DNA of 64,000 nucleotides from Alphaproteobacteria bacterium (lineage in GTDB: Bacteria > Pseudomonadota > Alphaproteobacteria > UBA828), in NCBI GenBank assembly GCA_963667785.2, contig CAXXMU010000008.1:1-64000 (forward strand), read 5' to 3'. The notes under the pieces were generated by a model. That model did no database searches. It saw nothing but the letters and a program-made list of their open reading frames with translations, and was not told where the DNA came from. The position numbers and the translations under genes were made by a program. This document shows positions 1 through 64,000 of the stretch, in pieces. Positions within the stretch are counted from its first letter, which is position 1; each line of letters opens with the position of its first letter.

Positions 1-25
1 GTCCTAACCTCTAGACGAAGGGGTC
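1..25 (-). tRNA. 5' part of a tRNA, probably tRNA-Glu (truncated by the window edge)
   Basis: The reverse complement reads GACCCCTTCGTCTAGAGGTTAGGAC: a 7-nt acceptor arm plus a D-arm (GTCT...GGAC) typical of bacterial tRNA-Glu. It lies just downstream of recJ. The anticodon is outside the window. Confidence 0.75.
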
Positions 26-44
26 CACGCCTTGGGCCGCGCCA

Positions 45-72
45 TGTATAAGGCGCGGTGCGGCGGAATCAA
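45..72 (-). promoter_or_regulatory. Putative sigma70 promoter of the tRNA
   Basis: Minus strand TTGATT-N16-TATACA about 20 nt upstream of the tRNA 5' end. Confidence 0.45.
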
Positions 73-110
73 GGGCCATCGCGGGCGATCGGGGGCGGTC
101 GGGGGCCAGA

Positions 111-1925
111 TCACGGCGGCCCGCCATCGGCCTGCGCGGGCGCCGGCGCGGCGTCGTCGACGTGAAGTTCGACTGCGCGGGAGCCCCGGCGGCGGTCGAG
201 GCGGAGTCGGCCCGCCAGGTGGAAAGGCTCGCCCGCGCCCGCGAGCAGCGCAGTGCCCAGCGCGTTGTCGGCCGAGCGAAAGGCGATGCCCTTGAGCCGC
301 CTGCCGGACGCGCCCGCGAGCTGACAGCGCACGTGGCCGCGCCCCACGATATCGGCGTGGAGCAGCCGGGCGCCGGCGACGGCGAAGCGGGGCTCGGGAT
401 TGCCGGCGCCGTAAGGGCCGGCCGCCTCCAGCATCTCCAGCAGGTCCGCCGTCGCGCCTTCCACGGCGAGCGCGCCGTCGAGGCCGAGGCCGCGGGCTGC
501 GGCCGACTCGTCCGCGCCGGCGAGGCGGGAGCGGAGAAAGTCCGAGAGCGCCTCCAGCCGCGACCGCTCGACGGTGAAGCCCGCCGCCATCGGATGGCCG
601 CCGCCGTTCACCAGCAGGCCCGCCTGTCGCGCGGCGGTGACGGCGGCGCCGATATCCGTGCCCGGCACCGAGCGACAGGAGGCCTTGCCGATGCCGTCTT
701 CCCAGGCGACGACGATGGCCGGCCGGTCGTGGCGCTCCCGCAGCCGGCTGGCGACGATGCCGATCACGCCGGCGTGCCAGGTCTCGCCGTGGGCGAGGAC
801 GAAGGGGGCGGGCGACGGGTCCGCGTCGGCCGCGTGCGCCACCTGCTCGATGGCCTCCTCCAGCACCGCCTGCTCGATCGCCTGGCGCTCGCGGTTCAGC
901 GCATCGAGGCGGCGCGCGATCTCGTCTGCCTGGGCCTCGTCCTCGGTGCTCAGGAGGCGGGCGCCGAGGCTCGCTTCGCCCACCCGGCCGCCGGCGTTGA
1001 CGCGGGGGCCGAGAATGAAGCCGAGGTGATAGACCCCCGGCGGCTCCTCCAGCCCGGCGATGTCGCCGAGCGCCCTCAGCCCCGTGTTGCGTCGCCGCCG
1101 CATGACCGTGAGCCCCTGGCGCACGAACGCGCGGTTGACGCCGGTGAGCGGCACCACGTCGCAGACGGTGCCGAGCGCCACCAGGTCGAGCCATTGCATC
1201 AGGTCGGGCTCCGTGCGCCCCGTGCGCTCGCGATACCAGCCCGCCTCGCGCAGGCGCCGGTTGAGCCCGACGACGAGGAGGAAGGCCACGCCGACCGCGG
1301 CGAGCTGGCGGTGGGGGCTCTCCTCGTCCAGCCGGTTGGGGTCGATGACGGCGGAGGCGCGGGGCAGCTTCGCCTCGGCGATGTGGTGGTCCACCACGAT
1401 CACGTCGAGGCCGGCGTCGGCGGCATCGGCCAGCGCGTCGAAGGCGGAGATCCCGCAGTCGACGGTGACGACCACGGCCACGCCTTCGCCCGCGAGCTGG
1501 CGCATGGCGGCGGCGTTCGGCCCGTAGCCCTCGCGCAGGCGGTCGGGGATGTAGACCACGGGCGCCGTGCCCACAGCCTGGAAGAAGCGGCTGAGCAGCG
1601 CGGCCGAGGTGGCGCCGTCCACGTCGTAGTCGCCGAAGACCGCGATCTTCTCGCCGGCCTCGAGCGCGGCCGCGAGCCGCGCCACGGCCTTGTCCATGTC
1701 GCGCAGGTGCAGCGGGTCGGGCAGGAGGCGGCGGAGCGTCGGCTCCAGATATGCCGGCGCATCGTCGGCCGCCACACCTCGGGCGGCCAGCACGCGGCCG
1801 ATCAGCTCCGGCACCTCGATGGCCTGGGCCAGCGCGAGGCCGGCTCGGGAATCGGCGAGCCGCGCCCGCCAGCGTCTGCCGAGCAGCGATCGCTCGACGC
1901 CGAGCATCGCCGCCCCGTCGCTCAT
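111..1925 (-). CDS. recJ: Single-stranded-DNA-specific exonuclease RecJ
   Basis: GDYDVDG, TVDCG, VVDHH (DHH), PRVNAGGR and GGHPMAAG motifs. Confidence 0.97.
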   Translation of the reverse strand: MSDGAAMLGVERSLLGRRWRARLADSRAGLALAQAIEVPELIGRVLAARGVAADDAPAYLEPTLRRLLPDPLHLRDMDKAVARLAAALEAGEKIAVFGDYDVDGATSAALLSRFFQAVGTAPVVYIPDRLREGYGPNAAAMRQLAGEGVAVVVTVDCGISAFDALADAADAGLDVIVVDHHIAEAKLPRASAVIDPNRLDEESPHRQLAAVGVAFLLVVGLNRRLREAGWYRERTGRTEPDLMQWLDLVALGTVCDVVPLTGVNRAFVRQGLTVMRRRRNTGLRALGDIAGLEEPPGVYHLGFILGPRVNAGGRVGEASLGARLLSTEDEAQADEIARRLDALNRERQAIEQAVLEEAIEQVAHAADADPSPAPFVLAHGETWHAGVIGIVASRLRERHDRPAIVVAWEDGIGKASCRSVPGTDIGAAVTAARQAGLLVNGGGHPMAAGFTVERSRLEALSDFLRSRLAGADESAAARGLGLDGALAVEGATADLLEMLEAAGPYGAGNPEPRFAVAGARLLHADIVGRGHVRCQLAGASGRRLKGIAFRSADNALGTALLAGAGEPFHLAGRLRLDRRRGSRAVELHVDDAAPAPAQADGGPP

Positions 1926-1946
1926 CGCCTCACGTCTTGGCGCGCA

Positions 1947-2933
1947 TCACCCGCCGATACGTGCGGGCGCGCGGGAGAAGTCGTGCTCGGCGTCGATCAT
2001 CCGCACGGTGCCGGTGCGCGAGCGCATGACGACCGAGTTGGTCCGCGCGCCGTGGGGCAGGCGCGAGACGCCGCGCAGCATGGCGCCGTCGGTGACCCCG
2101 GTGGCACAGAACATCACGTCGCCGCCGGCGAGCTCGTGCAGGCCGTACTTGCGATCGAGGTCCGTCACCCCCATCGCCCGGGCGCGCCTCTTCTCGTCGT
2201 CGTTGCGAAAGACGAGCCGGCCCATCATCTGGCCGCCGATGCAGCGCAGCGCCGCGGCCGCCAGCACGCCCTCGGGCGCGCCGCCGATGCCCATGTAGAT
2301 GTCGACGGTGCGGTTGAGCCGGGTGGTCGCGATCACGCCGGCGACATCGCCGTCCCGGATGAGCTGGATGCGGGCGCTGGTCTCCCGCACCTTGGCGATC
2401 AGCTCCTGGTGCCGGGGCCGGTCCAGGATCAGGACGGTGAGCTCGTTGACATCGCAGGCCTTGGCCCTGGCGAGCTTCGCGAGCGTGGTGGCCGGCGGGT
2501 CGTCGAGGTCGATCAGCTCGTCCGGCAGCCCGTCGCCCACGGCGATCTTGTCCATGTAGGTGTCCGGCGCGGCGAGGAAGCCGCCCTTCTCGGCCATGGC
2601 GAGGACGGCGAGCGCGTTGGGGCCGCCGGTCGCGCAGATGGTGGTGCCTTCCAGCGGGTCGAGCGCGACGTCGAGGTCGGGTCCCTTGCCGGTGCCGACG
2701 GTCTCGCCGATGTAGAGCATGGGCGCCTCGTCCCGCTCGCCCTCGCCGATCACCACCGTGCCGGCGATATCGAGCGCGTTGAGGCCGCTCCGCATGGCAT
2801 CGACGGCGGCCTGGTCGGCGGCGATCTCGTCGCCCCGGCCGATCAGCCTGGCCGCCGCGCGGGCCGCGGCCTCGGTCACGCGCACGGCATCGAGCGCCAG
2901 GTTCCGGTCGAGGGAGATCGCCTCTTCGCTCAT
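1947..2933 (-). CDS. glpX: Class II fructose-1,6-bisphosphatase
   Basis: RVTEAAA, VVIGEGERDEAPMLYIGE, DPLEGT, GAPEGVLAAAA. Confidence 0.97.
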   Translation of the reverse strand: MSEEAISLDRNLALDAVRVTEAAARAAARLIGRGDEIAADQAAVDAMRSGLNALDIAGTVVIGEGERDEAPMLYIGETVGTGKGPDLDVALDPLEGTTICATGGPNALAVLAMAEKGGFLAAPDTYMDKIAVGDGLPDELIDLDDPPATTLAKLARAKACDVNELTVLILDRPRHQELIAKVRETSARIQLIRDGDVAGVIATTRLNRTVDIYMGIGGAPEGVLAAAALRCIGGQMMGRLVFRNDDEKRRARAMGVTDLDRKYGLHELAGGDVMFCATGVTDGAMLRGVSRLPHGARTNSVVMRSRTGTVRMIDAEHDFSRAPARIGG

Positions 2934-2941
2934 GGATGCCC

Positions 2942-4249
2942 CTAGAACGCCTCGATCCGGATCATGCGCGGCGGCTCCAGCACCGCGTCGAGACGGTCGA
3001 TCGCGGCCAGCGTGCGCACCACCGCCGCTTCGTCGGCCTCATGGGTTGTGAGCACCACCGGGACCAGCTCGCCGGGGTTGCGCCCGCGCTGCAGCATGGC
3101 CTCGACGGAGACCTGCTCGTCGCGCAGGCAGGCGGCGATGCCGGCGATCACGCCCGGCCGGTCCACCACCATCAGGCGAATGTAGTAGGCGCCGACATGG
3201 TGGTCCATGGGCCTCGCCGCGGGCCGGTGCCCGGCCCCCGCAGCGGCGGGGAAGGCCGGCATGATCTGCCCCCGCGCGATGTCGACGAGGTCGGCCACCA
3301 CGGCCGATGCCGTGGGGCCGGCGCCGGCGCCCGGCCCTTCGAACAGCGCGCTCCCGATCCGGTCGCCCTCGGCTACCACGGCATTGAAGACGCCGTCGAC
3401 GCGGGCGATGGGCGCGGTCTCGCGGATCATGCAGGGGTGCACGCGCTGGGTGATGCCGGCCTCGCCGGTGCGCGCGATGCCGAGCAGCTTGATCCGGTAG
3501 CCGAGCTCGATGGCGAAGCCGATGTCGAGCGCGCTGACGTGGCGGATGCCCTCGACGTGCACGGAGTCGAAGTCCACCGGGCAGCCGAAGACGACGCTGG
3601 TGAGGATGGCGAGCTTGTGGGCCGCGTCGATCCCGTCGATGTCGGTCGACGGGTCGGCCTCGGCATAGCCGAGCCGCTGCGCCTCCGCGAGCACGGAGTC
3701 GAACTCCTGCGCCTGGCCCGCCCGCACGGATTCGTGCATCTCCGTCATGATGTAGTTGCAGGTGCCGTTCAGGATCCCGTAGACGCCGCCGATGCGGTTG
3801 CCGGCCAGGCCCTCGCGCAGCGCCTTGACGATGGGAATGCCGCCGGCGACCGCCGCTTCGTATCCGAGGTGGCGGCCCGCCTGCCGGGCGGCGTCCGCCA
3901 GCGCCGCGCCGTGATGGGCGAGCAGCGCCTTGTTGGCGGTGACCAGGTGCTTGCCGCTGGCGAAGGCTGCTTCCGACAGCGCGCGTGCGGTGCCTTCCGA
4001 GCCGCCGATCAGCTCGACGACGACCTCGACGGCGGGGTCGGCGGCCAGCGCCACCGCGTCATCCCGCCAGTCGAGCCCGGCGAGGGCGACGCCGCGCTCC
4101 TTGCTCCTGTCGCGCGCGGAGACCGCGACCACCTCGATGCGCCGGCCCGTCCGCTGTTCCAGCAGCGCCGCGTTGTCGCGCAGGAGCGCGAGCACGCCGC
4201 AACCGACCGTGCCCAGCCCGGCGATGCCGATACGCAGCGAATCAGGCAT
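2942..4249 (-). CDS. hom: Homoserine dehydrogenase with C-terminal ACT domain
   Basis: GLGTVG, VTANKA, EAAVAGGIP, GILNGTCNY, GPGAG, DRPGV. Confidence 0.97.
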   Translation of the reverse strand: MPDSLRIGIAGLGTVGCGVLALLRDNAALLEQRTGRRIEVVAVSARDRSKERGVALAGLDWRDDAVALAADPAVEVVVELIGGSEGTARALSEAAFASGKHLVTANKALLAHHGAALADAARQAGRHLGYEAAVAGGIPIVKALREGLAGNRIGGVYGILNGTCNYIMTEMHESVRAGQAQEFDSVLAEAQRLGYAEADPSTDIDGIDAAHKLAILTSVVFGCPVDFDSVHVEGIRHVSALDIGFAIELGYRIKLLGIARTGEAGITQRVHPCMIRETAPIARVDGVFNAVVAEGDRIGSALFEGPGAGAGPTASAVVADLVDIARGQIMPAFPAAAGAGHRPAARPMDHHVGAYYIRLMVVDRPGVIAGIAACLRDEQVSVEAMLQRGRNPGELVPVVLTTHEADEAAVVRTLAAIDRLDAVLEPPRMIRIEAF

Positions 4250-4326
4250 GGGTGCGTGTGTCGTCCTGCGTGGTCAGCGGTTGGTCACGACGGGGTGGAG
4301 GTCTCGGTCAGCCGGGGCGCCGGCCG

Positions 4327-4743
4327 TCAGGCGCCATCGGGCAGCGGTGCGTCGGCCGCCGCCGGGGCTGGCCGATAGATGGCCCGGACCTGCCCGTTGC
4401 CGGCCGCGTCCCGCTCGCGGATCGCCGCGGCCGTGCGCTGCGCCGCGTCACGCTCCGCCTCGAGCGCTGCGGTGAGCGCGGCGCGCTCGTCTGCGCTCGA
4501 CACGGCGGGCGCTGTGGTCGGCACCTCGTGGAGGGAGCGGTAGGAGGCATCCTCGGAGGGAGCCTCGCCGTCCTCGACCTCGACGAGCAGGTCGCCGACG
4601 TCGCTGACGACGCCTGCGGCCGTCCCGCAGCCGCCGGCGAGGAGGCCCAGAACGATCGGCCCGAGCGCGAGTCGCGCCAGCGGCCCGATCCGCCCCTGCC
4701 TGCGGGTCGTCGCCTTCGACCTGGATGCGTCGGGCTGGTCCAT
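4327..4743 (-). CDS. Hypothetical protein, possibly a lipoprotein (138 aa)
   Basis: Starts at MDQPD. Basic N-region, hydrophobic stretch ending LLAGGC, then an Ala/Glu/Arg helix. Fills the gap between hom and phaC. Confidence 0.6.
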   Translation of the reverse strand: MDQPDASRSKATTRRQGRIGPLARLALGPIVLGLLAGGCGTAAGVVSDVGDLLVEVEDGEAPSEDASYRSLHEVPTTAPAVSSADERAALTAALEAERDAAQRTAAAIRERDAAGNGQVRAIYRPAPAAADAPLPDGA

Positions 4744-4888
4744 GGGGCGCTTTCCTGCGTGGCGGGCGAGGGCCGGCAGGCGCCGGCATTGAGAACGATC
4801 CGTCTCACCGGTAGCATATACGCGATTCCGCTCAATCGCCATCGCGGGCGCTCCCGAGCCGTCCGCGGTACCCGACTGGACCCGAGAC

Positions 4889-6679
4889 ATGCCCGAAGAC
4901 TCGTCCGCCGCACGGCCGGCGGAAGCCGACATGGCCGACCGGCTCGCCGCAATCGCGGCGCAGAGCCAGCGCATCGCCGCCCGCTTCCTGGAACGCCAGG
5001 CGGCGGCCGCGCCCGGTTCCGACCCGCTCAACCTGAGCGGCGCGTTCCTCGCCATGGCGCGGAGTCTCGCCGCCGACCCGTCGCCGCTGATCGACGCCCA
5101 GATGCGCTGGTGGGAGGGTTCCATCCGGCTCTGGCAGCAGAGCGCAGACCGCCTGCGAGGCGAGGAGCCGGCGGCCGAACCGGTGGCCGCGCCCGCGCCG
5201 GACGACCGGCGCTTCCGCGATCCGGCGTGGACCGAGAGCTGGTTCTTCGACCACCTGAAGCAGTCCTACCTGCTGACGGCCGCCTGCATTCAGTCGGCGG
5301 TGTGCGACCTGCGCGGACTGGACGAGAAGGATGCCGCGAAGCTCGCCTTCTACACGCGCCAATTCGTCGACGCCATGGCGCCGACCAACGTGCTCGCCAC
5401 CAACCCCCGGGCGCTCAGGGAGACGGTCGAGACGAAGGGCGAGAACTTGCTCAAGGGCCTCGGCAACCTGCTCGACGACCTCGAGCGCAACGACGGCCGC
5501 TTCGCGCCCCGCATGTCGGACGAGAGCCACTTCACCCTGGGCGAGAGCCTCGCGGCGACGCCGGGAAAGGTGGTCTTCCAGAACGACCTCATGCAGCTCA
5601 TCCAGTATGCGCCGAGCACCGAGACGGTATTCCGCCGGCCGCTGCTCGTCGTGCCGCCCTGGATCAACAAGTACTACGTGCTCGATCTCAGGCCTGAGAA
5701 CTCCTTCGTCCGCTGGGCGGTGGCGAAGGGATACACCGTCTTCATGATCTCGTGGGTCAACCCGGACGAGCGGCTCAGCCACAAGACCTTCGAGGACTAC
5801 ATGACGGAGGGCCCGTTTGCTGCCCTCGACGCCATCGAGCAGGCCACGGGCGAGCGCGAGGCCGCGCTGATCGGCTACTGCCTCGGCGGCACGCTCGCGG
5901 CGGCGACGCTTGCCTGCATGGCGGCCCGCGGCGACCGGCGGGCCAGGAGCGCGACCTTCTTCGCCTCCCTCGTCGACTTCGCCCGGCCCGGGGACCTCGG
6001 CGTCTTCATCGACGACGCCCAGCTCTCCTCGCTCGACGACATGATGGCGGAGACGGGCTATCTCGACGGCCGCCACATGGCGACGACCTTCAGCATGCTG
6101 CGCGCCAACGACCTGATCTGGTCGTTCGTGGTCAACAACTACCTGCTCGGCCGGGAGCCGCTGCCCTTCGACCTGCTCTTCTGGAACTCGGATTCCACCC
6201 GGATGCCGGCGGCGATGCACGGCTACTACCTGCGCACGATGTACCGGGACAACCTGCTGCGGGAGTCGGGCGGCCTCACTCTGGACGGCGTTCCGGTCGA
6301 CCTCCGCCGCGTCGAGGTGCCTACCTACGTCGTCGCGACTCGGGAGGACCACATCGCGCCGTGGCAGGCCTGCTTCGCCGCCTGCGGCCTCTACCGGGGG
6401 CAGCGGCGCTTCGTCCTGGGCGCCTCGGGCCACATCGCCGGCATCATCAATCCGCCCGACGGCGGCAAGTACGGTTACTGGACGGGGCCCGTGCTGGACG
6501 CCCAGGACGCCGACGCCTGGCTCGCCGACGCCGAGCACCGCGAGGGCTCCTGGTGGAACGACTGGCACGCCTGGCAGCGCCGCCGCGCCGGCGGCAGGAA
6601 GGTAGCGGTGCGGATTCCCGGCGGGGGCGGGCTCAGTCCGATCGAGGACGCGCCGGGCGCCTACGTGCAGGCCCCGTGA
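4889..6679 (+). CDS. phaC: Class I poly(R)-hydroxyalkanoate synthase
   Basis: DRRF, TPGKVV, PPWINKYYVLDL, lipase box GYCLGG, DHIAPW, SGHIAG, GSWW. Confidence 0.97.
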   Translation: MPEDSSAARPAEADMADRLAAIAAQSQRIAARFLERQAAAAPGSDPLNLSGAFLAMARSLAADPSPLIDAQMRWWEGSIRLWQQSADRLRGEEPAAEPVAAPAPDDRRFRDPAWTESWFFDHLKQSYLLTAACIQSAVCDLRGLDEKDAAKLAFYTRQFVDAMAPTNVLATNPRALRETVETKGENLLKGLGNLLDDLERNDGRFAPRMSDESHFTLGESLAATPGKVVFQNDLMQLIQYAPSTETVFRRPLLVVPPWINKYYVLDLRPENSFVRWAVAKGYTVFMISWVNPDERLSHKTFEDYMTEGPFAALDAIEQATGEREAALIGYCLGGTLAAATLACMAARGDRRARSATFFASLVDFARPGDLGVFIDDAQLSSLDDMMAETGYLDGRHMATTFSMLRANDLIWSFVVNNYLLGREPLPFDLLFWNSDSTRMPAAMHGYYLRTMYRDNLLRESGGLTLDGVPVDLRRVEVPTYVVATREDHIAPWQACFAACGLYRGQRRFVLGASGHIAGIINPPDGGKYGYWTGPVLDAQDADAWLADAEHREGSWWNDWHAWQRRRAGGRKVAVRIPGGGGLSPIEDAPGAYVQAP

Positions 6680-7259
6680 GCGGCGCCCCTGTCGGTCCCC
6701 GCGTCGATGACCGAGTCGATGCCCGCTGCGGCGGGCCCGAGGCCGCGCGGTACTCGGCGGTGCGGTTCGCATAGCGCCGGGCGATGATCTCGATGGTCTC
6801 GCGCTCGGCGTTGCTCACCATGCGCACGGCCTTCGCCGGCCGCCCCATCCACATCTCGCCGCTCTTCACGCGCTTGCCCGGCGTCACCAGCGCGCCGGCG
6901 GCGACCCAGGCGCCGGGCTCCACCACCGCATAGTCCATGACGGTGGCGCCCATGCCGATCATGCAGCCGTCTTCCAGAATGCAGGCGTGCAGCAGGCACA
7001 TGTGACCCACCACCACGCCGTCGCCGATGAGAGTGGGGCCGTCGGCGGTGGCGGTGTGGACGATCGTGCCGTCCTGGACGTTGCTGCGCGCGCCGATACG
7101 GATGTGGTTCACGTCGCCGCGCAGGACGCAGTTGAACCAGACGCTCGACCGCTCCCCCATCACGACGTCGCCGATCACGCTGCTGCCGGCGGCGACGAAG
7201 GCGCTCGGCGCCACCTGGGGCCAGCGGTAGCGATAGGGGAGCAGCAGACCGGCGGCCAT
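6633..7259 (-). CDS. Gamma carbonic anhydrase family (YrdA/PaaY-like hexapeptide-repeat) protein
   Basis: VIGDV, LRGD, SNVQDG, Zn-binding His in IVHT and GHMCLLH; start at MAAGLL. Confidence 0.9.
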   Translation of the reverse strand: MAAGLLLPYRYRWPQVAPSAFVAAGSSVIGDVVMGERSSVWFNCVLRGDVNHIRIGARSNVQDGTIVHTATADGPTLIGDGVVVGHMCLLHACILEDGCMIGMGATVMDYAVVEPGAWVAAGALVTPGKRVKSGEMWMGRPAKAVRMVSNAERETIEIIARRYANRTAEYRAASGPPQRASTRSSTRGPTGAPLTGPARRRPARPRSD

Positions 7260-7267
7260 CCGCCTGC

Positions 7268-8326
7268 CTAGGGGAAGAGCGGCGCCTGCTCGAGTCCGGT
7301 CGTCTCCGGCAGGGCGTGCATCAGGTTCATGTTCTGGATCGCCTGGCCGGAGGCGCCCTTGACCAGGTTGTCGATGGCCGAGATCAGGATGGCGCGGCCC
7401 TCGATGCGGTCGTCGAAGACGCCGATCAGGCAGTGGTTGGAGCCCCGCACGTGGCGCGTCGCAGGCGCCGAGCCCGCCGCGAGAACGCGCACGAAGGGCT
7501 CGTCGGCGTAACGCGCGGCCAGCGAAGCGCGCAGGGCATCGGCGCCGGCGTCGCTGCGGACGTAGATCGTCGCCAGTATGCCCCGGTTCATCGGCATGAG
7601 GTGGGGCGTGAAGTTGACGCGCACGGGCGTGCCGGCCGCGGCCGAGAGGCCCTGCTCGATCTCGGGCGCATGGCGGTGCCGGGCGATGCCGTAGGCGTGC
7701 ACGCCCTCGCCGACCTCGGCGAAGAGGCTCGCCTCCTTCGCCTCGCGGCCGGCGCCGGAGACGCCTGACTTGGCGTCGATGATGATGTCGTCGCTCTCGA
7801 TCAGCCCCTCTTCGAGCAGCGGCGCCAGCGGCAACTGCGCTGCGGTGGGGTAGCAGCCGGGGTTCGCCACCAGGCGGGCGCTTTCGACGCCGTTTCGCGC
7901 GAGCTCGGTCAGCCCGTAGACCGCCTCGGCCTGCAGCGCCGTGGCGCCGTGTGCGCGCCCGTACCAGGTGGCGTAGACGGCCGGATCCGCGAGCCGAAAG
8001 TCCGCCGAGAGGTCCACCACCTTGAGATGGCCGGGGAGTGCGGCGATCACCTCCTGCGTGGTGCCGTGGGGCAGGCAGCAGAAGACCGCGTCGAGCCCGT
8101 CCCAGGCGGCGTCCTCGATCCTCACCAGGTCGGGGAAGCCCGCGCCCTCGAGATGGGGAAAGACCGCGCCGAGGCTCCGGCCCGCGCGCCGCTCGGCGGT
8201 GAGCAGGCCCACCGAGAAGCCGTCGTGGCACGCCAGCAGGCGCAGCAGCTCGCCGCCGGTATAGCCGCTCGCGCCGAGCACGCCGACGCGCGCGGTATTG
8301 CCCTTGCCGGGCGGGGAAAGGCTCAT
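7268..8326 (-). CDS. argC: N-acetyl-gamma-glutamyl-phosphate reductase
   Basis: GASGYTG, DLSADFRL, ANPGCYPT, SGVSGAGR, DNLVKGASGQA. Confidence 0.97.
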   Translation of the reverse strand: MSLSPPGKGNTARVGVLGASGYTGGELLRLLACHDGFSVGLLTAERRAGRSLGAVFPHLEGAGFPDLVRIEDAAWDGLDAVFCCLPHGTTQEVIAALPGHLKVVDLSADFRLADPAVYATWYGRAHGATALQAEAVYGLTELARNGVESARLVANPGCYPTAAQLPLAPLLEEGLIESDDIIIDAKSGVSGAGREAKEASLFAEVGEGVHAYGIARHRHAPEIEQGLSAAAGTPVRVNFTPHLMPMNRGILATIYVRSDAGADALRASLAARYADEPFVRVLAAGSAPATRHVRGSNHCLIGVFDDRIEGRAILISAIDNLVKGASGQAIQNMNLMHALPETTGLEQAPLFP

Positions 8327-8399
8327 GGGTCGTCTGCCGCGATCGTGGGAGCCGGGACGGGGACGCGCATCGGCCGCGCCGCTGCCGGCACCCCCCGGC

Positions 8400-8882
8400 T
8401 CAGCGCTTCGAGAACTGGAAGCTGCGCCGTGCCTTGCGCTTGCCGTACTTCTTGCGCTCCACGACGCGGCTGTCGCGGGTGAGGAAACCGCCGGACTTGA
8501 GCATCTTGCGGAGCGTCGGCTCGCGCGCCGCGAGCGCCCGGCTGATGCCGTGCCTGAGCGCGCCGGCCTGGCCCGAGAGGCCACCGCCCTTGACGGTGCA
8601 GATGACGTCGTACTGCGTGCGGCGGCCGACCAGCTCCGCCGGCTGGTTGATGATCATCCGCAGCGCCGGGCGCGCGAAGTAGTCCTCCACCGAGCGCTTG
8701 TTGACCGTGATCGTTCCGATGCCGGGCCTGAGCCAGACCCGCGCGACCGCGTCCTTGCGCTTGCCGGTCGAGTAGGTGCGGCCCATGCGGTCGATCTGCG
8801 GCTCGGGCTCGATCTCGACATCGGGCCTCGCGACCTCGCCGAGCTCGGCAAGGCTGGTCAGTGTCTTCGCCTCGTCAGCCAC
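8400..8882 (-). CDS. rpsI: 30S ribosomal protein S9
   Basis: [16 protein letters not shown]-terminal VERKKYG...QFSKR. Confidence 0.98.
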
Positions 8883-9357
8883 GCAGCGCGCTCCTCCGGT
8901 TCTTCGGATTCATCGCGGCGACGTCGAGGGGCTCGGGCTGCTGCGCCTCGTGCGGATGGTCCGGGCCGGCGTAGACCTTGAGGTTCGCCATCTGCTGGCG
9001 GCCCAAGGGGCCCTTGGGAATCATCCGCTGCACCGCCTTAACCACCACCGTCTCCGGCCGCTTGCCGTCCAGGATGCGGGCCGCAGAGCGGGTCTTGAGC
9101 CCGCCGGGATAGCCGGTGTGGTGGTGGTAGAGCTTGTCTTCCCGCTTGCGTCCGGTGAGCCGCACCTTGCCCGCGTTGACGATGATGATGTTGTCGCCGC
9201 AGTCCATGTGCGGGGTGTAGCTCGGCTTGTGCTTGCCGCGCAGGCGCATCGCCACGACGCTGGCGAGCCGGCCGAGGACCACGTCTTCCGCGTCAACCAG
9301 CATCCACTTCTTCTCGATGGTGGCGGGCGTGGCCGAGAAGGTCTTCATTGCACTCAC
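8875..9357 (-). CDS. rplM: 50S ribosomal protein L13 (start may be ATG at 9348)
   Basis: [38 protein letters not shown]. Confidence 0.98.
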
Positions 9358-9423
9358 GACGACAGGATTTGATGTGACTGCGCGCGGGCTTGCCCGGCGA
9401 TCGCCGGCCCGCGCGACGGCCGG

Positions 9424-9451
9424 AGTATGCCACAGGATCGGCCCCAGTCAA
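9424..9451 (-). promoter_or_regulatory. Putative sigma70 promoter for rplM-rpsI
   Basis: Minus strand TTGACT-N16-CATACT. Confidence 0.55.
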
Positions 9452-9572
9452 CGGCGGCGTTCCTCCGGTGCGCGCTTGCGTCTCTCCTGCTTTGACCGGA
9501 GAATGCCGCATGGTGCCGGGGAAGCGGCGGGGGCCGCCGCGGCCCGGCGCGGTCAGCGTGCGGGAGGCCGGA

Positions 9573-11072
9573 ATGTCCGCGATGCTCGAGCGCTCCGACT
9601 GGTACGATATCGCGCGGGATACCAACTGGACGCCCTCCTACGTCGAGCGGGACGAGCTCTTCCCGCCCGAGATGGGCGATCCCTACGATATCCCGCTCGC
9701 GGAATGGGAGACCTTCGACGAGCCCTACAAGGTCTCGTACCGCGAATACGTGAACATCCAGCGCGAGAAGGATTCGGCGGCCTATTCGGTGAAGGCGGCG
9801 CTGGCGCGGTCGAAGTTCTACGACAAGGCGGACGAGGGCTGGGCCAGCGTGCTCAAGCTGCACTACGGCGCGGTGGCGCTCACCGAGTATCAGGCCTGCC
9901 AGTTCCAGGCGCGGATGTCGCGCTTCGGCCCGTCGCCGGCGATGCGCAACATGTCGGTCTACGGCATGCTCGACGAGCTGCGGCACACCCAGCTTCAGCT
10001 CTTCTTCCCGCACGAGCTGGTGCACCTGGACCGCCAGTACGACTGGGCGCACGAGGCCCAGCACTCAAAGAACTGGGCGGTGCTCGGCGGCCGCCACGCG
10101 ATGGACGACATCATGATGACCCGCGACGCGATCACGTCGTCGGTGATGGTCTCCTTCGCGTTCGAGACGGCGCTCACCAACCTGCAGATGATCGGCCTCT
10201 CGACCGATGCCGCCAACATGGGCGATCACACCTTCGCCAACCTCATCACCAGCATCCAGTCCGACGAGGCCCGCCACGCCCAGCTCGGCACGCCCACCAT
10301 CGAGATCATGATCCGCAACGGCCGCAAGAAGGAAGCGCAGCAGGCCATGGACATCGCGCTCTGGCGCGTGTGGCGGCTCTTCTCGATCACCGTCGGCATC
10401 CCGATGGACTACTACATCCCGCTCGAGCAGCGGCACATGTCCTTCAAGGAGTTCATGCACGAGTGGGTGATCAACCAGTGGGAGCGGCAGGTGCAGGACC
10501 TTGGCCTGGAGCGGCCGTGGTACTGGGACATCTTCCTCCTCGACATCGACAACCACCATCACTGCCAGCAGGGCGGCATATGGTCCTGGCGGCCGACGGT
10601 GTGGTGGAACCCGCCGGGCGCGGTCGGGCCCGATGAGCGCGCCTGGCTCGAGGAGAAGTATCCCGGCTGGAACGAGAGCTACGGCTCCTACTGGGACGTG
10701 ATCACCAACAACCTGCTCCAGGGGCACGAGGAGAAGACCCACCCGCAGTGCATCCCGATCATCTGCAACATGTGCCAGATCCCGATCTCGCACCGGCCGG
10801 GCCCCGAGTGGGGCGCGCGGGCCTATCAGCGCGAGTACGGCGAGCGGCGCTACAACTTCTGCACCGAGGTGTGCCGCTGGATCTTCGATACCGACCCGGA
10901 GCGCTACAAGGACCACGAGACCATCGTGGACCGCATGTATTCCGGCGAGATCGACCCGCCGACGCTGGAGAACGTGCTCACCTACATGGGCATCGGCGTC
11001 ATCAGCGAGGGCGGCCGCGACGGCCACGACTACGGCTGGGTCGAGGGTTTCCGGGCGCAGGCGGCGGAATAG
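9573..11072 (+). CDS. tmoA: Soluble di-iron monooxygenase hydroxylase alpha subunit (toluene/alkene monooxygenase group; TmoA/TouA-like) with C-terminal YHS-like domain
   Basis: N-terminus DWYDIARDTNWTPSYV, di-iron motifs DELRH and DEARH, FET..TN, WLEEKYPGW; GGGAGG RBS before ATG 9573. Confidence 0.93.
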   Translation: MSAMLERSDWYDIARDTNWTPSYVERDELFPPEMGDPYDIPLAEWETFDEPYKVSYREYVNIQREKDSAAYSVKAALARSKFYDKADEGWASVLKLHYGAVALTEYQACQFQARMSRFGPSPAMRNMSVYGMLDELRHTQLQLFFPHELVHLDRQYDWAHEAQHSKNWAVLGGRHAMDDIMMTRDAITSSVMVSFAFETALTNLQMIGLSTDAANMGDHTFANLITSIQSDEARHAQLGTPTIEIMIRNGRKKEAQQAMDIALWRVWRLFSITVGIPMDYYIPLEQRHMSFKEFMHEWVINQWERQVQDLGLERPWYWDIFLLDIDNHHHCQQGGIWSWRPTVWWNPPGAVGPDERAWLEEKYPGWNESYGSYWDVITNNLLQGHEEKTHPQCIPIICNMCQIPISHRPGPEWGARAYQREYGERRYNFCTEVCRWIFDTDPERYKDHETIVDRMYSGEIDPPTLENVLTYMGIGVISEGGRDGHDYGWVEGFRAQAAE

Positions 11073-11105
11073 CCGGGCGACACACACCTCGCTGTCGAGA
11101 GCGGC

Positions 11106-11369
11106 ATGAGCGCGTTCCCCATCCTCTCGCGCTTCCAGCAGGACGCGCACATCAAGACGGTCGAGATCGAGCCCGGCCAGACCATGGACGAGGTGGCGGC
11201 GACCTGCGCCTTCCACTCGATCGGCCTTCACGTGGCGGACAAGCCGGGCAGGACGCTCCGCGTGCGGCCGACCACCGAGGACGATTCGGCCCCGCCCTGG
11301 CCGCGCGATCTCACCGCGCAGGAAGCCGGGATCGAGTTCTACGACTGCATCGACATCTACTTCGAGTAA
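11106..11369 (+). CDS. tmoB: Monooxygenase hydroxylase gamma subunit (TmoB-like)
   Basis: 87 aa, MSAFPI.S.F..D, TMDEVAA..A.HSIG..V; second position in the cluster. Confidence 0.88.
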   Translation: MSAFPILSRFQQDAHIKTVEIEPGQTMDEVAATCAFHSIGLHVADKPGRTLRVRPTTEDDSAPPWPRDLTAQEAGIEFYDCIDIYFE

Positions 11370-11413
11370 CCCCAGCCCGGGCCGGCTCGGCCACGGGGAG
11401 GAGCGATCGATAC

Positions 11414-11749
11414 ATGGCGTTCAAGAAGGCCTGCACGCTGGACGATATCTGGGAAGGCGACATGGAGACCTTCGAGGTGGACGGCACCGAGGTGCTGCTG
11501 GTCCACGTCAAGGACGAGGGCATCTTCGCGCTCCAGGCGCAGTGCCCGCATCAGGAGGTCGACCTCGTCGACGGCGATCTCGACGGCCGGGTGCTGACCT
11601 GCATGATGCATCTCTGGGAGTTCGACGTGGTGGCGGGCAAGGGGGTGAACCCCTCCCATGCGGAGATCGCCCAGTATCCGGTCAAGATCGACGGCGACGA
11701 CGTCTATGTCGATGTCGAGGGCATCGAGCCCAAGCATGCCCAGCCCTAG
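11414..11749 (+). CDS. tmoC: Rieske [2Fe-2S] ferredoxin (TmoC-like)
   Basis: MAFKKACTLDDIWEGDM, CPH and CMMH ligands, GKGVNP; GGAGGAG RBS. Confidence 0.93.
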   Translation: MAFKKACTLDDIWEGDMETFEVDGTEVLLVHVKDEGIFALQAQCPHQEVDLVDGDLDGRVLTCMMHLWEFDVVAGKGVNPSHAEIAQYPVKIDGDDVYVDVEGIEPKHAQP

Positions 11750-11787
11750 CCCAGATTTTCGCCACGGGCGCGGCGGAGGAGGCGGCG

Positions 11788-12093
11788 ATGAGCGGTGATG
11801 GCGTGGCGCGCAACAATGCGGTCGGCCCGGTGCTGCGCGCGGGCGAGGTTGCCGACGCCGTGGTCGAGGCCCTGCAGGAGGACAACCCCGGCAAGGAGTT
11901 CACGGTCGAGGATCGCGTGGCCTACGTCCGGGCCGAGACCGAGGGCGAGTGCGTGGTGCGGGCCGAGACCGTCTCGCGGGTGCTCGGCCGGCCGTTCCGC
12001 ATCGCCGAGCTCGAGGTGAATCTCACCTCCTTCTCGGGCCGGATCGAGACCACCGACGACACCATGCGCTTCTACTTCGAGAAGCGGCTGTAG
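11788..12093 (+). CDS. tmoD: Monooxygenase effector/coupling protein (TmoD/MmoB-DmpM family)
   Basis: NAVGPVLRAGE, EDNPGK, DRVAYVR, LGRPF, SFSGRIE. Confidence 0.92.
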   Translation: MSGDGVARNNAVGPVLRAGEVADAVVEALQEDNPGKEFTVEDRVAYVRAETEGECVVRAETVSRVLGRPFRIAELEVNLTSFSGRIETTDDTMRFYFEKRL

Positions 12094-12140
12094 CGCGGTA
12101 TCGGGGCAAGGCGTTGGCGCGTGAGGGCGACGGCGGCCCG

Positions 12141-12413
12141 GTGCAGGCCGCGATCCGGCGCAAGCTGAGCGAGGCGCTCGCGCCGACCCGCCTCGACATC
12201 GTGGACGACTCGGCGCGCCATGCCGGCCATGTCGGCGCCAGGCCAGAAGGCGAGACCCACTTCAACGTCGAGATCGTGTCTACGCGCTTCGCAGGCCTGT
12301 CCCGCGTCGCCCGGCAGCGGCTCGTCTACGGCGTCCTCGCCGACGAGCTCCGCACGGACGTCCACGCGCTCGCGCTCAAGACCGCCACGCCGGAAGAGGA
12401 CGGCGGCGGTTAG
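12141..12413 (+). CDS. bolA: BolA family protein (alternative start TTG 12114)
   Basis: DDSARHAGH, ETHF, FAGLSRVARQRLVY, VHALAL. Confidence 0.9.
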   Translation: MQAAIRRKLSEALAPTRLDIVDDSARHAGHVGARPEGETHFNVEIVSTRFAGLSRVARQRLVYGVLADELRTDVHALALKTATPEEDGGG

Positions 12414-12641
12414 AGCAAATTCTGACCGGACGGGGTCGCGTCCGGTTGTCGCACGCTCCCCCGTTCGCATGCTGTGCGGCTGAAGATTCCCCCACCTCAC
12501 CCCGGCCCTCTCCACCCCCGGGGGCGGAGAGGGAGAGAAGGCGGCGCCGTCACGTTCCCCCTCCGCCTTTGGGGGAGGGGGACAGGGGGAGGTGGGAGTC
12601 GTTCGGCTTGTCGTGACCCGGTACGGTCGGATACTGCACTA
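12411..12641. mobile_element. MITE-like palindromic repeat, family A copy 1 (~231 bp)
   Basis: Imperfect ~30-bp terminal inverted repeats (TAGAGCA...TGCACTA), internal CCTCACCCCGGCCCTCTCC...GGAGAGGG hairpins; near-identical core at 18330-18561. Confidence 0.8.
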
Positions 12642-12653
12642 TCTAGCCTGGGC

Positions 12654-13586
12654 TCAGCCTGCGGCCATCAGTGCTTCGACATGGGTTGCGACGCTCCTGC
12701 CGAGCGCCCGCAGGTCGTAGCCGCCTTCGAGGGTCGAGACGACGCGGCCCGCGCAGGACTCGCCCGCGAGCCGGGTGAGCTCCGTCGTGATCCACGCATA
12801 GTCCTCCTCGAGAAGCTCGAGGTTCGCCAGCGGATCGTCCCGGTGCGCGTCGAAGCCGGCCGAGATCAGGATTAGCTCCGGCCGATGCGCGCGGAGCGCC
12901 GGCAGCAGGCGGCTCTCCATCGCGTCGCGGAAGCCGGCGGACCCCGTGCCTGCCGAGAGCGGCGCGTTGACGATGTTGCCCACGCCCGTCTCGGATGCTG
13001 CGCCCGTTCCCGGATAGAGCGGCGACTGGTGGGTCGAGCCGAAGAAGAGATCGCCGTCGCGTTCGAACGCGGCCTGGGTGCCGTTGCCGTGATGGACGTC
13101 GAAATCGACCACGGCGATGCGCGTGAGCCCGTGGGCGCGCCTGGCCCGCTCGGCGCCGATCACCACGTTGTTGAAGAGGCAGAAGCCCATCGGCCGGCGC
13201 GGCTCGGCATGGTGACCGGGAGGGCGCACCGCGCAGAAGGCGTTGTCCGCCTCGCCGCCGACCACCGCATCCACCGCGGCTGCCACCGCGCCGGCCGCGC
13301 GCTGCGCCGCCTCGCCCGAGGCGGGCGACATCACCGTGTCCGCGTCGATCGCCACCCGTCCGTCGTCCGGTACGTGGGCGAGGATGGAGTCCACCAGGCT
13401 CCTCTCGTGCGCCCAGGCGAGCATGTCGGGCGTGCCGGGCGGCGCCTCGCGGCGCTCCAGGCCCTCGAAGGCGTCGGCGGCCAGCGCGTCCTCGATCGCC
13501 TGCAGCCGCGTGCCGGCCTCCGGATGGCGCGCGCCGGGGTCGTGGGCGGCGCACACGGGATGGCTAAAATGGAGCGTCTTCGCCAC
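12654..13586 (-). CDS. Histone deacetylase family amidohydrolase
   Basis: HPE, RPPGHHA, GFCLFNN, DFDVHHGNGT, SAGFDAH, LEGGY; GTG start. Confidence 0.93.
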   Translation of the reverse strand: MAKTLHFSHPVCAAHDPGARHPEAGTRLQAIEDALAADAFEGLERREAPPGTPDMLAWAHERSLVDSILAHVPDDGRVAIDADTVMSPASGEAAQRAAGAVAAAVDAVVGGEADNAFCAVRPPGHHAEPRRPMGFCLFNNVVIGAERARRAHGLTRIAVVDFDVHHGNGTQAAFERDGDLFFGSTHQSPLYPGTGAASETGVGNIVNAPLSAGTGSAGFRDAMESRLLPALRAHRPELILISAGFDAHRDDPLANLELLEEDYAWITTELTRLAGESCAGRVVSTLEGGYDLRALGRSVATHVEALMAAG

Positions 13587-13725
13587 GGCTTCTTCCCCTT
13601 TGCACGAGGGTAGCACGCCAGTGGCCGGGGCGTGGAGGCGCCATCCTGCCGCTTCCCGTGCATTGGGGCTGGACGCGCGCCCGAATATGGCCACATTGGC
13701 GTCTGAGGATTCGATGGAGAGACCG

Positions 13726-15111
<1,386 letters not shown>

Positions 15112-15171
15112 TCGCGGACGGGCGCCGCTGCGCCGCCGCGCCCCGCTCCGCCCCGCGTCCGGCAGTACCGC

Positions 15172-15939
15172 CTAGGCGGTGATGCGCATCCGGATGGGGC
15201 CCTGGGCGCGCTGGTTGATGAGCTGATCCAGGTGGGCGTTGCCGCTGGCGTCGATGTCGCCCGCCGCTCCCTGCCAGAGGATCGCGCCCTCGTGCAGCAT
15301 GGCGAGCCGGTCGAAGCCGCGCCGCGCGACCGCCATGTCGCTCGTTACCGTGAGCGCGGTGGCGCCGCTCCGCTCGATCGCGCTGCGGATAAGCGCAACG
15401 ATCGTGCCGGTCAGGATCGGATCGAGGCCGGCCGTCGGGTCGTCGAGCACGAGGAAGCGCGGCTCGGCGGCGATCGCGCGCCCGAGCGCGACGCGCTTCT
15501 GCATGCCGCCGGAAAGCTCGGCCGGCGAGAGGTCGGCGACATCGGACTTCAGGCCGACGGAGGCCAGGACCTCGAGCGCGCGGCCCCGCGCAGGCCGTCG
15601 GCCCATCCCCTGGCCGTGGATCAGGGTGAAGGCCACGTTCTCCCAGACGCTCAGGCTGTCGAAGAGCGCGTTCTGCTGGAACAGTACGCCGACGTCGCGC
15701 ATCAGGCGCTCGAGCCCGCCCGCATCGAGGTCCGCGATGTCGGCATCGCCGAAGCGGACTTGGCCGGCATCCATCGGCAGCAGGCCGAGCAGGCACTTCA
15801 GCAGGACCGACTTGCCGCTCGATGACGGGCCGACCAGGACGGTCGACCGGCCTCCCGGCACGTCGAGGTCGGCGCCTCGCAGCACGGCCTTTCCGTCGAA
15901 GCGCTTGACCACGCCGCGCGCCGTGACCGTAATGCTCAT
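15172..15939 (-). CDS. MlaF/Ttg2A-like ABC ATP-binding protein with degenerate catalytic motifs
   Basis: GPSSSGKS, LFQQNALFDSL, LSGGMQKRVAL; Walker B reads LDDPT and H-loop reads VTSD. Confidence 0.85.
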   Translation of the reverse strand: MSITVTARGVVKRFDGKAVLRGADLDVPGGRSTVLVGPSSSGKSVLLKCLLGLLPMDAGQVRFGDADIADLDAGGLERLMRDVGVLFQQNALFDSLSVWENVAFTLIHGQGMGRRPARGRALEVLASVGLKSDVADLSPAELSGGMQKRVALGRAIAAEPRFLVLDDPTAGLDPILTGTIVALIRSAIERSGATALTVTSDMAVARRGFDRLAMLHEGAILWQGAAGDIDASGNAHLDQLINQRAQGPIRMRITA

Positions 15940-16036
15940 GGGCCGTCTCTAGCGCGGCCCGCGCCTGCTGGCAAAGCCGAATCGCCCCACCGGCGGAGGC
16001 CGGCACCCTGCCGAAGAGCGAGCGAGGGCTCGATCC

Positions 16037-17302
16037 ATGTCTGACGACACGCTGCTCGAACGCCGGCACCGGCTGCTCGGCGCCGGCGCGCCGCTCTTCT
16101 ACGACCGGCCGCTTCATCTGGTGCAGGGGGAGGGGGTGCGCGTCTGGGACAGCGACGGCCGGGTCTATCTCGACGCCTACAACAACGTGCCCCATGTCGG
16201 CCACTGTCATCCCCACGTGGTGGAGGCGCTCGCGGATCAGGCCGGGAGGCTCAACCTCTCCACCCGCTACCTGGACGGGCGCATCCTCGACTACGGCGAG
16301 GCGCTCACCGGCACCTTCGACGAGAGCCTTTCCCGCGTCTCGCTCACCTGCTCGGGCACCGAGGCGAGCGAGCTCGCGCTCAGGATCGCGCGGGCGTGCA
16401 CGGGCAACGACGGCGTCATCGTCACGGACTTCTGCTACCACGGCAATTCGGCGGTGGTGGCCGCGCTCTGCACCGCGTTCGAGATGCCCGAGGGCGTCGA
16501 CCCCAGGGTCCGCACGATCAGGGTGCCCGAGGCGGACGACGACGCCGATCTGGCGGCGGCCGAGGTCGAGGCGGCCATCGCCTCGCTGGCCGAGGCCGGC
16601 ATGAGACCTGCGGCGATCTTCTTCGACACGATCTTCGCCACCGAGGGCATGCCGGCGGTGCCGCCTGGCTATGTCGAGCGGGCGGTGGCGCTCACCCGCG
16701 CGGCCGGCGGCCTCTACGTCGCCGACGAGGTGCAGCCGGGCCTCGGCCGCACCGGCGCCGCGATGTGGGGGCACCAGCTCTACGACGCGGTGCCGGACCT
16801 CGTGACCCTCGGCAAGCCGCTCGGCAACGGCCACCCGCTGGCGGGCGTCGTCGCGCGCCCGGCGCTGATCGACGGCTTCGCGGCCAAGGCTATGTATTTC
16901 AACACCTTCGGCGGCAATCCGGTCTCCTGCGCCGTAGGCCATGCGGTGCTGGAGGTGATCGAGCGGGAAAGCCTCATGGAGAACGCGCGCAGGGTCGGCG
17001 AGCACTTGCGGACGGGGCTTGCGGCGCTCGCCCAGCGGCACGCCACGATCGGCGCGCCGCGCGGGCGGGGGTTCTTCGCGGGCGTGCCGTTCCTCGCGGA
17101 CGGCGATCCCGAGAGGCCCGCACCGGCGGCGGCCAAGGCCGCGGTGAACGGGATGCGCGAGCGCGGCGTGCTCATCAGCCGCACCGGCCGGCACGACCAC
17201 GTGCTCAAGATCCGCCCGCCGATGCCCTTCTCGGCCGCCGATGCCGATCAGCTTCTCGCCGCCCTCGACGAGACGCTGGAGTCCCTCGAGCAGCCCGCGT
17301 GA
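16037..17302 (+). CDS. Class III PLP-dependent aminotransferase / phospho-lyase (AGXT2L/PHYKPL-like)
   Basis: YLDAYNNVPHVGHCHP, ADEVQPG, LGKPLGNGHP, YFNTFGGNPVSCA, LKIRPPM. Confidence 0.9.
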   Translation: MSDDTLLERRHRLLGAGAPLFYDRPLHLVQGEGVRVWDSDGRVYLDAYNNVPHVGHCHPHVVEALADQAGRLNLSTRYLDGRILDYGEALTGTFDESLSRVSLTCSGTEASELALRIARACTGNDGVIVTDFCYHGNSAVVAALCTAFEMPEGVDPRVRTIRVPEADDDADLAAAEVEAAIASLAEAGMRPAAIFFDTIFATEGMPAVPPGYVERAVALTRAAGGLYVADEVQPGLGRTGAAMWGHQLYDAVPDLVTLGKPLGNGHPLAGVVARPALIDGFAAKAMYFNTFGGNPVSCAVGHAVLEVIERESLMENARRVGEHLRTGLAALAQRHATIGAPRGRGFFAGVPFLADGDPERPAPAAAKAAVNGMRERGVLISRTGRHDHVLKIRPPMPFSAADADQLLAALDETLESLEQPA

Positions 17303-17312
17303 CCCGGCGGCC

Positions 17313-18332
17313 GTGACCGACTTCTACCGTCTGCCGCTGGCCGAGCGGGCCGAGCGCCTGCGCGCCCTCGCCACCGAAGCGCTCGTCCGCTGGGGAGTGA
17401 CGGGCTGCACGCCCGAGATCGTCAAGGTTCGGGAGAACGCCGTCTTCCGCGTGCGCGCCGCGGACGGGCGGGAGGCGGCGCTCCGCGTCCACCGCCACGG
17501 CTACCACAGCGACGCGGCGCTCGGCTCGGAGCTGGCCTGGACAGAGAGTCTGCGCGAGGCCGGCATCGACGTGCCGGCGGTGATCCCGAGCGCCGCAGGC
17601 GCGCCGTTCGAGAGGGTCGAGGCGGCGGGTGTGCCGGAGCCGCGCCAGGTGGACATGCTCGGCTGGATGCCCGGCATCCCCATCGGCACTCTCGAGGACG
17701 GGCTGAACCCGGCGATCGCGGACACGCACGCAGCCTTTGCCGGAGTCGGCCGGCTCCTCGCGCGGCTCCACGATCAGGCCGATGCCTGGCCGCGGCCGGC
17801 GGGCTTCATCCGCCATGCCTGGGACCGCGACGGGCTGGTGGGCCCGGATCCGCTCTGGGGCCGGTTCTGGGAGGCCGCCGTGCTGGATGCCGGGGAGCGC
17901 CGCCTGATCGAGCGCGCGCGTGCGCGGGCGCACCGGGCGCTCACTGGCTGCGGGCACGCGCCCGGGCGCTACGGCCTGATCCACGCCGATTGCAACCTCG
18001 ACAACATGCTGCTCGACGGCGATCGGGTCGTCATCCTCGACTTCGACGACTGCGGCTTCGGCTGGCACCTGTTCGACCTCGCGACGGTCTGGACGATGTT
18101 CATCGGCACCGCGCTCGCCGATGAGATTCGCGCGGGCGTCGTCGAGGGCTACCGCCAGGTGCGCGCCCTGCCCGACGAGGCGCTCGCGCAGATGCCGCTC
18201 TTCGAGCTGGTGCGTGCGTTCAGCTACCTGGGCTGGGTCCACACCCGCTCGGAAACCGAGAGCGCGCAGAGCCTCGCGCCTGACATAGCCGCGCTCGCCT
18301 GCAGCCTCGCGGAAGAGTACCTGCGCGGCTAG
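17313..18332 (+). CDS. APH/choline-kinase-fold phosphotransferase (type II homoserine kinase / hydroxylysine kinase-like)
   Basis: RENAVFRV, LRVHR, Brenner motif IHADCNLDN, LDFDD. Confidence 0.88.
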   Translation: MTDFYRLPLAERAERLRALATEALVRWGVTGCTPEIVKVRENAVFRVRAADGREAALRVHRHGYHSDAALGSELAWTESLREAGIDVPAVIPSAAGAPFERVEAAGVPEPRQVDMLGWMPGIPIGTLEDGLNPAIADTHAAFAGVGRLLARLHDQADAWPRPAGFIRHAWDRDGLVGPDPLWGRFWEAAVLDAGERRLIERARARAHRALTGCGHAPGRYGLIHADCNLDNMLLDGDRVVILDFDDCGFGWHLFDLATVWTMFIGTALADEIRAGVVEGYRQVRALPDEALAQMPLFELVRAFSYLGWVHTRSETESAQSLAPDIAALACSLAEEYLRG

Positions 18333-18561
18333 AGCGCATCCGTACTTGGCGAATTCACGGCCGGTTCCCGCGCGTCCACCTGCTTGCATGCAGTGCGGCC
18401 CGGACACCCCCACCTCACCCCGACCCTCTCCGCCCCCAGGGGCGGGGAGGGAGCAACGGGCGGCGCCGCTTGCGTTCCCCCTCCGCCTTCGGGGGAGGGG
18501 GACAGGGGGAGGTGGGAGTCGCTCGGGCTGTCGTGACCCGGTGTGGTCGGATAGTGCTCTG
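18330..18561. mobile_element. MITE-like palindromic repeat, family A copy 2 (~232 bp)
   Basis: Starts TAGAGC and ends TGCTCT; shares CCCACCTCACCCC...GGGGGAGGGGGACAGGGGGAGGTGGGAGTCG...TGTCGTGACCCGGT with copy 1. Confidence 0.8.
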
Positions 18562-18575
18562 GCCGCGAGGCGGGG

Positions 18576-19691
18576 CTACGGGAAGAGGGTGAGCACGCCG
18601 GTATAGCCGTAGAGCCGGTTATGCGAGATCTCGCCGTTGCAGAAGAAGCCCACCAGCGGCACGTCGCCCAGCGCCCGCTCGATCAGCCTGAGCTCGCGGG
18701 AGGCCTCGCCGAACATGTTGGGGCCGCGCGCGAGGCAGCTGAAGTAGAGCCCGCCGCGCGCATCGCCGCCGGCGCGACGCTTCACCGCGCCGACCATGCG
18801 GTCCAGGTCCTGCGCGGCGGCCTCGGCATCGCGCCGGCAGAACTGCACCAGGGCGCCGCGCTCGACCAGCTCGCCGATTCCGACCAGTCCCCGGTCGACG
18901 TCGAAGCCGACGATGTTGCGGACCAGGTAGTCGCCGGTGTCGCTGCCGGAGACGGGCAGCGACGCGAAGATGAGACCGCCCACCTTGCGCAGGTCGGCGG
19001 CGAGCTCGTCGCCGATCTCCTCCTTGAAGACGTCGAGCGCGGGCCGCCCGTCGAGCTCGATGAGGATGTTGGCCTGGCAGTCGGTGATCTCGTGGCTCGC
19101 GCCGATCGGCATGCAGCTCTGGCTGAGCGCGGTGGCGACGGCGACGGTCTCAGACAGCAGCGCGCCGGAGACCCCGCCCTCGGTGACTCCGCCGGCGATC
19201 TGCGCGGGCACCGCACGCGACGACGAGAGGCCGCCCACGAGGAAGCCGTCCAGCTCGTCGGCGAGGTCGGCGACGATGTCGGCCGTGCGCTGGTTGCGCG
19301 GGTCCGCGTGGACGATCCCGAAGCGGGCGGGCGCGCGGGCGATCCAGGCGCCGTTGTCGCGGCTGAACTCGCCGAGATCGTCGCGGATCGTCTCGAAGAC
19401 CCGGTAGCTCTGCTGGTCGAGGTCGGCAATCATGACGGCCGCCGCGGGCTCGTCGAAATACTCGTGCCCGGTGGCGCAGATGCCGATGCCCACCGAGCCG
19501 ATCCACTCGTCGATGCCGGTTGCGCGCTTGAGCCGGGTGAGCGCGTCCGGCAGCCGGTCGCCGATCGCATCGGTGACGTAGAGCATCCCGAGCCCCTGCC
19601 CCGGCGGGGTCGGCTCCAGCTTCGCGATGCAGGCCTCGATGGCGGCGTCGGCGGTCGCGCCGCCGGCGTGAGCGTTCTGAAAGCGCGTCAT
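18576..19691 (-). CDS. FIST signal-transduction domain protein
   Basis: LVGGLSS, SQSCMPIG, ELDGRPAL, YLVRNIVG, YFSCLARG, GFFCNGEI, YGYTGVL. Confidence 0.92.
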   Translation of the reverse strand: MTRFQNAHAGGATADAAIEACIAKLEPTPPGQGLGMLYVTDAIGDRLPDALTRLKRATGIDEWIGSVGIGICATGHEYFDEPAAAVMIADLDQQSYRVFETIRDDLGEFSRDNGAWIARAPARFGIVHADPRNQRTADIVADLADELDGFLVGGLSSSRAVPAQIAGGVTEGGVSGALLSETVAVATALSQSCMPIGASHEITDCQANILIELDGRPALDVFKEEIGDELAADLRKVGGLIFASLPVSGSDTGDYLVRNIVGFDVDRGLVGIGELVERGALVQFCRRDAEAAAQDLDRMVGAVKRRAGGDARGGLYFSCLARGPNMFGEASRELRLIERALGDVPLVGFFCNGEISHNRLYGYTGVLTLFP

Positions 19692-19725
19692 CCTCTGCGT
19701 CCCGGTTCCCCCGGCTATGGTGCGC

Positions 19726-21072
19726 TCACCGGCGGGCCTCCTGCAAGCGCAGGGCGCACCACGCGGCCGCGCGGAGCACCGTCGCATCGGCGCCGAGGGT
19801 CCCCACCACCTGGAGGCCGAGCGGGAGGCCGCCCAGCTCGAGCACGGGCACGTTGACCGCCGGCACGCCGAGCAGGGTCCAGAACATGGTCTGCGCGCGG
19901 CTGCCGGTGAAGTCCAGGCCCTCGGGCGCGGCGCCGGGGGCGGCGGGCGTCAACGCCGCGTCATAGGGCCTGAGGACGCGCGCGAAGGCGCGGCGCATGT
20001 CGTCCGCCGCGTCGAGCAGGTCGAGGTAGGCGTCCGCGTCGATCTCCCGCCCGGCCAGCACATGGCCGCGCACGGTATCGGAGAGGGTATCGGCGCCGCG
20101 CTCCCACCAGGGCGCGAAGGCGTGGGCGATCTCGCGCTGCATGATGCCGCGATGCACCGCCGCGGCGGCCGCGCAAGCGGGGCCGAGAGCCAGCGGTTCG
20201 GCACCGAGCACGGCCGCAGCCGCCTCGTAGGCCGCGGCGGCCTCCGGCTCGAGCTCGTCCCAGGCCGGCTCCCCGACCAGCGCGAGGCGCGGCCGGCCGA
20301 GCGGCAGCGCCAGCGCCGCGGCGAGGCGGGTGGGCGCTCGGCCCGTGCTCGCCTGGTCCAGCCCGTCGTCGCCGGAGATCGCGTCGATGCCGAGCGCCAC
20401 GTCGGCGGCCGAGCCCGCGAAGACGCCGACATGGTCGAGGGTGCGCGAGAGTCGCGTGACCCCGGTGCGCGGGATGGCGCCGAAGCTCGGCTTCATGCCC
20501 CAGACGCCGCAGAAGGCGGCGGGGCGGACGACCGAGCCGGCGGTCTGGGTGCCGAGCGCGAGCGGCACGCCGCCGGCGGCCACGGTCGCGGCCGAGCCCG
20601 AGGACGAGCCGCCCGGCGTGCGCGCGGGCGCATGCGGGTTGCGCGTCGGGCCCGCAGCGCCGCAGGCGAGCTCGGTGGTCGCGGTCTTGCCGAGCACCAG
20701 CGCGCCCGCCTCCCGCAGGCGGCGCACCACGGTCGCATCCGCCTCGGGCCGGCGGCCCGCATCGAGCGGCGTGCCGTTCTCGGTCGGCATGTCGGCGGTG
20801 TCGATGATGTCCTTGACCGCGACCGGCACGCCGGCGAGCGCGCCGCGCGGGCCGGCCGCATCGATCGCCCGCGCCCGCTCTTCGGCCTCGGCGCCGTCGA
20901 GATGGCACCAGGCCCGGATGACGGACTCGGTCTCGGCGATGCGATCCAGCGCCGCCCTGCAGGCGGCCACGGCGCTCTCCCGGCCGGCGCGGATTCTCGC
21001 TGCCGTCTCGCCCGCGCCCGGGCAGCGCGGCAGCGCCGGTGCCTCCGTTCCCCTGTCTCCGGCCGTCGTCAT
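19726..21072 (-). CDS. Amidase signature family enzyme
   Basis: VAVKDII, GKTATTE, PGGSSSGSAA, LGTQTAGSVVRPA, GLPLGLQ. Confidence 0.9.
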   Translation of the reverse strand: MTTAGDRGTEAPALPRCPGAGETAARIRAGRESAVAACRAALDRIAETESVIRAWCHLDGAEAEERARAIDAAGPRGALAGVPVAVKDIIDTADMPTENGTPLDAGRRPEADATVVRRLREAGALVLGKTATTELACGAAGPTRNPHAPARTPGGSSSGSAATVAAGGVPLALGTQTAGSVVRPAAFCGVWGMKPSFGAIPRTGVTRLSRTLDHVGVFAGSAADVALGIDAISGDDGLDQASTGRAPTRLAAALALPLGRPRLALVGEPAWDELEPEAAAAYEAAAAVLGAEPLALGPACAAAAAVHRGIMQREIAHAFAPWWERGADTLSDTVRGHVLAGREIDADAYLDLLDAADDMRRAFARVLRPYDAALTPAAPGAAPEGLDFTGSRAQTMFWTLLGVPAVNVPVLELGGLPLGLQVVGTLGADATVLRAAAWCALRLQEARR

Positions 21073-21183
21073 CGTCTCCCCATCCGCCCGGCCCCATCCC
21101 TGCGCAGCCTGCCCCGGCCGGTTGCCGCGCCCGCGTCGTGGCGTTGCTTGGCAAGGCATGCGGGCAGGGCTATAAGCCGGAGC

Positions 21184-22218
21184 ATGCTTGTCACTCTGGT
21201 CGATGACTCCATCCCGTTCAACGGGATGACTCCGGCCTATCAACCCATCGGAGGCGCCGAGAAGGCGTTCGCCAGCCTGCCGGCGGCACTCGCCCGGCAG
21301 GGCCACGTGGTGCGCGCCGTCAACCGCAGCCCCAACAGCCTCGGCTTCGAGAACGTCAGCTGGATCCACTGGGACGGCCGCAAGCCGCCCATCACCGAGG
21401 TGTTGATCGCGTTCCGCAAGCCGCTGCTGCTCGAGTTCACCCGGGCGACGCGCGCGCGCATCCTCTGGGTCGCCGGGCCGCCGGACTATCTCCACCGCCC
21501 GCCGGTCCACGAGGTGCTGAGCCGCACCGACGCGAAGCTGGTCTTCCTCGGCAACACCCATTCCGAGGCCTACCGGTCGCAGGGGGAGAACGCGATCTAC
21601 TACCGCTCGATCGTGCCCGGCGTGCGCGAGGAATACCGCGGCGCAGACGAGATGACTCCGGACGACCCCCCCACCGCGGTGGTCACCACCCACCCCAAGC
21701 ACGATCTCGACTGGCTGCTGGGCCTGTGGATCGAGCGGATCAGGCCGCAGGCGCCGAATGCGGTGCTGCAGGTCTATTCGGCCGCGCTCAAGCGCGCGGA
21801 GAACGGCGAGACCCTCGCCGACGATCTCGCACCCGTCTTCGAGAAGGCGCGCGCGGGCGCCGAGCACGGGGTGACGATCATGGCGCCGACCGGGGATCGG
21901 GACATGGCGAAGGCCTACGCCAGGGCGCGGGTCCACCTCTATCCCGGCTCGGAGCGCGAGATGTACTGCTCGACGCTGGCCGAATCGCAGGCCGTCGGCC
22001 TGCCCGCCGTCGCCCGGCCCATCGGCTCGGTCAAGGAGCGCTTCACCGACCGGCAGTCGGGCTTCCTGGCGCCCGACGACGACGCCTTCGTCGAGAACAC
22101 TCTCGTCATGCTGAAGGACGACGACGCCTTTCAGACCGCGAGCAAGACCGCGCGCAGGACAGGCCGGGGACGAAGCTGGGATTCCGTCGCGAGCGAGTTC
22201 GAAACGCTCTTTAGATGA
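21184..22218 (+). CDS. GT-B (family 4-like) glycosyltransferase
   Basis: PIGGAEKA at the N-terminus, E-x7-E motif EMYCSTLAE, GLPAV. Confidence 0.85.
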   Translation: MLVTLVDDSIPFNGMTPAYQPIGGAEKAFASLPAALARQGHVVRAVNRSPNSLGFENVSWIHWDGRKPPITEVLIAFRKPLLLEFTRATRARILWVAGPPDYLHRPPVHEVLSRTDAKLVFLGNTHSEAYRSQGENAIYYRSIVPGVREEYRGADEMTPDDPPTAVVTTHPKHDLDWLLGLWIERIRPQAPNAVLQVYSAALKRAENGETLADDLAPVFEKARAGAEHGVTIMAPTGDRDMAKAYARARVHLYPGSEREMYCSTLAESQAVGLPAVARPIGSVKERFTDRQSGFLAPDDDAFVENTLVMLKDDDAFQTASKTARRTGRGRSWDSVASEFETLFR

Positions 22219-23159
22219 ACATCCTCTTCGTCACCGCGACGCGGATCGGCGATGCCGTAATTTCCACCGGGGTACTCGGCCATCTGATGGAGCGCCACGC
22301 CGGCGCCCGGATCACCGTCGCCTGCGGCCCGGCCGCCGCCCCGCTCTTCGCCGGCGCGCCGGGGGTCGAGCGCGTCGTGACGCTGGAGAAGGCGCGCGGG
22401 CACGGCCACTGGTTCGGCCTCTGGCGCATGGCGGCCGCGCGCTGGTGGCATCTGGTGGTGGATCTGCGCTCGTCCGCGCTGGCCTATCTGGTTCCGGCCC
22501 GGCGGCGGCTGGTCTATCGCCGGGTCGACGGGCCGGTTCATCGGGTGGCGGCGCTGGGTGCGCTGGTCGATGCGGCGGAGCCGCCTGCGCCGCGCCTCTG
22601 GCTCGCGCCCGCCCACGAGGCGGCGGCAGAGCGGCTCGCTCCCGCAGGCCGCCCGCTGCTCGCGCTCGGCGCCGGCGCCGGATGGCCCGGCAAGCGCTGG
22701 CCGGGCGAACGTTTCGCCGCGCTCGCCGCCCGCCTGACCGAGCCGGGCGGGGTCGTGCCGGGTGCCGCCGTCGCGGTGCTGGGCGACGAGGCGGATCGCG
22801 CGCACACGCGCTCCCTGGTGGCCGGGCTGCCGGGCTGCCTCGACCTGGTCGGCACGGTCGACCTGCTCACGGCGGCCGCGCTGCTGCGCCGCTGCAGCCT
22901 CTTCGTCGGCAACGACAGCGGGCTCATGCACATCGCCGCCGCGGTCGGCGCGCCGACCCTCGGCCTGTTCGGGCCGAGCCGCGAGGACCACTACGCCCCC
23001 TGGGGCCCGCGCGCCGCCGTGGTCCGCACGGCCGCCTCATACGAGGACCTCGTCGGCAAACGCGGCCGCGCGGCCGGCACGCTGATGGACACGCTGACGG
23101 TGGAGATGGCGGAGGAGGGCGCCTGCGCCCTCTGGGCCGCAACCCGGGCCGCTACATGA
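22215..23159 (+). CDS. Family 9 glycosyltransferase (heptosyltransferase-like)
   Basis: RIGDAV, KRWP, FVGNDSGLMHIAAA, LFGPS; ATGA overlap with the upstream gene. Confidence 0.92.
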   Translation: MNILFVTATRIGDAVISTGVLGHLMERHAGARITVACGPAAAPLFAGAPGVERVVTLEKARGHGHWFGLWRMAAARWWHLVVDLRSSALAYLVPARRRLVYRRVDGPVHRVAALGALVDAAEPPAPRLWLAPAHEAAAERLAPAGRPLLALGAGAGWPGKRWPGERFAALAARLTEPGGVVPGAAVAVLGDEADRAHTRSLVAGLPGCLDLVGTVDLLTAAALLRRCSLFVGNDSGLMHIAAAVGAPTLGLFGPSREDHYAPWGPRAAVVRTAASYEDLVGKRGRAAGTLMDTLTVEMAEEGACALWAATRAAT

Positions 23160-23808
23160 CGCCGTACTTCTCGTAGGCCTCCGTGGTCGAGAGCCCGGAC
23201 TCGATCTCGCGGGCGATGACGGTTTCCATGCGGCGCTTCTCCAGCGCCTTCTCCACGCACTCGGCCGCGACGTCGGCAGGCACGCAGAGGACACCGTCGT
23301 CGTCGCCCACGATCAGGTCCCCCGGCCGGATCGCGACCTCGGCGATCCGCACCGGCTCCCGATAGGCGATCACCCGGCCCCGGCCGCGCTGATCCTGGGC
23401 GTAGGAGCCGCGGGCGAAGACCGGCAGCGTCATCGCCCGGACCTCCCGCGAATCGCGCATGTAGCCATCGAGCACGGCGCCCGCCGCGCCCCTCGCCAGC
23501 GCCCGGGTGTTCATCAGCTCGCCCCAGAGCGCGAAGGGCGGCGCGCCGGCGGCCGCAACGTAGACCTCGTCCCGCTGCAGGGAATCGAGGGCCTCGAACA
23601 TCAGGCCGAAGCTGTGGTCGTCGGGCGAGGCCGCGATCTCGAGCAGCGGCATCGCCCGGCCCACGAGCATGGCGCCCGGCACGGCCGGCTGGATGGCCGG
23701 CGGCAGGAACTGGTGGCGGCGGCCGAGCGTGTCGAGAACGTCGCCCAGTTGCGCGGTGGAGAGCTCGCTCCGCACCGTTGCGAGAATCGTGTCGGCAGGC
23801 TGGCTCAT
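23152..23808 (-). CDS. RraA family / HMG-aldolase-like protein
   Basis: LGDVLD, WGELM, GAVLDGYMRD, PGDLIVGDDDGV. Confidence 0.9.
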   Translation of the reverse strand: MSQPADTILATVRSELSTAQLGDVLDTLGRRHQFLPPAIQPAVPGAMLVGRAMPLLEIAASPDDHSFGLMFEALDSLQRDEVYVAAAGAPPFALWGELMNTRALARGAAGAVLDGYMRDSREVRAMTLPVFARGSYAQDQRGRGRVIAYREPVRIAEVAIRPGDLIVGDDDGVLCVPADVAAECVEKALEKRRMETVIAREIESGLSTTEAYEKYGVM

Positions 23809-24794
23809 GCTGCTCCTCCCTCGGCGGGCGTGCCGAACCGGCGGTCGCGGTCGTGCGGGCGCATGAAGTCGAGCTCCGGCCCCTTCGGCACGATGCGGGT
23901 GGGATTCACGGCGACGTGGCTCGCGTAATAGTGGCCCTTGATGTGCGCCATGTTCACCGTGTCGGCGATCCCCGGCTGCTGGTAGAGATCCCGCAGATAG
24001 TTGCCGAGGGCGGGATAGTCCTCGATCCGGCGGCGGTTGCACTTGAAGTGCCCGACATAGACGGCATCGAAGCGCACGAGCGTGGGGAAGAGCCGCCAGT
24101 CCGCCTCGGTGATGCACGCGCCGGCAAGGTAGCGTTGCGAGGCGAGCCGCGCCTCCAGCTCGTCCAGCGTCGCGAACAGGGCGTCGAAGGCGTCCTCGTA
24201 GGCCGCCTGCGACCGCGCGAAGCCGGTCTTGTAGACGCCATTGTTGACGTGCTCGTAGATCGTCTCGTTGATCGCGTCGATCTCGTCCCTCAGCGCCGCT
24301 GGGTAGAGGTCCGGCCCGCCGTCCGCCCATTCGTCGAACTCGGTGTTGAGCATGCGGACGATCTCGGCGGATTCGTTGTTGACGATGGTCTTCTCCCGCT
24401 TGTCCCAGAGCACCGGCACCGAGACCCGCCCGGTGAAGTCGTCTCGCGCGAGCTTGTAGATCTCGCGCAGGTAGCGGGCGCCGTTGACGGTATCGGGGAT
24501 GCAGCCCGGGCCGTCGGAGAAATGCCAGCCCTCGTCGCCCGTGAAGGGGTCCACCACGGAGACCGAGATCGCATCCTCGAGCCTGCGCAGCGCGCGAAGG
24601 ATCATGGTCCGGTGCGCCCAGGGGCAGGCGTGCGACACGTAGAGGTGATAGCGGCCCGGCTCGGCGTTGAAGCCCGACGAGCCGTCGGCGGTCACGGCAT
24701 CGCGGAAGGAGGTGGCGGCCCGCAGGAAGCGGCCGTCGGGCGCGGTCCTGTGGTCCTCGTCCTTGTGCCAGACGCCCTCGATCATCCTGCCCAT
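23805..24794 (-). CDS. Glutathionyl-hydroquinone reductase (Xi-class GST, YqjG/PcpF-like)
   Basis: GRYHLYVSHACPWAHR, VPVLWD, IVNNES, NNGVYK.GF, RFDAVY, NPTRIVP.GP. Confidence 0.93.
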   Translation of the reverse strand: MGRMIEGVWHKDEDHRTAPDGRFLRAATSFRDAVTADGSSGFNAEPGRYHLYVSHACPWAHRTMILRALRRLEDAISVSVVDPFTGDEGWHFSDGPGCIPDTVNGARYLREIYKLARDDFTGRVSVPVLWDKREKTIVNNESAEIVRMLNTEFDEWADGGPDLYPAALRDEIDAINETIYEHVNNGVYKTGFARSQAAYEDAFDALFATLDELEARLASQRYLAGACITEADWRLFPTLVRFDAVYVGHFKCNRRRIEDYPALGNYLRDLYQQPGIADTVNMAHIKGHYYASHVAVNPTRIVPKGPELDFMRPHDRDRRFGTPAEGGAA

Positions 24795-24882
24795 GCTTCG
24801 CTCCTCGGATGCGCGTCGCCGCGTGCGCGCGTGGCGGCGATCCTGCGCGAAGTCGCGAGAGGGCGCAATTCGGGCACGGCCC

Positions 24883-25737
24883 TCAGCCGGGGACGAGGGC
24901 GGCGAGCAGTCCGTAGTGATCCGAGAGCGGCAGCCTTCCTTCGCCCAGCGGCACCACCGGCTCGTCGAGCACGATGCGCGCGTCGGCGACCGCCACCGGC
25001 CGCCCGTGGTCCGCGCGCACGTGAACGTGGTCGACCCGGCGGGCATCGCCGGTCGCGCGGCCGCGGTTGAGCGGGTTCCGCGGGTCCCAGGTGCCGCGGG
25101 AGACGCCGGCGGCCGCATCCGCGAAGCCGGCCGCGCCCAGACGCTCGCCCACCCAGGGCGCGGTGGCCGGACTGCAGTTGAAGTCGCCGGCGAGCACCGT
25201 CGCGCCGTCGAAGGGCGCCTCCGCGGCGGCGATCGCCTCGGCGAGCTGCGCGCTCCGCCGGTCGGGCGCGCCCCGGCGCCGCTGCTGCCGGTAGGCGCCG
25301 CCGGCGGTGGCATGGAGGTTGATGACGCGAACCCGGCCGAGGCCGGGCGTCGGCACGGTGCAGGCGAGCATCCCGCGCGGGCCGAAGAGCCCTTCCTCCG
25401 GCGTCTGCGCGGCGAAGGGGGTGCAGGCGGCGTTCTCGATGGCGTGGCGCGAGAGAGTGAGCAGGCCGGTGCCGTAGAAGCGGGTGTCCTCGGCGATGCC
25501 GGCGCGGTGGGGGTAGAGGTCGCGCAGCTCGGCTGCGAGCCGAGTCTTCACCCGCTGGGGAACCAGCTCCTGCAGCAGCGCGATGTCGGCGTCCACCGTG
25601 CGCAGTGCGTCGGCCAGGTGCGCAGCCCGGGCGGCGACGTGCGGCACGTCCGCGTAGAGCGGGGCGCGGAACAGGCGGATCTCGGTCAGGCCGGTGTTGA
25701 AGGTCAGGATGCGCAGCACCGGCGCGCTAACCCGCAT
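24883..25737 (-). CDS. Endonuclease/exonuclease/phosphatase (EEP) family protein
   Basis: LTFN, LQE, NLH, AGDFN, RVDHV, SDH. The ATG lies inside the adjacent MITE TIR; a downstream GTG is an alternative. Confidence 0.88.
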   Translation of the reverse strand: MRVSAPVLRILTFNTGLTEIRLFRAPLYADVPHVAARAAHLADALRTVDADIALLQELVPQRVKTRLAAELRDLYPHRAGIAEDTRFYGTGLLTLSRHAIENAACTPFAAQTPEEGLFGPRGMLACTVPTPGLGRVRVINLHATAGGAYRQQRRRGAPDRRSAQLAEAIAAAEAPFDGATVLAGDFNCSPATAPWVGERLGAAGFADAAAGVSRGTWDPRNPLNRGRATGDARRVDHVHVRADHGRPVAVADARIVLDEPVVPLGEGRLPLSDHYGLLAALVPG

Positions 25738-25998
25738 TTTTCACCAGGGTCATGGCCTGCGCGACGCTGTCCGGCCGACAGGGCAGGAGAGGCGTGCAGC
25801 GCGATGCGGGGACATCGGGCAAGCGCCTCGACGCACACTGTCGGCCGGAGAGCGCCGCCCTTCGGGTCGCGCCCAGGCGCCCGCCCGCGGCGTCGCGGGC
25901 CTCAACCGTATTCCCCGATACGCTCTTCGGCCCGCTCCTGGCGGATCGAACGCCTGGTGCGCGACGCAGACCGCGACCATGGTGAGAAATGCGGGTTA
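25728..25998. mobile_element. MITE, family B (267 bp plus TA target duplication)
   Basis: TAACCCGCATTTTTCACCAGGGTC / GACCATGGTGAGAAATGCGGGTTA form a 24-bp inverted repeat with 2 mismatches; internal hairpins; no transposase. Confidence 0.85.
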
Positions 25999-26922
25999 AC
26001 GGCCCGCCCCGTCCGGCGCCACGGGCGGGGTGGTCCGATTGACGAGGAAGAGGCCGGCGAAGAGCAGCGCGACGGCCAGGGCGATCCACGGGCTCGGTAC
26101 CTCGCCGAAATAGAGAGCGGCCCAGCCCAGGCCCACGAGGGTGCCGATGTAGCCGTAGGTCGAGAAGAAGACCGGCCCGGCCATCCGGATGATCTCAAGC
26201 CCGAGCACGAAGAATCCCGCCGTGATCGCGCCGGCGCCGAGCAGGGCCCAGTCGCCGTCGGTCATGGCGCCATCGAAGAGCCACCACTGGTCGGCGGCGG
26301 CCATGACCGGCAGCATCAGGATCGCGCTGGCGAAGGCGATGCCGCAGGTGAGCGGAATCGGCTTGCTGTCCGCCGGGCGGAGGAGCACCACCGTCACGGT
26401 GCCGAAGGCGTAGCAGACCGGCGCGGCGAAGGCCATCAGCAGCCACGGCGCCATGCCGGGCTCAGGCAGCGTCGTGCCCGGCGCGAGCACCACCAGGATT
26501 CCGACGAGGCCGAGCAGGATGCCCGCGACCCGGAGCAGGTGCACGCGGTCGAGCCTGAACAGGACCGAGAAGGCGTAGGTCAGGATCGGCGAGAGGGTCA
26601 GGCTGAGCGCGACCGCGCCGGCCGGCACGCGCGGCGCCGCCAGCGCAAGCAGGGTGTAGGGCAGCGCGATGCCGACGAAGCCGAAGATGAAGTAGAAGCG
26701 GATGTAGACGCCCGTCAGGCGCGGACGCTGCCCTAACGCAACGCCTGCGATTAGCGCGACCGCGCCCGCGACGACGCCTTGCCAGAAGACGAAGGGAAAG
26801 ACCGGAATGCCCTCGGTGATGACGATCCGGTTGAGCGAGAAGCTCATGGAATAGCCGCAGGCGCCCACCAGCAGCATGGCGAGCGGCACGAGGCGTCCGC
26901 CGCTTCGATCCACGGCGCTCAC
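25996..26922 (-). CDS. DMT/EamA family transporter
   Basis: About 10 hydrophobic helices, AGPVFFS, LYFGEVP; start uncertain. Confidence 0.85.
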   Translation of the reverse strand: MSAVDRSGGRLVPLAMLLVGACGYSMSFSLNRIVITEGIPVFPFVFWQGVVAGAVALIAGVALGQRPRLTGVYIRFYFIFGFVGIALPYTLLALAAPRVPAGAVALSLTLSPILTYAFSVLFRLDRVHLLRVAGILLGLVGILVVLAPGTTLPEPGMAPWLLMAFAAPVCYAFGTVTVVLLRPADSKPIPLTCGIAFASAILMLPVMAAADQWWLFDGAMTDGDWALLGAGAITAGFFVLGLEIIRMAGPVFFSTYGYIGTLVGLGWAALYFGEVPSPWIALAVALLFAGLFLVNRTTPPVAPDGAGR

Positions 26923-26974
26923 GCAGGCCAGGCGGTGCAGGGTCGGTGCGGCACGATCCGCCGCCCCTCGGCCG

Positions 26975-27745
26975 TCACGCGGGGAGCCCGGCGGTGAGGC
27001 CGCCGTCGATGACGAGCGCGGTGCCGGTGATCCAGCGGGCGTCGTCGGAGGCGAGGTAGACGAAGCCGTCGGCAATGTCGCGGGGCGTGCCGATGCACCC
27101 GAGCGGGGTGCGGGCCGCGGCGCCTGCGCGGGCGGCCTCCGGGTCCTCCTGCTCCGCGAGAAAACCGTCGAACATCGGGGTGTCGACGAAGCCGGGGCAG
27201 ATGCAGTTGGCGCGGATGCCGGCGCCGGCGCCATCCAGCGCCATGCAGCGCGTGAGCATGATGAGCCCTGCCTTGGAGGCGACGTAGGCGGCATCCTGCG
27301 GCGCCGCGATGACGCCGGCGATCGAGGCCGTGCTCAGGATCAGGCCGCCGCTGGCCTCGGCGAAGTGCGGCCAGAACGCCTTCGAGATCCGGTAGGCGCC
27401 ACTCAGGTTGATGTCGATCTCCCGCCGCCAGTCCGCCTCCGAGAGCTCGGCCACGCCGCCGAGGATGGTGACGCCGGCATTGTTCACCAGCACGTCCACC
27501 CTGCCGCAGGCAGCGAGCGCCGCTGCCGCCAGACGTGCCGCGTCGCTCTCGCTGGTGATGTCGGCGGTGACGGCGTGGGCGCTGCCGCCGCCGGCGACGA
27601 TCGACGCCGCCACGGCTTCCGCGCCCGCCGCGTCGCGATCGGCGCAGACCACCGCCGCGCCTTCCTCGGCGAAGCGGAGCGCCGTCTCGCGGCCGATGCC
27701 GGATGCGGCGCCGGTAACGACGGCGTTCTTCCCGGCGAGTCTCAC
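26975..27745 (-). CDS. Short-chain dehydrogenase/reductase
   Basis: TGAASGIG, NNAG, YVASK, ICPGFVDT, IDGG. Confidence 0.93.
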   Translation of the reverse strand: MRLAGKNAVVTGAASGIGRETALRFAEEGAAVVCADRDAAGAEAVAASIVAGGGSAHAVTADITSESDAARLAAAALAACGRVDVLVNNAGVTILGGVAELSEADWRREIDINLSGAYRISKAFWPHFAEASGGLILSTASIAGVIAAPQDAAYVASKAGLIMLTRCMALDGAGAGIRANCICPGFVDTPMFDGFLAEQEDPEAARAGAAARTPLGCIGTPRDIADGFVYLASDDARWITGTALVIDGGLTAGLPA

Positions 27746-27767
27746 GGGGGCGGGGGGCTGCGCCCGC

Positions 27768-28721
27768 TCACGCGGGCATGGTCTCGTTACGGCGCTGGGC
27801 GCGCTGCATCAGGATCAGGCCGATCACCGCGAACACGCTGAGGCAGATCAGGATGAAGAGCCCCAGCGCCGCCACGTAGGCCCACTCAAGATCCTTGAAG
27901 GTCAGGTCGAGGATGTAGACGGAGATCGACTTGGTCGCCGTTCCCGGCCCGCCGCCGGTCATCACGTAGAGGATGTCGAAGATCTTGATGCACTCGATGG
28001 TGCGGATGACCAGCGCGATGATCATCACCATCTTCATGCGCGGCAGCACGATGCGCCAGAAGCGCTGCCACGCGTTCGCGCCGAGCAGCGTCGCCGCCTT
28101 CATCTGGTCCTCGGGCACGCCCACCATGCCGGCGAGCAGGATGAGGAACATGAGCGGCGTCCACTGCCAGATGTCGGCGATCATCACGGAGATCATCGCC
28201 AGCGTGCCGTCGGCGAGCCACAGGATCTCGACCTCGGTGCCGCTGATCCGGCTGAGCAGGTCGTTGATCGGGCCGGTGCTCTGGAACAGCATGAAGAACA
28301 TGTAGCCGGCGACCGCGGGCACGATCATCATCGGCATCAGCATGATCGAGTAGAAGACCCGCTTGCCCACGAACTTCTCGGCGAAGAGGATGGCGAGCCC
28401 GAGCCCCAGCAGGAACTCGATGGGCACGCAGACGGCGACGATCAGGAAGGTGCGCCCGATCGAGCCCCACAGCTTCCTGTCGTCGAAGAGGTCGCCGTAG
28501 TTGCCGAAGAGGTTGGCGCTCTCGTAGGCCATGTACCAGGGCGTGCCGTCGAGCGGCCCCCACCAGGTGAAGCTCACGTAGAGCTGCATCACCAGCGGGA
28601 AGGCGACGATGAAGAGCAGCAGAAGCTGGGCCGGCAGCGTCAGGTAGAGCCCGAGCACCTTGCCCTGGCGTTCCAGCGGCGTGAGCACGGGCCGCCTGCC
28701 CTCTGCCGCCGCCTTGCTCAT
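27768..28721 (-). CDS. Carbohydrate ABC transporter permease (MalF-type)
   Basis: DIWQWTPLMFLILLAG, EAA-like loop MKAATLLGA, MTGGGPG. Confidence 0.92.
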   Translation of the reverse strand: MSKAAAEGRRPVLTPLERQGKVLGLYLTLPAQLLLLFIVAFPLVMQLYVSFTWWGPLDGTPWYMAYESANLFGNYGDLFDDRKLWGSIGRTFLIVAVCVPIEFLLGLGLAILFAEKFVGKRVFYSIMLMPMMIVPAVAGYMFFMLFQSTGPINDLLSRISGTEVEILWLADGTLAMISVMIADIWQWTPLMFLILLAGMVGVPEDQMKAATLLGANAWQRFWRIVLPRMKMVMIIALVIRTIECIKIFDILYVMTGGGPGTATKSISVYILDLTFKDLEWAYVAALGLFILICLSVFAVIGLILMQRAQRRNETMPA

Positions 28722-29578
28722 TGCTTGAGCGCTCCGAAGGTGAGGCCGCGCACCAGGTACTTCTGGATCGCGATGCCGAAGACCACGGGCGGCACCACGG
28801 CGATGAGGCCGAGCGCGGCCTTGGCGCCGTACATCTGCCCCGTCATCGCCGAGGACAGCGAGTTCATGTAGACCGGAATCGTCACCCATTCCTTGCGGGT
28901 CAGCAGCAGGGCGATGACGTAGTCGCTCCAGTTGAGGATGAAGACGAAGAGCGTGGTGCTGGCGAGCGCCGCCTTCACCATCGGCAGCGTGATCTTCCAG
29001 AACACGCGGAACCAGCTGCAGCCCTCGACGAGGGCGGCCTCCTCGATTTCGCGCGGCACTTCATCGAAGAAGGTCTTCATCAGCCAGAAGGCGAAGGGCA
29101 GCGTGACGATGCCGTAGATGAGCGAGAGCCCCCACCAGGAATCCATGGCGCCGATGAAGGCCCACATGATCATCACCGGGATCATCACCGCGAGCGGCGG
29201 GAACAGCCGGAGCTGGAGGACGCCCAAGGGCAGGTTGCGCCCGACCATGAAGCGGGAGACCGCATAGGCGCCCATGGTGCCGGCGATGACCGCGATCGCC
29301 GTGCCGAGCAGCGCGGTGACGAGGCTGGAGATGATCGGCTTGGTGGCGGTCCGCTCGTGGGTGATGGAGTAGGCTTCCGTCTCGCCCGTGAAGATGTATT
29401 CGAAGTTGGCGAAGGTGGGCTCGCGCGGCAGCCAGTGCAGGTCGCCTGCGGTGGACACCCACTCGGTGTGCGGCTTGAAGGCCATCGTGGCCATCCACAC
29501 CACCGGCAGCAGCGCGAGGCCCACGGCGACGAGGATCAGCGCGTAGCGCCAGAGGTGTGAGGTGTACGCTCTTTGCAT
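28718..29578 (-). CDS. Carbohydrate ABC transporter permease (MalG-type)
   Basis: EIEEAALVEG, FILNWSD, QKYLVRGLTFGA. Confidence 0.92.
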   Translation of the reverse strand: MQRAYTSHLWRYALILVAVGLALLPVVWMATMAFKPHTEWVSTAGDLHWLPREPTFANFEYIFTGETEAYSITHERTATKPIISSLVTALLGTAIAVIAGTMGAYAVSRFMVGRNLPLGVLQLRLFPPLAVMIPVMIMWAFIGAMDSWWGLSLIYGIVTLPFAFWLMKTFFDEVPREIEEAALVEGCSWFRVFWKITLPMVKAALASTTLFVFILNWSDYVIALLLTRKEWVTIPVYMNSLSSAMTGQMYGAKAALGLIAVVPPVVFGIAIQKYLVRGLTFGALKQ

Positions 29579-29722
29579 CGCTACTCAGGCCGCGGTGCCG
29601 GGTCGGTCACGGTGCGCATGGGCGACCGCTCGCCGCCTTGTACCGAGCGCGGCCGGGAGGGGAGCGGGCGGCGCGCACACGCTGCGCACCGCCCGCGACG
29701 CACCGAATCGGCGCTTTCCGGA

Positions 29723-31300
29723 TCAGGCCTGGTCGATGACCGTCGACCAGCCGGACTTCGCGGCGTTGATAAGCTCGATCATCTTGTCCTCGCCCTTCTT
29801 CCTGAGGTGCTTGCGCCAGGAATCGGCGGTGTTCTCCATCGCCTCCTGCGACGAGATCTCGCCGGCGAGCGCGGCCACGAGGTTCTCGCTCAGCGTGTTG
29901 TGCATCGCGAACTGGCCGGGGATGGCGATGGTCGGCACCGCCCGCGCCACCGTGCCCTCGATGATCGGCACGTGGTAGGGCTTGTAGGACTGGATGACCA
30001 GCGGATCCTGGAAGTTGGCGAGCTGGAAGGGATCGAAGAAGCCGCCCGGGTTGCCGGTCAGCAGGCTGAAGATCCGCGTGGACCCCGACCACTGCAGCCA
30101 GAGATACGCCGCTTCCTGGTACTCGCTCTGGGTCGAGACGCCACCATTGTTGCCGAGATAGATGGTCGAGCGCCGCACCAGGTCGTTGCCGAACTGGTGG
30201 CCCGGCGGCAGGAACGATCCCATCTTGCCGCCGATCGCGGTTTCCGAATTGTCGAGGAACTTCGGGCAGTTGGAGAAGGTGCCGAGCATGAACGAGTTGC
30301 CGTTGGCCATGTTCCCGTAATACTCGGGCCAGCTCCAGCCGAGGCCGCCCTTGTCCGACCAGTCGAGGCTCTTCACGTGCTCCTCGGTGGCCTGGATGCC
30401 CACATCGGTGTCGATGAGCGGGTTGCCCTCGTCGTCGAACAGGTGCTGGTTCGGATTGTCCTTGCTGACGTAGCGGTTGTACCAGGTGCTGATGCCCCAG
30501 AAGTGGCTCATCATGTTGCCGTTGCCGAGCATCCCCTTGGAGGTGAAGAACTCGGCCAACTGGTCGCATTCCGCCCAGGTGCGTGGCGGCCCGATCTCCC
30601 AGCCGTACTTGTCGCCGAACTCCTTCTGGTTCGCCGGGTCCTCGGTGAGATCCCTGCGATAGACCCAGACCTGGGCGTCGCCGTCGTAGCAGACCGAGCG
30701 CGGCTCGCCGCCGTACTTGTAGAGCATGTCGTAGGACTCGGGCGTCGGCATGCCGCGCTCCGGGTCGGCGAAGTCGGCGCCGTGCTTCTCGATCCACTCG
30801 CCGAGCGGCGCGATGCCGTTCGCCTCCGACAGATCGCCCATGGCCGCGTAGCCGAAGGTGTAGACGTCATAGGCGGCGGACCCGGTGGTGACGTCCTGGA
30901 TCACCTTGTTGAACTGCTCTTCCGGCGAGACGGGGATGAACTCGAGCTTGACCCCGGTCTCGGCCTCCCAGATCGACTGCAGCGTCGGGCCGTCCGGCGG
31001 CCAGGGGTTGGTGAAGTGGCCGATGGCGCCGTCGGTCATCAGGATGTTGAGTTTCTCGGGCGCCTTGCCTTCCGCCTTGAGCGCGCGGATGCCCTCGACC
31101 GCGCGGCCTTCGGACATGGTCTCGTTGTACTGGTAGCGCTCCGCCCCGTCGAAGCCGGTGGGGCCGCCGGTCATCCCCGGCGCGAGGCCCGCCGCCCGTG
31201 CCGGGCGGATGAACTTGGGAGCGATTCCGATCGGCGAGGTGAGCACCACGCCTGCGGCGCCCGCTTTCAGCGCCTGCCGCCGGGTAATCTTGATCGCCAT
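29723..31300 (-). CDS. ABC extracellular solute-binding protein with Tat signal
   Basis: TRRQALK twin-Arg signal, WEAETGVK, YRRDL, PPRTW. Confidence 0.9.
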   Translation of the reverse strand: MAIKITRRQALKAGAAGVVLTSPIGIAPKFIRPARAAGLAPGMTGGPTGFDGAERYQYNETMSEGRAVEGIRALKAEGKAPEKLNILMTDGAIGHFTNPWPPDGPTLQSIWEAETGVKLEFIPVSPEEQFNKVIQDVTTGSAAYDVYTFGYAAMGDLSEANGIAPLGEWIEKHGADFADPERGMPTPESYDMLYKYGGEPRSVCYDGDAQVWVYRRDLTEDPANQKEFGDKYGWEIGPPRTWAECDQLAEFFTSKGMLGNGNMMSHFWGISTWYNRYVSKDNPNQHLFDDEGNPLIDTDVGIQATEEHVKSLDWSDKGGLGWSWPEYYGNMANGNSFMLGTFSNCPKFLDNSETAIGGKMGSFLPPGHQFGNDLVRRSTIYLGNNGGVSTQSEYQEAAYLWLQWSGSTRIFSLLTGNPGGFFDPFQLANFQDPLVIQSYKPYHVPIIEGTVARAVPTIAIPGQFAMHNTLSENLVAALAGEISSQEAMENTADSWRKHLRKKGEDKMIELINAAKSGWSTVIDQA

Positions 31301-31523
31301 TGATGCCTCCCCTTGCATGTTCTCGTTTGGGTGGGCCGTGCAGCCGAGCCGGCGCATTGCCGCCGCGTACCCTATACCATGCGGACATGGCCTCGCGCAT
31401 CCTCCATGCGCCGCCCGACGGCAGGCGCCGGCTCTCGCGCAGCCCGCGCCGGCGGCTGTCATGCGGTTGCGCGAGGGGCTACAAGGGGGCGCGGCCGGGA
31501 GGCGAGCGGGGGAGGCGCACGGC

Positions 31524-32909
31524 ATGAGCGACGACTGGCACCGGATGAGCGCGCTCGCGCTCGGCGGGGGCATCGAGAGCGGCGCCATCGACCCGCGTGC
31601 GCTCGCCGCCTCCTTCCTCGAGCGGATCGAGGCGGCCGACCGTGACCGCGCGATCTACCTGCGGCTCACCGCGGACCGCGCCCGCGCCGAGGCCGAGGCC
31701 GCGCACGAACGCGCCGGGCGCGGCATCAGGCTGTCGCCGCTGGACGGCGTGCCGATCTCGTGGAAGGACCTCTACGACAGCGCCGGCGACGTTACGAGCC
31801 ACGGCACGCCGGTGCTGGCCGAGCGCGTGGCCGCGCGCGACGCCACGGTGCTGGCACGCGCCACCCGCGCCGGCCTCGTCTGCCTCGGCAAGACCAACCA
31901 GTCGGAGTTCGCCTTCTCCATCCTGGGGCTCAATCCCAGGACCGGCACCCCGCCCAATCCCTTCGACGAGGCCACGGCCCGCCTGCCGGGCGGGTCCTCC
32001 TCCGGTGCCGCCGTCTCCCTCTCGCGCGGGCTTGCCGCCGCCGCTATCGGCTCCGACACCGGCGGCTCCGTGCGTGTGCCCGCGGCCTGGAACGGCCTGG
32101 TCGGCCTCAAGACCAGCGTCGGCCGGCTGCCGCTGGAGGGCGTGCTGGGGCTCAGCACCAGCATGGACACCGCCGGCCCGCTCACGCGCGACGTGGCCGA
32201 TGCCGCCGCCCTCTTCGCCGTGCTCGACGGGCGGATCGGCGGCGGCAACCGGCCCGCGCCGGACCTCGCCGGCGCCACGCTCGCCCGCGCCCGCCTGGCG
32301 CTGCCGACGACGCTCGTCTGGGACTCGCTCGATGCCGGCGTCGAGGTCGCGGCATGGGGCGCGATCGAGCGCCTGCGTGCAGCCGGCTGCGCCATCGAGG
32401 AGGCGCCGGTGCCGGAGTTCGACGAGGCCGAGGCCCTGGTCGGCCGCTTCGGCCCCTATCACGCCGCCGAGTGCCACGCCATGTGGCACGACGAGATCGA
32501 GGCGCGGCCGGAGCTGGTCTACGCCCCGATACTCGAGCGCATCCGCACCGGCGCGCGCATATCGGCCACGGACGCCGAACGGGCGAAGCAGGGGCTGGCC
32601 GCCGCCGCCTCGTCCCTCCACGGGCGAATCAGGCGCCACGGCACCCTGCTGCTGCCGACGGTGGCCGTCGGCCCGCCGCCCATCGCCGCGCTCGAAGCCG
32701 ATATCGAGGTCTACAAGGCGGCCAACGCCGCGATCCTGCGCAACACGCGCCTCGCCAACTTCCTCGGCTGCTGCGCGCTGACGCTCCCCTGCGGGCGCGA
32801 TCGCGACGGCGTGCCGGTGGGTCTCATGCTGATGGCGCCGCCGGGCGAGGACGAGCGCCTGCTGCGCCTGGGCCGCGCTATCGAGCCCGTGATCGCTGCG
32901 GCCGGGTGA
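31524..32909 (+). CDS. Amidase signature family enzyme
   Basis: ISWKDLYD, GKTNQSEFA, PGGSSSGAA, GSDTGGSVRVPA. Confidence 0.93.
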   Translation: MSDDWHRMSALALGGGIESGAIDPRALAASFLERIEAADRDRAIYLRLTADRARAEAEAAHERAGRGIRLSPLDGVPISWKDLYDSAGDVTSHGTPVLAERVAARDATVLARATRAGLVCLGKTNQSEFAFSILGLNPRTGTPPNPFDEATARLPGGSSSGAAVSLSRGLAAAAIGSDTGGSVRVPAAWNGLVGLKTSVGRLPLEGVLGLSTSMDTAGPLTRDVADAAALFAVLDGRIGGGNRPAPDLAGATLARARLALPTTLVWDSLDAGVEVAAWGAIERLRAAGCAIEEAPVPEFDEAEALVGRFGPYHAAECHAMWHDEIEARPELVYAPILERIRTGARISATDAERAKQGLAAAASSLHGRIRRHGTLLLPTVAVGPPPIAALEADIEVYKAANAAILRNTRLANFLGCCALTLPCGRDRDGVPVGLMLMAPPGEDERLLRLGRAIEPVIAAAG

Positions 32910-34467
32910 GGGGCGCGGCGTCCGCAGCAGTGGCGGGGGTGAGCAGCGAGCGCCCCGTCATCGCCGCCGGCGCCGCCAGACCCATCAGGTCGAGCACCGT
33001 CGGCGCGATGTCCGCGAGCGCGCCGTCGCGGAGCGCAAGCCCAGGTGCGCCCGCCAGCACGGCGGGGACCGGCCCGTGGGTATGCGCGGTGTGGGGAGTC
33101 GCGTCGTCGGCGCCCCGCATCTGCTCGGCGTTGCCGTGATCGGCGGTGATGAGGAGCGCGCCGCCCGCCGTCGCCACCGCGTCCGCCAGCCGGCCGAGGC
33201 AGCGGTCCACCGCCGCGACCGCCTTCATCGCCGCCGCGAGATCGCCCGTGTGCCCCACCATGTCGGTGTTGGCGTAGTTCACGACGATCAGGTCGAAGCG
33301 CCTGCCTTCGACCGCCTCGATCACGCCGTCGGTGACCTCCGCCGCCGCCATCTCGGGCTGCAGGTCGTAGGTCGCGACCCTGGGCGAGGGCACGAGCACG
33401 CGCTCCTCGCCCGGCATCTCCCGCTCCTCGCCGCCATTGAGGAAGAAGGTGACATGGGCGTACTTCTCGGTCTCGGCGATCCGGAGCTGGCTGAGGCCCG
33501 CCGCAGAGACCACTGCGCCGAGGCCGTCGGCCACCGGGGAGGGCGGGAACAGGGTCCCCATCAGGCCGTCCAGCGTCTCCGAGTAGCTGCACATGCCGCA
33601 TGCCGCGGCGAAGCGCACCCGGCGCTCGCGGGCGAAGTCGTCGAAGGCCGGGTCGAGCAGCGCCGCGACGATCTGGCGCGCGCGGTCGGCCCGGAAGTTG
33701 GCCATGACCAGCCCGTCGCCGTCGGCGCCGCCGGCGTAGCCCGCGACCACCGCAGGCTCGACGAACTCGTCGCCGACATCCTCCACGTAGCTCTCGGCGA
33801 CGGCTGCCGCCGCGCTCGCCGCCGCCCGGCCCTGCGCCGCCACCACGGCCTCATAGGCCCGCGCGGTCCGCTCCCAGCGCCGGTCCCGGTCCATGGCGTA
33901 GTAGCGGCCGGCGACGGTCGCGATGCTCACGCCGGGGAGCCCGGCGATCGCCGCCTCGAAATGCGGAAGCTCGCCCGCAGCCGAGCGCGGCGGCACGTCG
34001 CGGCCGTCCAGGAAGGCGTGGATTGCCACGGGCACGCCGGCTTCGCTCAGGATGCGCGCGAGCGCCGTGATGTGGTTCTCGTGCGCGTGCACGCCGCCCG
34101 GAGAGACCAGGCCCATCAGGTGGCAGCGGCCGCCGCTCTCCCGCAGCCGTTCGATGAGAGCGAGGAGGGCCGGGTTGCGGGCGAGAGAGCCGTCGGCCAC
34201 GGCCCGGTCGATGCGGGGCAGGTCCTGCAGCACGATGCGGCCCGCGCCGATGGTCATGTGGCCCACCTCGGAATTGCCCATCTGGCCCTCGGGCAGGCCC
34301 ACGGCGGCGCCGGCGGTAGCCAGCAGGCCCCAGGCACGGTCCGCGGTCAGCCGGTCCCACACCGGCGTCTCAGCCAGCGCGATGGCGTTGTTCTCCGTCT
34401 CCGGCCGATGCCCCCAGCCGTCCAGCACGCAGAGGACGACGGGGCGGTATGCGGTCTTGCCGGCCAT
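32878..34467 (-). CDS. gpmI: 2,3-bisphosphoglycerate-independent phosphoglycerate mutase
   Basis: LDGWG, GQMGNSEVGH, GRYYAMDRD, NFRADRA, AETEKYAHVT, DMVGH, TADHGN. Confidence 0.97.
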   Translation of the reverse strand: MAGKTAYRPVVLCVLDGWGHRPETENNAIALAETPVWDRLTADRAWGLLATAGAAVGLPEGQMGNSEVGHMTIGAGRIVLQDLPRIDRAVADGSLARNPALLALIERLRESGGRCHLMGLVSPGGVHAHENHITALARILSEAGVPVAIHAFLDGRDVPPRSAAGELPHFEAAIAGLPGVSIATVAGRYYAMDRDRRWERTARAYEAVVAAQGRAAASAAAAVAESYVEDVGDEFVEPAVVAGYAGGADGDGLVMANFRADRARQIVAALLDPAFDDFARERRVRFAAACGMCSYSETLDGLMGTLFPPSPVADGLGAVVSAAGLSQLRIAETEKYAHVTFFLNGGEEREMPGEERVLVPSPRVATYDLQPEMAAAEVTDGVIEAVEGRRFDLIVVNYANTDMVGHTGDLAAAMKAVAAVDRCLGRLADAVATAGGALLITADHGNAEQMRGADDATPHTAHTHGPVPAVLAGAPGLALRDGALADIAPTVLDLMGLAAPAAMTGRSLLTPATAADAAPLTRPQRSRAR

Positions 34468-34514
34468 GACCGCGCCTTCTACCCCGCCGCCCCCGCGTTG
34501 GCCACGCCGCGGGC

Positions 34515-35036
34515 TCAGACCGGCGCCGGGCGGTCGCCGCGGCTGATCGTCACCGGCGCGCCGCCGCTGATCGTCCGGTAGACGACGCAGTAGCGCTCGG
34601 TGAGCCTGAAGAGCTTCTCCAGGTCCTCCTGCGCGGCGTCGCTCGCCACGTCGAAGTGCAGGCGAATGGCGCGGAAGCCCACCGGCGCGTCGCGGTCGAC
34701 GCCGAGGGTGCCGCGCACGTCGAGATCGCCCTCCGCGCTCACCCGGGCGTCGCGGATCTCGATGGAGAGCGCGGTCGCGACCGCCTTGAGGGTGACGCCG
34801 GCGCAGGCGACCAGCGCCTGGAGCAGCATGTCGCCGGAGCATGCCTGCAGGCCCGAGCCGCCGCCCGAGGGATGCAGCCCCGCCTCGACCAGTGCCTTGC
34901 CGGTATCGACCGAGCAGGCGATTCCCGATTCGTCCACCGCGCCCGCGGCCCTGAGCACGATGATGGCCGCGTCCGCGTCCTCGCGGTAGCGTTGCTTGAG
35001 CGGCGCCTGCAGCGACCTGAGTTCGTCGGCATCCAT
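34515..35036 (-). CDS. OsmC family protein
   Basis: CSGDMLLQALVACAG and TERYCVV Cys pair, GDLDVRGTLG. Confidence 0.9.
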   Translation of the reverse strand: MDADELRSLQAPLKQRYREDADAAIIVLRAAGAVDESGIACSVDTGKALVEAGLHPSGGGSGLQACSGDMLLQALVACAGVTLKAVATALSIEIRDARVSAEGDLDVRGTLGVDRDAPVGFRAIRLHFDVASDAAQEDLEKLFRLTERYCVVYRTISGGAPVTISRGDRPAPV

Positions 35037-35071
35037 GTCGTGTGTCCCTTTCTGGTGCCCTCTGGCGCCCC

Positions 35072-36424
35072 CTAGCGCCGGTAGCGCGCGGCGGGGTGCT
35101 GCGCCGGCAGCCGCGCCCGCCCGAACAGCTTCTCGCGCAGGCTGCCCGGCGCGTAGTCCGGCTGCACCAGCCCGCGCCGCTGCAGCTCCGGCACCACGCC
35201 GTCCACGAAGTCCGCGAAGGTGCCGGGGGTGACCGCGTAGACGATGTTGAAGCCGTCGACTCCCACCTCGTGCCATGCCTGGAAGCGATCCGCGATCTGC
35301 TCCGGCGTGCCGGCGAGGAACTGGCCGGAGGCGCGCGAGCGCACGAGGTCGCGGAAGGTGAGCGAGGTATCGGGCGCCGATTCGATCAGCCCCCTGACCA
35401 CGCCCTGCATGGCGTCGGTCTCGAGGCTGGCGAGCGGCGCGTCGAGGTCGATGGCGCCGAGGTCCACGCCGACGCTCCCGCTCATGTGCGCGAGCCCGCC
35501 TTCCACGCTCGACTGCGCCAGATAGTCCGCCGCCTTGGCCTCGGCCTCCGCCTCGGTGCCGCCCACCACCGGGGTGACGCCCTGGAAGAAGAGGATGTCC
35601 TCCGGCCGCCGCCCTCGCCTGGCGGCGCGGGCGCGGATGTCCCGGACGACGCCGGCAGACGCCTTCAGGCTCCGCATGGAGGCGAACATGAAGACGCACT
35701 CCGCGTGGGTCGCGGCGAACTCCCGCCCGCGCTCGGACGATCCGGCCTGGAAGAGCAGCGGGGTGCGCTGCGGCGAGGGCTCGGAGAGATGCGGCCCCTT
35801 CACCTCGTAGTAACGGCCCGCGTGGTCGATGGGGTGGATCTTCGCCGGGTCGGCGTAGACGCCGCGGGCCGTGTCGCGCAGCACCGCGTCTTCCTCCCAG
35901 CTTCCCTCCCACAGCTTGTAGGCGACCTCCAGATACTCCTCGGCGCGGGCGTAGCGCTCGTCATGAGGCGGCAGCCCGCCGAAGCCGAGGTTCTCGCCCG
36001 CGTTCGGCAGGTAGGAGGTGACGATGTTCCAGGCGATGCGCCCCCGCGTGAGGTGATCCAGCGTCGAGATCTGACGGGCGAAGGTGAAGGGCGGCACCTG
36101 GAGCACCGAGTTCGTGAAGGCGAAGCCGAGATGCTCGGTCGCCATCGCCATCGCCGGGATCAGCGGCATCGGGTCGTTCGCCGGGATCTGCACCGCTTCC
36201 TCGATCGCCGTCCCGGGCCCGCCCCGGTAGAGGTCGTAGGCGCCGATCACGTCGGCGAGGAAGAGAGCGTCGAAGCGGCCCCTCTCCAGGAGCTGCGCGA
36301 GCTCGATCCAGGGCTCGATCCGGTTGTACTCGCGCTGGCGCGTGTCGCCCCGCACCCACAGGCCATGCTGGATGTGGGAGACGCAGTTCATCGAGAACGC
36401 GTTGAGGTGGATGCGCTTGCTCAT
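35072..36424 (-). CDS. LLM-class FMNH2-dependent monooxygenase (DszA/NtaA/DmoA family)
   Basis: FDALFLAD, TLDHLTRGRIAWNIVTS, LWEGSWE, SPQRTPLLFQAGSS, VVPELQRRG. Confidence 0.93.
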   Translation of the reverse strand: MSKRIHLNAFSMNCVSHIQHGLWVRGDTRQREYNRIEPWIELAQLLERGRFDALFLADVIGAYDLYRGGPGTAIEEAVQIPANDPMPLIPAMAMATEHLGFAFTNSVLQVPPFTFARQISTLDHLTRGRIAWNIVTSYLPNAGENLGFGGLPPHDERYARAEEYLEVAYKLWEGSWEEDAVLRDTARGVYADPAKIHPIDHAGRYYEVKGPHLSEPSPQRTPLLFQAGSSERGREFAATHAECVFMFASMRSLKASAGVVRDIRARAARRGRRPEDILFFQGVTPVVGGTEAEAEAKAADYLAQSSVEGGLAHMSGSVGVDLGAIDLDAPLASLETDAMQGVVRGLIESAPDTSLTFRDLVRSRASGQFLAGTPEQIADRFQAWHEVGVDGFNIVYAVTPGTFADFVDGVVPELQRRGLVQPDYAPGSLREKLFGRARLPAQHPAARYRR

Positions 36425-36568
36425 GCGCCGTCGTCTCCGGGGCCGCGGCCCTGCGCCAGCATGGCACGCCCGTGCCGTGCGCGAAACGTGCGCGCCCATG
36501 CCCCCGGCGGGCGCGCCTTGCTGTATGGTCGTGCTCCCCGAACGGAGTCATGCAGAGCGAGGGAAGCG

Positions 36569-37360
36569 ATGGCGGAGGATCGTGCCGCGGACCGCGAGGT
36601 CGGCGTCGACGGCAAGGTGGTGCTGGTCACCGGCGCGTCGCGGGGCATCGGCGCCTGCTGCGTCCGCTCCCTGCTCGCCGGCGGCGCCAGCGTCGTCCTC
36701 CACTACAACGAGCGCAGGGAGGCGGCGCAAGCGGTGGCCGAAGCGGCGCCCGAGCACTGCCACCTGGTGGGGGCCGACCTCGCGGAGGAGGAGGCGCCGC
36801 GCGCGCTCTGGCAGCGGGCGCTCGCCTGGCAGGGCCGCATCGACGTGCTGGTCAACAACGCCGCCGTCTACGAGGCCGAGCCCGAGAGCGCCGGCGAGGC
36901 CGATGACGCCGCCTGGCGCGCCGTCTGGCAGCGCACGCTGCAGATCAACCTGATCGCGCCGGCGGCGCTCGCCCGGCTTGCGGTGGACCACTTCCGCACA
37001 CGCGGCGGCGGCATCCTCATCCACCTCTCGAGCCGGGCCGCCCATCGCGGGGAGAAGCCGCTGCTCGGCTCCTATGCCGCGAGCAAGGCCGGCCTCAACG
37101 CGCTCAGCCACACCATCGCCCGCAACGACGGCGCTGCCGGCGTGCTCTCCTATGCGGTGGCGCCGGGCTGGGTCGGCACCGACATGTCCTGGGACTACAT
37201 CAACGAGACCGGCGATCGCGGCCCGCTCGGCGAGAACGCGCTGGGCACGCTGATTCCGCCCGAGGAGGTGGCGAACATCGTGGCCTTCCTCGCCTCCGGC
37301 GCGGCACGCCACGCCACGGGCACCGTCATCGACATCAACGGCGCCACCTTCCCACGCTAG
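36569..37360 (+). CDS. Short-chain dehydrogenase/reductase
   Basis: TGASRGIG, NNAA, YAASK, APGWV, DING. Confidence 0.92.
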   Translation: MAEDRAADREVGVDGKVVLVTGASRGIGACCVRSLLAGGASVVLHYNERREAAQAVAEAAPEHCHLVGADLAEEEAPRALWQRALAWQGRIDVLVNNAAVYEAEPESAGEADDAAWRAVWQRTLQINLIAPAALARLAVDHFRTRGGGILIHLSSRAAHRGEKPLLGSYAASKAGLNALSHTIARNDGAAGVLSYAVAPGWVGTDMSWDYINETGDRGPLGENALGTLIPPEEVANIVAFLASGAARHATGTVIDINGATFPR

Positions 37361-37563
37361 TGTCCGGAGAGAGAAGTTCGCTCGATTGCGGGTTGGTTGC
37401 GCTGCCTCCCCCCCGTTAGCAATCCTCGTCATGCCCGGACTTGTTCCGGGCATCTCGCTCAGCCGGACCAGTCGAACGCCACGCGAACACGTGGATGGCC
37501 GGGACAAGCCCGGCCATGACGTGGGGGGGTATGCGCACACGAACGTCGCGATCAGGACACTAG
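37357..37563. mobile_element. MITE-like element, family C, containing an alphaproteobacterial REP pair
   Basis: CTAGTGTCC...GGACACTAG terminal inverted repeat; internal GTCATGCCCGGACTTGTTCCGGGCATC...GATGGCCGGGACAAGCCCGGCCATGAC palindromes. Confidence 0.8.
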
Positions 37564-37668
37564 GCCGCGACTGCGGCCAGCGCGGACTCTTCTTTCGCGC
37601 TCGTGACCTTTTTGTGCCGCGCTCGTGACCTTGCAGGCACGAGCGACTCAGGCGCGCGCTCCCAGCCT

Positions 37669-37999
37669 GTCACCCGGACCATGGTGCGGTGCACGGCGTG
37701 GGGCGTCTCCGCCAAGATCGCGCCATGCGACGGAAGAACCAGCGGCGGCAGGCGGAAAGGGCGGGAACAACGCCCGGCGCCACCTCGCGGTCACGGGATT
37801 CATCCCGGAAACCCGCCCGGATATCCCAGCGGAATCCCACCTTCTTCGGAAAATGTCCCGCGCGGAATCCCTTGCCATCCCGGCGAATCCCGCGTGCCCC
37901 CCCTTTTTGGTGAATCCCACTTTCAGTCGCCATGGCGGGGCGCGACGCCCGGCCCCCGTCGCGTCCCCGGAACACGTCCGCGCATGGTCCGGGCATGAC
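37669..37999. repeat. Nested inverted-repeat element with internal ATCCC direct repeats (candidate structured RNA or MITE)
   Basis: CCCGGACCATG/CATGGTCCGGG, GGGCGTC/GACGCCC, CGCCATGCGAC/GTCGCCATGGCG and GGGATTCA/TGAATCCC nested pairs. Confidence 0.55.
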
Positions 38000-38202
38000 G
38001 AAGGGAGGGCGGGTATGACGGCCAGGGGTGCCGTTCGAGCCGTGGTGACCTCGTATGGTCGGATCGTGCTCCAGGGCGGCTGCGGGCCGGTGACAAGTCG
38101 CGCGCGCTGCGGGATCGCTCGTTGTTGGACGATCGTGTTTTCGATGCTAGCGTGCCGACAAATGCCGACCGATTCCTTGTAGACCTCCAGAGGAAAAGCG
38201 TC

Positions 38203-38613
38203 ATGGGTCCTGGTGCAGGAATAAGAAGTGCTGTCGTCTTGACGCTTCTTCTATTTGTTTTTGCATGCGCGCCCGCCTATCAGCCCCTGACGGAGAGAAA
38301 CTCGACATTGACCCAGGGGAACGTTCAGCTGAATCTTCAGGTGGGCAAGACGACCAAGGCCCACGTGCTCGAGACATTCGGCTCGCCCAACATCACCACC
38401 AGAGACGGAAGCGGTCGCGAGGTCTGGACGTATCAGAGAAGCGCCCAAGTAACCCAGTCGTCATCGGAGTCCGGTTACTGGTCCATATTGATCGTGGGTC
38501 AATCCTTCGACAGTTCCGGGCTCGAGACGTCCACTAGAATGATCACGCTTATCATAAAATTCGATAGCGACGACGTGGTCGTGGACTTCAGAAGCCAGAC
38601 GTCGGATTTCTAG
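38203..38613 (+). CDS. SmpA/OmlA(BamE)-like lipoprotein
   Basis: Hydrophobic signal ending VFAC, GKTTK..VLETFGSPN, REVWTY, IKFD...V; visibly AT-richer. Confidence 0.75.
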   Translation: MGPGAGIRSAVVLTLLLFVFACAPAYQPLTERNSTLTQGNVQLNLQVGKTTKAHVLETFGSPNITTRDGSGREVWTYQRSAQVTQSSSESGYWSILIVGQSFDSSGLETSTRMITLIIKFDSDDVVVDFRSQTSDF

Positions 38614-38626
38614 AGAGACCGTAGCA

Positions 38627-39103
38627 ATGAGATATCGCCTTCTGCTCCCGTTCCTTCTGGCGGCGGCCGTGTCGGCGTGCGCCCCGGCGATGCCGCCCCC
38701 GATCCAGACTCCCCTGGCCATTCAGAGCATCCAGAGCAGGCAGTACGAGGCCAGCAGGGAAGTCGTGTTTCCCAGCGTGATCTCGATGTTTCAGGACCTG
38801 GGGTACATCATTACGAACGCCGACATGGCGACGGGGCTGATCTCGGCGGAAAGTGCCGCACAGAGCAGCGACGACTTCGAGAGTTTCCTGATGGGGCAGA
38901 CGAAAGTCTCCCAGACCAAGGCCACGGGATTCGTGGAAACGATCGGCACCATGACGCGGCTGAGGCTGAATTTCGTCGAAATAAACCAGACCTCGACCGA
39001 CTATGGACAAACCGACCGCCACGACACGCCGATTATGAACCCGGGGCTCTATCAGAACGCATTCAGCCGGGTCGAGAACGGGATTTTCCTGCGCTCGGAG
39101 TGA
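38627..39103 (+). CDS. Hypothetical lipoprotein
   Basis: Lipobox AVSAC; IQSRQYE, FQDLGYII...D..TGLI; co-oriented with the upstream lipoprotein. Confidence 0.8.
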   Translation: MRYRLLLPFLLAAAVSACAPAMPPPIQTPLAIQSIQSRQYEASREVVFPSVISMFQDLGYIITNADMATGLISAESAAQSSDDFESFLMGQTKVSQTKATGFVETIGTMTRLRLNFVEINQTSTDYGQTDRHDTPIMNPGLYQNAFSRVENGIFLRSE

Positions 39104-39272
39104 GGCGAGCGCCGCCGACCGATACGCGTATCAGGCCGGCCTAAACGCCGCCTCTCCATCCTGCCCCCGGCGCGCGGGCGCCCGGAGAAGGGAACGGGCG
39201 CCGCGTGCCTCAGCCGGATGAGGGCAGAGAGGCGGCCCCGCGGGCTCCGCGGGGCCGCACGCCGTGCACGGA

Positions 39273-40316
39273 TCAGCCGTAGCGGTAGGGCCGGCCCGCC
39301 TTCTCCATGTCCGCGTTGTACTGCTTGAAGATCTCGACCACCTTGGCCTTGGTCTCGGATTCGGCCGCGATCTCGTCCCAGAAGACGCGCGCGGCGGCCT
39401 CCACCTGGGCCCATTCCTCGTCGGGGATCGAGGTCAGCTCCATCTTGGTGCCGTGGACGCGCAGGCTCGCCTCGCCGCCCCAGTACCACCACTGGCGATA
39501 GTAGTGGGACTGATCGCCGATGACCCGCAGAAGGGTCTGGAGATCCTCGGGAAGCTCGTTCCAGCGCTCCATGTTGGCGTAGAACGAGCCGATCCAGGCG
39601 CCGGAGATGTTGTTGGTGAGGAAGTAGTTGGTCACGTCGGCCCAGCCCACCGTGTAATCCTCGGTGATGCCCGACCAGGAGACGCCGTCGAGCTCGCCGG
39701 TCTGCACCGCGACCTCGATGTCCTCCCAGGGCAGCGTGACCGGAACCACGCCGAACTGGGTCAGGAAGCGGCCCGCGGTTGGGAAGGTGAAGACGCGCTT
39801 CCCCTCCAGGTCGGCGAGCGAGCGGATCGGGTCCTTGGTCGCGAAGTGGCAGGGATCCCAGGCGCCCGCCGAGATGTGCTTGATGCCGACCTTCTCGTAC
39901 TCCGCCGCCCAGATTTCGTTCAGGCCGTACTGGTTGAAGAGCACCGGCACGTCGAGCGAATAGCGCGAGGCGAACGGGAAGTAGCCGCCGAACACGGTGA
40001 CCTCGGTGGGCGAGGCCATCGAATCGTCGTCGGACTGCACCGCATCGATGGTGCCGCGCTGCATGGCGCGGAAGAGCTCGCCCGTCGGCACGATCTGGTC
40101 GGAATAGAAGAGCTCGATCTGCATGCGCTCGCCCGCGATCTTGTTGAACATGTCGATCGCGGGCTTGATCACGTGCTCGGCCAGCGCGGGCCCGGCATAG
40201 GTCTGCATCCGCCAGGTGATCTGCGCCTGCGCCACCGCGGGCGTCGTCAGGGCAGCACCGGCAGCGACGGCCGGTACGGCGGCCGCCGCCTTGAGGAGAT
40301 TGCGCCGTGTGGTCAT
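39273..40316 (-). CDS. TRAP transporter substrate-binding protein (DctP, TakP-like) with Tat signal
   Basis: TRRNLLK, WRMQTY, IRSLADLEGKR, QTGELDG. Confidence 0.92.
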   Translation of the reverse strand: MTTRRNLLKAAAAVPAVAAGAALTTPAVAQAQITWRMQTYAGPALAEHVIKPAIDMFNKIAGERMQIELFYSDQIVPTGELFRAMQRGTIDAVQSDDDSMASPTEVTVFGGYFPFASRYSLDVPVLFNQYGLNEIWAAEYEKVGIKHISAGAWDPCHFATKDPIRSLADLEGKRVFTFPTAGRFLTQFGVVPVTLPWEDIEVAVQTGELDGVSWSGITEDYTVGWADVTNYFLTNNISGAWIGSFYANMERWNELPEDLQTLLRVIGDQSHYYRQWWYWGGEASLRVHGTKMELTSIPDEEWAQVEAAARVFWDEIAAESETKAKVVEIFKQYNADMEKAGRPYRYG

Positions 40317-40363
40317 TGAGTCGTCTCCTTTCGGGTTGAGGCGAGAGAAAGCCCCGTTGCGTC

Positions 40364-41689
40364 TCAGTTGCCGTAGACATAGCCCGGAAACCACAGGGCG
40401 ATTTCCGGGAACACCATGATGATGACGAGTGCCACAATCATCACGCCGACGAAGGGAATGATGGAGCGATAAATGTCGCGCAAGGTTATTTCTGGAGGCG
40501 CCATGGCGCGCATGAGGAAGAGGTTGTAGCCGAAGGGCGGCGTCATGTAGGCGATTTGCGTGGTGATGGTGTAGAGGACGCCGTACCAGATCAGGTTGAA
40601 TCCCAACGCGTCGACGAGAGGGACATAGAGGGGGGCGACGATCACCAGCATCGCCGTGTCGTCGAGAAACGTTCCCATCACCAGGAACGAGAGCTGCATC
40701 AGCACGAGTACCATCCAGGGCGAGAGCCCCATCTGCTCGGTGAACACGTCCTCGATCGCGTGCGCGGCCCCCAGCCCGTCGAACACCGAGCCGAAGGCGA
40801 GCGCCGCCAGGATGATCCACATGAACATGCAGGTGATGCGGAGCGTGTTGCGTACCGAGTTCTCGAACACCTGCCTGGTCATGCGCCGGCGCACGATGGC
40901 GGCGAGGAAGGCGGCGAGCGCGCCGATGGCGGACGATTCGACCAGCGAGGTCGAGCCGCTGACGAAGGGCACGATCATCACCGCGTAGATGAAGAGCGGC
41001 AGCAGGCCGGCGCGGAGCAGCCGCATCTTTTCCGGCCAGGGCACGTCGCGCTCGGCCTTGGGCAGAACAGGGCCGAGACTGGGCGTGATCCAGCAGCGCA
41101 GCCAGATGTAGAGGACGAAGAGCCCGGCCATCATGAGCCCGGGGAAGATCCCCGCGAGCCAGAGCTGGCCCACGGGCTGGCGCGCGATCATGGCGTAGAG
41201 CACGAGCACCACCGAGGGCGGCACGAGGATGCCGAGCGAGCTTCCCGCCTGAATGACGCCGGTCACCATGCGCTTGTCGTAGTTGCGCTTGAGCAGCTCG
41301 GGCAGCGCGATGGTCGCGCCGATGGCCATGCCGGCGACGCTCAGCCCGTTCATCGCCGAGACCAGCACCATGAGCCCGATCGTGCCCACGGCAAGCCCGC
41401 CGGCCATGCCGCCCGTCCACACGTGGAACATGCGGTAGAGGTCGTCGGCGATCCTCGATTCCGAGAGCACGTAGCCCATGAAGATGAACATCGGCAGCGT
41501 GAGCAGCGGGTACCATTTCATGAGCTTCATGGCGGCGGCGAAGCCCAGGTCGTAACCGCCCCGGTCGCCCCAGAGGAGCAGCGCGGAAAGGACCGCGACG
41601 AAGCCGATCGCGGCGAAGACGCGCTGGCCCGTGGCCAGCATGAGCATCATCAGCGCGAACATCAGGACGGTGATCATCTCGTAGGACAT
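40364..41689 (-). CDS. TRAP transporter large permease (DctM)
   Basis: TLPMFIFMG, GSSLGILVPPS, MTPPFGYNLF. Confidence 0.93.
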   Translation of the reverse strand: MSYEMITVLMFALMMLMLATGQRVFAAIGFVAVLSALLLWGDRGGYDLGFAAAMKLMKWYPLLTLPMFIFMGYVLSESRIADDLYRMFHVWTGGMAGGLAVGTIGLMVLVSAMNGLSVAGMAIGATIALPELLKRNYDKRMVTGVIQAGSSLGILVPPSVVLVLYAMIARQPVGQLWLAGIFPGLMMAGLFVLYIWLRCWITPSLGPVLPKAERDVPWPEKMRLLRAGLLPLFIYAVMIVPFVSGSTSLVESSAIGALAAFLAAIVRRRMTRQVFENSVRNTLRITCMFMWIILAALAFGSVFDGLGAAHAIEDVFTEQMGLSPWMVLVLMQLSFLVMGTFLDDTAMLVIVAPLYVPLVDALGFNLIWYGVLYTITTQIAYMTPPFGYNLFLMRAMAPPEITLRDIYRSIIPFVGVMIVALVIIMVFPEIALWFPGYVYGN

Positions 41690-42198
41690 CACACCGCCTC
41701 GCCGCGAAGCCGCAGCACGTCCTTGAAGAACTCGGAGACCGCCTGGAAGATCATCAGGACGATGCCCGTGACCATGACCACCTTGACCGGCCAGAGATAG
41801 GGCCGCCAGGCGCTCGGGCTGCGCTCGCCGCCGTACTGGAAGCTGTAGATCGTGGAGTCGATTCCGCCCCAGAGAAGAACGGTGAGGTAGAAGAGCAGGA
41901 AGAACACCGTGAAGACGTCGAACCACGCCTTCCGGCGTGCGGACCAGGAGCCGTAGAACAGGTCCATCCGCACGTTCGCATCGGTTTGAACGGCGTAGGG
42001 GCCGCCCAGGATGTAATAGCCCACCATCGCGAACTGGGCCATTTCCAGGGTCCAGAGCGAAGGATTGAAGAACGTCTTCGAGAGCGACGACCAGAGCAGG
42101 ATCGCCATGATCGCGAACATGCCGTACATGATGGTGCGCCCGACACGGCGATTGACCGTGTCGACGACCAGGATGTAGGCGCGCATGGTGCCGGTCAC
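41689..42198 (-). CDS. TRAP transporter small permease (DctQ)
   Basis: Four TM helices, WTLEMAQ, NVRMDLFY, WPVK. Confidence 0.9.
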   Translation of the reverse strand: MTGTMRAYILVVDTVNRRVGRTIMYGMFAIMAILLWSSLSKTFFNPSLWTLEMAQFAMVGYYILGGPYAVQTDANVRMDLFYGSWSARRKAWFDVFTVFFLLFYLTVLLWGGIDSTIYSFQYGGERSPSAWRPYLWPVKVVMVTGIVLMIFQAVSEFFKDVLRLRGEAV

Positions 42199-42490
42199 GG
42201 CGGCGATTCCCTTACCGTGACGCCGCAGCCCTCACGCTGCTCGTCTTCATTGTGCCAGGATCGATATGCTCGAACGGGCAGGCGGCTCTGCTCGGCAGGC
42301 GCGATGGCTGCGGGAGCGGGAGCGGGCGACGCATACCGCTTTCCCTGCTCAACCGGCAACACCGCACGTCTTCCCGCTAACCCCTTCGCCATTCCGCAGG
42401 AATTCCCATCTCCGCGATGAGCATAGCGGATGCGGAATGCTTCTCTAGTCGGAATTTGACCGGGCGCCCGGGGCGGCCCCGGCGCCGCCC

Positions 42491-43207
42491 TCACCGCCGC
42501 CTGTGCTCGTAGACGTTCGCGCGCGGCGTCGCGCCGATGCGTCGTGCCGCGGCCTTCCATGCGGGCCCGTGGCGGGCCTCCGGCCCGGCCAGCGCGTGGG
42601 CGATCTCGTGCAGGATCGTGTCCCTGACCTCGGCCTCGCCGGCATCGAGCGCGTGCCCCCGGCCGATGCGGATCAGGCGGTCCTCGAAGTGGCAGTCGCC
42701 GAGGCGCCGCTCGGCCTCGAGGAAGGCGAAGGTCCACGCGCCGAGCCCGTGCTCGTCCATCAGCCGGCGAGCCATCGCTGCGACCCGCGCGAGCCGTTCC
42801 GCGCCCTGCCGCCCGCTCGCCGCGGGCGCGCCGTCCGCGCCGTCGAGCAGCCGGTAAGGAACGTTCCAGCAGCCCCTGCCGCTCCGCACCCGCGCGCAGG
42901 CCGGGTTGAGCTTCACGATCCGGCCCCGGCGCGGCTCGTCGCGGGCCGTGAACGTCACCCGGTCGCCCTTCCGCCAGCGGGCGCGCGCGGCATCGTCGCG
43001 GGTCACGATCGTGCTGCGGCGGGGGCCGCCCGAAGGCGTGAGCGCCGCCTCCGGCACCTGCCAGAGCCGGTCCGCGCCGTCGATCACCGTGGCGGCGCGG
43101 CGGGGCCCCTGACGCCGAAGGAGGTGGCCCTCGACGGTCCGCCCCCTGCGGGTGAAGCTGACGGCGGTGCCGGCGGCGAGTCGACGCTTCTCCTCGCGGT
43201 CACCCAT
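42491..43207 (-). CDS. SprT-like zinc metalloprotease domain protein with two N-terminal SH3-like repeats
   Basis: C-terminal RRLGDC, DTILHEIAHAL (HExxH), HGPAWK...IGATP; two N-terminal G..V.F...G.I/L...W.VP..L repeats. Confidence 0.82.
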   Translation of the reverse strand: MGDREEKRRLAAGTAVSFTRRGRTVEGHLLRRQGPRRAATVIDGADRLWQVPEAALTPSGGPRRSTIVTRDDAARARWRKGDRVTFTARDEPRRGRIVKLNPACARVRSGRGCWNVPYRLLDGADGAPAASGRQGAERLARVAAMARRLMDEHGLGAWTFAFLEAERRLGDCHFEDRLIRIGRGHALDAGEAEVRDTILHEIAHALAGPEARHGPAWKAAARRIGATPRANVYEHRRR

Positions 43208-43488
43208 TCCCCTTCCTTCGCCCTGTCGGCCGCCGCGTTGGCCGCCGAATCGGTGTCTGCCGCCCGCAGCGACTCGACGCACGAATTCCGGGGATTTCCG
43301 CAGGAAATGCAAGAAACCGCATCGCATGGCGGACGTCGCGGGCGGCATCTCGGCAGGTTCGCACGCGCTGGTCAGGCGTCGTCATGCCGGACCGACGCAT
43401 CCACTTTTCTCAGTGTTACAGGCATCTTTGGTCGAATCGTCTCCACACTGTGAGGCATGCGCCCGACTGTATTGATTGCATTGAAGTA

Positions 43489-43516
43489 TTGACAAAGTAA
43501 GCCCGAGGGCTACAAG
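43489..43516 (+). promoter_or_regulatory. Putative sigma70 promoter of serS (near-leaderless transcript)
   Basis: TTGACA-N16-TACAAG (GCTACAAG) ending 10 nt before the ATG; no Shine-Dalgarno visible. Confidence 0.55.
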
Positions 43517-43526
43517 GCGCGCCGTC

Positions 43527-44795
43527 ATGTTCAGCGCCCGGTGGATTCGCGAAAACAGCACGGCCTTCGACACTGGCCTCGCCCGGCGCGGCCTGGAACC
43601 GCTCGCCCAACATGTAATCTCTCTCGATGCGGCCCGGCGCCAGCTCCTGACCACCGTTCAGCAGCACCAGAGCACGCGCAACCGCATGTCGAAGGAGATC
43701 GGTGCCGCGCGTGTCAGGGGCGAGGACACTGCCGCCCTCGTTGCAGAGGTCGCGGAGTTGAGGGACAGCACCCAGGTACTTGAACGCAAGGCAAAGGAGC
43801 TGGGCGACGAGCTCGACGAGTTGCTTGCCGGCCTCCCCAACCTGCCGGCCGAGGGCGTGCCCGACGGTGCCGACGAGAGCGCCAACCTGGAGATCAGGCG
43901 CTGGGGCGAGCCGCGCAGTGTCGAGGGCGGCGCGCGGCAGCACTACGAGATCGGCGAGGCCCTTGGCTTGATGGACTTCGAGCGGGCGGCGAAGCTCTCG
44001 GGCTCGCGCTTCGTCGTGCTTTCCGGCGCGCTGGCCAGGCTCGAACGCGCGCTCGCCGCCTTCATGCTCGACATGCACACGGCCGAGTTCGGCTACACCG
44101 AGACGGCGCCGCCGCTGCTGGTGCGCGATGCCGCCGCCTTCGGCACCGGCAACCTGCCGAAATTCGAGGAGGACCTGTTCCACACCACCGACGGTTACTG
44201 GCTGATCCCGACGGCCGAGATGCCGCTCACCAACCTCGTTGCCGGCGAAATCCTTGGCGAAGACGCGCTGCCGCTGCGCTTCACCGCCTATACCCCGTGC
44301 TTCCGCGCCGAGGCGGGCGCCGCCGGGAAGGACACGCGGGGCATGCTGCGCCAGCACCAGTTCTCAAAGGTCGAGCTAGTGAGCGTGACCAGGCCAGAGG
44401 AGTCCGACGACGAGCACGAGCGCATGACCGCCTGCGCCGAGGAGGTGCTGCAGCGCCTGGGCCTCGCCTATCGGGTCGTCGTGCTGAGCACGGGTGACAT
44501 GGGCTTCTCGGCGCGCAAGACCTACGACATCGAGGTCTGGCTGCCGGGGCAGGGGCGCTACCGCGAAATCTCGAGCTGCTCCAACTGCGGCGACTTCCAG
44601 GCGCGGCGCATGAACGCCCGCTGCCGCAAGGCCGGCGAGAAGCAGACGCGCTTCGTGCATACGCTGAACGGGTCTGCGCTCGCGGTGGGGCGGACCCTCG
44701 TCGCCGTGCTCGAGACCTATCAGGACGACGGTGGCGCCGTGACCGTGCCCGACGCGCTCCGCCCCTATCTCGGCGGCCTGGAGACGATCGGCTGA
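43527..44795 (+). CDS. serS: Seryl-tRNA synthetase
   Basis: [39 protein letters not shown]. Confidence 0.97.
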
Positions 44796-45550
44796 TGCGC
44801 ATCCTCGTCAGCAACGATGACGGCATCGAGGCGCCCGGCATCAAGGTGCTGGAGCGGGTGGCGCGCGGCTTCTCCGACGACGTGTGGACGGTGGCGCCCG
44901 AGACCCAGCAGAGCGCGGCCTCCCACTCGCTCACGCTGCACCGCCCGCTGCGCATTCGCCGCATCTCCAGGCGCCGGCACGCGGTCAACGGCACGCCCAC
45001 CGACTGCGTCTTCCTCGCCTTCAACAAGATCATGGCCGACAGCCCGCCCGATCTGGTGCTCTCCGGCGTCAACGACGGCCCCAATGTCGGCGAGGACGTG
45101 ACCTATTCCGGCACCATTGCCGCGGCGATGGAGGCGACGCTGCTCGGCGCGCCGGCGATCGCGTTCAGCCAGGCCTACGGCGTTGGGCGCAGGCACCACT
45201 GGGCGACCGCCGAGCAATGGGGCGGCCGCCTCCTGCGCACCCTGGTCGGGAGCGGATGGCCCGAGCGCGTGCTCATCAACGTGAACTTCCCCGACCTCGC
45301 GCCTGCCGACGTGCGCGGGATCAGGGTCGCGCGCCAGGGTCTGCACGAGATTGCCGATACGCTGGAGGAGCGCATCGACCCGCGCGGCGCCCCCTACTAC
45401 TGGATCGGCGCGACCCCGCGCGAGGACGGCGCCGGGCAGCGCGGCACCGACATGGTCGCGATCGACGAGGGCTACGTCGCCGTCACCCCGCTGCACATGG
45501 ACCTCACGCACAGGCGGACCCTGTCATGGCTGCGGAAGGTCATCGGATGA
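44795..45550 (+). CDS. surE: 5'/3'-nucleotidase SurE
   Basis: [28 protein letters not shown]. Confidence 0.96.
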   Translation: MRILVSNDDGIEAPGIKVLERVARGFSDDVWTVAPETQQSAASHSLTLHRPLRIRRISRRRHAVNGTPTDCVFLAFNKIMADSPPDLVLSGVNDGPNVGEDVTYSGTIAAAMEATLLGAPAIAFSQAYGVGRRHHWATAEQWGGRLLRTLVGSGWPERVLINVNFPDLAPADVRGIRVARQGLHEIADTLEERIDPRGAPYYWIGATPREDGAGQRGTDMVAIDEGYVAVTPLHMDLTHRRTLSWLRKVIG

Positions 45551-46665
45551 GCGGCGATATCCGCCTGTGCCTCCCGGCCCGGACGCTCGCGGGCGCGGCC
45601 CTGCTCGCCGGCCTGCTGTCTGTCGCGGCCTGTGCGCCGGGGCTGGTCGGCTTCGGCAGCGAGGAGCAGGAGGCGGATGCCGTCGCAGGCGCCACCCCGC
45701 CGGCGAAAGCGGCACCGCTCGAGCTGCCCGTGCGGCGGGCGGCGCCGCAGGAGGAAGCGGCCCTCTACGACCCGGCCCCGCCGCTCCCGCACACGAAGCC
45801 CGGGCGGCTGGTGACGGTCGAGCCCGGCGACACCGTCATCGGCATCGCCCGCCGCTATGGCGTGGCGGCGGACGCGATCATCGCGCTCAACGGGCTGACC
45901 TCTCCCTACTGGCTGCTGGCGGGCACCGGCCTGCGCCTTCCCGAGGACGGGTATCGTCCCGCCGTGCTCAACGGCCGGCGTCCGGAGACGGCGATTCGCG
46001 TCGCGTCGCTGGACGACGGGCCTGCCGGGGACGGGATTCGCATCGCTCCGCTGGATGAACCGCCAACGGCCGTGCCGCCCGCCGCCGCGCCGGCCGCGCA
46101 TTCGCCGTCGCTCGGGACCGTGTCGCCTGCCGGCGGGGCTGGGGACAGCGCGGTGTTGCTCCCTCCGGCGTCGCCGGCCTCTCCGGCCGAGCCCGCCGTG
46201 CAGCTCGCGAGCGCGACGCCGATGCCGGCCCTGCCGCCGCCGCAACGCGGGGCAGGCTTGGGGGACGTGCCGCTCCCGCCCTCGCGCAACTCGTTCCTCT
46301 GGCCCATCGAGGGCCGGGTGATCTCGGGCTTCGGTTCCAAGCCCGGCGGCATGCACAACGACGGAATCAACATCGCCGTGCCGGTCGGCAGCGAGGTCCG
46401 TGCCGCGCAGAGCGGTGTGGTGGCCTATGCCGGTAACGAGCTCAGGGGGTATGGAAACCTCGTGCTCATCCGCCACGGCGACGGCTGGATGACGGCGTAT
46501 GCCCACAACGAGACGCTTCTGGTTGAGAGGGGAGACGAGGTGCGGCGCGGCCAGGTGATCTCGCGTTCGGGCCGGACGGGCCGGGTCTCGCGGCCGCAGT
46601 CCCATTTCGAGATCCGGCGCAACGGCGAGCCGCAGGATCCCCTTCGCCTGCTCACCCGCAAGTAG
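45547..46665 (+). CDS. LysM + M23 peptidase-domain lipoprotein (NlpD-like)
   Basis: Lipobox VAAC, LysM (VEPGDT), FLWP, HNDGINI, YGNLVLIRH, YAHN, HFEIR. Confidence 0.9.
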   Translation: MSGDIRLCLPARTLAGAALLAGLLSVAACAPGLVGFGSEEQEADAVAGATPPAKAAPLELPVRRAAPQEEAALYDPAPPLPHTKPGRLVTVEPGDTVIGIARRYGVAADAIIALNGLTSPYWLLAGTGLRLPEDGYRPAVLNGRRPETAIRVASLDDGPAGDGIRIAPLDEPPTAVPPAAAPAAHSPSLGTVSPAGGAGDSAVLLPPASPASPAEPAVQLASATPMPALPPPQRGAGLGDVPLPPSRNSFLWPIEGRVISGFGSKPGGMHNDGINIAVPVGSEVRAAQSGVVAYAGNELRGYGNLVLIRHGDGWMTAYAHNETLLVERGDEVRRGQVISRSGRTGRVSRPQSHFEIRRNGEPQDPLRLLTRK

Positions 46666-46669
46666 GGGT

Positions 46670-47548
46670 TCAGGCCGGGTCGTCTCCGCCCGGCGTCAGC
46701 CCGACTCCGAGCCGTCCGGCGAGATCCTGCACGAACTGCCAGGCGACCCTGCCCGAGCGGGCGCCGCGGGTCATGCTCCACTCGATCGCCTCGGCGTGCA
46801 GCGTGTCGCGATCGATGGCGAGGCCGAAGTGGTCGGCATAGCCCTCGACCATGGCGAAGAACGTCGCCTGGTCGCAGGGGTGAAAGCCGAGCCAGAGGCC
46901 GAAGCGGTCGGAGAGCGAGACCGATTCCTCCACCGCCTCGCCGGGATGGATGGCGGTGGAGCGCTCGTTGTCGATCATGTCGCGCGGCATCAGGTGGCGG
47001 CGGTTCGAGGTGGCGTAGAAGAGCACGTTGTCGGGCCGGCCGCTGATGCCGCCCTCGAGCGTCGCCTTGAGGGACTTGTAGGTGGTGTCCTCGGAATCGA
47101 AGGAGAGGTCGTCGCAGAAGAGGAGGCAGCGCCTGTCGGAGCCGCGCAGGCGCCCGAGCAGGACCGGCAGGCTGGCGATCTCCTCGCGGTGAATCTCGAT
47201 CAGCTTGAGGTCGTCGGGCGAGTCCGCCGCCACCACGCCGTGCACGGCCTTGATGAGGGAGCTCTTGCCCATGCCGCGCGCGCCCCAGAGCAGCGCATTG
47301 TTGGCGGGCAGGCCGCGGGCGAAGCGCCGCGTGTTGTCCAGCAGGATGTCGCGCACCCGGTCGATGCCCTTGAGCAGCGAGATGTCGAGCCGGTTGATCC
47401 GGTGCACCGCCTCGAGGCGCGCGCCGTCCGCATGCCAGATGAACCCCTCCGCCGAATCGAGCGGCGCGTCCGCCGGGCCTTGCGGCGCGAGTCGCTCCAG
47501 CGCCGCCGCGACGCGCCCGAGGAGAGGCGCCAACTCCGAGTCCGCCAT
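46670..47548 (-). CDS. AAA+ ATP-binding protein (DUF815 family)
   Basis: NNALLWGARGMGKSS, FCDDLSF, YATSNRRH, SLSDRFGL, RSGRVA. Confidence 0.92.
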   Translation of the reverse strand: MADSELAPLLGRVAAALERLAPQGPADAPLDSAEGFIWHADGARLEAVHRINRLDISLLKGIDRVRDILLDNTRRFARGLPANNALLWGARGMGKSSLIKAVHGVVAADSPDDLKLIEIHREEIASLPVLLGRLRGSDRRCLLFCDDLSFDSEDTTYKSLKATLEGGISGRPDNVLFYATSNRRHLMPRDMIDNERSTAIHPGEAVEESVSLSDRFGLWLGFHPCDQATFFAMVEGYADHFGLAIDRDTLHAEAIEWSMTRGARSGRVAWQFVQDLAGRLGVGLTPGGDDPA

Positions 47549-47686
47549 AACCGCTCCGGCTGGTGGGAAAATCGCGGCGACCCTAGCACAGGGATCCGCG
47601 CGCGGCATATTCATGCGGCTTACTCGTTGCCCGCACCCGCGTTTGGGCCTATCGTGCGGCGTTTTTCTGGCCAGGAGTACGAATCC

Positions 47687-48247
47687 ATGGTTGCGACGAA
47701 GTTGGTGAGTGCGCTCGCCAAGGCGGGTGCGCTCGGGCTTGTCCTGATCGCGTTGGCCGGCTGTCCGCCCATGCAGCAGGGCGGGGAGGGCGGCGAAGCC
47801 GGCGGCGGCGACATGCTCATGTCGATCCTGCCGCTCATCCTGATCTTCGTGGTGTTCTACTTCCTGCTGATTCGACCGCAGCAGAGAAAGCAGAAGGCCC
47901 ACCGCGAGATGCTGCATAACGTGAACCGGGGCGACGACATCGTGACCAACGGCGGTCTGGTCGGACACGTCATCAAGGTTGGCCGCGGCGACAGCCTGCT
48001 CGTGGAGATCGCGCCCGACGTGCGCGTCCGGATCAGGCGCAACATGCTCTCCGAGATCATTCCGCGCCACGAGGACCTCGACGACGAGGAGGACGACGAC
48101 GAGGACGAGTTCGACGAGCGCGAGGAAGAGCGCGAGGACGAGCCCCTCGAGGACGAAGAAGACGAAGAGGACGACGACGAGGACTACGAGGACCTCGACG
48201 AGGAGGAGGACGAGGAGGAGGACGAGCGGGATCGACGCCGGCGCTGA
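47687..48247 (+). CDS. yajC: Preprotein translocase subunit YajC with N-terminal lipobox and acidic C-terminal tail
   Basis: FVVFYFLLIRPQQ, GDDIVTNGGLVG, VEIAPDVRV; AGGAG RBS; directly upstream of secD. Confidence 0.92.
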   Translation: MVATKLVSALAKAGALGLVLIALAGCPPMQQGGEGGEAGGGDMLMSILPLILIFVVFYFLLIRPQQRKQKAHREMLHNVNRGDDIVTNGGLVGHVIKVGRGDSLLVEIAPDVRVRIRRNMLSEIIPRHEDLDDEEDDDEDEFDEREEEREDEPLEDEEDEEDDDEDYEDLDEEEDEEEDERDRRRR

Positions 48248-48274
48248 TCGGGTCGCTTCGCTCCCGCGCAGCCC

Positions 48275-49852
48275 ATGCTCCGCACCCGTCTCTGGCAAGT
48301 CGTCGTCGTCGCGGCGGTCATCGTCGCGGCGGTCATCTTCGCCGTACCCAACATGGTCGGGCGGGACTCGCTCGCCACCTACCCGTCGTGGCTGCCGTCG
48401 AGCCAGGTCAATCTCGGCCTCGACCTGCAGGGGGGCTCCCACCTGCTGCTCGAGGTCCAGGTCGCCGACATCCTGCGCGAGCGGATCACGACGCTGGTCG
48501 ATGATACGCGTGTCGAGCTCAGGCGCGCCGGCGTCAAGTACACCGGGCTGAAGGCGGCGCGGGACCGCGTCGTCTTCCAGCTCATCGATCCCGCGCAGAT
48601 CGACGCCGCAACCGAGGCGGTGGACGACCTCGACCCCGAAGCCGAGATCGAGAGCGATTCCAGCGGCGGCTTCCAGATCGTGCTCACCGAGGAGGCGGTC
48701 GAGGGGCGCCGGGCCGCCGCGGTAAGCCAGTCCATCGAGATCATCCGGCGCCGGATCGACGAGACCGGCGTGCGCGAGCCCACGATCCAGCGCCAGGGCG
48801 AGGACCGCATCCTCGTCCAGCTGCCCGGCGTGGATGATCCGGAGCGGGTCAAGCGCCTGCTGGGCAAGACGGCGAAGCTCACCTTTCACCTGCTCGACGA
48901 GAACGTGACAGCCGAGGACCGGCGCAGCGGGCGCGTGCCGCGCGGCGCGCAGCGGCTGCCGTCGGACGAGGTGGGCGAGAACGGCGAGGAGGTGTTCTAC
49001 ATCATCCGCAAGCGGGTGATGGTCAGCGGCGATTCGCTGGTCGACGCGGCGACGACCCGCGACCAGACCGGGCAGTGGGCGGTCAGCTTCCGCTTCGATT
49101 CGAGCGGCGCGCGGAAGTTCGGCGACGTGACGACGGAAAACGTCGGCAAGCCGTTCGCCATCGTGCTGGACGGCCGCGTGATCAGCGCGCCGGTGATCCG
49201 CGAGCCCATCGTCGGCGGCACCGGGCAGATCACCGGCAACTTCACCGTGGAGGAGGCCAACGACCTCTCGCTGCTGCTGCGCGCGGGCGCGCTGCCGGCG
49301 CCCATGAAGATCCTGGAGGAGCGCACGGTGGGGCCGGACCTCGGCGCCGATTCCATCGAGGCCGGCAAGATCGCCTGCATCATCGGGCTGGCCGCGGTGA
49401 TCGTGTTCATGGCGATCTACTACGGCCTGTTCGGCCTGGTCGCCGATCTCGCGCTGGTCCTAAACCTGGTCATCATGCTCGGCGTGCTCTCGCTCCTGCA
49501 GGCGACCCTGACCCTGCCCGGCATCGCCGGCATCGTGCTGACCATCGGCATGGCCGTCGACGCCAACGTGCTGATCTTCGAACGAATACGCGAGGAGGCG
49601 CGCGCCGGGCGGGCACCCTTCTCGGCCATGGAGGCCGGCTACCGTCGCGCCTTCACGACCATCATCGACTCGAACCTGACGACGCTGATCGCCGCCATCA
49701 TCCTCTTCATCATCGGCACCGGCCCGGTGCGGGGCTTCGCCGTGACGCTCGGCATCGGCATCGCCACCTCGATGTTCACCGCCATGCTGGTGAGCCGGAT
49801 CATCCTGGTCGCCTGGCTCAAGCAGCGGCGGCCGGCGGCGTTGCCGCTTTAG
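48275..49852 (+). CDS. secD: Protein translocase subunit SecD
   Basis: LGLDLQGG, RRIDETGVREP, AGALPAP, GMAVDANVLIFERIREE, PVRGFA. Confidence 0.97.
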   Translation: MLRTRLWQVVVVAAVIVAAVIFAVPNMVGRDSLATYPSWLPSSQVNLGLDLQGGSHLLLEVQVADILRERITTLVDDTRVELRRAGVKYTGLKAARDRVVFQLIDPAQIDAATEAVDDLDPEAEIESDSSGGFQIVLTEEAVEGRRAAAVSQSIEIIRRRIDETGVREPTIQRQGEDRILVQLPGVDDPERVKRLLGKTAKLTFHLLDENVTAEDRRSGRVPRGAQRLPSDEVGENGEEVFYIIRKRVMVSGDSLVDAATTRDQTGQWAVSFRFDSSGARKFGDVTTENVGKPFAIVLDGRVISAPVIREPIVGGTGQITGNFTVEEANDLSLLLRAGALPAPMKILEERTVGPDLGADSIEAGKIACIIGLAAVIVFMAIYYGLFGLVADLALVLNLVIMLGVLSLLQATLTLPGIAGIVLTIGMAVDANVLIFERIREEARAGRAPFSAMEAGYRRAFTTIIDSNLTTLIAAIILFIIGTGPVRGFAVTLGIGIATSMFTAMLVSRIILVAWLKQRRPAALPL

Positions 49853-49869
49853 CCTGCTAGGTCCGCGTC

Positions 49870-51081
49870 ATGTGGCGATTCCGGCTCATCCCCGACAAGA
49901 CGGCGATCCCGTTCCTCAAGCTTCGCCGCACCTTCTTCATCGTCTCCGTCGTGCTCGCCGTGGCCTCCGTGGCGGTGCTGGGCGGCCGCGGCCTCAACTT
50001 CGGCATCGATTTCGCCGGCGGCATCCTGATCGAGGTCGGCACGGAGCGGGAGGCCGACATCGGGCAGATGCGGAGCGCGCTGACCGGCCTCGGCCTCGGT
50101 GAGATCGCGCTGCAGGAATTCGGCTCGCCCACCGAGGTGCTGATCCGCATCGAGCGCCAGCCCGGCGACGCCACGGCGCAGCAGGCGGCGGTCGCCACCG
50201 TGCGCGACGCACTCAGCGCGAACTATGGCGACACGCTGAACTACCGCCGGGTCGAGACGGTGGGGCCCAAGGTCGGCGCCGAGCTGATCCAGGCCGGCAT
50301 CATCGCGGTCGTGGTCTCCGTCTTCCTGATGCTGGTCTATATCTGGTTCCGGTTCGAGCTGCCCTTCGCCATCGGCGCGGTGATCGCGCTCATCCACGAC
50401 GTGGTGCTCTCGCTCGGAATCTTCGCGGCGCTCGGACTCGAATTCAATCTCCCCATCGTCGCCGCGATTCTGCTCATCGTCGGCTACTCGATGAACGATA
50501 CCGTGGTCGTCTACGACCGCGTGCGCGAGAACCTGCGCAAGTACAAGACCATGTCGCTTCTCGCGCTGCTCAACCAGAGCGTCAACGAGACGCTGTCGCG
50601 CACCGTCATCACCTCGGCGACGACTCTGCTGGCGCTGCTGGCGCTGCTCATCTTCGGCGGCGCGGTCATCCGCGACTTCAGCTTCGCGATGATCTGGGGC
50701 GTGATCGTCGGCACCTATTCGTCGGTCTTCATCGCCGGTGCCCTGCTGCTCTACGTGCAGCCCCAGCGGGGCGGCCAGAAGAAGGCCGTCGGCCAGGCAG
50801 AGCGGCTGGCTGCGCTCGAGGACGAGGCGGCGGCCGACGCGGCGCCGCGCGGGGCGGCGCCCGCGCTGCCGGAGCCGGACGCCTCCATCGCCGAGACGGT
50901 CGCGGCGGCAGAAGCGGCCGAAGCCGCTGGAGCGACCCAAGAGGCCGAAGCGACTGGAGCGACGCAGGCCGCCCCGGATGACGGGGACGACGAGCCGCCG
51001 CCGACCACCGGCTCCCGGCGGCAGCGCCGCGCGAGCTCGTCACGGGAGCGCCGCCGCAGGCGCCGGCGCGGCAAGCGCTGA
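49870..51081 (+). CDS. secF: Protein translocase subunit SecF with long C-terminal extension
   Basis: GIDFAGG, IHDV, GYSMNDTVVVYDRVREN, GTYSS. Confidence 0.96.
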   Translation: MWRFRLIPDKTAIPFLKLRRTFFIVSVVLAVASVAVLGGRGLNFGIDFAGGILIEVGTEREADIGQMRSALTGLGLGEIALQEFGSPTEVLIRIERQPGDATAQQAAVATVRDALSANYGDTLNYRRVETVGPKVGAELIQAGIIAVVVSVFLMLVYIWFRFELPFAIGAVIALIHDVVLSLGIFAALGLEFNLPIVAAILLIVGYSMNDTVVVYDRVRENLRKYKTMSLLALLNQSVNETLSRTVITSATTLLALLALLIFGGAVIRDFSFAMIWGVIVGTYSSVFIAGALLLYVQPQRGGQKKAVGQAERLAALEDEAAADAAPRGAAPALPEPDASIAETVAAAEAAEAAGATQEAEATGATQAAPDDGDDEPPPTTGSRRQRRASSSRERRRRRRRGKR

Positions 51082-51091
51082 GCCCGCGCCC

Positions 51092-51475
51092 GTGGACATC
51101 ACGCCGCTCGTCCCCGAGGGCCGGCACGTCATCGAGAGCTACGGCGACGAGGGCTTCAGGATCAACGGCGAGCGCTACGCCGGCCCGGTCATCGTCTGGC
51201 CCGAAGGCGTGGTGCCGTGGGCGGTATCGGACATCGCAACCGCCGCGATCGAGACGCTGGATGCGATGTTCGCCGCCGAGCCCCCCATCGAGATCCTGCT
51301 GATCGGCAGCGGCGCGACCTTCGAGATGGCGCCGCCCGCGTTGCGGAAGGCGCTTGGCGCCCGCAGCATCGCGCTTGAGAGCATGGACACCGGCGCGGCC
51401 TGCCGCACCTACAACGTGCTGATGGCCGAGGACCGGCGCGTCGCCGCGGCGCTGATCCCGACGAGTACGGGCTGA
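51092..51475 (+). CDS. Mth938-like domain protein (NDUFAF3 homologue)
   Basis: IESYGDEGF, LLIGSG, MDTGAACRTYNVLMAEDRRVAAAL. Confidence 0.92.
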   Translation: MDITPLVPEGRHVIESYGDEGFRINGERYAGPVIVWPEGVVPWAVSDIATAAIETLDAMFAAEPPIEILLIGSGATFEMAPPALRKALGARSIALESMDTGAACRTYNVLMAEDRRVAAALIPTSTG

Positions 51476-51517
51476 GCGTTCCGTTTCGGCCGACCAGTCA
51501 GGAGCGCGCCGCGACGC

Positions 51518-52540
51518 TCACGCGCCTGCCGATGACGCCACGTAGCCGTCCAATCGGCCGTGCAGGGCACGCTTCTCGTCGGCCGGCAGCCAGCTAGCCT
51601 CGAAGGCGTTGGCGACCAGGCGAACGACCTGGTCCCGGCTCAGGTCGGCCGCTTCCTGGGTCGCAACGAGGTTCTCGTTCATGTAGCCCCCGAAATACGC
51701 CGGATCGTCGGAGTTGACGGTCGCCCGCATGCCCATCTCCAGCATGCGCCGAATCTCCAGGGCCTTGAGGCTGCCGGTGACGCAGTCGTTGGAGATCGGG
51801 CAGACCGTGAGCGCCAGACCCCTCCGCACGATCTCGTTGCAGAGCTCCTCGTCCTCGAGCGCGTTGACGCCATGGTCGATTCGGTCGACCCCGATGTCGT
51901 CGAGAGTCTGCCGGATATGGCGGGTCGAGTTCTCCTGGTCCACGTCGCAGTGCATGGTCAGCCGGAAGCCCTCGGCGCGCGCCCGGGCGAACACCGCCTT
52001 GAACTTGATCGGCGGATTGTCCTTCTCGTCGGAGTCGAGCCCCACGCCCACGATCCACTCCCTGTACGGCAGGGACTGTTCCAGCGCCTCCGCCGCCGAG
52101 TCGGCGCTCATGTCTCGCAGGAAACACATGATGAGCTGGCTGCGGATGCCGAGCCGGCTCCGCGCATCCTCCTGCGCCCGGCGAATTCCGCAAATGACCG
52201 TGTCGTAGGCGATGCCGCGCGTGGTGTGCGCCTGGGGGTCGAAGAACATCTCGGCGTAGAGCACGTTCTGGGAATGCGCCTTGGTCAGGTAGGCGGTCGC
52301 GAGATCGTGGAAGTCCCGCTCGGTCACCAGGACGCTCATGCCTTCGTAGTAGGCCTCGAGGAACGACGGCAGATCGTCGAAGTCGTAGGCGGCCCGCATC
52401 TCCTCGACCGATCGGTACGGCAGCTCGATGCCGTTGCGCCGGGCGAGGTCGAACTTCAGCGCCGGCTCGAGCGTCCCCTCCACGTGCACGTGCAGCTCGG
52501 CCTTCGGCATTCCCTCGATGAAGCGTCTCATGTCCGTCAT
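51518..52540 (-). CDS. Adenosine/adenine deaminase family protein
   Basis: PKAELHVHVEGTLEP, YDFDDLPSFL..YY, RIDHG, CPISN, NSDDPAYFG. Confidence 0.92.
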   Translation of the reverse strand: MTDMRRFIEGMPKAELHVHVEGTLEPALKFDLARRNGIELPYRSVEEMRAAYDFDDLPSFLEAYYEGMSVLVTERDFHDLATAYLTKAHSQNVLYAEMFFDPQAHTTRGIAYDTVICGIRRAQEDARSRLGIRSQLIMCFLRDMSADSAAEALEQSLPYREWIVGVGLDSDEKDNPPIKFKAVFARARAEGFRLTMHCDVDQENSTRHIRQTLDDIGVDRIDHGVNALEDEELCNEIVRRGLALTVCPISNDCVTGSLKALEIRRMLEMGMRATVNSDDPAYFGGYMNENLVATQEAADLSRDQVVRLVANAFEASWLPADEKRALHGRLDGYVASSAGA

Positions 52541-52736
52541 GACTTCAGGCCCGTGGTTCGGAGTCCGGTATTGAGACGTCCGGCATGCGGGAAATCAACA
52601 GGCCGCCGCGTTGCGCGGGGTCCGAGCGGCGCGCCGAGCGACAATCCGGGCCGCGACTCGCCGGCGGCGATTGCAACCGCCCGTCGGGTCACTATGCTAG
52701 TCACTTGCGATTCGTGATTGCAGGGGGGCACACGAC

Positions 52737-52829
52737 ATGACCAACCCGCTGACATCGCTCACCCAGACCGTGATCATGGGGGTCATCCTCACCGTGATCA
52801 TCGTCGCCATTCTCTACGGCATAAGCTGA
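52737..52829 (+). CDS. Small single-TM membrane protein (30 aa, MTNPLTSLTQTVIMGVILTVIIVAILYGIS), not in the ORF track
   Basis: AGGGGGG RBS, ATG 52737, TGA 52827-52829, GC3-rich codons, hydrophobic helix; 16 nt upstream of the puuD-like gene. Confidence 0.7.
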   Translation: MTNPLTSLTQTVIMGVILTVIIVAILYGIS

Positions 52830-52845
52830 CCGAGGGGGCGAGGCG

Positions 52846-53376
52846 ATGGATATTCCCTTAGTCGACTACGCTTGGTGGCAGTTCTTCTTCCGCTGGACCC
52901 ATGTCCTCGCGGGCGTGATGTGGATCGGGCTGCTCTGGTACTTCAACTTCGTCCAGATTCCGAACATGCCGAAGATCCCGGACGAGCAGAAGCCCGCGAT
53001 CGGCAAGGTGATCGCGCCGGCGGCGCTCTTCTGGTTCCGCTGGGCGGCGCTCTTCACGGTGGCGACCGGCATCGTGCTCGCGCTGATGAACGAGTACTTC
53101 TCCGATGCCATCACCTTCGGCATCCTCGGCGCCGCGACCGACGGGTACGTGCTGAGGCACTCCGCCATCGGCATCGGGATGTGGCTCGGCATCATCATGA
53201 TGGCGAACGTCTGGCTCATCATCTGGCCGAACCAGAAACGCGCGCTGGGAATCGTCGAGGTCGAAGCGGACCGCAAGGCGCGGTCTGCGCGCTATGCCAT
53301 GCTGGCGTCGCGCACCAACACGATGCTCTCCATCCCCATGCTTTACGCCATGGTCTCGGCGCAGAACGTCTACTGA
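52846..53376 (+). CDS. Urate hydroxylase PuuD-like membrane protein (N-terminal domain only, no cytochrome c)
   Basis: RWTHVLAGVMWIGLLWYFNF, LFWFRW, NVWLIIWPNQK, SRTNTMLSIP. Confidence 0.88.
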   Translation: MDIPLVDYAWWQFFFRWTHVLAGVMWIGLLWYFNFVQIPNMPKIPDEQKPAIGKVIAPAALFWFRWAALFTVATGIVLALMNEYFSDAITFGILGAATDGYVLRHSAIGIGMWLGIIMMANVWLIIWPNQKRALGIVEVEADRKARSARYAMLASRTNTMLSIPMLYAMVSAQNVY

Positions 53377-53443
53377 GGCCGCGAGTCGCGCTGCTCCATC
53401 CGCCGCCGGGTCTCTCCGGCGGCGGATGGGGCGCATCCTCCGA

Positions 53444-54715
53444 TCAGGGAGCCGCGAGCGCGCGGAGCGCGTGCCTTGCTGCGGTGACGCCGGAGCGGAC
53501 GGCGCCCTCGATCGTTGCGGGCAGTCCCGTCGCGGTCCAGTCGCCGGCGAGGAAGAGATTGCGCAGCGGGGTCTCGGCAGGAGGCCGCAGCGGCAGCGCC
53601 GAGGGGATCTGGGCGAAGGTCGCGCGCTTCTCCTTCACGATGCGGCAAGGCGGCGGGGCCGGCGGCCGGTAGTCGAGCGCGCTGGCGACGTCCGACCAGA
53701 TATCCCGGGCGATCTCGTCTGCCGGGCGGTCCGCGAGGTCGCCGGCGGCGCTGACCGTGACCGAGGCGATGTCGCCGCGGGCGAAGATCCACTGCGCCGT
53801 TCCGCCGATCACGCCGAGGATCATGCTGCCTCCCGGCATCGGCACCGGCCGGTCGAGGCGGAAGTGGGCGTTGACGATGGGCCGGGTCTCCAGCGGCGCC
53901 GGGATTTCGGGCAGGAGCTGGGCGCAGATCTGGGGCGTCACCGCGAGCACCGCAATATCGCCGGCCTCGAACGCGGCGCCATCGCCGGCGCCGGCGATAT
54001 CGAGACCCGTCACCCGGCGTTCGTCGTGAGCGATGGAGCGGAGCCGGCGGTTGAGGTTCACGCGCCCGCGCCCGCGCTCGATGTAGCGCAGCGCCGGCGC
54101 CACCAGGTCGGGGCCGAGTCCGTTCCGGGTGAGATAGGCGCGGCAGGCCGCCTCGCCCCGGCCGAAGGTGAGGCGCAGCACCGGCCAGAGCAGGCTGGCG
54201 GCGGCCTCGTCGGGCGCGGCATTGAGGACCGCCACGGTGAACGGCTCCCACAACCGTTCCAGCAGCGGGCCGCTGCCGCGGAGCCGGCCGGCGGCGGTGT
54301 CACCGGGCCGGGCGCGCGCCAGCGCGAGGCCGGCCAGGTAGTGCCGCACGCGGCTGCCGGGCACGCGGCGCCCCGGCGCCACGATCCACCAGGGCACGGG
54401 CCCGGCATTGGGGCGCACCGTCCAGCGCTCGCCCGAGCGCAGGTCGACGAAGGGAAAGCACGCACGTGCCTGCCCCACGAGACCGTCGCGCGCGCCGATC
54501 GTCTCCAGGTAGGTGAAGACTGCGGGATTGGCGCCCAGGATCAGGTGGTTGCCATTGTCGATTGTCCGGTCCAGGGTGGCGTCGTGGAACGAGCGGCAGC
54601 GCCCGCCGGCCTGGGCCGCCGCTTCCCAGAGGACAACGCGCTGCCCCGCCTTCACCAGCTCGACGGCGCAGGAAAGCCCGGCGATGCCGGCGCCGATCAC
54701 GTGAACGGTCGCCAT
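53444..54715 (-). CDS. hpnE: Hydroxysqualene dehydroxylase HpnE-like FAD oxidoreductase
   Basis: GAGIAG, GGRCRS, IDNGNH, IVNAHF, VKEKRATF, LAGDWT.TGLPATIEGAVRSG. Confidence 0.85.
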   Translation of the reverse strand: MATVHVIGAGIAGLSCAVELVKAGQRVVLWEAAAQAGGRCRSFHDATLDRTIDNGNHLILGANPAVFTYLETIGARDGLVGQARACFPFVDLRSGERWTVRPNAGPVPWWIVAPGRRVPGSRVRHYLAGLALARARPGDTAAGRLRGSGPLLERLWEPFTVAVLNAAPDEAAASLLWPVLRLTFGRGEAACRAYLTRNGLGPDLVAPALRYIERGRGRVNLNRRLRSIAHDERRVTGLDIAGAGDGAAFEAGDIAVLAVTPQICAQLLPEIPAPLETRPIVNAHFRLDRPVPMPGGSMILGVIGGTAQWIFARGDIASVTVSAAGDLADRPADEIARDIWSDVASALDYRPPAPPPCRIVKEKRATFAQIPSALPLRPPAETPLRNLFLAGDWTATGLPATIEGAVRSGVTAARHALRALAAP

Positions 54716-54812
54716 GCTCCCTCGCATCCCTCCCGGCGGCCCCCTGGGTGCGTCCATGTATAGGGGAGGGGCGGCCGCTGGCAAACGCGCGGTAGCGCCG
54801 GAAGGCGTCTGA

Positions 54813-55658
54813 ATGGCTCCGCCTCTCTCGCCCGTCGGTGTGCTCGCGCGCGCGGCCGACTACGACCGCTATCTCTCCGCCCTGTTCGTGCCTGCCGGTC
54901 GGCGCGAGGCGCTGTTCGCGCTGATCGCCTTCAACCACGAGATCGCGCGCATTCCCGAGGCGGTGAGCGAGCCGATGCTGGGGCGCATCCGGCTGCAGTG
55001 GTGGCGCGAGACCTTGGAGGCGATCCACGCCGGCGAGGCGCCCCGCCGCCACGAGGTGGCGCTGCCGTTGGCAGACGCGATCCGCGCGCACGGCCTCGAC
55101 CGCGACGCCTTCGACCGCCTGCTGGATGCGCGGGAAGCGGACCTGGAGCCAGATGTCCCTCCTGATCTGGCGGCGCTGGAGCGCTACGCTGCCGCCAGCG
55201 GCGGCGCGCTGACGACGCTCATGCTGCAGGCGTGCGGCGTAACCGCCGCGCCGGCGCTTGAGGCCGGCTGCCAGGTGGGCACCGCCTGGGCGCTGGTCGG
55301 CACGCTCCGTGCCGCCCCCCGCGCCGCGGCCCGGGGTCGCTGCATGCTGCCGGCGGCGCTGCTGGCCGATGCGGGAATCGACGTGGAGGACGTGCTGGCG
55401 GGCCGGGCGTTCGGGCGCCTCGCCGGAGTCGCCGAGCCGGTGGGGCGTCGCGCCGAAGGCCTGCTCGGCGCGGCACGACAGGCGCGGCGCGCGGTGCCCA
55501 GGCGGGGCCGCGGGCCGCTCCTGATCGCGCGGCTTGCCGATCTCTACCTCGCCCGGCTGCGGTCCGCCGCCTGGGAGCCGCGCGATCCGCGCCTCGGCGC
55601 AAGCCTGCTCCGCAAGCAGACCGCGATGCTGGCGGGCGCACTGACGGGTCGCTACTAG
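54813..55658 (+). CDS. Squalene/phytoene synthase-fold protein (NDUFAF6-like, lacks DDxxD)
   Basis: DYDRYLSALF, AFNHEIARI, SEPMLGRIRLQWWRE. Confidence 0.88.
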   Translation: MAPPLSPVGVLARAADYDRYLSALFVPAGRREALFALIAFNHEIARIPEAVSEPMLGRIRLQWWRETLEAIHAGEAPRRHEVALPLADAIRAHGLDRDAFDRLLDAREADLEPDVPPDLAALERYAAASGGALTTLMLQACGVTAAPALEAGCQVGTAWALVGTLRAAPRAAARGRCMLPAALLADAGIDVEDVLAGRAFGRLAGVAEPVGRRAEGLLGAARQARRAVPRRGRGPLLIARLADLYLARLRSAAWEPRDPRLGASLLRKQTAMLAGALTGRY

Positions 55659-55695
55659 CCGGCGGTTGGGAGCGGCTCACGCCTCCGCCCGGCGC

Positions 55696-57051
55696 TCACG
55701 CAGCCGCGGCGCGATCGCCTTCCAGCCAGCGGCCGAGATCAGCGCGGGCGCGCGCGACCATCGCGGCCTTGCGCGCCCGCTTGGGTAGCCGGCCGGCGAC
55801 GGGCGGGAACAGGCCGAAGTTCACGTTCATCGGCTGGAAGGTGCTGCCCGCGCCGAGATGCCCGCCGGTGATGTGGCTCAGCAGGGCGCCGAATGCCGTG
55901 GTCGCGGGCGGCGGGCAGGCATCGGCGTCCGCGCGCTCCGACGCGGCGAAGCGGCCCGCGAGCAGGCCGATGGCCGCGCTCTCGACATAGCCCTCGACGC
56001 CGGTGATCTGGCCGGCGAAGCGGAGGTGCGGCGCCCGGCGCAGCCTGAGCTCGTCGTCCAGCAACGCCGGACTGTTGATGAAGGTGTTGCGGTGAATGCC
56101 GCCGAGCCGCGCGAAGCGCGCCCCCTCGAGCCCCGGTATGAGGCGGAACACCCGCCTCTGGTCGCCGTGGGTGAGCTTGGTCTGGAAGCCCACCATGTTG
56201 AAGAGGGTGCCGAGCGCGTTGTCCTGGCGGAGCTGGACCACGGCATAGGCGCGGGCGCCGGTGGCGGGGTCGGTCAGGCCCACGGGCTTCATCGGGCCGA
56301 AGCGCAGCGTCTCGCGCCCGCGCCCGGCCATCACCTCGATGGGCAGGCAGCCTTCGAAGTAGGGGGTGTCGCGCTCCCAGTCCCTGAAGGGGATCGTGTC
56401 GGCGGCAAGCAGCGCATCGATGAAGGTGTCGTAGCGCGCGTGGTCGAGCGGGCAGTTGATGTAGGCGGCGCGGTCGCCGCCCGGCCCCTCCTTGTCGTAG
56501 CGGGACTGGAACCAGGCGCGGCCGAAATCGATGCTGTCGCGATGGACGATCGGCGCGAGCGCGTCGAAGAAGGCGAGGTGATCCTCGCCGGTGGTCGCGA
56601 GGATGGCCTGGCTGAGCGCCGGCGCGGTGAGGGGGCCGGTGGCGACGATGGCGGGGCCGGCAGCCGCATCGGGCAGGCCGGACACTTCCTCCCGGCGCAC
56701 GCGGATGGCGGGCTCCTCCTCGATCGCCTGCTGGACGGCGTCTGCGAAGCCCGTGCGGTCCACCGCCAGCGCCTGGCCCGCGGGCACCTTGTTGCGGTCG
56801 GCCGCCGCCATGACGAGCGAGTTCGCGCGCCGCATCTCCTCGTGCAGGAGCCCGACGGCGTTGGTCTCGGCGTCGTCGGAGCGGAACGAGTTGGAGCACA
56901 CCAGCTCGGCCAGCCGGTCGCTGACATGCGCCTCGGTGGCGCGCGCGGGCCGCATCTCCCAGAGCTCGACCGGCGCGCCCTGGCGCGCGATCTGCCATGC
57001 CGCCTCGCAGCCGGCCAGTCCGCCGCCGATGATCCGGATCGGCCCCGCCAC
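55696..57051 (-). CDS. trmFO: tRNA m5U54 methyltransferase TrmFO
   Basis: [43 protein letters not shown]. Confidence 0.96.
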
Positions 57052-57081
57052 CCGTGCGCTCTCCGTCGCCCGCCGCCGGTC

Positions 57082-59973
<2,892 letters not shown>

Positions 59974-60131
59974 GGGCGCGGTCGGAACGGCTCGGGGATA
60001 GGAACCGGACTATAGGCACTTCCCCCGGCGAAGGCGAGCACCGCTGGCGCGCGGCGCGCCGGTTTGAGGCGGGCCGGGGGATCGGCTACAAACCGTTGGC
60101 AACGGCTGCATGCGAGGCGGGAGTTCGGGCG

Positions 60132-60590
60132 ATGGCGGGAAGCGTCAACAAGGTCATTTTGGTCGGCAATCTGGGGCGCGATCCGGAGACCCGGCAGACC
60201 CAGGACGGCAGGCCGATCGTCAACTTCACGGTCGCCACCAACGAGACCTGGAAGGACCGCCAGACCGGCGAACGCCGCGAGCGTGTCGAGTGGCACCGCG
60301 TCGTGATCTTCAACGAGCACCTCGCCGACATCGCGCAGCGCTATCTGCACAAGGGCTCCAAGGTCTATCTCGAAGGCCAGTTGCAGACCCGCAAGTGGAC
60401 CGACCAGTCGGGGCAGGAGCGCTACACCACCGAGGTGGTGATCCAGCGCTTCCGGGGCGAGCTCACCATGCTCGACAGCCGCGCCGACGGCGGCGGCGGT
60501 GGCGGGCGCGACTACGGCGCTGCGTCGGCGGACCGCGGCGCACCTGCGGCCGGGTCTTCCAGCGACCTCGACGACGACATCCCGTTCTAG
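60132..60590 (+). CDS. ssb: Single-stranded DNA-binding protein
   Basis: [22 protein letters not shown]-terminal DDDIPF; divergent from uvrA. Confidence 0.98.
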
Positions 60591-60823
60591 ATAGAGTCGT
60601 CGCGCCGGCAGGGCGACGGCGCCGCCACGTCACCGGAATCCCATGATGAGGCGGCGCGTCACATTTACATTTGCGTAATTCGTATTATCTGGACTCGATC
60701 AAGATAGACATCGCACGCGGTCGAATTCGAACGGCCGCAGACCACCGGACAATGGACGGGCGATCGCCACGGCGCGGAAGCGCACGCCGCCGACCCGGCG
60801 GACGGCGGGCCAAGGGGCAGAGG

Positions 60824-61849
60824 ATGAGCAGGACGGGGAAAGACCTGATCGTGAGCGCGGTGGCGGGCATCGCCATCGTGGCGGTGTTCGCAAGCTTCGA
60901 CCTGGTGGAGAGCCTGTTCGAGGCCACGCGAGAGCACGAGGACTGGGACCTGGACGAAATCATCGCCTGCATCCCGGCACTCGCCATCGTGGCGACGTGG
61001 TTTTCCCTGCGGCGCTGGCGCGAGGTCGCGGAGCTGAACAGGACCCTGAAGCGACAGGCCGGCGAACTCGCCGACGCGCTGGAGCAGCGCCAGGCCATGG
61101 AGGAGCAGCTTCGCGAGGGATACAAGGTCGCGGCCATGGGGACTCTCGGTCGCGGCTTCGCCGGCGAGCTTCGACGCGCGCTCGAGCCGATCGAACGGCT
61201 CTCCGGGGAAGGACTGGACCGGACCACTCTGGACGCGGACGAGAAGACCCGACTGGAGCGGATCTCGGACGCGGCGAAGGGAGGGCTCACGATCGTCGGT
61301 CGAATGCTCGCGTTCGGCGACGGCGGCATGCGCGTGAAGGAGGAGATCGTCGCCGCCGACGGGATGCTGGAGAGCCTCTCGCGTGCCAGGGCGGAAATCG
61401 ATACGTCCCTCGAAGTCGCGTACCGCGCGAACGACGACGCGTCCCGAATCCGCGTCAACCGCTGGGAGCTTCACGAGGTCGCAGCACAGATCGTCGCCAA
61501 CGCCGCCGACGCGATGGGCCCGGGCGGGCGGATAGAGGTCACCGTCGACCGTGCGACGATCGACGCGTACGGGGCAACCGCGCGCGGCCTGGCTGCCGGC
61601 GATTATGTGCGGGTCACGGTGCGAGACGACGGGCCGGGGATACCGTCCGGGCTCCAGAGCCACGTGTTCGAGCCCTTCTTCACGACCAAGGGAGCGGGGG
61701 ACGGCAAGGGCCTCGGCCTCGCCATCGCCTACAGCCTGATCCGCGGATGGAACGGCGATCTGTCGGTGGAGTCCGAACCGGGAGAGGGCGCAACGTTCGA
61801 GATCCTGATCCCGGCCAGAGACGCGAGCGGAGACCGAAGCGGCGGCTGA
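60824..61849 (+). CDS. Membrane sensor histidine-kinase-like protein (CckA/NtrB-type HATPase) lacking the H-box His
   Basis: Two N-terminal TM segments, coiled coil, N box NAADAM, DDGPGI, FEPFFTTK, GKGLGL; H-box reads GFAGEL. Confidence 0.85.
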   Translation: MSRTGKDLIVSAVAGIAIVAVFASFDLVESLFEATREHEDWDLDEIIACIPALAIVATWFSLRRWREVAELNRTLKRQAGELADALEQRQAMEEQLREGYKVAAMGTLGRGFAGELRRALEPIERLSGEGLDRTTLDADEKTRLERISDAAKGGLTIVGRMLAFGDGGMRVKEEIVAADGMLESLSRARAEIDTSLEVAYRANDDASRIRVNRWELHEVAAQIVANAADAMGPGGRIEVTVDRATIDAYGATARGLAAGDYVRVTVRDDGPGIPSGLQSHVFEPFFTTKGAGDGKGLGLAIAYSLIRGWNGDLSVESEPGEGATFEILIPARDASGDRSGG

Positions 61850-62010
61850 ATGGGACCGCTCGCCGCCGTCCGCAACGGGGCCGAAGGCACCGCATTTCGC
61901 GGCCAGCAACATTGTGGACGGGCGTCGTTTCCTGTAGTCTCGGGCGGGTGAGGATCGAGTCGCGTCGCGCGACCTAATCCCCTGAACCCAAACAATCTTT
62001 TCGGTCATTG

Positions 62011-64000
62011 GTGACAGAGACACCGTCCTCCGCGCCACTCCGCGAGCCGCCCGGCGGCCCGCCCTCGACCCCGCCCGTCGCCATCGAGGAGGAGATGAAA
62101 CGCTCCTACCTCGACTATGCGATGAGCGTGATCGTCAGCCGCGCGCTGCCCGACGTGCGCGACGGGCTGAAGCCTGTGCATCGCCGCATCCTCCATTCGA
62201 TGCACGAGAACGGCTATGACTGGAACAAGCCCTACCGCAAGTCGGCCCGCGTGGTCGGCGACGTCATGGGCAAGTATCACCCCCACGGCGACGCCGCCAT
62301 CTACGACGCCATGGTGCGCATGGCGCAGGAGTTCTCCATGCGCCTGCCGCTGCTCGACGGGCAGGGCAACTTCGGCTCCATGGACGGCGACCCGCCGGCG
62401 GCGATGCGCTACACCGAGGTCCGCCTCGGCGAGCCGGCGCATGCGCTGCTCGCCGATATCGACAAGGAGACGGTCGACTTCCAGGCCAACTACGACGAAT
62501 CGGCGCACGAGCCCGTGGTGCTGCCGGCGGCCTTCCCGAACCTGCTCGTCAACGGCGCCGGCGGCATCGCGGTGGGCATGGCGACCAACATCCCGCCCCA
62601 CAATCTAGGCGAGGTCGTCGACGCGGCCTGCGCCTGTCTCGACGACCCGGAGATCACGGTCGACGCCCTGATGGAGCACGTTCCGGGGCCGGACTTCCCG
62701 ACCGGCGCCACGGTCATCGGTGCCGCCGGCATCCGTCAGGCCTATCACACGGGGCGCGGCTCCGTGATCATGCGCGGCCGCACCAGCTTCGAGCCGAGCG
62801 ACGACGACCCCAAGAGGATCGTCGTGGAGGAGATCCCGTATCAGGTCAACAAGGCCCGGATGATCGAGCGCATCGCCGCGCTCGTGAACGAGCGCCGCAT
62901 CGAGGGGATCGCCGACCTTCGCGACGAATCGGACCGCGACGGCGTGCGCGTGGTCATCGAGCTCAAGCGCGGCGCGATGGCCGAGGTGGTGCGCAACCAG
63001 CTCTATCGCTACTCGCCGCTGCAGACCAGCTTCGGCGTGAACATGCTGGCGCTGCGTGGCGGCCGGCCCGAGCTGCTGACGCTGAAGGACATCATCGCGG
63101 CGTTCATCGACTTCCGCGAGGAGGTCGTCACCAGGCGCACGACCCATCAGCTCGCCCAGGCGCGGACGCGCGCGCACGCGCTCGCCGGCCTCGCCATCGC
63201 CGTCGCCAACATCGACGAGATCATCGCGCTGATCCGCAAGGCGAAGGACCCGGCCGAGGCCCGTGCCGCCCTCACCGGCAGGGATTGGCCGGTCAAGGAC
63301 GCGGGCCCGCTGATCGCGCTGATCGCCGACCCCAGGCAGCAGGTGAGCGAGGGGGCCTCGGGCGGCACCTGCCGCCTCACCGACGAGCAGGCGCGGGCGA
63401 TCCTGGAGCTGCGCCTGCAGCGGCTCACCGCCATGGAGCGCGACAAGATCGCCGACGAGCTCTCGGGCATCGTCGAGCAGATCAAGGACTACATCGACAT
63501 CCTGCGGAACCGGGACCGGCTGCGGGCCGTGCTGCGGGACGAGCTCGTCGCGACCCGCGACAAGTTCGCCGACGAGCGGCGGACCGAGCTGCAGCCGATC
63601 GAGTTCGAGCACGATGTCGAGGACCTGATCCAGCGCGAGGAGATGGTGGTCACGCTCAGTCACCGCGGCTACGTCAAGCGGGTGCCGCTGTCGACCTATC
63701 GGGCGCAGCGGCGCGGCGGCAAGGGGCGGGCCGGCATGAGCACCCGCAACGAGGACTTCGTCTCGCAGGTCTTCGTCGTCAACACCCACACGCCGGTGCT
63801 GTTCTTCTCGACCGCCGGCAAGGTCTACAAGCTCAAGGTCTATCGCCTGCCTCAGCTCGCGCCGCAGGCGCTGGGCAAGGCGCTGGTCAACCTGCTGCCG
63901 CTGGCAGACGGCGAGACCATATCGACCATCCTGCCGATGCCGGAGGACGAGGACGACTGGGCCAAGCACCAGCTCATGTTCGCGACCGCGTCGGGCTCGG
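62011..64000 (+). CDS. gyrA: DNA gyrase subunit A (3' end beyond the window; absent from the ORF track)
   Basis: [47 protein letters not shown], GyrA-box QRRGGKG at 63706-63726. Confidence 0.97.

Follow-up and report, generated by a model that had tools for sequence, protein, structure and literature searches.

The closest described relatives of the enzyme discussed here are toluene/o-xylene monooxygenase (ToMO) of Pseudomonas stutzeri OX1 (touABCDEF; 1t0q) and toluene 4-monooxygenase (T4MO) of P. mendocina KR1 (tmoABCDEF; 3dhg, 4wqm). Both come from pollutant degraders, and in both the beta subunit and reductase genes are part of the operon. Enzymes of the toluene/alkene monooxygenase (TMO) family are described as six-gene operons, with the canonical order alpha, gamma, ferredoxin, coupling protein, beta and reductase (PMC11825192). 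The same order is given for isoprene monooxygenase (isoABCDEF) and other alkene/aromatic group 1 soluble di-iron monooxygenases (SDIMOs) (PMC11825192, PMC12917321), and an operon-based survey mines TMO-family enzymes as six-gene operons (PMC13603553). Group numbering follows PMC11825192. In the sponge-associated alphaproteobacterium studied here, the same six protein types are found, but over three loci. The genes for alpha, gamma, ferredoxin and effector keep the order of ToMO and T4MO, whereas those for beta and reductase are each found elsewhere in the genome.

The window, a 64,000-nucleotide stretch of contig C8, contains four intact genes in the same direction at 9573-12093. Their assignment in the original prediction is confirmed by profile matches and open reading frames. 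All four are on the forward strand. The tmoA-like gene (9573..11072) codes for a 499-residue hydroxylase alpha subunit (PF02332, 3.3e-72, plus YHS) and the tmoB-like gene (11106..11369) for an 87-residue gamma subunit (PF06234, 2.1e-17). They are followed by a tmoC-like gene for a 111-residue Rieske [2Fe-2S] ferredoxin (11414..11749; PF00355, 8.5e-18) and a tmoD-like gene for a 101-residue effector (11788..12093; MmoB/DmpM PF02406, 1.3e-30). Direct reading shows purine-rich Shine-Dalgarno-like words 5' of tmoA, tmoC and tmoD; the word 5' of tmoB is weaker. Upstream, the boundary gene is rplM (8875..9357, reverse strand; open reading frame and translation). Downstream, bolA (12114..12413, forward strand; PF01722, 1e-30), which does not belong to the enzyme, occupies the usual start point of tmoE. 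The tmoD stop codon is TAG (12091-12093) and bolA starts with TTG at 12114 or GTG at 12141. The resulting gap of 20-47 nt agrees with the 20-50 nt originally noted; a fifth gene would not fit, and the gap holds no tmoE remnant. As had also been predicted, tblastn with beta and reductase queries found neither gene in the window, and NAD_binding_1 (PF00175) has no match on C8, where the alpha subunit is the sole PF02332 match. The four genes have a host-like GC content at third positions (above 0.8), in line with the original reading, and pass the gene-caller settings used; regional GC at tmoABCD is slightly lower (0.667) than in the flanks (about 0.70-0.71).

TmoA aligns with TouA of ToMO (1t0q_A) over residues 3-495 (E=2.8e-201) and with T4MO TmoA over its full length (2.7e-197). 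In the alignment to TouA, both E..EXXH sets of iron ligands are kept (ALTE, LDELRH, FAFET and SDEARH). Two pocket positions, which we take to be I100 and E103 in ToMO numbering, are V and T in TmoA. The translation of tmoC contains the Rieske motif CPH...CMMH. The locus thus shows the two E...EXXH motifs of alpha, the Rieske ferredoxin and the cofactor-less effector (TmoD, PF02406) that characterize group 1 SDIMO/TMO enzymes; this group is the 'group 2' of older schemes. At the gene level, the three hydroxylase subunits appear complete, with alpha and gamma on C8 and beta on contig C2. The genome also encodes one unlinked NADH oxidoreductase with plant-type 2Fe-2S and FNR-like domains (contig C6, 796390-797385), a putative partner of TmoC. 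The six-gene operon itself is absent, since the first four genes are contiguous and are followed by bolA. This is an organisational, not a biochemical, feature.

A search of the whole genome (4.09 Mb) for TmoE and TmoF homologs, as suggested with the original prediction, found four PF02332 proteins and a single TmoF-type reductase. The PF02332 proteins are the C8 alpha, an alpha and a beta on C6, and an orphan beta on C2, giving two alphas and two betas. The expectation that beta and reductase are encoded elsewhere is therefore borne out. The orphan tmoE (C2, 32575-33573; PF02332, 5.9e-68) is full length, and its product aligns end to end with TouE (1t0q_B, residues 4-329, E=7.2e-122). Sixteen related loci with alpha 75-92% identical have a tmoE behind tmoD, and its product shares 59-81% identity with the C2 beta; for the operonic tmoE of slightly more distant relatives the identity is 77-81%. 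In a beta tree of 42 rows, the C2 beta falls within the clade of these operonic tmoE: the orphan betas of the source genome and of four relatives group together (support 100/98), and their sister group is the operonic tmoE of loci L016, L017 and L018 (support 96/87). By identity and phylogeny, the C2 beta is orthologous to tmoE in the ABCD-type operons of relatives.

On C2, tmoE heads a row of thiolase, enoyl-CoA hydratase (ECH) and acyl-CoA dehydrogenase (ACAD) genes. The thiolase gene is 37 nt away, and these genes stand behind the orphan tmoE in all four relatives fetched. The C2 beta thus appears to be co-transcribed with beta-oxidation-type genes, as would be expected if it had another role in this acyl-CoA operon and the C8 alpha-gamma paired with the C6 beta, one beta then serving two alphas. 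An excess of alphas does occur in the family: genome G007 has three alphas, two betas and a lone A'-B' locus, and loci L030/L032 are arranged A-B-A'-B'-C-D-E, so that alpha-gamma cassettes without their own beta exist. The source genome, however, has as many betas as alphas, and its C2 beta, alignable throughout with TouE and orthologous to the tmoE of ABCD-type operons, is just 56% identical to the C6 beta. We regard a shared C6 beta as improbable. Instead, a working four-component TMO-family enzyme probably has its alpha, gamma, ferredoxin and effector encoded in the window, its operon having been split by relocation of tmoE.

The operon is split rather than truncated, and the arrangement is conserved in related species. 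Wherever alpha is at least 95% identical, which holds for 15 genomes of the genus, tmoE is separated from tmoABCD: it lies on the same contig in seven, 26-351 kb away, and on another contig in eight. Closed chromosomes are among these split genomes. In three genomes with alpha 92-93% identical (G037, G044 and G047), ABCDE are still together. These clusters and the ABCDE(F) clusters of L016-L033, all from marine and sponge alphaproteobacteria, belong to the same clade and are orthologous to the genes described here (alpha 75-93%, beta 59-82% identical). As here, most have no reductase gene (absent in 11 of 13 informative loci; present in L023 and L025), but tmoE, gone in the subclade of the window, still follows tmoD. 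No beta pieces were found by tblastn in the tmoABCD loci of close relatives. The synteny check proposed originally gave a clear answer downstream: the tmoD-bolA junction is kept in five of five informative close relatives, including the closed chromosomes L014 and L015, with the order tmoD-bolA-deacetylase-DegP in L011, L013, L014, L015 and L026. Upstream, rplM is found among close relatives only in L014, with another E'-B'-A' cluster in between. In G049 and G050, where the operon is intact, neither bolA nor the ECH/ACAD genes are neighbours of rplM or the thiolase gene, and these neighbourhoods favour neither half as the one that moved.

This conservation also bears on whether the split is an artefact, in which tmoEF were lost at about 12100 during assembly, or the C2 beta comes from another organism in the bin. 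The assembly has 14 contigs and 6.6% estimated contamination, tmoABCD and tmoE are on different contigs, and only by comparison with closed chromosomes from related genomes can the three loci of the source genome be linked. Nevertheless, bolA follows tmoD inside a contig of 132 kb, the same junction recurs in the relatives, and tmoA and the orphan tmoE share one contig in seven related genomes. The recurrence and the shared contigs exclude an assembly error, and we give an artefact of assembly or binning practically no weight.

All five tmo genes are under purifying selection. Pairwise dN/dS values, calculated by NG86 and rough at the ~90% third-position GC of the genome, are 0.045-0.11 for tmoA, 0.06-0.31 for tmoB, 0.19-0.26 for tmoC, 0.06-0.19 for tmoD and 0.11-0.30 for tmoE. 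The missing two canonical genes could still be taken as a sign that tmoABCD is a decaying remnant, the C2 beta a leftover and the C6 cluster the only source of a working hydroxylase. Against this stand the intact frames, the conserved iron ligands, the low dN/dS of all five genes (0.045-0.31), the retention of the arrangement in 15 species-level genomes, the location of the only TmoC-type ferredoxin gene of the genome in the tmoABCD cluster, and RNA-library contigs covering these genes. Decay is rejected on the iron ligands and the dN/dS values and, as an overall explanation, is very unlikely. The lack of visible decay noted at the outset is thus upheld; dN/dS near 1 with no beta anywhere in the genome, which would have spoken for decay, is the reverse of what we find. 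The reduced hydroxylase with a housekeeping reductase, also envisaged then, is not supported: the orphan beta is orthologous to operonic tmoE, has the same neighbours in four of four relatives and shows low dN/dS.

In four sponge RNA libraries of three studies, assembled contigs with 88-99% likeness cover tmoA-D. One of these contigs, 2,223 nt long, begins in the 3' portion of tmoA and extends through tmoD. This is weak evidence: the contigs are unstranded, belong to relatives and may derive from DNA, which such libraries can hold. Contig depth cannot rank expression. The region 9399-9555 has near-zero cover, which may only reflect divergence of this intergenic stretch.

A block of ~105 nt upstream of tmoA is kept in all seven regions aligned, despite the different genes that precede it. 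It contains the promoter-like site CTTGCGT-N17-GAGAAT (9475..9504, forward strand), and a near-twin precedes the orphan tmoE (C2, position 32498). The pattern CTTGCG[CT]-N16-18-GA[CG]AAT, derived from these same two sites, occurs at three sites in the genome, one upstream of tmoA and one upstream of tmoE. A sigma-70 and terminator scan of 9200-12700 was uninformative, giving one minus-strand promoter-like match and no terminator. A sigma-54-like word seen by eye upstream of tmoA is not conserved in relatives and was dropped.

We propose that tmoE moved out to another locus in the ancestor of one subclade of the genus. At C2, it would be expressed from its own promoter-like site at the head of the thiolase/ECH/ACAD row. 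The (alpha-beta-gamma)2 hydroxylase would then assemble in trans, from TmoA and TmoB encoded on C8 and TmoE encoded on C2, with TmoD as its effector. Electrons would flow from NADH to the unlinked TmoF-type reductase of C6, then to TmoC and to the di-iron site.

The C6 reductase has the domains Fer2, FAD_binding_6 and NAD_binding_1. Its closest solved relatives are the ferredoxin reductase of carbazole dioxygenase (2.5e-52) and T4MO TmoF (4wqm, 1.4e-50). Architecture and uniqueness designate it as the likely electron source for TmoC: the genome gave no other NAD_binding_1 match and no better Fer2 match, and a search for ferredoxin reductases of the Reductase_C type had no result. Orthologs with 72-82% identity are present in all 20 other genomes of the genus, as one copy in 18 and with a second match in G043 and G047; none of them is beside SDIMO genes. 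The operon could be split as described and yet draw on a different donor, another reductase and perhaps another small Rieske protein. Indeed, the C6 reductase is only 33-41% identical to the operonic reductases of relatives, and its gene is preceded by that of an alpha/beta-hydrolase unrelated to SDIMO genes. Moreover, three genomes (G007, G008 and G027) have the monooxygenase and no C6-reductase match at E<=1e-15; therefore another reductase can evidently serve. With the TmoF architecture, the uniqueness and the presence throughout the genus on the other side, we consider a different donor possible but distinctly less probable than the C6 protein. Among 39 proteins flanking ABCDE in L016, L018, L019, L020, L030 and L033, Pfam searches found no Fer2-FNR or Reductase_C protein; these are ABC transporters, luciferase-like monooxygenases, a PRISE-like reductase, a 2OG oxygenase and regulators. 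The same domains were not found among 27 proteins flanking the three G007 loci and loci L084, L085 and L088.

TmoC is the sole TmoC-type ferredoxin of the genome, the next Rieske matches being 33% identical. Most genomes of the family have one TmoC-type ferredoxin, always encoded in the ABCD-type cluster. On C6, another small Rieske protein of 114 residues (33% identical) is encoded next to a desaturase-like gene; it could be an alternative electron carrier.

The second hydroxylase cluster, on C6, has the composition alpha-gamma-effector-beta, without ferredoxin and reductase. TmoB and the effector therefore exist in two copies each, on C8 and C6. Outside the family, clusters related to the C6 type (L044, L056, L057 and L059) do have a ferredoxin gene, which makes the lack of one on C6 a loss. 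Since the C6 cluster lacks both components, its hydroxylase probably draws on the same TmoC and reductase as the C8 enzyme. The original suggestion that beta is shared among several alpha cassettes does not suit this genome, with two alphas and two betas; the components that look shared are the ferredoxin and the reductase, with one copy each.

More tentatively, the family as a whole may have a hub-and-spoke organisation, in which one ferredoxin and one unlinked reductase serve two or three hydroxylases. Beta would have been cut out independently at least twice, in this genus and in G007, where a beta sits behind an FMN-dependent dehydrogenase, and some alpha-gamma cassettes or natural fusions would have no beta of their own. 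Relocation of tmoE would make beta separately controlled, limiting and exchangeable, and would couple assembly of the hydroxylase to the acyl-CoA pathway encoded downstream. If true, this would be a natural modular system for swapping specificity. A similar logic is known from the Rieske aromatic-ring dioxygenases of sphingomonads, which have scattered oxygenase genes, one ferredoxin and one reductase; several terminal oxygenases at separate loci apparently use one electron chain. They belong to another enzyme superfamily, whereas here even the two large subunits of the hydroxylase are encoded apart. isoABCDEF and other alkene/aromatic group 1 SDIMOs, likened here by gene order only, are of the same SDIMO group but have contiguous genes, while tmoE and the reductase gene lie at other loci in our case.

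The literature searched, mainly outside subscription journals, yielded no account of a split TMO operon and none of these enzymes of sponge symbionts. The novelty is organisational, within a known enzyme family; the gain is comparative, with no new chemistry shown. A genus-level clade keeps a selected, apparently complete TMO enzyme with its parts at three loci, and the family as a whole mostly has no reductase gene in the cluster. Screens that rely on operons would class such genomes as incomplete. For expression work, the analysis shows which three loci to combine. It also indicates that a di-iron hydroxylase can have the genes for its two large subunits at distant loci, and that one electron-transfer chain may supply two or three hydroxylases. 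The alpha subunit is present in 39 of 44 genomes of the family, which points to a possible unexplored oxygenase function, nearly universal in this sponge-associated bacterial family.

The window belongs to contig C8 of a 4.09 Mb genome (14 contigs, GC roughly 70%). GC content is 0.63-0.66 at positions 28001-30000 and 38001-42000, versus 0.69-0.75 over most of the remaining window. Region 9573-12093 contains four intact genes, all in one direction. They encode the alpha subunit TmoA (499 aa; PF02332, 3.3e-72, plus a YHS domain), a TmoB-type gamma subunit (87 aa; PF06234, 2.1e-17), the Rieske ferredoxin TmoC (111 aa; PF00355, 8.5e-18) and the MmoB/DmpM effector TmoD (101 aa; PF02406, 1.3e-30). 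The rplM gene is located upstream of tmoA, on the opposite strand. The stop codon of tmoD is at 12091-12093, and bolA (PF01722) starts at 12114 (TTG) or 12141 (GTG). Profile searches of the window gave no further PF02332 match and no NAD_binding_1 match, and tblastn revealed neither beta subunit nor reductase there. Thus, the original prediction of a tmoABCD unit lacking both genes and followed by bolA is borne out by Pfam profiles, by tblastn and by reading of the tmoD-bolA gap. The alpha subunit matches TouA of ToMO and TmoA of T4MO at about 1e-200, and sequence likeness assigns the enzyme to the toluene/alkene-monooxygenase (TMO) family. In PMC11825192, this family is numbered group 1 and is described by a six-gene operon, an organization from which the present locus departs.

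Across the genome, PF02332 is found in four proteins: the C8 alpha, an alpha and a beta lying together on contig C6, and an orphan beta on contig C2 (32575-33573). TmoB and the effector are each present in two copies, on C8 and C6. A beta subunit does therefore exist elsewhere, as had been suggested; with two alphas and two betas, the further idea that one beta is shared among alpha cassettes is not needed in this genome. The orphan beta (332 aa) can be aligned with TouE over its full length (7.2e-122). A gap of 92 nt separates its gene from an upstream GMC oxidoreductase gene; on the other side, a thiolase gene lies 37 nt downstream, and genes for enoyl-CoA hydratase and acyl-CoA dehydrogenase come after it. 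Scanning species-representative genomes provided 50 related loci, 24 of which carry an alpha 75-98% identical to that of the window; L051 in addition is the end of such a cluster. In 16 loci (alpha 75-92%), tmoE is directly 3' of tmoD and is 59-81% identical to the C2 beta. Five loci (L011, L013, L014, L015 and L026; alpha 95-98%) have ABCD and no beta after tmoD, and four (L012, L022, L024 and L034) stop too early to judge. The C2 and C6 betas are only 56% identical. A maximum likelihood tree with 42 beta sequences groups the orphan beta of this genome with those of four relatives in a single clade (support 100/98), whose sister group is operonic tmoE from L016, L017 and L018 (96/87). The C6 beta is placed elsewhere, beside an Arenicellales sequence. 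Identity to operonic tmoE and position in the tree thus identify the C2 gene as the tmoABCD operon's own fifth gene, relocated. A hydroxylase working without beta is unlikely, given this full-length tmoE ortholog in the same genome.

Of the family's 44 genomes, 39 gave a match for alpha and 40 for beta. Within the window's genus, 15 genomes (counting the present one) have an alpha with 95% identity or more, and in every one of them the tmoE ortholog (85-100% identical) is apart from tmoABCD. It is on the same contig in seven, about 26, 34, 64, 89, 121, 230 and 351 kb away, and on another contig in eight; among the latter, G034 is uninformative, its tmoABCD locus appearing to stop at tmoD. At 92-93% alpha identity (G037, G044 and G047), tmoE is directly 3' of tmoD in all three. 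The order tmoD-bolA-deacetylase-DegP is observed in 5/5 informative close loci, two of them from records titled "chromosome: 1". With this junction so constant and tmoE 26-351 kb off on the same contig in seven genomes, an assembly artefact is an unlikely source of the split. In all four relatives compared, the genes after orphan tmoE are again those for thiolase, hydratase and dehydrogenase (89-94% identical). Gene content upstream of tmoA is variable. In one closed relative, an extra beta-gamma-alpha cluster without its own ferredoxin or effector (L014:4891-7868, the same as L082:5736-8713; alpha and beta each 69% identical) separates rplM from tmoABCD and runs on the opposite strand.

A block of ca 105 nt 5' of tmoA is kept in 7/7 aligned loci, regardless of the gene further upstream. 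It contains CTTGCGT-N17-GAGAAT. Upstream of orphan tmoE, the corresponding site is CTTGCGC-N17-GACAAT, and CTTGCG and GACAAT, about equally spaced by eye, are found in 4/4 relatives. The pattern CTTGCG[CT]-N16-18-GA[CG]AAT occurs at only 3 sites in the genome, versus none in each of three shuffles. The third site (C6, about 448578) is just upstream of a 558-aa ETF-ubiquinone oxidoreductase-like gene, named by eye from its translation. The two units appear to carry a conserved, similar promoter-like element; because the pattern was derived from these two sites, its count speaks for similarity of the element, not for co-regulation.

Decay of tmoABCD is also unlikely. The genes are intact, alignment with TouA shows that alpha retains both E..EXXH ligand sets, and pairwise Nei-Gojobori dN/dS values against close relatives, rough given the extreme codon bias, span 0.045-0.31 across the five genes. 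Values are 0.045-0.11 for tmoA, showing no sign of a ratio near 1, 0.06-0.31 for tmoB, 0.19-0.26 for tmoC, 0.06-0.19 for tmoD and 0.11-0.30 for orphan tmoE. Most public runs that contain this stretch carry a sponge metagenome label. In four RNA libraries from three studies, contigs cover tmoA-tmoD at 88-99% likeness, one of 2,223 nt running from inside tmoA to the end of tmoD. Because such libraries may include DNA and contigs indicate presence only, these matches give a faint hint of transcription.

The C6 cluster has the order alpha, gamma, effector, beta. It contains no ferredoxin gene, and its intergenic gaps are too short for one. Its surroundings (L006:4001-8195 and 12498-15323) contain convergent hydantoinase/oxoprolinase A and B genes and, upstream and co-directional with the cluster, genes for an NMT1-type binding protein and a permease; these neighbours may hint at what the enzyme acts on. 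In G040, a second alpha was not found, and of a second-cluster beta only a C-terminal piece is present (residues 146-331; contig C2 of that genome, 1855061-1855612); a former C6-type cluster may have been lost there, leaving this piece behind. Since relatives of the C6 cluster outside the family (L044, L056, L057 and L059) carry a ferredoxin gene, its absence here corresponds to a loss. No ferredoxin match is located near the C6-type cluster in the single-contig genomes G030, G037, G044 and G048. A TmoC-type ferredoxin (58-92% identical) is present once per family genome with a match, always inside an ABCD-type cluster. A second one (42-44%) occurs in four family genomes and adjoins a distinct third hydroxylase gene set in G034, G042 and G043, the three with an alpha found. 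The remaining ferredoxin matches across the family are at most 33% identical.

The only NAD_binding_1 protein found in the genome is a TmoF-type reductase (C6 796390-797385, 332 aa) with Fer2, FAD_binding_6 and NAD_binding_1 domains. Its best solved relatives are carbazole dioxygenase ferredoxin reductase (2.5e-52) and T4MO TmoF (1.4e-50). Orthologs (72-82% identity) are found in all 20 other genomes of the genus, never beside SDIMO genes; they are single-copy in 18, with a second match in G043 and G047. Among family genomes, a reductase gene is directly 3' of tmoE only in G009, G010 and G011; it follows tmoE in 2 of the 13 related loci with enough downstream sequence and is missing from the other 11. 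A typical genome thus has two alphas and two betas, with a single ferredoxin and a single reductase. We infer from this count that a single electron-transfer chain could serve two hydroxylases.

Quite probably, TmoABCD from C8, TmoE from C2 and the C6 reductase would assemble in trans into one complete TMO-type enzyme encoded at three loci, each on a different contig. The identity of the reductase is the weakest link. That another reductase serves the hydroxylase is rather doubtful, even if three family genomes with the monooxygenase have no homolog of the C6 protein and a second small Rieske protein is present in the genome; profile searches found no Reductase_C-type ferredoxin reductase, and the top Fer2 match is the N-terminus of the C6 reductase itself. 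This second Rieske protein, which stands alone, has 114 aa and is 33% identical to TmoC, is encoded near a gene for a desaturase-like membrane protein with histidine boxes (C6 1041008-1043212). It possibly belongs to an oxygenase system of its own or carries electrons as an alternative to TmoC.

In the literature searched, largely main texts from outside the subscription journals, neither a split TMO operon nor the occurrence of these enzymes in sponge symbionts is described. The novelty lies in gene organization within a known family, with no new chemistry. Split organization matters in practice when genomes are mined or the enzyme is to be expressed, and is of some interest for evolution.

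G007 belongs to a different genus of the same family. There, a PRISE-like reductase gene comes after ABCD, and the tmoE ortholog (77%) is found on a separate contig, where it follows a gene for an FMN-dependent dehydrogenase. In this lineage tmoE seems to have relocated independently, since genomes with intact ABCDE separate G007 from the window's clade and the gene has reached a different destination. The PRISE-like gene, directly 3' of tmoE in L019 and L020, encodes a 351-aa short-chain reductase (L019:11508-12560, L020:11484-12536, L092:6494-7546) that may be a pathway partner of the monooxygenase. A third G007 locus carries an alpha-gamma pair by itself. Two related MAG loci, L030 and L032, are arranged as A, B, A', B', C, D, E. 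Sharing of one beta among alpha cassettes, dispensable in the window's genome, is plausible in G007, L030 and L032. In the latter two, A' and B' form one uninterrupted frame of ca 612 aa (L030:7104-8942 and L032:2369-4171), in which the alpha and gamma subunits of a TMO hydroxylase would be naturally fused.
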